Source of the DNA: Sphyrna mokarran
Taxonomy: Eukaryota
Assembly (NCBI GenBank): GCA_024679065.1
Contig: JAGIQG010000021.1
Span: forward strand, 20,088,001 to 20,152,000
Direction: 5' to 3'
Length of the DNA: 64,000 bases
Translations under genes and position numbers: made by a program
Notes under the pieces: model-generated
Databases searched by the model: none
Told to the model about the DNA's origin: nothing
What the model saw: the letters and a program-made list of their open reading frames with translations, nothing else
Shown: positions 1 through 64,000 of the stretch, one piece after another
Numbering within the stretch: position 1 is the stretch's first letter
How the letters are laid out: the number at the start of each line of letters is the position of its first letter

Positions 1-373
1 TTAAGCCCACCTCTGCCCACCACTTATTCTTTTAACCTTGACCATGGCATTCCTAACCACTGAGTGCTGGGTGATTCCAATCCTGTTTAGTAAGCATATT
101 ATTTTGCAAACCCCACAGAAAGTCCTTGGGGTTCCATTGACCCCAGTCTGAAAATCATTGTATAAGGATTGATGTTCCTGCAGTTGCAAACACTATTTAG
201 ATATTCAAAACTAATAGTTTTGCAAGTGTGCTTTTCCCATTCAAATAGGTTGTCAGTGAAAAAGTAGACTTATCTTCAGCTTGGCAAACCTGCTCCTATA
301 ACCTTTATGTAACAAGCTAAAGATTTTTAGAATATTGTTTCAATTCTCTAGTATTTAATAATCTTTTAAACAG

Positions 374-399
374 TTTCATCTTCATCTTTGGTTAATCAG
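374..399 (+). CDS. Candidate 26-nt internal microexon of an unidentified upstream gene (xSSSSLVNQ)
   Basis: Flanked by ttttaaacag| and CAG|gtatgg. Open in phase 1 to phase 0. No recognisable protein identity. Confidence 0.25.
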
Positions 400-869
400 G
401 TATGGGATTGTAGCCCCAAGGTCACTGTGACATCTTCAGTCAAGTTCAAACTCCTTTCAGTGTATTCTAGGGCATACTTTGCAGAAGATCAGATTTCAGA
501 TTCAAATAAGTTTGGGCTGACTAAAAACATCTTTCTTTATGACATTTTATATAAAAATGATGATGCAATTAAACAGTTGATTCCAGAAATAATTTATTTG
601 ATGAAAAAGATAAGTTTACTACTTGTGGAGAGATTATAATGCCCATCAGTAGATGAGGAACCAGGAAATAACTGCAACAGATCTGTAAATGACATTTTAA
701 CCCTGCTATTGTGTTTGCGTATGACTTCTGGGTTTTCTGAGCAAATAGTGTCAATGGGCATGATGGCACCTTCATCATTGTATGTCAGCTGAATTATTTA
801 AAGGGATAATGAAAAGATGATGAATTTCGGAGGTAAGGGGACACAGGAAGCAATTTTAATGAATTTCCA

Positions 870-1960
870 CCATGTCGAGGCTGTGCCTCAATTCATAGAT
901 GCCTCCTTAGACTTCATGCTACAGTGTGCAAGGACTTGGAGGGAGATCCTTTTCACTACAGACTGAAGAAAGAAACTTGCCTCAGAGAATAATTGCTGCG
1001 GTTAGCAATAGAAATATGATGCCACACTCTTGAATAGGAAGTAGTTTAGTTATCAATTTAGATCTGGAAGGGTGAGTTTGATGGCACATTCAGCTACACT
1101 CTATATGTGCATACAAGTCTAATCTCTTTTTCTCTGTCTTCCAAAGCCTCTTCCTGCACATCATTCTTCACCCCAACTTGCCTTCCATGTGCATCTATTC
1201 CTGTATGTGCAGTGCCTTATAATATCCATTTGACAATTCACCACTGACACTCAGTGATCTTCAAAAACTTATGTTCATCACCTTTTGACACATACCATCA
1301 CTGTTACCTATAGGTTCTCCTCTCCCTCCTTGTTGTTGAAGAAAGCACAAAATACCCGATAGAGGCAAAGAACTGGAAGTGAGTTCACACATAATGATGT
1401 TGGGTGGGTTAGGAGGGTTGACTTGATATCAGCAAGCAGTAGAAAACAATCATGCACATAATAGTAACTTATTGCATTCTCCTCTTGACAGTTTGAATTC
1501 ACTACTTTTATATTGCACTGTCTCATCAAGTACTCTGCAGGAAATTATGCAAGATAAGGACAAAGATTCTTTTAAAGTGGTCACATACTCTGAAAGTACA
1601 CTATTATAGGACTCTTGCAGACCACGCTTTGGTTCAGATACACACTTCAGTGGGATTGGTAAGTTATAGTTATGCACAGAAATCAGCATGAGCTGATTTT
1701 GGGGATGGGGAGAGCAGTGAAGACTCCATATCGGAGACCATAGGATACTCTGCCCAGCCGGATGCATATACTGAATCCCACTGAGTTGAAGACAGGATAA
1801 TTCTGGAGTAGCAGCAACAAAAATGAGGTACTGGAAGAGTCTCTAACTGCTATGCATGCTTGCAATACGATTGGAGGGATCTGTCTGGAGAATGAGTGAT
1901 AATCGACATCCCTCATGTCAAGTGGGTGTATTGTTGACTTGAGCAACTGCCCTCTTTTTC
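870..1960. mobile_element. Degenerate PIF/Harbinger DNA transposon (Myb/SANT-like ORF remnant on +, DDE transposase remnant on -)
   Basis: From 886 (+) it reads PQFIDASLDFMLQCARTWREILFTTD*RKK, resembling the Harbinger Myb-like N-terminus. ORF 1683-1946 (-) VLQAC...SSSTSFLL...LGRVSYGLRYGVFTALPIP aligns by eye to ILQVCARYPGSxHDxFIL...LLGDxGYPLxxWLMTP, with an LHNF-like motif further downstream. Confidence 0.5.
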
Positions 1961-2029
1961 CACCTATCTTGCAATTCTCTCTCAGTTGTTGATTAAAAGA
2001 TCACCATTTTGGTCATGAATAGCAACTAT

Positions 2030-3010
2030 TCCCCATGTGTTGATGTTAAAAGAGCAGTGGTTTGTAGACGCTTTCCAATTATCTTTGAAATGTTATTTTG
2101 GCTTCTATGTGAGCAGTGTCCCTGGCATAGCTGAGTATTGCACCTATTTGGACTGTCTTGAGTCTTGCATTCTGATGACACGTCCCATCCATCCCAGCTG
2201 ATCTAAGGTTATCAAGGCCTCTACACTTTTGTGTTGCAATGACTTGAAGAATGATCATGTGTATTCTTTTGACCTCTCACTTAATTTGCAGGATCTTTTT
2301 AAGACAGTGTTGATAATGTTATTCTAGGGCCTTGATAAAGCATCTAGAAGTTGTCCAAACTTCAGCACCATGAAGAAATGTGGGGAGAATTACTGCCCAT
2401 TTAGTGTAAAGTCTGATAGCATGATTCTTGAAAATCCAAGGAGGTAATTTACCATAGGCTAAGCTAGCATATTAGGCAAACTTTCAGGATCTTAGGTGAC
2501 TTGCTGCCATCCCAATATGTGTAGAAAATGCTTCCATGATTTTTTTTTAATGCACTTACTACATGAGATGAATGGATGTCAGGCTCTGTAGTGAATATCT
2601 GCCATGTTCATAAATTGTGAAAAGCATCAGTGGTGTACCTCTTCACCAGTAATTTGGGATAGATAGATTCCAAGATATGGGAAGTGAGAGAGAGTTTCCA
2701 ATGCTGCACCATGAATCATAACTGAATTGAATTTGGTGATGTCAGTCTTCAAGGCAAATCCCCTGCTCTTGTAGGTTCTTGTGTGCCTAGCTAAACTCAC
2801 AATATCGTCCATCAGCTACGTAGAATGCAAGCACTTCACAATGGATACCTTCCCTATTAAAGCAAGCACCAAACAAGGGTGTCATTGCACTAACACTATT
2901 AATCTTTCTCGCAGCTCACTACTAACAAGCTTCCTCCCAAGTGCGGTGTCGACATTTTGCGCTGATGGTAAACTCTTCAAACTGGCAAAAAGCCAAGATA
3001 ACAATCTTTT
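2030..3010 (-). mobile_element. Highly decayed RTE-clade LINE fragment (RT C-terminal region)
   Basis: Minus-strand remnants LETLSHFPYLGIYLS (ORF 2627-2812) and a QL(R)WxGxVIRMQDSRxxKQ-like segment near 2150-2200. Many stops and frameshifts. Confidence 0.5.
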
Positions 3011-4883
3011 CTATAATAGAGCTACAGTATGCTGATTACACACACATTAGTGCTCACTGAAGAAGAACTACAACATAGGAGTGTGTGTCGTGATAACAGA
3101 GCTCTTGGAAAGAGTGACCTTTTATACGGAGTATCAACTGTATGCAGGCCTTCACCAATGGTTTTCACAATTTTTATGTTGAGATGAAAAAGGATAGATA
3201 TCTAGTCTTAACTCTTTGGTACCTAACTGCTGTGCCACAAAGTTCTCTCCAGCTCATTGCAAGCAGGGCAGAGCAGTGCACCATGAGAATGAAGATGGAG
3301 AAGGTGTGGAGTAGGTAGGGACTCTGCTCAGAGCACCTCCAGTCAGTGCCTATGGGCTGTTTGGTTTCTAAGTATCTTAGCTTACCACTGTACGGATGTG
3401 CCTCCTGGCTGTACTGAAGTGACAGGGGCTGGCATCACTTTTGAGTAGCAGAAAAAGAGCAAAGATAGTCGTACAAAAATATGCTTATGGATGTGTTTCA
3501 CAATGTTATGTTATTAAGTTTCTGTTTAGTTTTCGAGACATCTACAAAGTACTTACACCAACTTCTCACCTTGCCTGCTTTTGCTTGCTGCCTGTCAAAT
3601 AGCAACTTTACTTGTGATAAATGGCAAGAAAAGACCAAATCAAGCAATGGATGTCTGTGAAAGGGATGTTTTGTTTGCATTGGAAGGAAGAGGGGTGCAG
3701 TGATAACTGGGTTCAGCATATGTTTGCCAGGTGGCTACAGTGGTATAACCTAAAAGATTCTGCCATCGTGGAGGGGGAGGGGGGGCACCCTCGGCAGCAA
3801 TTTGACCTGCTGCTCGTGGTCATATCATGTCCCTCCTCTCTACATTGCTATTCCTGCAGCTGCAGTTGTTGCTGGTTTATAGTGTAAGGTCATTACAAAT
3901 CTGTCAAGGCACCCGAAGCTTCATCATCTCAATTACTTACTCAGACATATCTTGGTGTGTTATGGCTTTAATTCTGGTACTCATAGGTCTTATTGCTTGA
4001 CCTTCTCCAAGGTGTCGTCAGCATCATTTAAATCTTTGTCCTTCAGCAGCCAGCTGATAATTCTGTTCCAAGAACTCTGGGAGATTGAGCAGACAGTGAA
4101 TGCATCTGCCTGGGAATCTTACACATTTTATTGATTACGACAAGTTCCACATGGAAGACTGGAAACCCTGACTGTTCACAAACTCATTTGGGTGGCTTGA
4201 TTGCCATGTGTGCAGGCAGTGATGTCCTCCATGCCTGAGGGGACTGAAATGCCTTATCCACCCTGTTGATCGCTTTTTGATTTGATGTTTTAAGTTTCAT
4301 TTGTGATTTGCTTTTTGATTCAGGCAGTATCCTCAAAAGGGGCTATCCCTTCATTCTGTATCCTCAGTTTGTTTGATCTATTTTAATTGATTTGTCAAAA
4401 TAGGACAATGATGTCCTACAAAACATTGAGAAGCCAGCCAGAGCTGCAAACTCAAGCATCATTCATCCTGATTGTTTGCATCAGTGGCAAAGTGTATGTG
4501 ATTATCTCGGCTGGCAAAGATGGCATTGGTCACTTGTGTGATGCATTTATGGGCGACTGACCATAACATTGTGCAAATATTTCATGCAGATCCCTGGAAA
4601 GAATCTGTGGAAAATAAGTTGAAAGCAATGGTTACTTTGACAAACAACCAGTAAAGTCTGAACATCAGATGCCCTTGGCAGCAGGCGGTCTTCCACCAGG
4701 TTGCTGATGTTTGCAACAACCTGACAGGATGCCCCAAGCTTCTTGAGGCATTGGTATTAAGTCGTCTCTAGGATACTAATCCTGTGGCTATACATACCCT
4801 GTGTTTAGGTCATCGCCTTCTGCAAAGCTGTACCTCAGTGTTCATCTGCATTCCATGGTTAAGCAACACCCATTCTGAGATAT

Positions 4884-4977
4884 AGTGAGAAGTCTCACAA
4901 CACCAAGTTGAAGTTTTTTATTTAGTTTATTTGGAATCATGAGTTTTTGGAGTGCTGCTCCTTCATCAGGTGAGTGG
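4884..4977 (-). mobile_element. Short Penelope-type terminal repeat (family 2) with decayed hammerhead motif
   Basis: Minus strand reads CAC CTGATGA A GGAGC AGC ACTCC AAAA ACTC ATG...GGTGTTGTGAGACTTCTCAC. The same tail recurs at 6250-6310 and 32394-32470. Confidence 0.6.
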
Positions 4978-6249
4978 GTCTTAGATCTTATTCTTAGATA
5001 TCCAAGTCAGATGAAAGTGGAGATCAGATGCACAACCTCCAGTGCAGTAAAAGTCACCTCCAAAGCAGCAGAAGCCACTAAAAGCAAACTTTCAGAATGA
5101 GCCCTGTGAGGAAAAGCCTTTCAGTAGGCAAGGAGGCAGGTGTGAAATCTCAGTACTTGGGGATTTTTGCCTGTTGTATGTACAGCCCCTTCAATTGCTG
5201 CTATTATCTTGCTTTGCTTTCACTGGAGAGTTTCAAGAAGGCTGGGACACCTGTGCACCCACAGTTAAAGTTGAAACCCCCTGTTAAGATAGCTGTTAAT
5301 TACCTTGTAACATATTTAAATTGACATCCTGCCTCTCCCAAGGGGCTTTCTTGCATGCAGCTGAGCAAGCTGCACTTAAATACAAATGTTGATAGGTTGG
5401 AACTGGCTTTCCAACACTGTTGATTAAAACATTTTTAACCACTCGCCACTCTCAACGAACCTGCTGTGTGAAGTTAAAATTTCTCCACGTGTTTTTTAAA
5501 ATGCAGTTCAAGTTATTGTAAAACATTGCAAAATACTTTCCCTGTCACTTTTTATGACTTTCTGTATTTACCCTTCCCATGTGAAGATTTGTTTTAAAAT
5601 TGTTTCTGAAATCTTAAAAGCTTTGGAAAATCTCTGGAGGTTTTGGACATTTTCAATTGAAGGTTGTAGTTTAAAAAACGTACATTTGTGGTTGAGGGAA
5701 TGGGGGCAATAGCAAACAAATTTGAAATATCAGTGTGGGTATTGATAGCTTCATGTTGTCAAAATTTCACAGATGTGCTTATCAAAGTCCTGCGGTTTCA
5801 ATAGAACAATGCTAGGCTATGTTGGCAACTAAACCCTCTGGCCACACCCTAGATACCAGAAATCATTGTTCCAGTGCAGCACAATTTATTCTCATGTCCT
5901 AACTAGACTTTAGAATATTTCAAGGTTACATGTTTGAACTTCAAAAGATTCAAACACTTCAGTATCACTCCATGATATCTCTAAATAAAATCATTGCAAA
6001 TTCTCCAGGGTTTTGTATTTTCATATTTAAGTACCTCATTGTTAAAGTTGTTGTGGTATCAGATGGTTTGTATGAGGTTTAAAAGAGGTGCCTACTGGAA
6101 TACTATAGATAAAATGGTCATTGTAAATATTTAGAAATTAATGAAAGTGGTTTTATCTCACCTGCTTTAGTTTGAATATAGCAGTCACATCATTGTCTTG
6201 TGTTATAAATTAGATTCTGTTGCTTTTCAAACCATTTATTATTAAACGT

Positions 6250-6310
6250 TCAAACGTTTACTATCAAATAAACTGGTTGGACTTTAACCTGGTGTTGTGA
6301 GACTTCTTAC
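6250..6310 (+). repeat. 3' fragment of family-2 short repeat
   Basis: aaataaactggttggactttaacctggtgttgtgagacttcttac matches the reverse complement of 4884-4935. Confidence 0.6.
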
Positions 6311-6594
6311 CCTTTTCAAACCGGCCATTGAAATTGAAGGTATTAATTTTTCTAAACTTTCAAACTGACAACAATATGCTACTGTTTTAATAAATCTGGC
6401 AGAAGATTATTTCAAATATAGCAAGCATTTCATTCTTTCAGTATGTTTGGTTTCCATAATGCAAAGTCCAGTTTTTTTCAATAATGGTGCTTTTGAAATG
6501 TTCTTTTATTATTGATCTTATTTGAGTAAGATCCAGGGTTATAGTGTATAACATCAACTTGCTATTCTATTACACCTCTTCCATTGCTCTCCAG

Positions 6595-6615
6595 GTAATA
6601 GCTGCAGAACTATAA
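6595..6615 (+). CDS. Candidate terminal coding exon A (VIAAEL*) of the unidentified upstream gene
   Basis: Strong polypyrimidine acceptor acacctcttccattgctctccag| followed by gta ata gct gca gaa cta taa. Confidence 0.2.
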   Translation, partial: VIAAEL

Positions 6616-9600
6616 AGATTATATTGATTGCTCAAAAATGGATGGAATGATGATCTTACAGAATTTAAAGCCTGTCTAAATGTTGCTTTAGGTCAGTAAA
6701 AGGCTTTAATGTTAATATTTAACATTAAAGATGAATTTTGTTCTCTAAAGTTGAAAGCAGTTACATTATTGTCTAGCAGAGAGAACTGGAACACCTTCAA
6801 ACTGTGCACTTATATTGTACATCAAAGTGTTTTGTTGTTATGTTAGAAGTCTGACTTTACCTTTCCTGTTATGAATCAAAATTGTTATAAACTTGTCACA
6901 TTAGAGTTTCAAGTTACATCCAGAGTATAGGTTATACTATAAAGATCAACCTTAGTGAAGAGGGGACTGGCTGCTTGCTTGTGTTAGAACATGGCTCTTT
7001 CATGTCCAGAATTTAGATTGTTCGATGTGATGGTAGTGTGTAATGAAGGGCTGAGCAATATTCACTCCGGGAAGATTGGCTGTTTTATCTGATGACACCT
7101 GGCTGATGTGAGCATATTGGACCGATGTTTTCATCTAGAAATCAGGTGCTATAAAGGTTAGAAAGATGATTTGACTTGTCATCCATGTTTGAAACTTCTG
7201 ATTGTTTTTAAGCTCCCTGATTTGAAATTTGTAATGAGTTTATTGTTTTAAATGGCAACAGAATCAGTGAAAATAGGAATTGGCAGTGAGCCCTAAATGA
7301 TGAAGGGAAAAATCAGCAGGAGCATTTATGCAAAATTATTCTGGTTTCAAAACATTTAATCTTGTGAAAAGAAGCTTTTAAAAGGATGCATCTAACAATC
7401 TGGGACCATTATTTATGTTCCTACTTTTAGATGCTGTATCTGAGCGGCAACTTGCAGTTATCTAGTGGTACTTTACATTTTTTTGATCATTAAAAACCTA
7501 TCTGGCAATTTCAACATCTTGAAATGATAACAATTTTCCTACCCATAGAGTTTGTGGTAGTATTAAAATATGTACTGAATTACCACTTTAAATCCTGTGG
7601 ATAAAATTTCAGTCAATGTGCATTTACCATATATCAAAATGATAAATCAAGTATCATGTTACAGTCCATTCTATTTTTTAATGAATATGGATTTCATATT
7701 GTACCTAATAAACTCAGTACTGTACAATAAACTCTTCAGAATACTGAATTTGGATGGCAAGCAGAGTGTTACGAAAAGTTTCCTTAATAGGGGAATAATA
7801 AATGATATTGTTTCAAGTGATAGTTATTGTGATTTTCCAGAAAGAAATGTTCTGTGAACTCCAAACAGTACTAACTTCATGTCAGGGTGTGGGGAACACC
7901 CTGTTTACCCTGGAGCCCCCCCAGGCAGACATCCAAAATCTGCTCCAGCCTGATAATCCCAACATCACTCCTGGCTGATTGGCCTAGGAGTTAAAATTCC
8001 CTCGTATAGAACATTCCATGCTTATTTCCCTCCTATCTATCCAAGCAACCCCCGTCCCCTTCCCCAAGTTAAAGTCAAACATGTCTAAAATGTCTCTGCA
8101 TTGTTCTTTGAAAATATGTTTGGATTTCTTTTTAAAGACAATGTGAAATGTTGCAACCTTCCAGATTTAAGTACTATATTGGTTGAGCACTTCAAAATTA
8201 CAATGCAGTATTTATCTAGCTTGTAAATATCACTTGCTTAATGATCTCCTTATATAAATCTTTAAGCTAGAGTGTCCATTCTACTCAGGAATTCCTACTT
8301 TACATCTGTTGTAGAAAATCTAAATGTACTGTCTAACAGTACTACTGAACCTTTAGACTGCCTTGTATCTTATAAATATATTTGAAATCATGCAGTGCAG
8401 GATGGTCCAAAAGTTGAATAAAATCCCAAAATGTGTTTTGTCAAATGGAAGTAATTTCTGTGTTTTCTACCTTGCTCCTGTTGCCTTGGCTGTATTGCAA
8501 GGGCATTTATTTAGGTCAGTGTGTGAATGCCGGTGTCTGTGCTACACTGGCAATAATAGGAAATATAGAAATATGTTTTTGTAAAAAAAAAAATTGATTC
8601 TGTTAATAGGCTGGATGCAATGCTGAAACATTGTGGAATTTCTGAATCAATTGAATTTTGATAAGTAGGGTGAAGATGTTCTTTATCAGATGTGTGTTAA
8701 GGATATTAAGTGAAATGACTAGTTTCAATTCAGTTCCTTATTAACATGAGTCCACAGCATAATACTGTCTGAGCAACCAACTGAGCACTGTGCTCAGAAT
8801 GTAATGAAGTGCATGACGTTGCTAGATCTTACTATTACACACACCTTCTGTACATTTACATGGACTTCAGTTCAGCAGCATTGCTTGAAATATTTCTAGA
8901 AACTACTGGTGTGAGCCTGAGAGAAGACAGAGTTTGAATTTGGACTGCTCCAACTTGTGCTTTCCCCCAGCCTCAATATGGAATTTTGTCAACACTACAA
9001 GTATTATCAGATGCAAGTGCCAACTAGGGATTTATTTCTATAGATTGTTGCCAGTATGTCATATTGCGTTAGTAGAAAGAGTAGGCAGAGCAGGAGTCGA
9101 TTTTGGTTTTATGTGGGTGTTGCGGGAAAATCAAAGATTAAAGATTTGGAGGGTGGGGGTGAGGTTTCCACATGTTGTGTGGATCTGGACCTTACACAAG
9201 TAACAATGCTGTACAACTCATTTTTAAATGACTTTTGTTTTGAAACACTTGTATTCCATCATAAATCTAAGAACTTGTATATTCCAGCACAAGAAATGAA
9301 TATTTTGCCCATACCCTACCATTTCTGTCTCATCATAGCTACAATATTATGTTTTTTTAAAACCACTTTCAACATAAATTTTTCTGCGAGCACAATTAAA
9401 TAGAAGCTGTCAATGTTTAAAATTGTTAAGCGGATAGGAGTTCAAATTGTGAAAACTGTGAACACAAATTGTGTTGGAAGTGACCTATTTTTACAATGGG
9501 GGATTTACTTTGTCCTGAAAACTGCAAACCCTTAAGCTAAACTTGAACTTATATACCCTGCCTGCTGGCTTGATCGTTTTACTGAAGTTTAATGAGAGAC

Positions 9601-9621
9601 TGTTATTTTGCCCTTTCTCAG

Positions 9622-9650
9622 GGGAAGATTTAAAGCGTGTTGAATTGTAG
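9622..9650 (+). CDS. Candidate terminal exon B (GKI* in phase 0, or EDLKRVEL* in phase 1) followed by a long UTR-like tract
   Basis: Acceptor tgttattttgccctttctcag|. Followed by ~2.5 kb of repeat-poor, AT/TG-rich sequence with AATAAA signals. Confidence 0.25.
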
Positions 9651-12600
9651 AAATGCAGATTTAGGCATAGATTTGATTTTGACGCATCTCTGTTTTAAAA
9701 ATGGAACAGGTTTTGTATTTTGATTATTCTTTTTCTTTAAAGCAAACATTGTGGTCAACAGACTGTATGTCTGTCAAATGCTGTATGGAGGAACCAAAAG
9801 GAAGCCAGTGGTTTTAACAAGTGGATACAGAAGCTTAAACATGTAGAAAGCTGTGACCCAGTGCTAATTAAGCAAAGGAGATTTTCTTTCATGTCCTAAT
9901 GCCTGTTCCTCAAATTCCTTTTTAATCAAAAACATGGCAATTTATCTAACTTCACTTCCAGTAAGTATCCCTGTAGGCAAAAAGAGATCTTTTTGAAGTG
10001 ATTGTTTTGTTTAAAATAGCATTTTACTATGTTTTTATATAAAAATCTAAGTAATTGACACATCCAAACGATTTTAAATAAATTAGATAAATTGGCCTGT
10101 TGTTATTATTTCCCCTACACTTGTTTGTTTTTAAACTGGTGTAATGTGGTATTCCATTAGGGAAGCACTGTGAAGTTATCTGTTTTGAAATATATACTGT
10201 GTGTACTGCATAACTTTTTAAAACCTGGCATTTATGGATCTGTGTATTCTCTGATTAGTTAACTTATAATGATGGATGGCTCTGTTATGATATTCACCAT
10301 GGAAATAATTATTTCTAGAATGTGATGGTATTGCATGTTTGAATTGCAAAATAATGGTATCAAAATTTTTTCATTCAATTTTCCATTAGACTTTTGCACT
10401 TCAATCAGTTGTATAAATTGATATCATCGCAATCTTAGAATTCTTTAAAGAACTCATGCCTGTAAATTAAATCATTTCTGGATTTATTGGATCTTGTATT
10501 GAACGTTTGCTGTTGAACTTGATACTTGCTCAGGTTTAGTTTGCTTACAGCAGTACTTCTGAAATAGGCATGGTCATTTCAAAATTAATTGTAAATTTTA
10601 TGTCCTAATAACATTTATCCTAATGATAGTGTATAAGAAATGTGATAAAGCTCAAGTCTAGTTGTGGTTCCATGATGGAATACTGCTCTGTTTAGAACAG
10701 TCAAAAGCAATTTTGACCAATTTCATTTATAGCAATGGATTGGAAACACTGGTTGGTTTTAATTGGTGCTAAAACAGTTACATCAATGAGTGAACGATCA
10801 ATGTAGACTCTCTCTCTCTCCTTCTCTCTCTCTCATTCACTTGGTTCATCACTGTTTCTAAAAGCAATGTTCTGTCTCAGTATACACAAGTGCCTGAGGT
10901 TCAGTTTTATACAGTGGTGTATAGTAATTGCAAAATTCTGGTATTAGTAAAAAAAAACTCCACAGGGCAGCTAATATAAAGTGTAGTATTTGAGGTATGA
11001 ATTTGTTCTCAATCTTGACTTAATCTGGGAGATATTAATTTGAGTTCAGAGAAAGATCACAACCGAAATCTGTTCTAAGCAGTTTTTTCCTTAAAGTGTG
11101 CTGAATTTATACTTTGATTCATTCCCTATTAGGCCCAATATTAAAGTGGTACAGAGTGGAATTATAAAACTGATGCTACAGCTTCTGCTTTACTGTGGCA
11201 GAGATGCATAAATCAGAACAATGCAAGGGAAAACAGTTCTAGAAATAAGGCCATATGTATTTTGATTTTCGAAGACCTTGAGGTGAGACAATGATAGCAA
11301 TCAACTTTGACTCAATCAAGCTGATATATTTAGCTATCAAACAACAATTTTATCCAAAAAGTATTTATGTTTATACCTACATAGTACAGTTCAGACTATA
11401 GGTTGAGCAAACTTTTTGTTCTGAGAAAAAAAGTTAATCTCTTGTAGATAGTTCTCAGTACTAAGAAATTAACTACTACACATCAATATCATTTGCTCTC
11501 CTGCCCATCTCTTTCAACCTGCCCTCCTTTTGTACCAGCTCAAATTGTTACTAAATAAGGCAAGGTTCCTCTGCTCCTCCCAAGAACTTTTTGTTGCCAT
11601 ATAAGTTGTTTTTCTGCATTTCTGATCACAACTGGCCCACTGGTTAAGAAGTTTGCTTTTGAGGTTTGCTGAACTGGTAGTTCACTTATTATTCTTCAGC
11701 TTCAGATGTAACATTGCTTATTATCATGTTCTTACAGTGCATTATCATGAATCCTGGCTCTTATACTTCTGCACCCAGACTTAGGAATGTGGCACAGAAT
11801 GTATGAGGGGAAAGTTCTATTTTCAGAACTGTCATCTTTAATTTTGAAGAAAGCCACACACTAGTGAGATCCACAGAATCTGATGTAAAGCAAGCTGTAT
11901 GAATACATAAAGTACTGTACTTAAATGTTTAATGTACTTTATCTTACATGACCAACCTAATAAAACCCGTGATGGGTTATGATATTTTTGAGCTGCCCAG
12001 TTTTGTACAGGAAAGTATGGTATGCTTTTAAGTATGTGCACTAAAGCTTCATAAACATCGATTGTCTTGAAGTTTGCACTTTCAGTTTGTCTGCTGAAAG
12101 AAGGAATGCAATCTGTGTTATTTGTAAATTTGCATTAATGTTCATTGTGATGTATCTGGTAAGCACAATTGTAAAACAAGTTCTTAACAAAGCTATTGCT
12201 CTTTCTTTGACCTACATTTGAAAGCTGATAATAAGTCATGCATATTCATTTCTGTCTGTGATATAGATTGTATGCATATGTTGAATCTGGGAGAAGGTTT
12301 GCCAAAGGTTTTTTCATTATTCATAGTTTATGCCTCTGAATTGCTACTGAGGTAAAACCTGATCTAAATGCTGAAGGGAAACTTTGTTTACACTCAAAAG
12401 TGATTTTGTTTACAATTGAAAAGTCAATTCTACAGATAGTCCTTGCCCTCGATAGATTGGGTAAGACTGTGATATCCTCAGTTATGAAGTGACACTTTTT
12501 GATTCAGTGATGGGGAGCCAACCTACCCATCTGTGGTAGAGAAAGAGGAGTTATGAGCCCAGAAACTTAGCAACTTCTATGCTTCTGATCATTTCATCTC

Positions 12601-13119
12601 CTTGGTCCCATTGGAGTAGCAAGGCCCTTGATAACATAATAACAAATATATGATTTTTACTATTAGACATGCAGCTATCCTTGATCATATTATAAATGAT
12701 TTCAACTATTATTTGGTCTCCTTTGGTTTTAAATTAGGACATTAATTTTAATATTTACATTATATGTTTTGAAAGATTAAATTTATGTGCTGGTCAGCAA
12801 TAAGATTCTGGTTTTAGATGCAACTTTTAACAATGTCAGTGGCTTGTTCTCTCAAGAGATTAAAAAAACATAACTTTCACACATGCTTCAATCATCTTTA
12901 AAATGCAGAATTACTTGTTCAATCTCAGGCTTTTTCTTCCAAAGAATAATGTGAATCTTGAATTGTTTGATTTGAGAAATAAAGTGATGGAAAACTCTAA
13001 TGTCTTGGTAAACTTTTTCTTAGTATGAATTTTTCCACTTATACAGCACTTAAAATGCATTAAAATACTCCTCCTGAGGGCAGCACCATGAAAATGTGTC
13101 TTTATTCAGTTTACAAAGA

Positions 13120-13620
13120 CATGTGCAGATGGGGGAGGTTATTCAACCTGTCTAGCTCATTCTTCCATAGAAAGCAGTGATGTCTTTTCCTCAATCTTGA
13201 ATTTGATTTCCATTAATGGCCCTTTGTCTTGCAGTTGAAGTTTAAATTAATTTCTTATTCCGATTTCCCTCTCTCAGTAAGTTTGGTATCTTGCATTCCT
13301 TTATGTTACCTTTCATTCAATTCATTTCAAGATTGAAAGGCTTGCATTTTTCTAGCCAATCCTCTTAATTCAATCTTCTGTCATTTAAAGTCATCTTTGT
13401 GGTCTCTTTTGGCATTACTTTCAGGGACTGGATGTTTCCTTCTCATCTGGATAACTAGATCTACACACACTCCTCAAAGTGACCTGACTAAAGCACTGTA
13501 CAGTGTAAACATGACTGCATCAGACTTGCCATCTGGCAATGTGGCTTAGCATTCTGATTCATTGTTTGCGAGTCCCTAGCTGATTCAACATAGTCTGTTA
13601 AATTGTCTCCTGTTCTTGAA
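13120..13620 (-). mobile_element. Decayed CR1 LINE 3' fragment
   Basis: Resembles antisense CR1 ORF2 end (...aactagatctacacacactcctcaaagtgacctgactaaagcactgtacag...). Similar to 22900-23100. Confidence 0.45.
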
Positions 13621-14442
13621 AGTATAATATTTAGTATTTGTTTAAAATGTTATCTTTTTCTAAATGTTGTCAAAAACCTGCTATACTTCATTCACATTGG
13701 TTACCAACCCACTAACTTCATATATTTTGTGTTGTTTACTGAGTCAATTTGATTTCTAAATCAGGGTCCAGTATTGTTCAATGCATTCCATTCAGTACAT
13801 CTCCCCAACATCATTCTCTCAACTACTGCTTGCCACTATTTCTCTTCAGCTAATTCCTTTTCCACACTCAGGAAGCCTACTTAATTTAAAACATAATTAA
13901 AATTTTTCTTGGCACATAGGTGGATTATGTGCAGAAGAGACACCAGATTTGAATCTCTGTCATCTGAAACCATGCTGACTGCCAATTATTAGTTTGTTTT
14001 CATTGTTCTTATCATCTAGGTTGTTTATAGCAATTCTATTGTTTTTGCAGTGAATACAATGGCATAAATGAGTTCTATAGATTCTGACAAACCAAATCCT
14101 CCTCTAATGGTACATTTCTAGTTGATGTGGATAAATGTACACTCTCTTCAGCTCTCTGCAATTGATTCTACCTATAGGAATCTTTTTGTATATTGTATTT
14201 TCCTAAAAGCATTGCTAAAATCAAGGAATTATTTCTACAATCTCATACTATGTTAGGACACTAACAACATTTTCGATTAATATACAGCCCTGGAATTGCA
14301 GACTGTCTATATTTGGTTCATATTTTATTTCATATGTTAATATGTTTTGTTTGGTGATTTTATATATTTTCCATTGGTCCGTAGAGACATTATTTTAAAT
14401 CAATAAATTAGCTCAACAGATTGATGCACATGCAAAAAATTG

Positions 14443-14565
14443 ATAGATACACTTATGTAACTTATGCCCATCTTGAATTACCCATTGTCACCTTCTTGAA
14501 CCACTGTGGTCCCTGTGGTGTAAGTATATCCACTGTGATGTTAGGGAGAGAGTCCAGGATTTTGA
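14443..14565 (-). mobile_element. LINE 3' UTR fragment (same family as 21696-22605)
   Basis: ccttcttgaaccactgtggtccctgtggtgtaagtatatccactgtgatgttagggag is antisense to 22450-22525. Confidence 0.55.
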
Positions 14566-16289
14566 TGCGTTTTAAATACATCACTGAATATAAGAATTAT
14601 ATAGCACCTGGCCAGCTTCCCATCTTTCACCTACGGTAAATTTGAGGTTTTTCAAAACGCTGTTGCCCATCCCTGAAATTGCAGCAGGTTTTCTTCTACT
14701 GTCTTCTACTATCACTCCAAAATTAGCTGACCTACATTGGCTTCCAGCAAAGAAATCTCTTTTTTTTTAAAACTCACCTTGTAATTTTCAAATCCCTTCG
14801 TGGCCTCACCCCTCACTATTTCTATAATGTCCTCTGGCATTGAAAACTAGTGTTTAATGTAAGGCATCATATAGGATAAGATGCAATATCAGGACTTCTT
14901 CAGGCTCCTTTGTAGGAAAAATAAACGTAAAGAAACTGCTATAATCTTTAACTGGAATGATATCTAATACTGCCAAATATACCAAAAATATATACCAGTC
15001 TAAGTACTGAAGAAATTTTTACTTTTCTGAAGAGAATTTGACTGGAATTCAATAAATTATTTATCAGAATCAGTTATTCTTTCCCATTTTTAATAATTTC
15101 AAAAATATAATTGGGTATAGCACCATTCAGAACATTTGGTGATCTAGTAGAATAATTAATCAATGAAGTTCTGTAGTTCCAAAACGTCTATACAAACTAA
15201 GGAATAAATATGACCAAAGAAAAAGACAATTCAGCTTGTCCCCTTCCATTCCAATAAATAGAGGATGCAATACAAGTGCAACAATTTTGTTATTCATATT
15301 TATCCTGGCAGCTTTATTTATCAAGTTGTGAACGATTGCTGGGCATATAATCAGAGGTGCAGATATGTTAATAAAAGTATAGAGGGAGAACAGACTGAAG
15401 AATAGTTTACCACTGTTGCATCTTAAAAATGCAAAAGACCATCTAATGATTATTTTCATGCCCTAGAAGCCTAATGGTTTCCAGTCTTGCGTCCTTTTGG
15501 GGATTTCTAATGGAGAAACCGCATGACGAAATGAGTAGATTGATTTTTTTTTTTGTTTTCTTAAAATTGAAAAATATTTTTGAAATAAAGCTACTTGTCA
15601 CCTTACATTTTCAATTGCTGAATATGTAATAAATTCACAAGTCCCTGAGTCTATTTGTGTTCACATCACAGCTGGATTTGCACATTACATCAAAACAAAT
15701 GGCCTGGTTTTTCCTCATTTTGTAGATTTGCTGCAGTAAATGGAGTAAAATGTCTTCCCAAAAACAGCAGCAGTTTTATTTTAAGGCCAACCAGAAGCAC
15801 AATCTATCATATATTAATAGGGTCAACAGGGCTAGCCCTTCGAGCCATTTTCCTCAATTTCAGCTTCAAATAATTACAACTATTATATAAGTGGCAATGG
15901 TAGCTGCAGTCAAGAATCCCTGAAGGAGGTACCACAGTGTGGAGACCATGTTGTGAGTTGTTATCAAAGGTTACTTTGCTTGCATATTATCTCATTAATA
16001 CTTTTGGTGGTTCAGTCTGAACTTTTGCTGCTGGTTTTACTCAAATTACTGCTTTATAGTGCAGCCATGGATTTACTCATGCGGATACCACTATTTTACC
16101 CTGAGGAGAAGAACATAGAAAATATTGGATATGAAGCTTAGGATCAGACTTTACAATTCCTCACACATGAATATCAATTCAGCAAGGGCTACAGAAGATC
16201 TGTCTTTTATTGAATTTAGAGCCTCAAAAGGCCGCACTCCTATCTGAGAAAAAGTAAAGATGTGCAGTCGCCTCTATACAAGCAGAATA

Positions 16290-16577
16290 GGGGTGGCACA
16301 GTAGCACAGTTGTTAGCGCTGCTGCTTCACAGTGCCAGGGACTGGGTTCGATTCCCGGCTTGAGTCATTGCCTGTGTGGAGTTTGCACATTCTCCCCGTG
16401 TTTGCATGGGTTTTCTCTGGGTACTCCGGTTCCCTCCCACATTCTGAAAGACGTGGTGGTTACGTACGTTGACCCGGACGGGTGCCAGACTGACAACTAG
16501 GGGAATTTCACATTAATTTCATTTGCGGTGTTAATGTAAGGCTTACTTATGACTAATAATAAATTAACTTTAACTTA
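16290..16577 (+). mobile_element. tRNA-derived V-SINE (HE1-like head) with alternative tail
   Basis: A-box-like gtggcacagtagcacagttgttag, B-box gggttcgattccc, V-domain gtggagtttgcacattctccccgtg...gggttttctctgggtactccggtt, tail ...gtgttaatgtaaggcttacttatgactaataat(aacttt). Confidence 0.85.
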
Positions 16578-18189
16578 ATCTGAACCAGTAAATGCCACCA
16601 CTGTCCTGAATTTTATTTTATAATTTGGTAACTCCAAGTAGTCCCTGCCCATTTTTTTTTTCCGTATCATTCATAATAGGCACACACACACACACACAGC
16701 ACATCTGTATTTCTACAGACTTATAGGGTGGAATTTTACGTGATTCTTTCTCAGTTTCATGCTAGCCTGACACTTAGAGAGTTCCTGATTCATTTTTTGG
16801 GTCTGAAAATGTGCCCAGTGTAATGCAGTCTGCAAATTTTGGGCACATCCATTTCTCACTACAGAAGACAGTAGGTGGAGCCCAAAAACCTGCAGATCTG
16901 ATTGTGCTGAGAAAAGACTAAGAGCAGCACAGCTGTCAGGTCCTTCCCAGGCTGAATAATGCCTCGCCCGGCCCCCAAGGATAGACCATTAATTAGCAGC
17001 TGACCTGCCCTATCTAGGGGCAGCTCCATAAAAACTCCAAGGATGGACAAACAGGCAGGCAGGCAGGTAGTGTAGGAAGAAAAGACATTGAGAAAGTGCT
17101 TTGGAGGAAAAATGAAACTTTTGCCATTGGTTTATTTAACTTGCATGTTATCCAACCAGTGTAAACTTTTGATTAGTGGTCTTGCCTCTGGATGATCAGT
17201 GTTCACAACTACAGAGAGGGCTGTGGTTCCAGCCAAGCTTTCCCAAACAGGGAAGTGACATACAACTAGTTGCAGGCCAATTAAAGATGTGTCATGTAAG
17301 ACACAGTATGGTGAGAAATTGGGTTTGTCAGCACCTGGTGTTTAGCTAATGCAACTGCCCTTAGAGACCAAAATGTCTATGGTGTATACATATACATGAG
17401 GCAAATTGCACTGGACACCATATTGATGCAAGAGTTTGCTGAGTACGTATACACCCTAAATATTCAGAACAGAGCAATCATGGTGATGTGGAACAGCTTA
17501 TAACAAACGTGATGCCACTGATGCCATTTGGAATTCATGCTCCAACCAATGTCCCTCTAACCTGGCACAGTTGAACATGTGTTCAGCAGCATGAAAGATA
17601 CCCATCCAGCACCACCTAAAGAGATCACGACTGTTTCCTCATCAGTTGCTGCCTGATTGTTGCCAAGATTTGGAAGAGTTGGTACTCTCTGTAGCTGTTT
17701 CAAATTGCAAAGGTCTAGAGGGAATGCAGTGGCAGGTGCTAAAGAAGGTTTTCTTGTTGACTTCAAAGCTTCTGCACAAACCAGTTGCTTCCAGACATTG
17801 GAAAGCTAGTCAGCAATTCCCTTGGTATAGAGTATGACTTGGCAAATAAAGAGAGATCACACGGTCAGGATGAACTGCTGGAAGAGGGAGGAGGAGGAGA
17901 TGTCGTCTCAGCAACTCTCCTCCTGGAACCTCATTGAGGAATCAGGTGTAATGATGCCCTCACCAAAACCTGCCTCCAACATTGTAAGTTCAAAACAAGA
18001 CAAAAACCACGTTGCCAGTGGATGTGAAGGTGACTGCGATGATGAACATCTTTGCATTTGGTTCCTTCCAGCTTGAACCTGGAGATATTTGCAACATCTC
18101 ACATTTTGCTGCGAAATGTTACAAAGGGAAGTCCCTGAGGCTCCCTGTCAAAGAGTGCTAATGAAATGTTATTCTCTCCTGCCAGAAAA

Positions 18190-18455
18190 GTATCACATAA
18201 AACACTGGTTAACAAAATTGATGCTAATGAAATAAGAGGTGTCAGTATTGGCTAGAATAAATAATTGGCTTAAGGAGAGAGAGAAAATATTGAGTCATAG
18301 TAAATGTTTACTTTCTAGACTGGAGGATGGTAGAAAGTAGCACTTTTTACCATCCTCCAGTCTGGAAAGTAAACATTTACTATGACTCCCCAAGAGTCAG
18401 TGCAAGGACCACTGTTTTTGTTTCTAAATGACTTTGATATTAGAGTACAAGTGTA
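18190..18455 (+). mobile_element. CR1 reverse transcriptase fragment containing an inverted duplication
   Basis: Degenerate HKxLxxK..IRGxVLxxINNWL...VNxxFxDWRMVES...PQxSVxGPLF...NDxDxxVQ motif order. Confidence 0.7.
18292..18388. repeat. Near-perfect inverted repeat, 47-bp arms, 3-nt loop
   Basis: 18292-18338 equals the reverse complement of 18342-18388 except at 2 positions. Confidence 0.95.
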
Positions 18456-19599
18456 CTTTAATTACCCTAGTACATTGCCTAAGTACCTGTCTTCTGTATA
18501 CCTTGGTCTATCATACTGATCCTCTGCAGTACCATCCCAATAGCTGCACTGTTACTGGCAGAAAACTGCTGATACTTTTTGATTTTCCGAATCCTATGGA
18601 ATTGGAGATGGATGGACCAAGAAAATAGAGGGAAACTACTCTGGGAAACATTCCTAAGGCAGAGATTGCAAATTCTCTTGCAGGATGACCTACAGGAGCT
18701 CTGGACCCATCTGTAGACTGCACCGTCTCAGCATGGGCAGATTGATAAGCAATAGCAAAGGCAATGCTGGAGTGGTTGGGAGTCAGAGAGAAAATGCTCT
18801 CTTCCTGAATTTCATGCTCATTGGAGCCACTCTCATTCCTGGGGTAATAATACGTTGGAGGAAAGATTCCCAAACTTCACTTTATACTGTATCTACAGCC
18901 CTGATGACTTACATTGCAGCAAACTGATTTTATGTGACAGTAATTGAGCTGTCACTGATTGGTGTCTGCTTCTTGTGTTGCAATAGAAACTCCAACATCA
19001 GCCATCAGACACTACATCATAATTAGATCCACAAGTATATAAAAACATTGGCTCCACTTCAATTCCAGAAAGGCGGAGCTCTGTGCAAAGCTCTGCACAA
19101 GTCAGTGTTGGACTCCTTCATGGTCCCTGATGTGAACGCAATCATTTTTGCAGGGTTTCCAATGCACCAAGCATCCTATGTGCATATCAATGAATGTTCT
19201 TCTATAGGCTGTCCCATCGATGTCCTCATCTGCGTCTTTTGTAGCAGAACCTAAGTCTGACCTCATGTTCCAGAGAGTTTCTTTTAATGGAATTCAATTT
19301 CTAGCATTTTATTCTTGTCTGTCCAAATGTAACTGGAGAATTACTGTCAATGACTTCCATTCTGACAGTTATGCCTGGTGTCCAATTTCTCATTTACCTG
19401 CTGCTTCTCATCACATCATCTAAAAAGTAAATTTTCTGTTTACACACATATTCTGACAGTGCCCAACATTACCTCACCACCTCTTTCAATCCCTCTACTG
19501 CCTTCACATTGCCAGGCTGCTCATCTGACAACCAACACTGGCTAATCAGAAACTCCCTCACTTAAAATGATGGCTTCAGTCTTTCCAGTGTTTAAGACT

Positions 19600-20375
19600 C
19601 TGCCAGAAAAATGTGTTCTATAATCACTGACTAGAAAGGAATCTTCAGTCAGATATCCATACTGTGATTAAAGCTGCCTATTTCCACTTCCATATAGGAC
19701 TTCATTCCTGCCTCAGCCCTTCTGCTGCTATAATTTTCATCCATGCAACTGTTGATTATTCTAATGTACTTCTCCTGGGCATGCATTCTAACCTCCATAA
19801 ACTTCAGAGGATCCAAGTCCTAACGTACACCAAGCCCCATCAACCCATCACCCCAATGGTCATCGATCTATATTGACTTTCAATTAAATTTATTTTAAAA
19901 TTTTCATCCCTGTTTTCAAATTTCTCCATGATCTGTAAAGTTCTCCAAATGTACAACTTTCCAAAATACCTGCTGTCCTCTAATTCCAGTCTGTTGAACA
20001 TCCCTGATTTTAATTGCACCTCCATTGGTTGCAGGCCTTTAGATGCCTATGGCCTAAGGTCTGGAATTTTCTCCCTAAATCTACCTCATGTTCCCCCTTG
20101 AAACCTACCACTTTAACCAAATTATTAGTAAAAGATAAAAACAAATTACTGCAGATGCTGGAACCTGAAACATGACAGAAAATGCAGGAAAATCTCAGTA
20201 TGTCTGACAATATCTGTGGAGTCACAACCAAGCCAACATTTCAAGTCTGGCTGATTCTTTGTCAGAGCTAAACCATCTGCCCTAATACTTCCTTTTGCTG
20301 ATCAGTGTATTATTTTGCTTTATAATGTCTCTGTTAAGTGCCTTGGGGTAACTTATTGTGTTAAAGGTGCTATTT
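19600..20375 (+). mobile_element. L2 LINE 3' end, interrupted at 20131-20269
   Basis: IKAAYFH...SPSAAIIFIHA..DYSNVLLLG...LHKLQRIQ...HQPITP (ORF 19664-19876). L2-type tail aagtgccttgggg...gttaaaggtgctat. Confidence 0.75.
20131..20269 (-). mobile_element. Short Penelope-type terminal repeat (family 1) with decayed hammerhead
   Basis: Homologous to 31422, 53406 and 56907. Minus strand AGCT CTGACAA A GAATC AGCCA GACTT GAAA TGTT GGCT. Confidence 0.65.
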
Positions 20376-21557
20376 AGTCCATGTGTCTACATTATTGGTT
20401 AGCAATACAAGCGTATACCCTGCTATCCCATTTTCAGCACTGAAGCATTGAAATCTGAGTTTTTCTATTCCTTAGCTAGGAATGGTTGTTTTCTCCTGTT
20501 TCCATGATACCCTATGCTGAAAGAGAATGAGTACAAGAGGGAGAGACAGGAATAAAAGCTATATGCCTATTGATGTTTATTGGCAATAGCTTGTGATACT
20601 GATCATGAACAGTTAATTTTGTATGCATTGTTAGTTGCAGAATAACATTACATTCGATCGTTTAAGCAGCTTCCAGGAAACCAAAGTCTTTGGGTTCCTG
20701 GGGAGTATGGTTACAAAGCTGAAACTTAAAGGAAGAACTCCAGACTAATAACCAGCAAACAGAGGGAAAGTAATAAATATACTTTATTTCAATTCTTATC
20801 ATTTTTGATCAAACATATGATTGAGAATGTGCAGCACATTCCTGCTCAAACACAAGGTGAAATGGGATGGTATTTCATGGGGTTATGATCCTAATTCCCT
20901 CTGAACTGAATTTTTAAACTCATTCCATCAAAGGAAGGAAAATTAAGAGGGTGAAATCAAAGCTATCTGTACCATCAATAAAAGCATCTTAAACAGATGT
21001 AAGTTTGATCGTGGTATTGACTCCAATGATTCTATGTGAAATATATTTGGGAAAATTTAACTTGGTTCATTTCAATATGTGATTATGACACAAACATGTC
21101 TATAGCTCTTACATTAATTATCATTAAGTTCTCACATCAACAACAAGTTGAAAAAATATCATATGTTATTCACCATGCTACATAGAAACCAACTGTTGCT
21201 CAATCACCAACATCTCAGCCATCAGAACTGCATCTTTCCAATTCTTCCCTGTCATTTCATATCCACTGCCTCAAAACCTACATCTAGGCTTCTGTGACTT
21301 ATGGACTAAATTCTCCAGCTTCATTCTCCCCCATCCTCCTGATTTCCACTCTGCATTAACTGTAATAAGTCCAAAATCTGCTGCCAACATCCTGTTCTAA
21401 AGTAGGTCCTACAGTCCTGCACCCCAGCCAAATTTACTGTTAACATTATCAAGAGTCAGGTAACAACTATCATCTGAAACTACAGGACGTGTTCAAATCA
21501 TAGATTTTAAATTAAAATATTGCAATTCTGGAATTAATGTCTTGCCTCTAATCTACA

Positions 21558-23525
21558 AAATATGAATCAAGAATAGGTCAATTGGCCCATCCCAAACATT
21601 CCCTGCCATTCAATCAGATCATGGCTAATCTGATTTTAGTCTCAAATTCACATCCCTGCCAACCTCTGATAATCTTTCACATCCTTGCTTACCAAGGGGG
21701 TATCCTAGACCATCTTCAGCTACTTCACCAATGATCTTCCTTCTTTCATAATGTCAGAAGTGGGAATGTTCACTGATGAATGCATAAAGGTTGACATCAT
21801 TCGTGATAACTCTGATACTAAAGTAGTCCATTTCCAAATTCAGAAAGACCTGGACAATATCCAGGCTTGGGCTGACAAGTGGCAAGTAATGTTCATGTCA
21901 CACAATGCCCATCTCCAACAGACAGGATCTAACCATTACCCCTGACATTCAATTGCATCACCATCACTGAATCTTCCAATACCAAACTCTGGGGTTACCA
22001 TTGACCAGAAACAGAATTGGACTAGCCATGTGAATACTATGGCTACAAGAGTAGGTCAATGGTTAGGAATCCAGTTGCGACGAAGTCACCTTCTGACTCC
22101 TCAAAGTCTGTCCACAATCTGCAAGGCACAAGTTAGGAGTATTATGGAATTTTCTCCACTTGCCTGGATGAATTCAGCTCCAACAACATTCAAGAAACTC
22201 GACATTATCTGGGACAGAACAACCTACTTGATTGCTATTTGTTCCACAGACATTCAATCCCTCCATCACCGGCAAACAATGACAGACATGTGTACCATCT
22301 ACAAGATGCACTGCAGAAACTCACCAAGGCTCCTTAGACTTGGGCAGCATCTTCCAAACCCACAACCATTACCATCTAGAAGACAACGGCAGTTCCTTCC
22401 ATGTCACTCACCATCCTGACTTAGAACTACATCATTGTTCTTCACTGTTGGATCTGAATCTTGGAATTCCCTCCTTAACAGAAGCAGTACCTACACTTCA
22501 GGGACTGCAATGGTTCAAGAAGGCAGCTCACCACTACATCCTCAAGAGCAAGTCAGGATGGGCAATAAATGCTGATCTAATCAGCACACATCTTGTAGAT
22601 TAATTTTTTTTCTAAATAATCTATTTGCCTCTGTCTTAAAGATATTCAAGGACTTTGCCTCAGCGACCTTTTCAGGAAGAGAATTCCAACATCTCAACAC
22701 TCTGAGTGATTTTTTTCTTCATCTCTTTCCTAAATATATGACCCCTTATTTCGAAAGAATGAAACTGATTTCTAGGTCCTCCCACAAAACAAAACATTCC
22801 TTCCACATCCAATCTGTTGAATCCCCTCAAAATCTTATGTGTTTCAATCAAGTCAACTGTTACTGTACTAAACTCCAGCAGAATATGAGCCTTGCACATC
22901 CAACAATTCCTCATAAGACAACCCACGCAACCCAGGTATTAATCGAGTAAACCTTCTCTGAGCTCCTAATGCATTTACATCTTTCCTTACAGATGGGGAC
23001 AATTACTGTACACAGTATTCCAGATGTGGTCACACCAATGCTCTGTACAATTGGGAAATAATCCCTCTACTTTTGTATTCAATTCCTCTTGCAAAAAAAC
23101 TGTAATATTCTATTAGTATTGCTAATTAATTGTTGGATCTGTGTACTAACCTATTGTGATTCATGCACTAGGACACCCAGATTCCTCTACACCTCAGATT
23201 TCTTTACTCTCTTGCCATTTAATCTGCCTCCTTTTATTCTTCAAGCCAAAGTTGACAACCTCACATGTTCCCACTTGATATTCCATTTGCCATATCTTTG
23301 TCCGTTCACCTAATCTATCGATATTCTTTTGTAGGAAATGTCCTCTTGTTTTCCTGCCAATCTTTGTGTCATCAGCACAACATCAGTCCCTTTATCCAAA
23401 TCATTTATCTAAATTGTAAAGAGGTGGGGCCTCAGCACTGATCTCTGCAGCACACAATTTATTACATTCTGCCAAACAGAAAATTACCATTTTTGCCAAC
23501 TCTTTTTCTGTTTGCTAACCAATTT
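21558..23525 (-). mobile_element. CR1 LINE 3' portion (host element), split by the insertion at 21696-22605
   Basis: ORF 22672-22926 (-) DLIETHKILRGFNRLDVEGMF...IRGHIFRKEMKK is typical of the CR1 ORF2 C-terminus. The 3' UTR continues at 21558-21695. Confidence 0.8.
21696..22605 (+). mobile_element. 5'-truncated CR1/L2-group LINE with RT remnant and 3' UTR
   Basis: TIFSxFxNDLP..SEVGMFTDEC (FADD box), DLDNIQAWADKWQV, LSTICKAQVRSIMEFSPLAW. Tail gggcaataaatgctg. Confidence 0.85.
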
Positions 23526-23536
23526 CATTAACATTT

Positions 23537-23720
23537 GTGAACGAGATGGGCTTTTATGACAATTAACAGTGGTTTTATGGCCATCAGTAAATTACTAATT
23601 CCAAATTTTTTTACTGAATACAAATTCTACCATCTGCTGTAGCGGGATTTGAACCCAGGTCCGCAGAACATTAATTGAGTAATAGTCAAGTGACAATACC
23701 ACTAAGCTGTTGCCTTCTCC
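23537..23720 (-). mobile_element. Partial tRNA-derived SINE (same family as 26218-26580)
   Basis: ccatctgctgtagcgggatttgaacccagg (antisense B box) ...caataccactaagctgttgccttc. Confidence 0.7.
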
Positions 23721-24097
23721 TGACTGTTGAATCCTAAATGGACTATTAATACACTGTCCCCAAGACTAAGCACTTAGCAGCCAATCACCTTACTATCAGC
23801 CTATAGAAGTATAGTTCCTATACTATCTTAAACCTTAAGAATAAAATAAATCTTAAACATTTATTGATACTCACCAGGTATTCATTGAACAGCTAGTGAT
23901 GATACTATTTGTTTCTTGCTCTCTCATTTTGAACTCTTCATTGACAAGTTCTAAGCAGCCGACCAATGTGCCTCTCTGACTCCCAAGTAAGTGTATAGGC
24001 TTTGAACCGTAGCATCCTTACAGGTCCAACATCTCTCCAACTCCCAGGTAATCTGCAGAGACTTTCCTTGCATACTAAATAATACAGTGACTAATTA

Positions 24098-24320
24098 TTT
24101 TGATTTGATTTATTATTGTCATATGTATTAACATACAGTGAAAAGTATTGTTTCTTGGGTACTAAATAACAAAACATACCATTCACAGAGAAGGAAATGA
24201 AGAGATGCAGAATGTAGTATTACAGTCATAGCTAGGGTGTAGAGAAAGGTCAACTTAATGCAAGGTAAGTCCATTCAAAAGCCTGACAGCAGCAGGGAAG
24301 AAGCTGTTCTTGAATCGGTT
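24098..24320 (-). mobile_element. Rex1/Babar-like LINE 3' end
   Basis: (tttga)n terminal repeat followed by tttattattgtca...cagcagggaagaagctgttcttgaatc. Confidence 0.55.
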
Positions 24321-24759
24321 ATACAAAGTTGTATAATTTAAATTACATAAAATTATATAATTTTGTCAAAGGGTTACAAATGCTTTTTTCACATAGATGT
24401 AAATTATCATGGAATGTTGATCAATTGTGATAGGTCATTAATTCTGGTATTGTTATCGACCAGTTAACTTCAACCAATGGCTATAGTGTGCATTAAAGTA
24501 TAATCATTTGCAAACATCACCTCCTTGTAGGAGATATTGCTTCCACAACAACAGTGTTTTATGCTTCAATATAAATGACATATAAAATACAGAATGAATA
24601 TTAGATTAACCTTAAGCACCATGCAGTTTACTGCCATCATGCTACACAGTCTGAATTTCTTAGCAAATCAGCTTTGTTAGTCAATTTAAATGCAACAAAA
24701 ATATTATGTAATTTGAAGCTGTTCCTATACAGATGTGTAGCCACTATATAAAGCCATCC

Positions 24760-25660
24760 TGTTATGATTGGGTGAGGAGGGATTGAATGGCTTCCTCTCT
24801 TTGCCCTTTCCTCATTTGACTGCTATATTTTTTTTGCTTGAAATGGGTATATTTGCCATTTCAGTCCGTTGTCAACTGTTTCTGTGCTGGGAGCAGAAAT
24901 GAACACTCGGGGCAGGTTTTCATGAGTTTAAATTAAGGATTATATACACGCACTTGAAGTCCACACACAAATACAGATTACAGAGTCGGGAAGGATAGGT
25001 TGTTCAAAGAAAGAGTCCGTAGAAGTTGAAGGAACTTGTTTGATGACTTCAGGCTGAATTCAGTGGTATTGCTTTCACTCAGTGGTCTTCTGCTCTCAAC
25101 ATTGAGGTGGTCTATCTGTTCTGCAGCCACCACTGTGGAGTTGAGTTTCTTTTTTAAAATCTCTGAGAGTCAAACAATAGCAGACAAGTCTCAAAAGCTG
25201 GTAAATTGGGTGCACAAAAAGAGACGAAGGAAGGGTCTCTCACAGCTTCTCAGCTGCTTGTCCTCAGTTCCGCTAAGAAAACAAATGCTTCAAACAAGCA
25301 AATGATTGACATTTATGTGACCACTTCTCCAACTGACCAATAATTCAAACATGATTGTGTATTTCAATTGTAACTTGATTAGAATAGGCTTGGGGATTTC
25401 CTTCCTTATCCAGAGTCCCATTGCTCAAGTGATTAGATTTGATGGCTTGTCTATGCCCAATTGATTTTCTGGATGTTGTGCTCATGGGGTAAGAAATATG
25501 AATAATTCACATTCCTCAATGTTTTTGATGTGTTTTTCCAGACATGCTATCTTCATCTCAATGGGGTTGGAAGGTGCAATTTAGAGTAATCCCAATTAGG
25601 TAACTACCTTGGCTGTTGACTAAGTAACTTCAGTTTGTGTTTTTTTAAAAAAGTCTGTTT
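24760..25660. mobile_element. Possible decayed solo LTR
   Basis: Starts TGTTATGA with a compositional shift. No matching ...TAACA end or TSD was found. Confidence 0.25.
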
Positions 25661-26217
25661 TTCATTAAAGAAAAACCTACCAGCTGCATCAATGGGAACA
25701 AGCGAACCACCCTTTTACAGAGTCTCTGCCCAAGTCCAAATCAGAGTGGAACAGACAGTTCTGCAGAGTCTGACGTGGTGATTTCATCCAGTGAAATCAA
25801 AAAAAGAAGAAAACATGCAGATGGAAGACCAAAGGGAAAACTCAAGTGTCAAGATGGCTCTGAGGAGGTAAAGCTATGAGAAATATCAGGTTGAAAAAGC
25901 AGTCTCAGACAAAACCAACATCATGTATAATTTTGCAGGCAAAAATTTCCTTTCACTACAAAAAAAGAAAGAAGATAATAATTTTTCAATTATGTTTCCA
26001 ACATGGATTAAAATTATGTTTTGGCATAAAGCACATCTTCATGACAAAACTTTTATATTTTTGATGGATTGTTGTGCTTTAATTAATCTTCCATAAAGAG
26101 TAGGTTGAAAGGTTTGACAATAGATTGAGGGATTTGTTCTTTTTCTCAGTTTAAACTTTGTGTTATACCAATTTTGCAAGCTTTGAATTTAATGTATTTT
26201 TGTGTGACTATCAGATA

Positions 26218-26580
26218 TCTTTTTTATTCATTTATGGGACATGAGTATCACTGACTGGCCAGCATTTATTGTCCATCCCCAGTTATTCTTGGAGGGCAGT
26301 TGAGAGTTAATCACATTGCTGTGGCTCTGGAGTCAAATGTAGGCCAGACCAGGTAAGGATAACATATTTCCTTCCCTAAAGGACATTAGTGAACCAGATA
26401 GGTTTTCCTGACAATCAACAATGATTTCATGATCATCAGTGGATTCTTAATACTAAATTTTTTTTTAGTTCAACTTTCACCATCTGCCATGGCAGGATTT
26501 GAAGTCAAGCCCTCAGAATGTTTGTTGAGTTTCCGGATTAATGGTCTAGCAATAATACCACTAGGCTATTACCTCCTCTC
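26218..26580 (-). mobile_element. Full-length tRNA-derived SINE sharing its 3' tail with the LINE family at 21696-22605
   Basis: Antisense head (ataccactaggctattacctcc), antisense B box (ggatttgaagtc), tail ccagcatttattgtccatcccc with terminal tttttattcattt. Confidence 0.8.
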
Positions 26581-27981
26581 CCCATGCAAATTAGCAGATA
26601 TAATCTAGTGTAATATTATGTATATTACTGGAAGTCAGTAATGAGTTACAAGATTAATATATATTCAAATAGTTCTGAAAACATCAGCAAACTTTAACAG
26701 AAATTTGGGTTGGAATTACGACTTCAGCATCACAACCAACTATTTGTTAGCAAACAGTTATATAGTTCTTAATTAAATTTAATATCAAATGAGAGGTTCA
26801 GTTGTCCCAAGATCCTGATGACGGAACCTGAAGACAACTGAGATTATGTATAGATACTGAACCAGTACAAAGTTTATCCTACCTCCACACACACCAGATT
26901 ACCAGTAATTAAATAATTAAAGTCATTTTAAAACTTTAACAGAATCTCAGGGTTTCAATGACACTGGGAAGTGTACCAATAAAACTTAAATACTGCAATT
27001 GTTACATACTCAGAACCTAAAGATTAAATTACTGGCTGTTAATACACTTTAACTCATACAACTTCACATTTAGTTGCAAGTGTAAGTTATCTCATTTGAT
27101 GTTCTTGGGTGATTGTACTATTTGGGGTTGTTGTCATGAAAATTCTCCTGTTTAAAAAAATACATATTCTTTTAAAAAGTGTTGTGATTCCTTTCAGCAG
27201 TACTTGTTACCATCTAAGAAAATGATCTGATAATGAAAGAAAATAAGAGGTAGATTTGCGTGATTGTGTATCAATTTCATTTGTTGCAATGTGATGACTA
27301 GTTTTTTAAATATTAATCAAAAGATTCCTCTTAAACTGACAAAATAAAGGCTTATAAAATAGTGTCCAAGGAGTGTAACAAATAAGAAAGAATGCAAGAT
27401 ATGTCAAGCATAATTTTTATTCCACCCAACCCTAGTAATCATCAAATGTGTAGCTCAGTAGGAAACTCTAGATTTGATCACCAAACTGTGCTGACTTGAA
27501 AATCTGAACTATGCCAGCACAACAATTACTGTAAAAAAGTACTCCTGAGTTAGGGAATGAGAAATTAGTCAGAATTTCTGTTCCAGGTTGTTATCTTGGA
27601 ATTCCTGTCCAGGTTGCATGCTTATGAATATTGAATGATGAAGACAGGTTTTGTCCCATTCTTAGAAAGATGGCCATCATTAACATCAAAATTTATATCT
27701 GAATATTAGTCGGTGGATGAGGTTCTGGAAGGTGACTGGTCTGAAAAGTGACATTGCACCTCCACTGTTCATGAGCCTTTTCCATGCCCTACTGTCAACA
27801 CCTACCTCACTCTTCACCAAGTTCTCAATGGTTCCTCCAGCACCTTCCTGCCACTAATTAACTATGGACAATGCCACAAAATATCCATCAATATAATGAT
27901 CTTTATTTTTGACTTTGCTACAAAAATGAACTTAATGATCTGATAAGATCGATATTTAAAATTGTGATTCTTAGAATACTC

Positions 27982-28050
27982 ACAGTAACGTCATTACAGT
28001 ATGAATGTAAGCCTACTTGTGACTAATAAATAATTTTAACTTTTACTTTA
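27982..28050 (+). mobile_element. Isolated 3' tail of SINE/LINE (as at 16500-16577)
   Basis: cacagtaacgtcattacagtatgaatgtaagcctacttgtgactaataaataattttaactttt. Confidence 0.7.
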
Positions 28051-28073
28051 GACTGGTATCAATGGCAATATTC

Positions 28074-28376
28074 ATCATAGAATCCCTAGAGTGCAGAAGG
28101 AGGACATTTGGTCCATTGTGTCTGTGCCAACCACAATCCAGGCCCTATCCCCATAACAACAAGTATTTGTCCTGCTAATCGCTTGGTACTTAAAGCTGAT
28201 CATGGCCAATCCACCTAACCTGCACATCCTTGGAGTGCAGGAGGAAACTGTAGCACCCAGAGGACACCCACACAGACATGGAAAGAGCATAGAACTCCAC
28301 ACAGTCACCCGAAGCCAGAATTTAACCTGGGTCCCTGGTGCTGTGAGGCAGCAATGCTCACCACTGTGCCAGCCTG
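28074..28376 (-). mobile_element. HE1-like V-SINE with CR1-type tail
   Basis: atcatagaatccctagagtgcagaaggagg...ccaatccacctaacctgcacatc...ctgtgaggcagcaatgctcaccactgtgcc. Confidence 0.85.
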
Positions 28377-28400
28377 TTACCCTGTAAGGGTCCAGGTCAG

Positions 28401-28522
28401 GTGATGAAAGCCATTGACTTGGAACCTTACCTCTGTTTTTCTCTCTCTACAGACGCTGTCAGCCCTGTTGTGTATCTATTTTTATTTCAGATTTCCAGGA
28501 TCTGCTGTATATTGCTTTATTT
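28401..28522 (+). mobile_element. Decayed family-1-like short Penelope-type repeat
   Basis: gtgatgaaagccattgacttggaac...ctctgtttttctctctctacagacgctg...tttatttcagatttccaggatctgc. Confidence 0.5.
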
Positions 28523-29877
28523 TGCTCCACATACATTTCCTCTTGGTCTTTATCGTTCGTTGACAGTTGAACTTAGCACGTACCAAATGAAAATGCTACT
28601 CCACGTCATTTTATCAGCCTAATCACTTCAGTTCATTGTGTGAGAATGGAAATAACTGAACCGCTAAACTGATGCCACTTCCTTATTAGTTTCTGCTGTT
28701 CGCATCTGATGTCATCCGAGCAAGATATTCACTCGAGAGTGAAAAAAAGGCATAAAATGTAATTATTCTGATACAAAAACTCTTTATATCAGTCTCCGCA
28801 TGAGAAAACCTAACAAATGTTCCAGTAACTGAAACATCCAACAAACGTCAAGCATTCAACCCAAGCTACCTGAACATTAATGGTACCATTAATCCCTAAC
28901 ATAAGGCACGTAAGCACGTACCCCTTTTGAAATATTTTTTAAAATGAGCTATTTCATATTTAGAATTTCCACCTGGGGCTCAGTGTGAAATGCAACTTGA
29001 ATAGTTTGTTGGCTATCGGGGCTCCACTGACTTCATTGAATCTTGGATTGTGTGGTCAGTGGTATTCAAGGTCCAATTTTCCTATCACGTGCCCTCCCCC
29101 CCCTTGTCATTTTATTGTGCAAAAGTAGAAAAAAACAAGAGTTTGTTGAAAAGTGAACTGTGAGTGATTTTAGCAAAACAGTTACCCGCGCCACATAGTG
29201 CAAATAATTAGCAAAGTACCCGTGACCCCCAAATGAACAACCGGTCAATTTTACACTGGATAGATGGATAGAACAGGGTCAGGGATTTAACGCTTTGTAG
29301 CATTGAAGTTTTTATTTCTACAGACGATGCGTTCAATTTTTGGACCTCCTTTTTCTCATTTTTCATTACATTTGAAGGGTTTACGAATGTGATGAGTACT
29401 GGTATCATAGATACATCTCAATTTTCAGACTAATATTTGGACTCAACTTGTACCTTTGCCCCTCGAAGGATCCTTCACTCTTCCGTGTATGTTGCAATAT
29501 ATGCGAGAAGAACTGGTTCACATGCAAATTATGGATAAAAAATATTCTGTAATTGTTTGTTAGCATACATCATGCTTTAACCTTGGTTAGAAAGAACTGA
29601 TTAATGGTATCAAGTCTGATGAATAATCTGAACCCATTCTACTTCTGGTGCAGGGTTGAGGATGATCCAAAGGGCTGCTGTTTACATAGAAAAGGACTTT
29701 GGAAACAAATGGGCGAACGTCAAAGGCTGGAGGCCATTGATATTTAGTACGTCAGCCTTTCGCTCCTGTTGAAATTGTTGCCTTCTCCGGCTCTTCAAGT
29801 TGGAGACAATTTTTTGTAAAGTCAATACCTTTAACCGCTTTGTCAGCAACGTCAAAGCACAAAAGATCCAGAAATTA

Positions 29878-30450
29878 GAAACCCACTCACCAACAGAACT
29901 ACCCTGCACCCCGCCCTTCCCCGCCACATGCACACACAAAACCACCCCCACCCAAATCAACACTCAGCAACAGAACCAACCTTCCCAAACACACATTCTT
30001 ACCTACACACACACATACATAGACCTCCTCCCTGTCCCAACTACTCACCAACAGAACTACCCTGCCCCCCCATACACAAAACCACCTCTACCCCAAACAC
30101 ACACTCACCAACAGAGCCACCCTGCCCCACACACACTCATACACACAACTACCCTGCCCCAAATATCCACTCACTACAGAACAGCCCTCTCCCGAATACA
30201 CAGTCACACACAAACCCTCCCTCAAACATCCACTCAGACACACGGGCCCCAAACACGCCCTCACACACACAAAACCACCCCCTTGCCCCAAACACCCACT
30301 CGCACACACAACCACCCTGCCCCACAAACACACTCACACACACAACCTACTCACACACACATACACAACACCCACTCCCTGCCGCAAACACCACCCCCGC
30401 CCCCTCACCGCCACACACACACAAGACCAGCCTGCCCCGAACACCCACAA
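29878..30450. repeat. C/A-rich degenerate tandem/low-complexity repeat
   Basis: Recurring cactcaccaacagaactaccctgcccc and acacacacaaaaccacc units. The + strand is almost G-free. Confidence 0.9.
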
Positions 30451-30959
30451 TGTACCAGTGGACTGGGGATACAGCCGGGGTTGTGTGACCGGCAGTAGCC
30501 CCGGAAAGAGCCAGATATGCTCCCGGCGGTGGTGCCGGAGCCCGGGCTGTGATCTGACGCAAATGGAAAATGTCTTCAGAGCTTAAAGAGGAATAATGTG
30601 CGTCAATGTCTGGTATCATGCGAGCAGCACGGGCCACACCGAGCATAAGTAAGCCATTATTATAGAAGGGTGCGCCGTCTGATGTTGAGTCAGAACTTGC
30701 TGCTGAATTTGAACATCCTGAAATGAACGTTGTAAATAAAATCATGGCAACAACAGCATGTATTGATAAAAAGAGAGCACATGGGGGTGTAGAATGAGTG
30801 AGACACTATTTTAGGACATCAAGCATGAAGAATTCCAAAAGACAGAGAGAGAAAACTGTTGAAACCAGATATTCTAAGATATTGTGGAGTGAAATTTAAA
30901 ATTCAGAATAGGTGTGTTGTCTCTGCCTGCTTTAATTTGGCTAAAGGTTTAATTCGAAA

Positions 30960-31400
30960 TGACAGGGAGAGGGCTTAAACTCGGCGAGATGAACGAAATT
31001 TGCCTGTCAGCGAGGGCACGGATCGGGCCAAGTCTGCTTTGACTTGCGTGGACACACAGTATGGTTGGTGTGTAAATTGGGAATTGGTGTTTCAGAGACC
31101 AACCCCCGCCCCTCAACGCTAAGCCGCTAACTCTCTGCCGGAGATCAGGGAGATTGGCATCTGTACGCGGCTGACTGTTACTATAAATACACCACATTAC
31201 AGCAACTGCGTCAGTCAATGCTGTGCACGAACAGCCAATAACACATTTCCACAAATATATAGATTAAAAAAAAAGCCACATCTGGATAGAGTGTGGGCGG
31301 GGGTGAAGGGGAGGGGGTCGAAATGTGTGTGTGGGGGGGGTAAATTTAAAGCGGAAGTGTTTCTCTCCCCTCGCTCCCAGTACACACTTCCTTCATAGCG
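30960..31400. promoter_or_regulatory. CpG-rich promoter/enhancer-like patch with GC box and ETS sites
   Basis: gggcggggg (~31295), gcggaagtg (~31350), cacttcct (~31385), and many CpGs. Confidence 0.4.
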
Positions 31401-31421
31401 AGATCAAAGAGAATGAAGCTT

Positions 31422-31519
31422 AAAGACAAAAACGCTGGAAAATCTCAACAGGTCTGGCAGCATCTGTAAGGAGAGAAAAGAACTGACGTTTCGAGTCCAG
31501 GTGACCCTTTGTCAAAGCT
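31422..31519 (-). mobile_element. Family-1 short Penelope-type repeat with hammerhead motif (core mutated)
   Basis: Minus strand AGCT TTGACAA A GGGTC ACCTG GACTC GAAA CGTC AGTT. Confidence 0.7.
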
Positions 31520-32393
31520 AGATGGCATAGAGAGTGGGAAATAGAGAATTCCTGCCACCATCTGATCTGACACAAGCCGGGTGCAACTGTCTTTTCCCCA
31601 GAACCAATCTGTTGCTACTTTGATTTCTGTTCACTGAAACCTCACCTCCTCCCCCACCCCCGTCCCATTCCCCCTTTTCTAATAAACCGATCAGAGAAAT
31701 CCAGCCTGCTCCCTCTGTATCCCTGAAGCTGCCTTCAAGGAAGAGGCTTCGTTAAAACGGTTCACTCCAGTGTTACGTTAACGTAATCTGCGGTTGGCTG
31801 CTGGAGATAATGAACAACATTAAAGAATCCGGATCTGGGATTCAATAATGGAAGTGTTATTCTGAGATTAATCTTTGAGAAGTCAGACCTAAAATCGGCC
31901 GATTTATTTGAAGAATGTCACATTTTTGCATCCACGTCGCTTATCCTCAGATATCACAGCAGCTCCCAACCCAACATCTTGTGAACTGAGGTCTGGCGAC
32001 GCAGCTGCAACCCTACAGCTGCTCATGTGTGCACAGAAAGTCTATTCTCGGCGTGTTTCACTTTGACTGGTATCCATAGAAGCTTGCAGGGGGGACGGGG
32101 CGAAGTTTGAGTTCAAACCGTTTCAATGTAATGTTACCGAGATGTCGCCTTGAACTGCAAATCCAACATGAGGTGTGTACTGTGTTGGGTATTTGCATTG
32201 GACCCAGTGAGGGATGGACAGGATGCTATGTGCTCCGGTGAGAATGCTGGTTCGACATTCTGCCTGGTTCTCCTCGAAGCTGTAATTCAAAGACCTGAGA
32301 TTTCCTTTCAATTCATTCTCAAAGATGAGAAACTGGACTCACTTTGGAAACCCTATTGCACCTGTAAATCCGTTTCCAATGTCCATAAGGTTA

Positions 32394-32470
32394 AGCCATG
32401 ATGTGGAAATGCCGGCGTTGGACTGGGTGGGCATTGTAAGAAGCCTCTAGTGTTGTGAGACTTCTTAACA
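32394..32470. repeat. Collapsed family-2 repeat with both orientations fused
   Basis: ...gtaagaagcctc directly joined to tagtgttgtgagacttctta. Confidence 0.55.
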
Positions 32471-33223
32471 TAAGGTTACGTTATGGGTCAATAATTCTAA
32501 GTCTATTGACAGGATTACAACACTAGAGAAATATAACTGCATTTCCATCGACCAACATAGGAACTGTTCCCAACTGATCGTTGTTGGAGAGAATAGCTAC
32601 AGTTTCACAAACAGACTGTATTCCCAAAGGGACAATTTCTATAAGGGTTGGGACTACCTTCAGGATTCTGAATTAGCCACTTCGGTTTAGGTTTTCGAAT
32701 AATGCTTAATAAAAGATACTGTCATATCAATGGGAACCGAAAGAAACTTAAATGAGGATGTGAAATGGAGGCACCAGTTGCTGTGCAGATGGTGTTGGGG
32801 AGGTCCCAAGAACTGCAGCGTTTCCGGTTTAACTCACGGTGCAGGGAGATTTTAACTGAAAGCGCACACAGGCTGGAGTCAGTGCCAGGGCTGCTTCGGA
32901 GTGTGCTGGGGTGCGGGGACGGGACGCTGTCACATTCTAAATCAGCAGGGACTTGCAGTTTTGCAAACGATCCTTTGTTAGCATCTCCACATTTAGAACA
33001 AAAATGTTGAGGTTTGTGCAGAATGCAAATAAGCATTAAGCCTTGCTCGGTCAACAGCCCAGCTGAGGAGCTTGGAAATGTTTCTCAGTGATAGAGAATC
33101 CGTGACATTGGATCAAAATGGCGGATATTGAAAGTTAAATATAATCAAGTCCTTCGGTGCTGACATTAGACATAACTGGTGTCCCGGTGCTTAGGTCAAG
33201 ACTTAACACACATTGAACTTGTT

Positions 33224-33530
33224 CTTTTTTTAACTCATTCGTGGGATGTGAGAATCGCTGGTAAGACCAGCATTTATTGCCCATCCCTAATTGCCCTTGA
33301 GAAGGTAGTGGTGAGCTGCCTTCTTGAACCGCTGCAATCCATGTGGTGTACATAGACACACAGTGCTGTCGACCCACCCACCATGAAGAAATGGCGATAT
33401 GTTTCCAAGTCAGGCTGTTGTGCGCCTTGAAGGAGAATTTGCTGGTGGTAGCGTCCTTGCTGCCCTTGACGTTCCAACTGGGTTTGGGAGGTGTTGTGGA
33501 GGAAGCTTTGTCCAGAAGACTCCTTGTGTA
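33224..33530 (-). mobile_element. LINE 3' end (family of 21696-22605)
   Basis: ccagcatttattgcccatccctaattgcccttgagaaggtagtggtgagctgccttcttgaaccgctgca is antisense to 22505-22575. Confidence 0.85.
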
Positions 33531-35011
33531 CAAGTGGATTTGAGCAAGCTCGCCTCCTTCTGCAGATGTTAATATAAATAAAGTGTCTCCCTTAACATCA
33601 GGGTCTTAACACTGGAAAAGAGGCAGTAGAAGATTGAAATTCACTGCACAAAAAACTCAGCTCTCCCCATGTTCACGTCAAAATGTTTTTAAAAAGTAAT
33701 TGTCAGACAATACTGCCAATTATAGTCCAGAGTTCACGAAGGAAATCGTGTCTGCGTCCTGGCATATTTTAACAATCACGTCTCTCGCTAATCTTTTAAT
33801 TAAAACAAATGCACACCAGAAGCCATTTGTTGAAGAAAATTAGCATACTATCTATGGTTAATTGCCCAATGTGTTGTGCATCATGTATTATTTTTACGAT
33901 CAGAACTGGACACGTATTGATTAGTAATCAATATCTTTTAAATCCTAATCATAGACTTTATTTCCCATGATGTGCCAATGATGCACATTACTTGGTAAAT
34001 GCGAATGATCCTTTTTTTCCCTCTGATTTACACTTTTCATTTTTATTGTGCCACTAGGGTCCTTTAGCTATTTAATAATGTTGACAAATGTCAAGTATAC
34101 ATATTTTCAACAACCGTATTAATCAAGCGTACAGATGATGATTTACAATGAGCGTATCGAGAGAACAAGGGGAAAAAAAGACTCAGATATCAACAACTGT
34201 CTGCCAGGAAATGATTGTTGATTGCAAATGGAGAAGAGTTTCGTTGTTAAGGTCAAACCGCTCAACCACAGCGAGGGGCAGGTGGCTCGCTGTCTGATCA
34301 GTGTTAGTAAAATTAACGTGAACTCTGAGGACTGGGGTCGAAAATGAAGGGAACTGCTGATCAAGGTAGCACACGGTCTGAAAGGGCAGAGGGCTGGATT
34401 TGAGGGTTAAGGTCTATAACCTTCAGCATTTACAGAAGAATTTGCTACACTATTGATTAGTTGCAAAATGGCCATGAACTAAGCAACAGACATGGCTATT
34501 GGTAGGTTGCTATAGCACCTATCTCCCATTGATTTATTGAAAACCTCTGTTTTGTCGATTTCAATGCTAATAACACGATGCAGTTGACTTGAACAAAAGA
34601 ATACCCCCTCGCAAACTAAATGCACGAGAAACGGTATTTCCAATCACCTTGCAAATTATATTGTTAGGCAATTAAACGATGGACTTTTGAGCAAAACCGA
34701 TTCCTGCGGCAAAGGCGTTCACCATGAAGACCTGTTTCATTTATTTGGTGGAGATCGCAACACTTCGTCAGCTTGTGGTTTTCCTTGTAGTCCTACCTGC
34801 CGTAGGGTGGTTGCATAGCTGATCCCAGGGAGAACAGTTTTGACCAGCTGAAGATTAATCACTAAAATCACAAAATAAACTCAAGTCATTTGGATTAAAA
34901 GTCAGCAGTTGTCCCCGAGTGTTCTTAGTTACTGCGATACTACGCCCTTTCCGCCCCCTCGAATCTCTTTTGCAGATGTCGGGTGGATGAATATCGATAC
35001 ACGGTCAAAAA

Positions 35012-35153
35012 GTCCGAAAAACGTGCTACTTAGGTGCATTGTCTATGCTAAATTCTCCTTATTGTATCCCAACAGGCGCCGGGGTGTGGCGACTGGGGAA
35101 TTTTCGCAATAGCTTCATTGCAGTGTTAATGTAAGCCTACTTGTGACACTAAT
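35012..35153 (+). mobile_element. 5'-truncated V-SINE with alternative tail
   Basis: Matches 16443-16560 (aacaggcgccggggtgtggcgactgggga...gtgttaatgtaagcctacttgtgacactaat). Confidence 0.75.
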
Positions 35154-38100
35154 TTCAAAAAAAAGGTTAAATGAGTCAACAATGCATCAAACTTAATTGC
35201 CAAGAATCGGTTTCCAAGTTCTTCCAAAACCAGACAACAATAGAACCCACATGCATCCCCAAGAATTCTAACACATGCAACCATTAGCATGCAATCAGAA
35301 GATCATCGTTGGAACTTTAATGCATTTGGTGTCCAATGCTGTTAAAAGTAATGGAGGGATTATCACCAATCACATCTGGATGCAACCATTCCACTAGTTG
35401 CTCACCCTTTAATCGCGCATTCACTTAGGACAGGCAAAGAAATTAGGCTAGTTTACGAAAAGGCAAGGATTTCCTTTCGGGCAATGGATCACTGTAGCCA
35501 CAGTGACCTCCTCTCACCAGATCTAGCTCGCCCACCTTATAGAACTGATAGGATCTCGTACAATATGTTGTTGGGTTGATGGTCTTTTGCTCGAATGAAA
35601 TATGAATATTAACGCTCTTGTTAGACTTGTGTCGCACACAGAACCTGGAACGAAAGTATTGTCCAGTCCTTCATGCGAAAACATTGGAATTTTGCTACCT
35701 GGATAAATCAGAGAGTGGCAGGTCAACTGAGCGGGGCGGGGGGCAGGGGGCGAATACTGTATCTGTTGCAACTAAATGCCGCATTATGAACATTCAAAAT
35801 ACACTGAATGCTTTGCCTTTTCTGAATTTATCAGGTTATCTCCTTGACGGGCTCTAGGTCCAATTTGCATATGCTAACGTACAAGCCATGTACGGCACAT
35901 ACCGCTAATGATCAAATGAAATACAAGTGCTCAGAAAATGGCGGTTTCTATCTTGGCTGTTTTGCTGTCTTCTCTGTTAGTTTCCTAATGGAGGAGCTGT
36001 CTGGAGTGGTGGTGAAAAAATAAGATGTCGAGAGATCACATTTTGATCTGGACACTGATGTACTTGAGATTATGTATAACAGAGTTGCTCAAACATATAA
36101 AATGCATCAAAATGAAAGATTCACTCGAGATTTCACGTGTCTCGTTCACTTGATTTTAAATGGGATAAATGCTGATTTATCCCATTGTAGATGTAAAGGC
36201 TGTTCTATGGATCTGGAAAGATCTTGAAATTAACCCCTTACGACTCGCTTTCCATAAACTTTCTTGTTAATAAAAGGTCGAATGAATCGAGCAATTGGAA
36301 CAGCATATTCGGTCTCGTGTTTCTAGCCATCTTGAAAAGCTGCATGCATCATCAGAACTGGTAACATGACCCATATTTGTCGGATGGTGAGACACTGATT
36401 GCTCAGGTCAGCAATTGCTACTGGAACCTTATTTTTTAACAGGGATTCTTCGAAGCCGAGTTGCTTATTAAATAGTTCGCAGAAAACTGCTATAGATTGG
36501 TGGTTCTGTGTAATGTCGGATTCAGGAATCTCCGTTATAAACTGAGTATGAAAAACATTGGTTAAATAATAGTTTTAAGAACGTATTGACCACAAAAACA
36601 TACATTCTAATCAAAGATTATCCGATATTTTCGGTCAATAAGTTCTTTTTGACGTATTTTCAAACCAGCTTGAACAAACGTTGGATCCTAATATTTGGTG
36701 TTTTACACGTCCTCTTTAGTCGGCGTCCTACGTGTAATCTCCTTTCCTCATGATTACACATTATCAAATAGTACAGCCATTGAACCCAAAGATCTACTAT
36801 CATTAAGTTCGGGTAATTTGAACGACAGTTTATGAATGGGTTTTCACATGGAACCAATGAATCCACTAAATAGTCATATTTAGATGTTTTGCAATTGGCT
36901 TGACGTCTGGATTCCCTCCTGAGAAAGAGAAACCCTTTCCCATGAACTCGTTCCCTTCTTTCATTATTTGACCCGTTGCAATTACCTGCAAGAAAACATG
37001 GTAGTCAGGTTATCTTCTGACATCGAAGTGAGATTTTTTTTTCACTTCCCCCATCCCCGTAATTTTGGAACTGGTATTTGCTGACTGGTTGATCCATTAA
37101 CTAACTAAACAAATAGCAAGCTCAATATGACTCATTCCAACAAACAGTTGTAACAATTTGTCCCATGTACCTGAGAAAAAAAAATCAGCCAGATTCTCAT
37201 TGGTTTGGGCAAGGCATCATGAGTATTGTCCATTACTGCTTGCATCGGGTGTATTAACTGTTATCTAAAACAACATTTTTGGAATAACATTGGACAGCTG
37301 GCGAACAAAGTTCCGACCAACCTTTGAACTTGAGTATGTATGCACATGAACCTTCACAATGGGAAGTTTATGAAGTTTCCGATACTCCACAGAAAAACTC
37401 ATTACAGAAATCGCTATTTAAAACAAAACGTTCTATGTTGGCCATTGTCCACGCTCTGAAGATTAGCTGAGAACATGGGAGATCCAATCACACCATGTAA
37501 CATCGATCCAAGACCTTCAGAGAAAATGCTCACAATTGATATTTCCACTACACAGTAGTAGCCATCCGTCATTACATCATGTTAAAAAACCAACATTGAC
37601 TGAAATATGGAGTATAATAGTATTTGATGCATTATTATTTTATGGTAGACTGTAAGATGGTCAATATTGTAAACCTTCTGTTGGTCATTGATGAGTTGAA
37701 TTCTGTGAAAATCTGATATGTTTCATGATAACAATTACCTCAAAGCACAGATATTTTGTAATATTAGTTATTGTATATGGAGCCTGATATCATATAGTTT
37801 CAAATTAACTTAATCCTCACATATGACAAAAGATTAATCCATAGTCACCAGTTGCAACTTGAAGCAATGCAATTCTTTGCACTAAAGCAGGAGGAATTTC
37901 TCTGTTGATATCTAAAGGCTTGACATTCTACAAAAGCTATCATCTCATGAAGCACTATGATGAATTTACCTGAACTTCAAGTTGCCTTCCAGGAATACAA
38001 CGTTCATTTGTTTGTCCTCTGACATCCTTGTACAATGTTACAAATTGGAGAAGTGAACAATAGTGAATCAGCCAGAATAAATAACATGGAATTTAATGGT

Positions 38101-38487
38101 ATTTGGATCCTTAAACATTCCTGAGGAAACGCACACACCCCATGCCAAGGCTGTTGCACCTCAGGGCATTGATAATGCAGATGGGAAAAAATACCATCTG
38201 TTTTATCGTAATGACTGAAACTGGGCAACTGTTTAATTTCCACACTGCAAAGCTCTCTTTAATGGTTCAAGTTCCCTGTGTACGTGGCAATGATTGTATT
38301 GTCACATTAAGATAAGAACACAAATGAAGCATTTAGTTGTTCCTTCCATGCAAATGAAAAATGTTGCTTAGATATGTGATTTACAATGCTAACAAAATGC
38401 TGTTAGTTGGTGAACTATGTGTTGAATTGATGCTCAAACGTGCAGGGTGGAGTAACATGCTGCTCAACATGCTGACCCAGCAAGTTC

Positions 38488-39576
38488 TCTTAGAGAGTGA
38501 GTTTGGATCCATACGGAGAAAAAAATAATTGAGTTTCATTGTGGGATTATTAGCATCCACTGTAGAAATTGTAGATGCTGGTATTTTCCAGTTGGTCTAT
38601 CTGCGTAATGATGGCAACACTTTGCTCTGCAATGTTGAGTCAGATGCCATTATCTTCACTATCGTCATTATGATTTCACCAGTTTGAGGGCATCACTTTG
38701 AGATTAATACATAGATGTGGGAATTAATCTGGGAATTCATAAGTAGGAACTTAGAATTCATAATTTTTATGTCAATATGTGGGAATTTACAAGAAATGAT
38801 GTTCTAAAGTGTAAGAATGAATAAAACTAGGTCAAAAACATACTTGTTCAGAAATTTTATACTAATCCCAGAATTCTTTTAAAATGTGGGTAAGTAGTTT
38901 GTGCAAAGCTAGTCATTGAGATTTAAATAAAGCTGGCCACTGTCACTTCTCTGGAAAAACATTAATATGTCTTCTAGTAGAATCATATTGGTATCTTTTC
39001 TATCCTGCTGCTTGATTAGTTCAGAGGTCAATAAATACAGAGAAGGAATCTTCAAATGCAAGCCCAAAAAACATTATATTACTCACAGGTCAAAATTCTG
39101 GTTAATTATAGAAACACTAACCTTTAGTTTGTTGAAATAAATCAAATTAACTAAATAGCTATTTAAGGAAGAATGTCTATACTTCTCAAAATATCCAATA
39201 ATACATATTGTAATTCAATGGTGTGGTGCAATGATACTAAAGCCAATATGGGGATGTTGAATTAAGATGTACCATTATCTTAGCAAAATTATATAATACT
39301 AAGAATGTAATCAAGAGATTGGTACAATTAACATAATAAGATCCTAGTTATGAATTCCCAGATTAATTTCCACATAAATGTATCAATCTCAAAGTGATGC
39401 CAATAGTGAAGATAATGACATCTGGCTGAACATTGCAGAGCAAAGTGTTGTCACCATTATGCAGATAGACCAACTGTAAAATAACAGCATCCACAATTTC
39501 TACAATGGATGCTGATAATTCCACAATGAAACACAATGATTTTTTTTCTGTATGGATCCAAACTTATTCTCTAAGA
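38488..39576. repeat. Long inverted repeat: arms 38488-38753 and 39337-39576, ~580-bp spacer
   Basis: Arms are reverse complements over ~240 bp (for example gcaacactttgctctgcaatgtt / aacattgcagagcaaagtgttgt), with scattered substitutions and one ~25-bp indel. Confidence 0.92.
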
Positions 39577-42139
39577 ATGACAAAAATATGTATTGCCTAG
39601 CCTAATGACCAAATCTTGTAATTCTGACAGCTAATGAAGTTGAAAAGTCTAGTTAAAATAAAGTCCCAACAGAAATATTCTTTTCTTTTCATGATTGAGT
39701 TGGGCTGGCATATGTTTCCAATTGGATGTTCTATCTTTACTTCCCTGGGTGTAGCCATTTTTGTTGCATTACCAAAGAATGTCAAGTTTTCAAGAATTAA
39801 ATCACCTATTTTGTTTATAGGTCATTTAATTAGTACCTCAGTTATTATTTTGCATAAGTTAAGCAACTGACGTGCTCTGGACATACTATTTAATGCCTTT
39901 CTTAGTAGATAATCTGAGAGTTAATAGATTTTAAAAAGAGGAACCTGAAGATTGATGGAAAGCTAATCATAGAAAGGCATAGAAACATGGGTATCAAGTT
40001 AGAAGAACTGCAATACCTCTATGGATTATGACATTCTCTGTTAATCAGAAATCACCCAATACAATTGTTTTTGCAACACTGGATCTATGTTATCTTCACA
40101 CCATGAACCATGTATGAGTTGTGCATTACTAAGATGAAATGATTTTCAATTCAACATATTTAGGTTTAAGAACAATGATGAAATGGCTTACACCAAATGT
40201 TTCCACATTCAACTCTACTGTCACTGTTCTTTGAGATTACCCTTCAGACTTAACATCCAAACATCCAACATGGCCAAAATAAAAGTTTTGAATCCTATCC
40301 CTTTGTATAAACAAAATGAATTTGAATGGAATAACCATTAAAACAGTCCACTCATCTTAACATATGTACATCAATGTTAGAAATAGTAACATTTTTGTTC
40401 CTTAATTTCTAATGCAAAGATATGTATACCTAAAATAAGTTGTTATTTTAAGGGTAGTGGAGCCAAAATGCTGGATCATTACTATAAGTAATTTAAACTG
40501 ACAACATATGGTTCATATTTACACCAGAGCAAGTACTTATTACGTAATTGTCATGAAATAAGGAAAAATACCTGATTTGGAATGAGTCTAAATTTATTTG
40601 AGTTATATGGTTATAATATCCCTGGCAAGTTTGAATATTGCATTGTGAAAGCAGCAAACTTAAATTACAAGAGATTATACAGTTTACTAGTCCTCTTCTT
40701 TGTGTCAGGTGGATTACTACAAAAATATTTCAATAAAATGTAAACATAGTGTCAACTACATAATCTATTTACTGACTTAAATGCAAACAAACGCTACCAG
40801 TAATAAAAACAAATAATTCAAAAAATCTTTTGTATTCCTGGGCCTCAGCACTATTCTGGCACTAACAGTTGTTGACCATTCATGGTATTTTGCTTGGACT
40901 GCGTATTATTTGCGTGTTCAGCACTTTATTCTGTGTTTCTTTATTTGTATGCAAACTCAATCTTTTGGTTGCAAATCTTTTCGGTTGATGACTCCATGTT
41001 TTCCCTGCGGGTCAATAATAACATACCACAAGAAGACAAGCTATTATTATAGTAACGCGTAGGTGCGTTGACTGAGTTTATCTGAATAATCAGAATACCA
41101 ATAATAGCAGAGTATCCCGTGTCAATGAGAGGATTTGCAGACAAAGATATGTTATTCTTTAGATGATTACAATAAAATTCACAAGGTGCAAATTTGTCTT
41201 GGCCAGTTAGCCTTTTCCATTATCATATAAGGTAACAGTTTTATTTTCCAAGTTGCCCATTCGAGTGAAATGTCTTATTCGGTTTAGAAGTGGGCACCAA
41301 AGTAGATGGTTATTCCATGTATCTGTCCTTTACTAAATGCGCGTACATATCGCGATTAAGCGCCGCAATCAATGGAAAGGATATATAATCATTAAAGCAT
41401 ACTGCGTTTTCAGCGAGTTATACATTTGTTCCGTGGCCAATATCCTAATATGGGCATTCTGTGTCAGCAGCATTTTGAGTGTTGATAAATACGAGTCGAG
41501 AGCAACGGGGAGGGGGGATGGGATAAGCTGCGCTTTTTTTTCAGCGACTAGGTTGCCTCTCCCAAGCGGCTTGACTGAAATGCTTCCATTTCGAATTTGT
41601 GCCAATGGGTTCCTTTCACGTTAGCTTTGCAGTTTTGAAAATCGACGCCTAGAGATGTGGACATCTTGGAAGTTGCGTTAAAATCAGAACGAGTTGCTTT
41701 CAATCAACCATTCGAACTTAATGCCCATACAAGGTCTCTGTTTACCTTTTATTGTAACTAATTGTACAGCGGTTGTGCAAATCGATGCACATTGATTGAC
41801 GTTACTCAGATTTACTTCTGTCACACTAACGACAAGCCGGCGGACAGGAGAGTAAAAGTTATTCCCCGGTATTGTGTCCTGTAGGCTTGCCTGAGTGAAT
41901 ACTGAACGCTGCCAGAGCTTGAAATTGGGCAATGCCCTACCAGAAGGAGCCATGGTCGCTCTTCGAATGGGGGAAAGAGTATTGTGCGCTGGTTTCAAAG
42001 GTTCTCTCATGTAACACTTCACCATGGTGGAGGGCACTGAGTGACAAGCCAGTGAGACAAATGAACAGTGACTAACAGGATACCACGGTGCTACAATCAT
42101 CAATATTGCCATGGCCGTGCATCATATCTGCTCAATGTG

Positions 42140-42660
42140 AGGGGGAAGGGAGGGGGAAGATCCAGCTGACTCACGGCACTGTCACACTTTGCAAAACGCA
42201 CGGACAATAAAAGGGCGATTGGAGCAAGGCTGCTTCTCTGGCGGGGGGTGGGGGGGGGGTAAAAAAATGAAATAAAATAGTGACGCGCTTTGATGCATGT
42301 CAGAAACGAAGCAGCTTTCTCAAAGAACGCAAGACATTGCTAGCCCGATGCATAGCCAATTAGAAGAGGACACGAAAGAGATTTGCACATCGCGGTGAAA
42401 CAAAACTGTGAGGCTGGGGAATGACATTGTTTAGATGCGAGGGAAGAGTCAGTATCAGCGCACAGAGAGGGACGGAGGGGGGAGCGCGCCTTTCTGCTGT
42501 TCCATTTCATGCCGTCCTTTCTTAATTTGGAAAAATAGAATTTATCTTTCTGCCATTACCATACAAGGCTGCTTCTTGCCCGTATTTGGTGCTGTAGTTA
42601 GATTCTCCGACCTCAGGCGGGGCTGCATTGATTGACAGCTCCCGCTCCTGACGCCACAGC
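42140..42660 (+). promoter_or_regulatory. CBX4: CBX4 proximal promoter
   Basis: CpG-rich. CCAAT boxes (gattgg ~42217, agccaat ~42354), GC box 42616-42622, PBX/PREP-MEIS decamer TGATTGACAG 42629-42638, TGACG half-CRE ~42649. No upstream ATG between 42660 and the start codon. Confidence 0.65.
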
Positions 42661-42698
42661 GTTGTGTTGCTGCGTTCCTGCGTTGCCGGCTCTGCAGC

Positions 42699-42730
42699 AG
42701 AGAGAGAGAGAGAGAGTGAGAGAGAGAGAG
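42699..42730 (+). repeat. (GA)n microsatellite in the probable CBX4 5' UTR
   Basis: agagagag... run with one interruption. Confidence 0.9.
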
Positions 42731-42988
42731 GGAGAGCTGTGACCACCGAGTCTAGATCCAAAGGGGGCGGGGGGAACGGAAAAGCCCGCTCGGAAAGGGT
42801 GCCAAAAATTAAATAAAAGGAGTAGTGAAAGGGAAAGCGAGAGTCCCCTGCAGGAGGTGGAGGAAAGGGGGAGGTGGGTTGCTCCGGGGGGGTCGGGTGG
42901 TGTGGTGGTGGGGTTGGGGGGGTGTGTTTGAAGCGATCTGCAGTTAAGCAGAAGGTCAAGCGGCGTCCGAGCTGCTCCTCGCATCGTT

Positions 42989-43057
42989 ATGGAGTTGCCA
43001 GCGGCGGGGGAGCACGTCTTTGCCGTGGAAAGCATCGAAAAGAAACGGATCAGGAAG
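42989..43057 (+). CDS. CBX4: CBX4 coding exon 1 (MELPAAGEHVFAVESIEKKRIRK), chromodomain start
   Basis: Near-identical to the vertebrate CBX4 N-terminus. 69 nt. Donor AAG|gtaatg. Confidence 0.97.
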
Positions 43058-43155
43058 GTAATGTGAGCAGCTCCGGCTCACCTCGCCACGTTATTGCCCG
43101 GCAGTAGTGCTGTCTGTGCCTCTCACTGACGAACGCTGTCTTTATTTCTCCACAG

Positions 43156-43199
43156 GGGCGGGTCGAGTACCTGGTGAAATGGAGGGGATGGTCTCCGAA
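43156..43199 (+). CDS. CBX4: CBX4 exon 2 (GRVEYLVKWRGWSPK)
   Basis: Chromodomain core. ctccacag| acceptor, AA|gtgagt donor. 44 nt. Confidence 0.97.
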
Positions 43200-43247
43200 G
43201 TGAGTCCCATTTCTGTATGTTATTTATGTGTGTTGGAGATGAACTAC

Positions 43248-43294
43248 AGTGTGTGTGTATGTGTGTGTGTGTGTGTGTGTGTATGTGTGTGTGT
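43248..43294 (+). repeat. (TG)n microsatellite, intron 2
   Basis: Direct TG run. Further TG/TA/CA runs at 43532-43557 and 43768-43820. Confidence 0.95.
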
Positions 43295-43604
43295 TTGCAC
43301 AGAGTGGAAGTCTTGCGGGACCCAGTCCGTGTCCCTTCCCTGACAAAATGCCACCAGTGAATTGGCAGTGGATAACCAATGTAACACACACACAAAATAA
43401 AATGGCCAATGGGAGTCCTGGAATGTCTTGTGGACTGTGAAAGATATGATAGTGTGTGAATGGAGTGAAAATGGCCTCCCTTTGCACACTGCTTGAATGG
43501 CAGCACTTTTAGTTCGTTTCAATTTTCCGCTTGTGTGTGTCCGTGTGTGTGTGTGTGTTTTTGAGAGGCTTTAAAGTGAACTGCTGATGTATCCTTCTCC
43601 ACAG

Positions 43605-43670
43605 ATACAACACGTGGGAGCCAGAGGAGAACATCCTGGACCCCCGGTTGCTCCTGGCTTTCCAACACAG
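43605..43670 (+). CDS. CBX4: CBX4 exon 3 (YNTWEPEENILDPRLLLAFQHR)
   Basis: Chromodomain end. ctccacag| acceptor, CAG|gtaaat donor. 66 nt. Confidence 0.97.
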
Positions 43671-43787
43671 GTAAATGCAAAGGTGGGGGTGGGTGGGTGG
43701 GCAGGAGGGACTGGAAAAACTCTGCCACTAGCCTGAACGCATACACACATCCTTGGATTATACTGCGTGTATATGTGTGTGTGTATG

Positions 43788-43819
<32 letters not shown>

Positions 43820-46021
43820 GAGAGGTCCAAAAGTCGAGAGCTTTCGAAAGTAGAGTGGCTGCACAGTTTCGTAATGAAACTAGAATAGAAGGCTGCAGTG
43901 CTTCGCTGTAGATGTGGTCGAAAGGATTGGAGAGTAGCCGGGATCGAGCGCCTTAGCGAAGCACATCCACCGTGAAATGTGTCAAGTTAAGGTCCCCGCT
44001 ACTACAAGGGAGGAAGAAGAGGGATCGATAATCAGCTGGTAGCGTTACGGCTCCAAATACCAGTATGTTTCCTGCCATGGTGGAAGTTGAAATTGTGCAG
44101 CAACATGTAAAGAAGCAATGATAAAATCTCAGAAATATCGGCGGAATAGATGCAGGGATATAAAAGTTTTTTTAAAAAAGAAACGTTTTTAACCACTGCT
44201 GCGGTGGTGATGTAAGTGTTGATGCGATGTTCCAGATCGTAGCTAGATGGTGCATTCATCTCCGAAGTGAGACTCGGGTGAGGAGGTTCTAGGCTGTCAG
44301 AACACAGAACGTCCTTCTAGCTATAACCTGTTTTTAATGGCCTTCTCTCTCCACTTCTGCTCCATGATGCACCTGCGGGTGCATTTTAAAGGAGCGATGC
44401 TTGTGCCTGACGTTGCAACCTGTATAAATGGGCAGGAGACGCGGGGTTAGGTATCCTCTTTAATTAGGTACACGATAATCGATCTGACGGGTTACCATGG
44501 CTGCCTGCAATCATGTGAATAAATATAGTGGAGCCTGGCTGCGTGAAACCGGGTGGGAGGGACAAAAAAGTTGCTTATCACTAGACCTTCGTAATATAGG
44601 GATAATTGAACTGCCAGCGGAGTCAGGGATACGCATTATTTTACAGTAAGTTTAAATATTTGCATATTAGGCGAAAATGACTGCATTATCTTGGTTTAAA
44701 TACGATCAAAGAGACCCTGCAGGACAAGGGGAGGGCCAATGATTGCAACAGCAATATCCTTTCTCTCCCGCTGCCAGTTACAAGACGGTTGCAATTACTC
44801 AAAATTAGCTAACCAATAACTTCTGCATATTTTGACTGAGTTGCGGGAGCACTGAACATATAACACCAATAAAATCCCCCCACTTTGTGTAAAAAAGGCA
44901 ACTTTAATCATTGCACTTCTCAATGTAGTGATTGCCAAAGTATCCTGTACTTGGTATGTTGCAGTCGAGGTCCTTTTATGGTAGTAAGAATGCAAAAGTC
45001 TGATTTCAATTAATTCAACAGTATAGTTTCACACTGAGAGATTTAATACAAAGCATTGGAGTCCTGTGCAGAAAAATTAATTATCAAAAACAACTGATGC
45101 ATGCTCAATGGCATAATTGCATACTGACTTAAATTCATTTAACAGTAATAAATGGATAGTATGAAATGTCACAAAAACATTAATGAACTGTACAAGGAAG
45201 CCAAAGAGAAAAGGAGTGAGTTGTTACCCTGGCTCAAAGTTGATATTCGATATTTTTTGAATGCATACATTACGTTGCCACAAAACCACAGTTATTAGCA
45301 CACTGATGGGAATTAATGAATGTTTCTTACTTTTAGGATTCATGTGCTGATATTTTGATTGTTCATTGCTGTGTAACGCTGTGGTACAGTTGAAATAGTC
45401 CTATGTATTAATATATTGGACATCTCAGAATGTATTTTAGAGCGATTTTGAATTAATATTCCATTTATGGATGCAAAATTTGGCAATGACTAGAGAAAGG
45501 CATATAATAAATTGGAATATGAGCAGTAAATGAAAAGTGGTGGTTTTTCCAAACTATATGGATATAGGAATGAGAAGGGTTATTCTGAATATGTGAGCTT
45601 GTTAGATCACACTAGATTTTTTCAGAGCCAGATTTGGCCACTGAAAAGCAATTGAGATTGCCTTCTCACTAAAGGTTTACAAAGCATTATTATCATTATA
45701 GACCATTGTGTGGGCAGTTCACTTGTTATATAAACTCCTTTATAACACCCCTCTCCACAATAAAATGCAAAACTTGATTCTGCATCACCAGTGACAATCT
45801 AATCTCAGTTGGCTACACAAATGTAAACATTTAATTAAAATCGTTAGAGTACTTAGTGACTGATTAAACTAAGAAGATTTAGAGATAACATATATAATAG
45901 TGAAACCAAAGATTGCAGTTCTTTATGGGGTTGGGAACAGAAAACAGTTCTTAAAATGATTAGTAATTTCATTATTGTAAGTGACTATAATGCTAACCTC
46001 TCTTTTAACCAATGACCACAG

Positions 46022-46088
46022 GGAAAGACAAGAGCAGTCAATGGGTTATCGTAAGCGAGGACCAAAGCCCAAACACCTACTGGTTCAG
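46022..46088 (+). CDS. CBX4: CBX4 exon 4 (ERQEQSMGYRKRGPKPKHLLVQ), AT-hook-like motif
   Basis: RKRGPKPK motif of Pc-class CBX proteins. Branch point tgctaac, cacag| acceptor, CAG|gtaata donor. 67 nt restores frame. Confidence 0.96.
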
Positions 46089-47049
46089 GTAATATTATCT
46101 GTCTAATGCTCATTTGTGTGTTAAATATGAACCAGATTGGAGCAATTTGTCACATGCTATCTGGCTTCATATAATCGAGTTGAATTCAGTTTCACAAATA
46201 TATTCCCAGCCACCTTGTATACTTACTTTGAGCAGGCAGTTGTGAAATGTCAGCGTAATATTATAAAATAATGTTGACATAGATCTTAGAACACAAGGGA
46301 GCCTGTTGCTGAAAGGCATAAATAGATCTGGAAAAACAGATGTACATTCGAGCATAAAATTAACTGAATTTGTTTTATTTCAACTATAATATTGTTTTGA
46401 AAATAACGTACAAAACATGTTTAAATAGTAGATTTCATGCTGCCAGATACAGTTCAGTAGAATTTCAATCTGTTAATGATCCCAATTTGCAAATACAATC
46501 ACATCCATCTAAAACAACCAGGCACTGGTTCATTTTTTTAATGGATTCATAAATGAATAGTGAGCATTCAAAACAACATCGACAGTAAGTAACCAAAAAC
46601 AGCGTCCCTCTTCAGGGACACCAAATTCATGCTGGTGTCCATTGCTGCAGAAGGTTTGGTGCTCACGGTTGAATGGGTTAGTAACAACTGTTGTGATGGA
46701 GTGGTTGCTGGTTGCTCTGATACAACAACCAAGAAGAAACTAATGGTTGGCTCCACGCATGGGTTCCTCCTCGACATATAAAGCGTATTGACAGTGGAAT
46801 CGACCTTGCCTTTCCTCAGCTGGGAATGGAATCTGGCAGGCGGGTGAAATGAGACAGATAAAGGTGAAAATGTAACCCATTTCTGTTTTGGGCCTTGCAT
46901 CATGGAGTGACTCAAAGGCAAAACCCCCATTTCAATTGGATAAATGAAGATCTGCTCGCCAGATTTAAGTTGTAGTCTTGCCTTTTAATTAATTGACTAC
47001 TTACCAGAATTTGAAACCCAAATAATACTCATCTGTTCTTCATTTGCAG

Positions 47050-48444
47050 CTGCCAGCTTTTGCTCGTCGCTCGAATGTTCCCTCGGAGCTGCAGGATCCG
47101 AGTTTGGATGAAGAGCGATCCAAGAGCGATATCCAACAGCCGCCCATCAAACGGCAATACCAACTGAACAGCAAAAAGCTTCACCAGTACAAGCCCTGTA
47201 ACACTGAGGAACAACGCCAGCATCAAGCTACTAAACATTTCTACCAGCTCAACAGCAAGAAGCATCACCATTATCAGCCGGACATCATGTACCCCAATCA
47301 ACAGACCGACTCTCACCGAAGCGAAACAGAAGTGAACCACGAACAGCATCAACCTATTCCGGAGCAGGAAGCAGAGCATAGCTTTCTAAAGAATGGGAAT
47401 CACAGCCCCGCTGTAGGCATGGAGAAATCTGAAGTCAAGGAGATGGATTCGAAACCCGGGAACGGGCCAGAACTAGACAAGGAAAGTGTGAAAAACAATG
47501 GCATGAATGGTAGAATGAAGATAGTTAAAAATAAAAACAAGAACGGTAGGATTGTAATAGTCATGAGCAAATACATGGATAATGGGATCCAGTCGGCGAA
47601 GGATAAACACAGTAAGAACGGGGAAGGAGGGAATGAGTCAGTGGCGAGCAAGACTGGAGACCGGGAGCTATGGATAGTTAAAAACGGATATGGCAAAACT
47701 GTTGCGGCGGAGGACAGAGTAGAAAGGGGCGAGGATAATAATGCTATAAATGGGAGGCAAGAGACCGCTAAGCCTCGGAATGGCAACAAAGAGGCGGAGG
47801 CCGATAAGAATGGTTATTTTAGGACTCTGGTGGCTAAAGAGGCGGTAGCTACAGCGCCAAATAAAAATATGAACGGGGAGGTAGCGGAGAAAGGGAGTGT
47901 CCAGATAGCCAGTGGGAAGGAGATGAGGACTCGGAAGGAAGCCTCGGGGCAGGAGCAATGTGAACCGGCAGCTCCAGTGCGATGGGCCTGTGATTCGGAG
48001 GTCTCCAGGAGGGATGGCTTATACTCCAAACTGTCCAAGTCCCGGAAACGCTACTTGTCCGAACCCATCGTGGAGAAAGAGGCCAAGAAACCCACGACAT
48101 GCAGAAGCATCAGTGTCCCGGGAAGCGCAGTCCAGCTGGAGCAGGAGGATCTCATTGAGCTGCAGGGGATCGATAGTTATCGGAATGAGGGGATTGATGG
48201 CTCTTTGCACTCAAATCCCGAGCAGCCAATCGATTTGAGCTGTGTAAAGTCCAGGCCAGAGCCCCAGAAGGCGGCGGCGGCACAGCAGCAGCAGCAGCCG
48301 GCGAGTGAGGAGAAAGACGGGAGGGCGAGGGGAGAGCAGCAATATCCATGGACTGGCCTCAAACCTTACCTGGGAAACCTGATAATCACAGATGTCACAG
48401 CGAACTGCCTCACGGTTACATTTAAGGAATATGTGACGGTGTGA
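47050..48444 (+). CDS. CBX4: CBX4 exon 5 (464 aa + stop); total protein 546 aa, E3 SUMO-protein ligase CBX4/Pc2
   Basis: PAFARRSNV, two YQLNSKK(L/H)H.Y.P motifs, MKIVKNKNKNGRIVIVMSKYM (SIM), PIDLS (CtBP-binding), C-box GNLIITDVTANCLTVTFKEYVTV*. Acceptor tttgcag|. Confidence 0.97.
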   Translation: MPAFARRSNVPSELQDPSLDEERSKSDIQQPPIKRQYQLNSKKLHQYKPCNTEEQRQHQATKHFYQLNSKKHHHYQPDIMYPNQQTDSHRSETEVNHEQHQPIPEQEAEHSFLKNGNHSPAVGMEKSEVKEMDSKPGNGPELDKESVKNNGMNGRMKIVKNKNKNGRIVIVMSKYMDNGIQSAKDKHSKNGEGGNESVASKTGDRELWIVKNGYGKTVAAEDRVERGEDNNAINGRQETAKPRNGNKEAEADKNGYFRTLVAKEAVATAPNKNMNGEVAEKGSVQIASGKEMRTRKEASGQEQCEPAAPVRWACDSEVSRRDGLYSKLSKSRKRYLSEPIVEKEAKKPTTCRSISVPGSAVQLEQEDLIELQGIDSYRNEGIDGSLHSNPEQPIDLSCVKSRPEPQKAAAAQQQQQPASEEKDGRARGEQQYPWTGLKPYLGNLIITDVTANCLTVTFKEYVTV

Positions 48445-49235
48445 AGGAAACTTCAGGAGGATTTAGAAAGCAGGCAGAGATGTGTAGAGTAAATGCACTC
48501 TTTAACCCAAATCTCCGTTCTTGACACTGAAGATGTATGCAATTTTATTTATACACGGGCACATTATATATGTAGAAGTGAATATGTGTCCGGAGTTAAA
48601 CTGGACAGACCGGCAGCAAGGAGCACCGAATAAACTGCTTCCTTACATCTGGATTTTTAATTTTTTAAAAGCAAAATCTTAAAATAATAAAACCACATTA
48701 TTAGATGTTTGATACATTATTTCAATTTTTAATCCAATGTCAGATATATTGAATATTTGTGATAATATGTGTGCTATTTAAATGTGCAGATTCTTTGTAT
48801 TTCTGTCTGTTTGATATTTCTGAAGCTGGCGAGCTTGTGCTGCTATGATAGAAATGTATTTTTTTTGTGCTTGAATGTAAATATGTGATAAACGCCTTTA
48901 AAACACCGGACTCGCTGTTGCAGCAGGGCGACAGTGAATAAGGCCGTGGAAGAATGTTGATATTCTGTTTTGTATCTCCGGGACGCCATTTTTGATCTGG
49001 CGTTTCTTATTACCAGCCGAAAGTGAATAAGAAATTCTATGAAATAAGACTGAGTCATATTATTAATTTGTGCCGCGCAATGTATAAGTCAATATAGTGT
49101 CATCGTGAAGCCACTCTCTCGAAGGACTCTGGTACCGTGTCTGAGTGAATGAAACTCGAACCTTTCCTTTGAAATCTTACTGCAAATATTTTAAAGTAAC
49201 TTTTTTTATTAAAACAAGTCATACTGCGTGTAGCT
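48445..49235 (+). other. CBX4: Probable CBX4 3' UTR with candidate poly(A) signals
   Basis: AATAAA at 48629 and 48686. ATTAAA at 49208 followed by GT-rich sequence. The true end is unknown. Confidence 0.55.
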
Positions 49236-51267
49236 GTGGTTACCAGCTGGCGTCATTTCTCGGAAGCCACAGTTTGATATGTGTCACATTGACAAACGGT
49301 GCAGATTAAAATAGTCAAGGAGGCAACATCCTGTGACTTGGAGCGAAGTAACTACATCAAAGTACCATTGCCCTTCAGGCCCCTGAGCCAGGAATTCATT
49401 GCTTCTTCACAGGGTGTGCGACGTCGAAATGACTGTTACCCTCTCGGGGCATTTATCTGAAAATGGAATTATTGGGAATACATGGCTCTCTTAATCTCGG
49501 ACAAGGCGACCGTTTTACCAACTGATCGTCAAAGTATCTTTAAAACGAAGTACCAAAGTACCACGTTAATCCCCACTTTGCATTATAAATACAGAGCCAA
49601 GAACAAGGCTTTTGCTTTTTAACAATGATACTTTTGGAGTTTCCAGAAACCTATTCTCATTTAAGTCACTGCTGTAGCTAGAAACTGGGTAAGTGTGATC
49701 ATTGGCGTGTCCGAGGACCAGAAAAGAAAAACAAGTAAATTCAAGAGCCGTCTAGAAAAGAGAACATTATTGTGTGCCCCCAGCCCTTCCATTTATTAGT
49801 AAATTACATATCGAAGCAGTTTTAGTACAAAAAGTTTGTGGTTTGAGGTAAGGTGTTTTTGAGAAACACATTGTGAAAATCTTTACAATCCGGATCGGCT
49901 TGGAAAGCCAAGAAGAGAAGCCAAATTTAGTCAGATATTCTAAGAAGAGAAAGAAGTAAGAGAGATATTTGGTGTCAACTTGGTACATGGATGAGACATT
50001 TGTAAGGCTGCAATCGGTAGAAAGCCCCTGACAGACATAACAAATTAATAGATTTTGGAGTTTTCCAAAGTGTTGTTACAGACTGCCCAACTAGCCGTGG
50101 CTTTTGCAGCACTAAGCTTGGAATTCTAGACACTTTGCCTCAGATAGCTGTAAGCTGGCCCTACCTTGGACCAGTATGAATTTAGCCATTTATACTTCAG
50201 AAACGTCTTTACAGATGCTTGAAAGTTCCTATGTCTGACTGTTGCCGACCTGTGTCACCATGTTCTGTCTTTAGCTATGTTCTGTAAGGGGACAGAATCA
50301 ACAAGTGGAAAATAGTGAGTTCCTCGCTGTTTTGGTGTGGAGATACAGTGTGGAATTCTATATACAGAACAAGACAAATGGCATTGTCGACCAAAACCAA
50401 TCAAAATGAAAAAGTAGTGAGAATAGTCAAGACATATCCAACCCGGCAGAGCCCGAGGATCAAACTGCGGCTGTTAATCCTGACTCCCCAGGCGTCACAG
50501 TCCAACATAAACTTACACATCTTACTTCCTGGATCGTTCTGTTTGAACTTTGTGCTACTGGAGATTTGCAAAGGGCTGGTTTCATGATTGTGCTTGAGAA
50601 ATCTTGAATTTGAACAGAGTCCCACCAACATTAGCAGCTTGGGAAAGCCGAAAATTAATGCAAACATGGATGTAATCTATATGTTCCATTCCTGAGATCT
50701 TGTGGTAGCATCTCCGCAGCTCAGAAGACGACCGGAGAACTAAGTAGTGTCAACACAACAGAAATCTTCTTTCATGCGCCTTCGGAAAACCAAATACACA
50801 TTTGATAATGGCAACCAAATCATTTGTGAGGCTGAAAGAAGTGTGTGTACTCCTTTGAATATTCTCTGACAGATGTGCGTGCAGGTCTTTGAAGACTATC
50901 TGACATTGTCTCCAGTACTTTCTTTACCTAGGAAGAAGAGCGACTTTGATTTCTGATTATAAAACTGCAGATCTACCAATCCATTGTGTGCAATTTGAAC
51001 AATTGCATCGTTGGTATGTAGCACCTCGGTGCATAGTACTAATAAAGAAGGATATAAATAGCATAAAGACGACACAAACCTGCTCTACCTAAATATAGAA
51101 CAATTCGCACCATTTTCTTTTAGCCAGAATCTCCTTTTGCACCAATTACCTTCAGCCACCTCGATACTATGTTTATATGGTACTAAAAAGATGCTTCTGA
51201 GTCTGTTGGATTCCAATTCTCTCACCAAGATTCGAGCTGGAAGTGAACTGGTGAAGGAGATATTTTA

Positions 51268-51972
51268 CCCAGTCTCCCAGTCAAATCGGTGGAGATAGTA
51301 TCACCCAGTCAAACTGGTGAAGATTGTATCACCCAACCTTCTAGTTAAACTGATGAAAACTGTATCACCCCAGCTTTCTAGTTAAACTGTGGAGACTGTA
51401 TCACCCAGCCTTCTAGTTAAACTGTGGAGACTGTATCACTCCAGCTTTCTAGTTAAACTGTGGAGACTGTATCACCCCAGCTTTCTAGTTAAACTGTGGA
51501 GACTGTATCACCCCAGCTTTCTAGTTAAACTGCTGGAGACAGTATCACCCAGCCTTCTAGTTAAACTGTGGAGACTGTATCACCCCAGCTTTCTAGTTAA
51601 ACTGTTGGAGACAGTATCATCTAGTCTCCCAGTTACACTGGTGGAGGCTGTATCACCCAGTCTCCCAATCAAATTGGTGGAAACAATATCAGCCAGTTTT
51701 CTAGTTAAACTGGTGAACACAGTCTCACCCGGTCTCCCGGTTAATCTGGTGAACACAGTATCACCCAGTCGCTAGTTAAACTGGTGGAGACAGTATCACC
51801 CTGTCTTCTAGTTAAACTGGTAAACACAGTCTCACCCGGTCTCCCGGTTAATCTGGTGAACACAGTAACATCCAGTCTCTAGTGAAACTGGTGAACACCA
51901 TCACCTAGTCTCCAGTTAAAACTGGTGGAGGATGTATCATCCAGTCCCCTAGTGAACATAGTCTCATCCCGG
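51268..51972. repeat. ~35-36 bp minisatellite, roughly 19-20 units
   Basis: Unit actgtatcaccccagctttctagttaaactgtggag. Homogeneous in the middle, diverged at the edges. Confidence 0.95.
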
Positions 51973-53405
51973 TGTTGCAGTTGGTACACTTCCAGTTACC
52001 TCATCAATTTAAACCACCGGAAAAGCACATGGCCATTTTGGTGGAAGTTCGGTCGGGAGGCAGCGGGCGGGCGGTCAGAGGCTGTAAGGATGGTTCACTA
52101 ACCAGGCTACTGCTGGCAAGAAAACCGACACTGCTAGGGTAAAAACGAAACAACTGGGACAGACCCTTATTTGACAAACGCGAATAGTGAGACTGCTCTC
52201 TGGTTGGGAAAATGTAAATGCTACATTTCTCAGCAGTTCACTCCCAGAGTGAGATCAGATCATGGGACACCACATACACATCCCACTTCTTATGAGATCA
52301 TCTTTCAAGCATGCCACTTCGCATGAATGTTTGAGATGGTGCACATTTGACTAGTGTGTGTGTAGCTTGAGACAAAGAGATTTTCTATGCAGCGTTTGAA
52401 TAAATTCTTGGATATTTTAATCCATTCCAGAAGATTTTTTTTCAAGGGGGAGGGGGAATTTCCAATGGGACACGGAATGATTGCCAATGTTACAAAACTG
52501 GGGCAATGTGGGGTCAGTGTTTATCGTGTCTTTAGCACACCGTTTAAATCCATTTCAACCAAAATTTGTCCACAGAAACATTCCTTAATTCAGTGCAAAT
52601 CACCCCCTTCAAACGTTCCGTAATTAGATGGGTGAAGGGCGGCACTGCGGACTGCACAAGCTCAAATTTTAGCCGTGGAAGCGGGAGATTAGATGCGTGA
52701 AGGATACCATGTAAATTGGAGAATGAAAGCGGGCGGTGTGCTGGAAAACTGAAGCAGCTGCTGATCTTGTTATGAGATATTATGTGTCAATTCATAACTC
52801 AACATTTCACTTCCTAAGGTGGCATCAGCACCTTTTCAGGAGCCCCGAAGGCGCTTCACACTGGCGTACAGTCAATCCGGACACCGCTCTCCCACAGAAA
52901 GCAAACCAAGTGAGCCGTCAGTGTGTGCTGAGTGAGCAATGTGAGACAGATTTGTTGCTGCTGTTGTATCAGTTTAGTGTCGTCCGCCCAGGTTTTAACC
53001 TGGGGGAGCAGGGTTTCCGGACGATGCAGCATCCTCACCAGTGCTGCACTGGAGCAGCGGCAGAGAGAGCAGGATCTGAAGCCGCAACCTCCCATATCAC
53101 AGAGTCACTGCAGGAAACAGGTTCTGTTCAGTAAAGCCAACATCCGAATTTGGACGGAGTTGATTAACGACAGTCTCTCTCCTCCGCCTGGGGTGGCGGT
53201 AAAACCTTACTGGGGGAGGGGAGAACGGTGAAGGGGGGGGGGAATTGTAAAATGGTAGACATTTCCTAAAAGAGTTTATGGGGAATGTGTTGTTGTGTTT
53301 GATGGAATTAGTTGCTATAATGGTTGGAGCGGAACCCCAATTCCCGCTCTTCCCCCGGGACTGGAACTGACCTAGCGAACAACAGGTACTCGCAAGGCAA
53401 GCTTT

Positions 53406-53533
53406 AAAAGACAGCGGATGCTGGAATCCGAATCAAAAACAGAAAATGCTGGAAAACCTCAGCAGGTCTGGCAGCATCTGTGCGGAGAGAATAGAGCCAA
53501 CATTTCAAGTCTAGATGACCCTTCGCCAGGGAG
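53406..53533 (-). mobile_element. Family-1 short Penelope-type repeat with hammerhead motif (core mutated)
   Basis: Minus strand CTGGCGA A GGGTC ATCTA GACTT GAAA TGTT GGCT. A partial opposite-orientation copy lies at ~53803-53862. Confidence 0.7.
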
Positions 53534-55349
53534 TTTAAAAGGGGCTTCCTGGTCACTGAGCACCTGGTAAGTTAGGCTCCCACTCTCGAGAATTCCTCTG
53601 GCCCTTCTGTTCATCTAACCTCCCTGTCTCATATTTCACAATTCCACACGGGCAGCAAACTCATCCGTTGCCCCAAACAACACTCACTGCCTCCCCGCTC
53701 ATTTTCAACAATAATCTTGATGTAGCCCCGTGTGTAAACTAGTGCCCCATTACCCTCCCAAGAAGGTGCATAGTGCACTCCAATGGCCAAACTTCCTCCC
53801 CCCCTCTCTCTGCGCAGATAGAGGCAGACCTGCTGAGAGTTCCCAACACTTTCTGTTCAGATCCCACTCTTCTCCCTCTCTGTATATAAATAAAACACAT
53901 TTCCTCGATTAGATTCACAGTTTTGGGATTCACACTGGGTAGTGGTTCAGAGTATTCCCCTAGTGAGAGGACATTTCTCCCCCCAAAAAACCTCTTCCTT
54001 ATTTCCAGCCCAGATTTTAGAAATATTGTTCTTATCCCACGATTCCATTAAGAATCCCCATTGCAAACCCCTAACCTCGCAATATTGCACAAACACCTAC
54101 TCCTACCAAGGTATTTTTTTAAAAAAAATTCCAATGTAGAATCTTCCCACTTCCTCCCCCCCCACCCCCAATCTGTGTCCAGAGCTGATATGTTGGTGGA
54201 AACGTGCCCCAACCGACATAGCAGCCAGCCAATGTCACCCTTCATAGAAAGGACGGTCTTTTTAAATGCAGGTTCGGATCTGAAGTAACTTCGCCGCCGG
54301 TGTCCCTGTTGCTCAGACACGGATTATGTCGGAAGGTCGGTCGCCATATTTCGGTCTCTAGGTGTCTGTCTGCAACCGTGACTCCAGAACTGAGAGGCTT
54401 TCAAACCAAGGGGAGGCTCGGGGAGCTGCTGTGCAATGAAACACGCAAAAAAATGTACCTGACCTGATTATTAATATTAATGAGACGATCTTTCCAGCAC
54501 TGGTCTACTTTGCTATTTTGGGTGATAGTGTAATATGGAAACCGCGAATTCCAATACACTGGAACAATGGCCGGCTTGCTCGGCGCCAGCTTAGCTTTTT
54601 CTCTGCCCATCTCCAGCCATTTACTCTGGCTGTAAACTTATTTCATCATTTCCACCTAATCATGATTAGATGTTAGAAATATGTCCGTCCAAAGGTGCCG
54701 CTTCATGGTTCCTTTGTGAGGCGTCGTAAAATAAACTGAATTCATGTTCTGGGCAGCGGAGGTTGGTTTGTTTTAAGTTAAAAATAGTACAGCTTTAAAA
54801 GGCGATTTGGATTTTCAGACATTTTCCCTCGATTCTTTCATGTCACGCAGTCCTTCTCGAACACAGTGCGCATTGAAACATTTACATTTATGATTAAGTG
54901 CACTTGATCATAAAATAATATCGCGGCAAACCTCCGAGTCCCCTTTTAATAACAGAATTGTTGTGCCATCCTTAGGACTGGTAACCTTCACCTAGAAACA
55001 ACCGCGCCCTGTGGGCAAATGTGTAACGAATCAATTCACAAACAATCGTGTTGTGAAAACTCGTGGTGATTCCTATTTGACGTTACATTGGAACGGAAAC
55101 GATTAAATTCACCTGACATCTTAATGCTAAAGAAAATTCGCGTGTTAAAGACTTTTTTTAAAAAAAATTCCATTTGAAAAATAAATAGGTCGACCAATAA
55201 AGCAAATACCTAGAAAAATCAGTGATGTAACCAGTGGTCAGTTGCCAGATGATGCTCAAATTGTGTAAATTGAACTCCATATGGAAAGTGAGATTCTCAT
55301 TAGAGCCGATTAGGAAATATTTACTCCAATGTACCTGTGGTATATGTGT

Positions 55350-55508
55350 TAGAACCTAAGAAATAGGAGCTATTTGTCCCTTCGAGCCTTCTGCATCATT
55401 CAGTAAGACATTCTACCTCAACTCCAACAACCTATCCCTGAATCCCTTTGTACCCCGAATCCATCTTGAATATACCGAACCACTGAGTTTCCACAGGTCT
55501 CTGGGTAT
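55350..55508 (-). mobile_element. CR1 3' UTR fragment
   Basis: agaacctaagaaataggagc...cccttcgagcct...cattcagtaaga, similar to 21558-21640. Confidence 0.6.
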
Positions 55509-56189
55509 ACCAGAGGTGTGATTCGTATCTGGAGATACCATATATTAACCACATTTGTATATTTAATGTGCATTGTATAATTGAGGAATATATATACAAT
55601 AGACTATATCTGAGCCATATTCCATCTGTGATATTCTGTCTTTTTGTATTGAATATATATTTGAGGTATACTGTATATCAGGATGAAGTATATAGTATAT
55701 TACGATGTTACGTAATATCATATATGGTTTTGCATCTTAGGTTAATAATACTTGACAATCTACTATCTATTGCATCTGGCAGCTTAGTCAGTGTGAAACA
55801 TGCCGGCCAAACTTGAAATCTGCTGGCAACTTTTGTGAATCCAGTTCAGCCATTAAGGTTAACATCATATTTTCCAACATGATTCGTCTTTTGGAGTCTT
55901 TCCCTTTTTGTTCCATTGGTGTCCATCCCATTGCCTGCAGGATATGTGTTCCTTTTTCAATACCATCTGTCCAATCTCTCATTCCCAGCCCACTTTCTTT
56001 CTAATTGGAAATTTGATCACGTTCATTTTATCACTTCTAATCTTTCCTCAAGATTAGATGCTTTCAACATTTATCATGGTAAGTTACTATTACCATCCAA
56101 TTTAGCCCTTAACTTGAAAGTTCTGATCTAATACATGATCACAGCAATACACTTGTGATCTTGTGACCTATGCCATGCACCTCTGGAAC

Positions 56190-56420
56190 TATTGTCTCGA
56201 ATATTTTGGTAAATAATCGATTATTACCTTAGATATCTCTAAAGTCTCTGACAGAGTTTGGCACCACATACCTTTAAACAAGTTACCATCATGATAGCCA
56301 CCATTAATGTTAATGTTTTTTTCCTATTCCCTCGAGTCTAGATCATTCTACTATTGATACAGCTGATGATTTGTATTTTTCTGTCTGACGGCACCACCTT
56401 TTGTCCTTAGTCTATAACTA
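56190..56420 (+). mobile_element. Ancient LINE RT fragment
   Basis: ttagatatctctaaagtctctgacagagtttggcac = LDISKVSDRVWH (LDISKAFDxVWH motif). Confidence 0.5.
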
Positions 56421-56906
56421 TTGTTTACCTTTCCAAACCTTCCCACGTTATATCCACCAATCTTCACGATTACCTACACCGTCTCCAGCAGCTTTCTATT
56501 TTAAAATCTCAAATTTATTTATGTCCAGCAACCCAACTCTACAACTGCGGTGTCTTTGTAAGAACTGAATACTGCTCCCACAGGTTCCGTTGACTGGATA
56601 GAGGAATAGTTTTTCAACCGGTGCATAATTCTTACGTTCTCCTTCGCTTTCAGCCCCTCTACCCTCGAATATCCTCGTCTTTTTTTTTGCTTTATCAATA
56701 CTGTTATGATCAGCACTCCTGAACATTTGTTCCTTCAAGTAAACCTTTAAGGATGATCTTTCTGCTGCCAGTAAAATTAGAACTACCACATTATGTAATC
56801 TTGACATACTGTTTATCTGTGCACAGTGTGAAGAATTTGTAAATCTGTCCATTTTTCATTCTAAAATATCCAGACTTTGAAAATCTAAGCTTGGTTTTAC
56901 TTATCC

Positions 56907-57009
56907 AAACAAAAGGAGAAAATGCTGGAAAATCTCATCAGGTCTGACAGGGTCTGTGGAGAGAGAACAGAGCCAACATTTCGGGTCTGTATGATCCTTC
57001 GTCAGAGCT
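56907..57009 (-). mobile_element. Family-1 short Penelope-type repeat, best-preserved copy
   Basis: Homologous to the 20131, 31422 and 53406 copies. Confidence 0.7.
56971..57009 (-). ncRNA. Minimal type-I hammerhead ribozyme motif
   Basis: AGCU-CUGACGA-A-GGAUC/AUACA/GACCC-GAAA-UG-UU-GGCU. Intact CUGANGA and GAAA boxes, stem II with one mismatch, 4-bp stem I, loopless stem III. Confidence 0.6.
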
Positions 57010-57224
57010 GACGTTTTACCCATATTTGACCTCATTTTCCCGACTTTCTTTCGGGTTTTCCCAACTTGGTGACATCCTGCAGTTTAGGCTTTGGCCTAAT
57101 ATGGTTTCTAATTTTGTTATAAAATATTGGGGATAGATGGATCTGATACATTTTATGTAGCGCTTGGTATTTCTGGAAGTTATTCAAGCATGAGTTACTG
57201 TCCATTGATAACTATCATTTTATA

Positions 57225-57494
57225 AGAAAGATGGCCACCCTTTTTCTTACACCTACAATGACTAGTTAATCTGTTTTAGTGATACTGGTTGAGAGCAAAG
57301 AGAATTGGCCACTGGGAGAATCCCTTGTTTGTCTTCAAATAGTACCAGAGGTACCCGGACAAGCAGACAAGACACCAATTTCCATATCCCAAACAATGGC
57401 AGCGTATTTGTCATGTGGTTACCTCATTGACCCGAATTATGTGCATGGCAGGGGCTTGAACATTGCGCTCAGTCATAAAACTGAGCCAAGCTGA
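57225..57494 (-). mobile_element. DeuSINE-like element (SacSINE1/AmnSINE1 superfamily)
   Basis: Minus strand tcagcttggctcagtt head, gttcaagcccc B box, Deu-domain-like ggtactatttgaagacaaacaagggattctcccagtggccaattctctttgctctcaacc. Confidence 0.55.
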
Positions 57495-60400
57495 TGTTGA
57501 CAGACACAGCACACCCAAGTTATATCTGTTGTCGTGTACTGTGTATCCGCACTGCTTGCATATCTGTTGCACGTATGCTATATCTATAAATATTCTATAA
57601 TGCAGTGGTGTACGTGGAGCGAACTATGTCCCTGCAATATGCTGCACGTCTTCAATGAATGCACACCCCTAGAAGACTGCATATGTGTTATGTATTGGTT
57701 TAGCCCTTGCAGTTAGCCATTTGAATCGGAGTAACGGAAAGTTTGGCAAAATGTCGGAAAAGGGGAAGGGGAAATGTCTGTTTTCAAAACTACTGTAAGA
57801 TTGCTATATCATGTGTAAAACTGCGGTAGTTGCTGCACTTTAGCCCTTGCTGGGATTGAATGCTCAATCGCGTGTATTTCCTATCTTTTTGGGAGTAGCA
57901 GCGTGTAACATGCTGGCAAACAGTTGGGAATTTGCAGCACATGAACAAATTCCCCGCTTCCCCAACCCCCAGCTTGGCAAGGGCCGTTTAATAGCCTGCC
58001 ACATAGGCTCATCTGGAGACAGCACACACCTTAGTAGGTGGTGGAGACTGATCGATAGATCAGAAGGATAGAATTTAAGTTCTAAAAGATTTCAGAGATA
58101 GGCGATCTGAAGGAGCTGACGCAGCAACATTATTATCTGCAGAAGCAATGTTAGCGAATGGACATCAGGAAAGAGACGCAAATCCCTCCTTTCTAATAAA
58201 TCAAATTACTCACTGAAACACACACACCTATTTTAATGCACTTAGATTCTTTGGTAATCTTTTACATTCTTGTCACACATTTTTAATGAAACGCTGCCCA
58301 ATGACGTACATAGAAAAATCTATCAGTACAAACACATAAAACCATGGAAATCCCTGGCGGGCTTTCAGGCGGGCGGCGAACCCGGTCTTTCTTTCTCAGA
58401 TACTGACTAATCTGTGATATATTTCTGACCTGCACAGACATGTTTGAATACGCACTAATGGTTAATAGTGAATTCCGCTGTTTAGTGAGGTGCTGCAACA
58501 GTTCAAACGGGCGGGGGAGGAGAGGCTGGGGGAGTGGGGGGGGTGGCCAGCACCAGTTGGAATGAATTCACAAACACTGAAGGTAAATCACACGGTAAAT
58601 GACAAGCCAGCGAGGAGAAAAAAAACCTGCTTTAACTCAGCACCAACTATTTAACACCGACTCTTTTTTTTTGCCAACGCGCTAATCTTTTCAATGGTGA
58701 ACTTCTTAAAACAAAGTTTCCAAAGAATCAGCATGTTTCTGTAAAGGAAATTACTTAAAAAGGAGTGCCATGGATTGTTTGTCGAATGGTACACACACAA
58801 TCGCCCTCCATGATGAATAGGTTGCAGATATGTCTTGGGGTTTGCGGCCATTCATTAAAGCGATGTTTTGGGAGTCAAGGTGATGTCTATTACCCTCCCA
58901 ACCGCTTTGTGCACACTGATTAAGCTGTAAATAAGTCAATCTTAATGAAAAGGCGTTCTGGCCGCGGGTTGAACAGCTGCCACCAGCCAGGTGATAAAAG
59001 GTTAGAAAACGCCGGTGGCTGGACAGGAGTCTGGACGGGGATCAGATATTCCTCTGATTCTTCAACCATAAATCTGCATAGAGTGCCTGGCTTCCAACGA
59101 CGGAGGAGAAGAGGACAAAAAATAAGAAACCCAAACTCTTTGTGATCAAAGTGGAATGCAAACTGAAAACAATCCCTGCCCTTGGGTAGCCAGCATTATG
59201 AGAATGTGGAGACTATAGCGGCGGCAGCAGGAGCAGGGTCAGGGCTTGTCTTTGATCTGTTAAAATGGGTAATGTGTGAACACAATGGCGGGGATGTACC
59301 CTGGTCATTCCCTGGTGTAATGGACCGCGTGTTCACTCCATTAAACATCAAATTCATGCATTAAATTAACAGATTTACAATAACCTTTCATTTTTCTCAT
59401 TTGATTCAACTATTATGCACCTCTCCTCGTTTATCATTGCCTTTATTTGTCTCTCGCTTCATTGCTCCATTTCCTCCCTACCCGTTACGCCATCACTCCT
59501 ACTTCGAGATTCATTTTTTGTTTCCTTTCTGCCATTTGCTTCCTTTTCTTCGCACAGGCTTGCAGAATGGCTAACATTACGGAATTGGCGGAGGCACTAG
59601 GGGAAAACGACGTGGGTGTTGAGGCGGCGCACAATGAGATACCTTTCCGCTGTTAAAACTCGACATCCGATTCGGAAAATGGCGTTGAGCTTTGATCATT
59701 GAAATTTCCTTTGTGCCCAACGGCGGGGGTGTGGTTGGAAAGGTTGCTGTATCGTTTAGGGTTTTTTAAAGATATATTCTGTTCCATCTGTAAATATGCC
59801 CTATGATCGTCAGACACAATGTGCTTGGTGTTCCAACGTTTATGTTGGTTTCTCTTCCACGTCAATCCACCAGAGACTCCCTTGGCCGGATGACATAGAA
59901 TGCAAGAAGACTTTGAAGTGATTTGGATGAAAAAGGGTTTCCAAATCTTTCAGGCTTCATCGGTAGGTTGTCCAGCACAGATCCAGAGGTTGGATTCATC
60001 AGCGACCATGCTGGAAATAATACATATAAAAGAGAGATAGTTGAAAAACAATCATATTGTTTGGATGTTAAAATCTTTGCCATGTTCCAGAAGCAGCATT
60101 GACAATCTCTGTCATTACAAGATTACTGCGTGGCAGTGTTTTTTCCATAAAATATTTCAATATAATTGGCACCAGATTTCTTTTTGAACCCCAGGCATTA
60201 CTTTTACAGATTTCATAGGTCTAATATAAGGGAAACTTTGTACTTCAAATATTGTATATTTATATCTGTGTATCTGAAAGAAAACATAAAGACAATTGGC
60301 CATAAGTAATGTTTTATTGAAAATGCCTCTTTCTTGCTCAGTAAGTAATAGGGCAAATGTTTAAACAATGTTCTGGAAGCCAAACCATTCTCCAAATTAA

Positions 60401-61806
60401 GAGAGCAGTTATAAAACTCCTTCATTTTTCAGCAACATAACAGTGCAAAAGAACTAATGACAATAAATGTAATCCCTCTTTTTCCCCTAAACACGATAAA
60501 TCCCAAACTCTAAATGGATGGAATAGTTTAATGATCTGACATGATCTATTTGGTCTCAGAGAATTTCTAAAATGCATTCTATTATAGAAAGATTTTTGTT
60601 AGTTAAGGTTTCTTGCTGAAAGTGAATCTGACAGTGTTAACCTCACAATACTAGTATACCTGGCTGAACAAAAGCAGTTAGCCTAACTATCCTACATTGG
60701 CATCCATGTCTGATTGAATTTGTTGAATGAGTGTGAGGAAATGATATTTGTACCAAATAAGTAGTGTGTCAGGCATACATTCTCCATGTAGAAAGTTGAA
60801 TTCTTGACTTCATAGTAAAAAAACTGGAAGTATTTTCTATCTTGATGTGATGTAGGATGCACTGATACAAATACATGGTATATTTTAAATTTCTAATTGA
60901 AACAAATTTGAATGGGATTAAAAAATAAATCTTGCATTTCCTTGGTGCAATCAGTCTTAAAATGACAGTGTCCTATTCTTCTCAACATTAAAATTACACT
61001 GTTTGCAAAAGTATTGCCAGAACTGCTTAATATTTGCTTTTCCTATTTCTTTTCAAAAGTTTTAATATTAAAGATATAATAATTTAGATGGTGAATTGAT
61101 TTCACTAGAATGGAGACTTAGTTGAAAGTGATTCAAGTCTTAAGAACTATGTACCTAAATGCCAAAGATGGGAACTATTAGCAAGGGAAATAGATTGCAG
61201 TCATTGGAACTCAATGACTGTTTCTACTTTGAATACAAAGCATTTGGGAAATCCAATACCATAGGGGCTGATTACTGCAGATCAATTGAAACCTGGTATG
61301 GTAACATAACTGTTCTAATGGGAAAGCAAACAGATGCTGTGCCACGACCAAAGGTGAATACAAGATAAGTATCTTTAATTTTTATGAAGCAGGTTGACAC
61401 TAATTGGGTTTGGTTATTGACTTATCTACTCAAAATCATGTATGAGAATATTCATTCATAATTCTGATTCATAGTTTTGATTAAAATGTAATACATGTTG
61501 CTATTTTGCCAAGAAGGTCATAGGAAACGGCCCAGTGACATTTTGTAGTAACGCTATACCAAGTAAATCTGATAACAGAGAACACTCATCAGCTGTGCGT
61601 ATGGGAATCTTTTTATGAGTATGACTCATGGTTGGCCAACGTCCAGGATGTAAGTGAATTCTGAAGTCCTGCTCAAAAGTTAACCAAATCCAGAAAGATT
61701 CCACTATCTATATAATATTTGACTTAATTGTTTATTAAATATAAGTCTTTTCAGGAATAAAATTGACATCACAAGATTTTGGAAAATAGGAGTGACTTCC
61801 AGGATT

Positions 61807-62045
61807 AAACAAAAAATGTTGGAAATACTCAATAGGCCAGACAGCTTCCAGAGAGTGAGGAACAGTGGTGACATTTCAGATTGATAGCCTTTCATTAGAC
61901 TGACAAAACAGTTCAGCTGCAATGAAAAGTCATTTACCTGAAATATTCATTTTGTTTCCTTCTCCCTAGATGGTACCTGACCCACTGAGTATTTCCAGTA
62001 TCTTCTGCTTTTATTTCAAATTTCCAGCATTTGCATTATTCTGCT
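61807..62045. mobile_element. Inverted pair of decayed family-1-like Penelope-type repeats
   Basis: aaaatgttggaaatactcaatagg (left) versus cccactgagtatttccagtatctt (right). Both have degenerate hammerhead-position sequences toward the centre. Confidence 0.6.
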
Positions 62046-62162
62046 GTTGTGTGAATAACTTGCAAGTGTTATTTCAAAGCACTTAATCATCAACAGATCA
62101 TTTGGATTGCCTGGGCATAAAGATTGATTGAAAATGGAGCAGTGAAAAACACATTGTTGTGT

Positions 62163-62489
62163 AATCATAGAAACCCTATAGAAGGAGGCTATTCAACCTA
62201 TCAAATCTGCACTGACAACAATCCCACCCCTGGCCCTATCCCCACACATTTATTTCACTAATCCTTCTAACCTACATCCTGGGACATTTATGCGCAATTT
62301 AGCATGACCAATCAATCTAACCTGTGCATCTTCGGACTGTGGAACGAAACCAGATCACCCGGCAGAAACTCATGCAAACATGGGGAGAATGTGCAAACTC
62401 CACACAGACAGTGACCTAAGCCGGGAACCAAACTCAGGTCCTTGGAGCTGTGAGGCGGCGGTGCTAACCACTATGCCATCATGCCGCCC
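62163..62489 (-). mobile_element. HE1-like V-SINE with CR1-type tail
   Basis: aatcatagaaaccc...gaaggaggc...ggggagaatgtgcaaactccacacagacagtgacc...gtgctaaccactatgccatcatgccgccc. Confidence 0.85.
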
Positions 62490-63589
62490 TAGAAAGAAGA
62501 AGGCAGAAGTGTAGAAAGAAAAAGCTGAAGAGGGACTGCATAAAGGATGAAACTGGGTCCAAATAAATTATGGGTCCGTGAAAGCAATGTTTCTGACAGG
62601 AATATTTGACTAAGATATTCAATCATATCTTCAATGTCTGACTGGAAAATTATGAGGCCACATTTGCAGATTTTTGGGATTTGATGGCAACACTTGTGTA
62701 CAAGAGTTAATCACATTTTATGTAATTTAATGGTTTACATTTTATATTTGCAAAGTAATGCAAATAATGAAACTTATCATTATGTTTTAGAGCCTCAACC
62801 CTGTTGTTTTTCTATTATTCTTGAAATATGATTTCCCAGAGATTATGCTTACCTTTTTGAAGTCAGTTAGTGATGGATTTGCAGAAAGTTTGTTTGTTTT
62901 ACTTAAGATCACTAAACGGCCTCACCTGAGAAATTAAAAGGGATTTCATCAAATTTGCAAAAACTATCCTTACGTCAGTGCAAATTCTATATTATAGCAT
63001 ACAAACAACAGCTTCACATCAGTAATTTAAACAGTTTCACATCAGTAATTTATGAAAGTAATTGATAGAATTGTCAACATATCAACAAAGCAGTGAAAAA
63101 TCTGTCTTAAATTTTATCTGAGCTGGAATGGTCAGAGTGACCTGCTTTAATACAAGGTAAAGAATAGTTTCTGGAGAAAAGCCAATAGACTTTACATTTT
63201 TGATTATTTTTTACTGTAATAGTAGTTATAGGCAATATAAAATCAAAGATACATAGCAAGAGTTTAATAAAATTAACACTACTTTGAACTGCAAGCTAAT
63301 CAAGAAATAAAGATAACTTTTTTGTAAAATCTTACCACATCACCCAACGATACATCAAAGATCTTAATAACATTCATTAGGTATTATACATGCAGCATTG
63401 TGATGAATGAATAGTTTGTTTTTGGTGACATTGCTTAATGAAAAAAAAACAACTAAAGAATTCTCAGTTCCTACATTCAGTACCCATTTGAGCCATTGGG
63501 ATACTTGAAGAATAATCTCTTTAACAGTGCAGTTGCAATTTTGTAATTGTGGCCAATTATTACCTGGAAGATGCAAGCCCATGCATGGT

Positions 63590-64000
63590 AACGGAGCAAA
63601 GGGATCTCAGAGTACAAATATATCCATTGCAAAAAGTTGTGCCATATGTTAGCAAGACCATAAAGTAACAAGCAAAGCACTAGGTCTTATTTCTAGAGGG
63701 ATAGAAAATACTGGTAGGGAAGTTTAATCTGTGTTGAACATATGTTAGACCACACTTAGAGTACAGTGCGTAGAACCATCTCCATATTATAAAAATGGAT
63801 ATGGAGGCAGAGGGGAGTGCTTTATAGATGATCACCCATTTATGGAATTGGACAGCAGAAGATATTCTGATGATCCACAATTGTTTTAGACTAAGATGAA
63901 GGGAAGTTTCTTCACTTAGTGAATGGTGAACCTTTGGAATTCTCTTCCTTAGCGGGCTGTGGATGTTCAGTTGTTGAGTATATTCAAAGCTGAGCTAGAC
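63590..64000 (+). mobile_element. CR1 LINE ORF2 C-terminal fragment (runs off the window)
   Basis: EQRDLxV..., ALGLISRGIE, VRPHLEYS, and aacctttggaattctcttcc (xLWNSLP). Confidence 0.75.

What the first reader, a model, noticed from the sequence alone, without database searches (positions are those of the whole stretch)
56971..57017. Near-intact minimal hammerhead ribozyme in a short dispersed element
Seen: the minus strand reads AGCU CUGACGA A GGAUC AUACA GACCC GAAA UG UU GGCU, with both catalytic boxes, stem II and stem I present. An AAAACGUCAGCU (the 3' half of the family motif) lies immediately upstream and shares the AGCU, like a head-to-tail junction. Established: Penelope-like retroelements and retrozymes carry minimal type-I hammerheads with loopless palindromic stem III that need dimerisation, and an extra A between A9 and G10.1 is a known natural variant. 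Inference: this is a ribozyme-bearing terminal repeat of a shark PLE or retrozyme. This copy has a stem II mismatch and C>U in stem III, so it may be weak or dead.
Basis: partly seen in the sequence, partly recalled or inferred. Interest (0 to 1): 0.7.

Follow-up and report, generated by a model that had tools for sequence, protein, structure and literature searches.

The report
Decayed Penelope retroelement hammerhead stub
This is a real but worn and likely inactive copy of the tiny hammerhead RNA motif that Penelope-type jumping genes are known to carry, one of very many short stubs in this genome, and the stubs likely start where the element's RNA starts rather than where the ribozyme would cut.

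Summary
The motif is real (57009-56971, minus strand) and far above chance. It heads a ~105-bp stub of a very abundant old repeat. Longer copies run on into reverse-transcriptase and GIY-YIG remains with Neptune-type zinc motifs, so it is the end repeat (pLTR) of a Penelope-like element, not a retrozyme. Three subfamilies keep the fold through paired changes (C3-G8 to U3-A8; stem I), but inserted copies decay at CpG: 2 of 69 are perfect. This copy is solitary, with a stem II mismatch and a broken stem III palindrome, so likely dead. The 'head-to-tail junction' is not supported: 2 cases genome-wide, about chance, and the AAAAC lies in a 7-bp repeat flanking the insertion. The one less ordinary trait: stub 5' ends pile up at the first base of stem I, 30 nt after a TATA box, not at the cut site (29 versus 2 of 90). 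That suggests cDNA copied from an internal start back to the 5' end of uncut RNA. This scan noted similar stubs before: 72 word-matched findings in at least 17 genomes.

The parts
56907..57011 (-). Solo stub of a Penelope-like pLTR: starts 2 nt before stem I, ends at about +103 (the shorter of two family end clusters, no 35-nt tail)
   Evidence: (family D5); 89 of 101 positions equal the family majority
56971..57009 (-). Minimal type I hammerhead motif: stem I, C3-G8 core, extra A, stem II with one mismatch, stem III palindrome broken by a CpG-type change, predicted cut between 56975 and 56974
   Evidence: cut site inferred from the standard hammerhead numbering
56907..56970 (-). Pyrimidine-rich sequence after the ribozyme; in full elements it lies between the ribozyme and the body of the element
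57013..57019 (-). Upstream copy of a 7-bp direct repeat, likely target-site duplication; holds the AAAAC read as a junction
56894..56900 (-). Downstream copy of the same 7-bp direct repeat
31423..31535 (-). Sister stub of subfamily B; its hammerhead (31519-31481) has the U3-A8 core, 5 of 5 stem II pairs, 4 of 4 stem I pairs and an intact palindrome: better kept than the finding
53403..53531 (-). Nearest same-strand family copy, 3.4 kb away; core broken (G at position 6), so no working dimer partner
20138..20271 (-). Further decayed family copy
61805..62044 (.). Head-to-head inverted pair of weak, diverged copies meeting near stem I

Best explanation
This is a short inserted stub of the end repeat of an old Neptune-type Penelope-like retroelement, carrying a minimal hammerhead motif that has decayed and is likely inactive here. 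Shown: the stub, its family, the link of longer copies to a broken RT plus GIY-YIG frame, paired changes between subfamilies, CpG decay after insertion, and where copies begin and end. Inferred mechanism: the parent element is transcribed from a TATA promoter in its pLTR, starting at the first base of stem I. Its protein nicks target DNA and starts reverse transcription at one of two internal sites about 100 and 135 nt downstream, as shown in vitro for the anole element. When it does so on the front copy of the repeat in uncut RNA, it runs off the RNA 5' end and leaves a 100-135-bp stub without the promoter. Priming from both strands would give the head-to-head pairs. The ribozyme would have acted in the parent RNA, with a partner copy or the element's protein; a lone, promoter-less, mismatched stub has neither.
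For: Link to a PLE: three long copies align over about 1.8 kb upstream of the hammerhead; L061 has the pLTR-frame-pLTR layout. All 24 database hits of a 339-aa open stretch (L083) are 595-1208-aa proteins, 20 with PF00078. The two tested hold RVT_1 and GIY-YIG. The CX4CxxC linker is in L083; the two cysteines inside GIY-YIG are in L061 and L074. Fold under selection in the parents: loop-CTGG subfamily U3-A8 92, U3-G8 6, C3-A8 2, C3-G8 0 of the 100 listed (219 matches). Loop-CYA copies C3-G8 51, C3-A8 21, U3-A8 19, U3-G8 6 of 97 (Fisher p 1e-4); both counted by eye. A third family has stem I AGUU/AACU, bases not in the search pattern. Decay: 10 of 69 copies keep the core, 2 of 69 are perfect, catalytic G12 is A in 24 of 69. 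Ends: 29 of 90 tail-selected copies start at -3..+4, 11 reach -40 or beyond, 2 start at +34..+38 around the cut site; 3' ends 52 at +91..+118 and 38 at +128..+139; 33 have an inverted neighbour. TATAAAT starts at -30 in subfamilies A and B despite different spacers. 664 subfamily-B copies are perfect from +1 with a non-family base at -1; 29 of 30 inspected lack the upstream TATA part.
Against: No transcription start was measured. No excess of G at -1, which copying of a cap could leave: G 22, C 39, A 39 of 100 listed. 36 of 90 copies start at +5 or later outside the cut-site bin, so ordinary truncation also occurs. The reference used for 3' ends stopped at +139, so that cluster may include copies that run on. 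Direct Pfam hits on this genome's own frames are weak (RVT_1 E 0.006, GIY-YIG E 0.02, both below cut-off; 1 weak RVT_1 hit among 17 pieces). The base at +1/+2 also looks like a splice acceptor. No cleavage was tested, and orthologous conservation of this copy could not be checked.
Confidence: 0.82

Rival explanations
1. Same element, but the sharp 5' edge is not a transcription start: it comes from splicing at the AG of stem I, from endonuclease cutting of the element's own repeat, or from joining at the AGCT palindrome.
For: A pyrimidine tract and a CTRAY-like motif precede the AG in the long copies of subfamilies A and C. In Drosophila Penelope the intron ends at the 5' end of helix I (PMC4209133). 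The anole enzyme cuts its own junction (PMC11167929). Several inverted pairs centre on AG/CT. The -1 base mix resembles the recalled exon-end consensus.
Against: Short copies keep the AG itself (A at +1 in 15 of 20; 16 of 18). Bases further upstream are unshared. Flanking direct repeats abut the 5' edge in 6 of 47 solo copies versus 0.9% in controls, so the flank behaves as target DNA, not as an exon.
Confidence: 0.25
2. A non-autonomous retrozyme or SINE-like unit that spreads by itself through self-cleavage and circles, with this site a head-to-tail junction.
For: Most copies are short; 12 letters upstream resemble the 3' half of the motif; animal retrozymes are reported to derive from pLTRs (bioRxiv 10.64898/2026.07.22.740005).
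Against: Junction pattern 2 times genome-wide, within chance. 1 direct neighbour in 90. 2 of 90 copies begin near the cut site. Stubs lack the TATA box and have ragged 3' ends. Longer copies join a coding frame.
Confidence: 0.06
3. This particular copy was kept as a working or regulatory ribozyme near the CBX4-like gene.
For: It keeps both catalytic boxes, which 10 of 69 family copies do; it lies about 8.5 kb past the gene's stop codon.
Against: Opposite strand to the gene; stem II mismatch; stem III self-duplex +0.8 versus -3.1 kcal/mol for an intact palindrome; nearest same-strand copy has a broken core; keeping the core at 14% frequency needs no selection.
Confidence: 0.04

Closest known systems
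Minimal hammerheads (min-HHR) in pLTRs of metazoan Penelope-like elements (Cervera and De la Pena 2014, PMC4209133; parts 1-2 of 4 read)
   Same: Type I, 4-bp helix I, extra base between 9 and 10.1, G10.1-C11.1, loopless palindromic stem III, mostly solitary copies tied to truncated PLEs; a U3-A8 core variant was reported there in Schistosoma.
   Different: Helix II is 5 bp here. No shark term was found in the one supplementary file with hits (one file not searched). The parts read do not map where solitary copies begin.
Poseidon element PAc of the green anole (Frangieh et al. 2024, PMC11167929; parts 1-2 of 4 read)
   Same: Hammerhead at the pLTR-ORF border; two internal RT start sites that define an optional tail; uncut RNA is the main template.
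   Different: PAc is Penelope/Poseidon clade and intact; this family has the Neptune-type linker and all copies seen are broken. PAc 5' ends of short copies are not described in the parts read.
Neptune clade EN+ PLEs (Craig et al. 2021, PMC8557442; passages)
   Same: C-terminal GIY-YIG with CCHH, CX2-5CxxC linker, partial tandems, inverted 5'-truncated neighbours, 30-40-bp tail.
   Different: No tree was built, so Neptune versus Nematis rests on motifs; no microsatellite targeting was evident in the flanks printed.
Adineta vaga Penelope pLTRs (Arkhipova et al. 2013, PMC3846280; passages)
   Same: TATA plus initiator-like sequence in the pLTR, palindromes at inverted junctions, 8-10-bp target duplications, solo pLTRs.
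   Different: There solo pLTRs were put down to recombination or deletion, and inversions to self-priming; here stubs exclude the TATA box and begin 30 nt after it.
Animal non-LTR retrozymes (bioRxiv 10.64898/2026.07.22.740005; passages)
   Same: Short, hammerhead-bearing, pLTR-related.
   Different: Retrozymes are tandem repeats; this family is dispersed or head-to-head.

Membership tests
Minimal type I hammerhead (PLE type) | CUGANGA and GAAA boxes with NUH site | tested here: met
   family majority likewise
Minimal type I hammerhead (PLE type) | Helix II closed by G10.1-C11.1, extra base after A9, 4-5-bp helix I | tested here: met
   helix II 4 of 5, helix I 4 of 4 in this copy
Minimal type I hammerhead (PLE type) | Palindromic 15.2-16.2 for dimer stem III | tested here: not met
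   This copy has UG; the family's commonest base is C at 15.2 (43 of 69), while 16.2 is A 41, G 26, as CpG decay of CG would give; intact in the 31.5-kb copy
Minimal type I hammerhead (PLE type) | Paired changes that keep the fold across relatives | tested here: met
   C3-G8 versus U3-A8; stem I AGUU/AACU in a third family
Minimal type I hammerhead (PLE type) | Site-specific self-cleavage | not testable with these tools
   needs a bench assay
Rfam hammerhead families | Covariance-model match | tested here: not met
   no hammerhead among 3 hits up to E 10 in 54000-60000
EN+ Penelope-like element | Single frame with RT then GIY-YIG, same strand, upstream of the repeat | tested here: met
   in longer family copies only, broken; absent at this locus
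EN+ Penelope-like element | pLTR tandem, inverted truncated neighbours, optional 30-40-bp tail | tested here: met
   L061 tandem; 33 of 90 inverted; two 3' end clusters about 35 nt apart
Neptune clade | CX2-5CxxC linker plus CCHH in the endonuclease | tested here: met
   linker in L083; cysteine pair inside GIY-YIG in L061, L074; definition from PMC8557442
Neptune clade | Placement in an RT tree | not tested
   no tree built
Non-LTR retrozyme | Head-to-tail tandem units | tested here: not met
   1 direct neighbour of 90; junction pattern 2 genome-wide
Non-LTR retrozyme | Abundant small circular RNA | not testable with these tools
   no RNA run could be laid on this locus

The most novel reading that the evidence does not exclude
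The stubs are a genome-wide fossil record of Penelope 'strong-stop' cDNAs: the element's RNA begins at the first base of the hammerhead, 30 nt after a TATA box, and internally primed reverse transcription on uncut RNA runs off that end. The ribozyme thus sits at the extreme 5' end of the message, was kept by selection (including a U3-A8 core lineage in a vertebrate), yet was mostly not cut in the RNAs that got inserted.
Probability: 0.55. Interest if true: 0.45.

Novelty: new member of a known kind. Interest (0 to 1): 0.24.

Why it matters
The copy itself is ordinary debris. The family statistics bear on an open question: what the hammerhead does in Penelope elements and how their odd solo and inverted ends arise. 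If the stub edge is the RNA start, then one cap-mapping experiment ties together the promoter, the internal RT starts seen in vitro and the head-to-head repeats, and limits the ribozyme's role to something other than making the template's 5' end. It also warns annotators that such motifs are very common here (14 profile hits in 200 kb of spaced samples) and are not evidence of working ribozymes.

Tried and rejected
Rfam: no hammerhead match. Single-strand folding: no signal over shuffles. Head-to-tail junction: rejected. Cap-derived G at -1: suggested by small samples, not supported in 100 listed subfamily-B copies. Cut-site-defined 5' ends: 2 of 90. Pfam on this genome's broken frames: only sub-threshold hits; no solved-structure match. 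Sequencing runs: no RNA holder listed, so no reads were laid. Earlier findings by sequence: nothing shown. A paper recalled on dimer cleavage of PLE hammerheads was not held and is not used. A short-motif scan found no second chromodomain gene between 48.4 kb and 8 kb past the window end. No species identification, RT tree or orthologue comparison was done. Paper searches listed no study of these repeats in cartilaginous fish or of stub 5' ends; the library lacks most subscription papers and Repbase.

Full report
Observation. The minus strand at 57009-56971 reads as described. Both catalytic boxes, the extra A, a 4-pair stem I and a 5-pair stem II with one A-C mismatch are present; positions 15.2-16.2 read UG where the family has CG. 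A descriptor for the C3-G8 motif finds only this site in the window and none in 150 simulated windows. Rfam has no match and the 39-mer folds no better than shuffles. This is expected for a motif whose third stem forms only between two copies (PMC4209133).

Family. The motif heads a repeat of about 105 bp with four copies in the window's repeat scan and eight profile hits. The genome search gave 3854 candidates, 40 scored. An exact 38-letter tail pattern has 1180 matches against 0 for its control. Twenty spaced 10-kb samples hold 14 profile hits, which extrapolates roughly to the order of 10^5 copies, older families included.

Parent element. Some copies continue upstream. A search with that upstream part returned 30 loci, whose hammerhead-tail regions are printed and whose upstream frames show RT-thumb and GIY-YIG remains. 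Three such copies align over about 1.8 kb, and L061 has a repeat copy on each side of a broken frame. Of the 20 loci fetched by an RT-thumb query, 17 have a match to the window stub region within the 3.3-kb locus. Direct Pfam hits are weak. The 339-aa open stretch in L083 finds 24 longer proteins; 23 carry PF28514 and PF26215 and 20 also PF00078. The two scanned carry RVT_1 and GIY-YIG. The CX4CxxC linker and the cysteine pair inside GIY-YIG fit the Neptune description (PMC8557442, passages); no tree was built. All frames seen are broken, so the family is old.

Was the fold selected? Between subfamilies, yes. Copies with loop CTGG have U3-A8 in 92 of 100 listed and C3-G8 in none. Copies with loop CYA have C3-G8 51, C3-A8 21 (the CpG product), U3-A8 19, U3-G8 6 of 97 (p 1e-4). 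These were counted by eye from the listings. The same core swap was reported in Schistosoma (PMC4209133). A third family shows stem I AGUU/AACU at positions outside the search pattern; its stem II was complementary by construction of the pattern. After insertion, no: among the 69 of 90 tail-selected copies that cover the motif, 10 keep the core, 6 also keep most pairs, 2 are perfect, and G12 decays like any CpG base.

This copy. It is solitary. The nearest same-strand copy, 3.4 kb on, has a broken core. Its stem III self-duplex is unfavourable (+0.8 versus -3.1 kcal/mol for the intact palindrome). It lies about 8.5 kb past the stop codon of a CBX4-like gene on the other strand (the CBX4 label rests on a recalled PIDL motif). 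It is most likely inactive. A better-kept U3-A8 copy stands at 31519-31481.

The junction. The pattern joining the 3' half to the 5' half occurs twice in 2.77 Gb, against 1550 matches of the copy start and a background AAAYG rate near 0.003: 2 to 5 expected. The other case adjoins an inverted copy. Here the AAAAC belongs to a 7-bp repeat found again 6 nt past the 3' end. Such flanking repeats reach that score in 6 of 47 solo copies and 0.9% of mismatched pairs (47 of 88 copies examined were short and without an inverted neighbour). A target-site duplication explains it.

Where copies begin and end. Ninety copies were chosen by the tail pattern alone: the first 89 listed plus the 90th, skipping one already held as L011; two are partners of one inverted pair. 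With A of stem I as +1, 5' ends fall: 11 at -40 or beyond, 7 at -39..-8, 5 at -7..-4, 29 at -3..+4, 14 at +5..+14, 14 at +15..+33, 2 at +34..+38, 8 later. The predicted cut is between +35 and +36. 3' ends form two groups, 52 at +91..+118 and 38 at +128..+139 (the reference stopped at +139). Thirty-three copies have an inverted neighbour upstream, one a direct neighbour. In 30 copies chosen for an intact ribozyme, 20 are short; family identity is 15 of 20 at +1 and 5 of 20 at -1. In subfamily B, 18 of 30 are short and 16 of these keep A at +1. 664 copies are perfect from +1 with a non-family base at -1, and 29 of 30 inspected lack the TATA part (five loci overlap). In long copies TATAAAT begins at -30 in both subfamilies although the spacers differ.

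Mechanism (inferred). A TATA box at -30 is the usual RNA polymerase II spacing (established knowledge); TATA and initiator-like motifs in a pLTR were noted in Adineta (PMC3846280, passages), while Drosophila Penelope uses a TATA-less internal promoter (PMC2377424, passages). The anole element starts reverse transcription at two internal sites that bound the tail and uses uncut RNA (PMC11167929). Starting at these sites in the front repeat and running off the RNA's 5' end gives exactly the stubs seen. Priming on both strands would give head-to-head pairs, several of which centre on the AGCT palindrome. Against it: no RNA end was measured, no cap-G excess appears, and many copies start later than +4. 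A splice acceptor at the same place is the main rival; retention of the AG and unshared flanks argue against it.

Novelty. Minimal hammerheads in PLE repeats and their scattered solo copies are published. Searches listed no study of this family or of stub 5' ends; one supplementary file of PMC4209133 could not be searched, and supplements of the bioRxiv preprint were not seen. PMC6155905 was seen as passages only. Earlier notes of this scan describe similar stubs and the same start-site idea in other genomes (8 of 72 shown); I had formed the reading before opening them, and they are not independent support. Verdict: a new member of a known kind, this copy likely dead; interest 0.24.

Noticed in passing
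window 31481-31519 (-): Best-kept hammerhead among the window copies scored: U3-A8 core variant, all stems paired; missed by a CUGANGA search.
   Followed up: yes
window about 43000-48444 (+): CBX4-like Polycomb gene: chromodomain exons near 43016, 43165, 43615, 46053 and a 472-aa last-exon frame with CBX7_C.
   Followed up: partly
window 61805-62044: Head-to-head pair of diverged hammerhead stubs, likely an older family.
   Followed up: partly
window 51259-51956: 36-nt minisatellite array.
   Followed up: no
window 38488-39576: Long inverted repeat, arms about 89-91% complementary, MITE-like.
   Followed up: no
window 18292-18388: 47-nt near-perfect palindrome with 3-nt loop.
   Followed up: no
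L020:1500-2200; L098, L112, L167: Inverted pLTR copies upstream of stubs; several pairs centre on the AG/CT of stem I.
   Followed up: partly
L287-L316: Third, older family: long copies show a TTAAAA-like box near -30 and a CTAAC-like motif plus pyrimidine tract just before the AG of stem I.
   Followed up: partly
family A, stem II third pair: An A-C mismatch is shared by 13 of 69 copies, so this copy's mismatch may be inherited from a parent element rather than new damage.
   Followed up: partly
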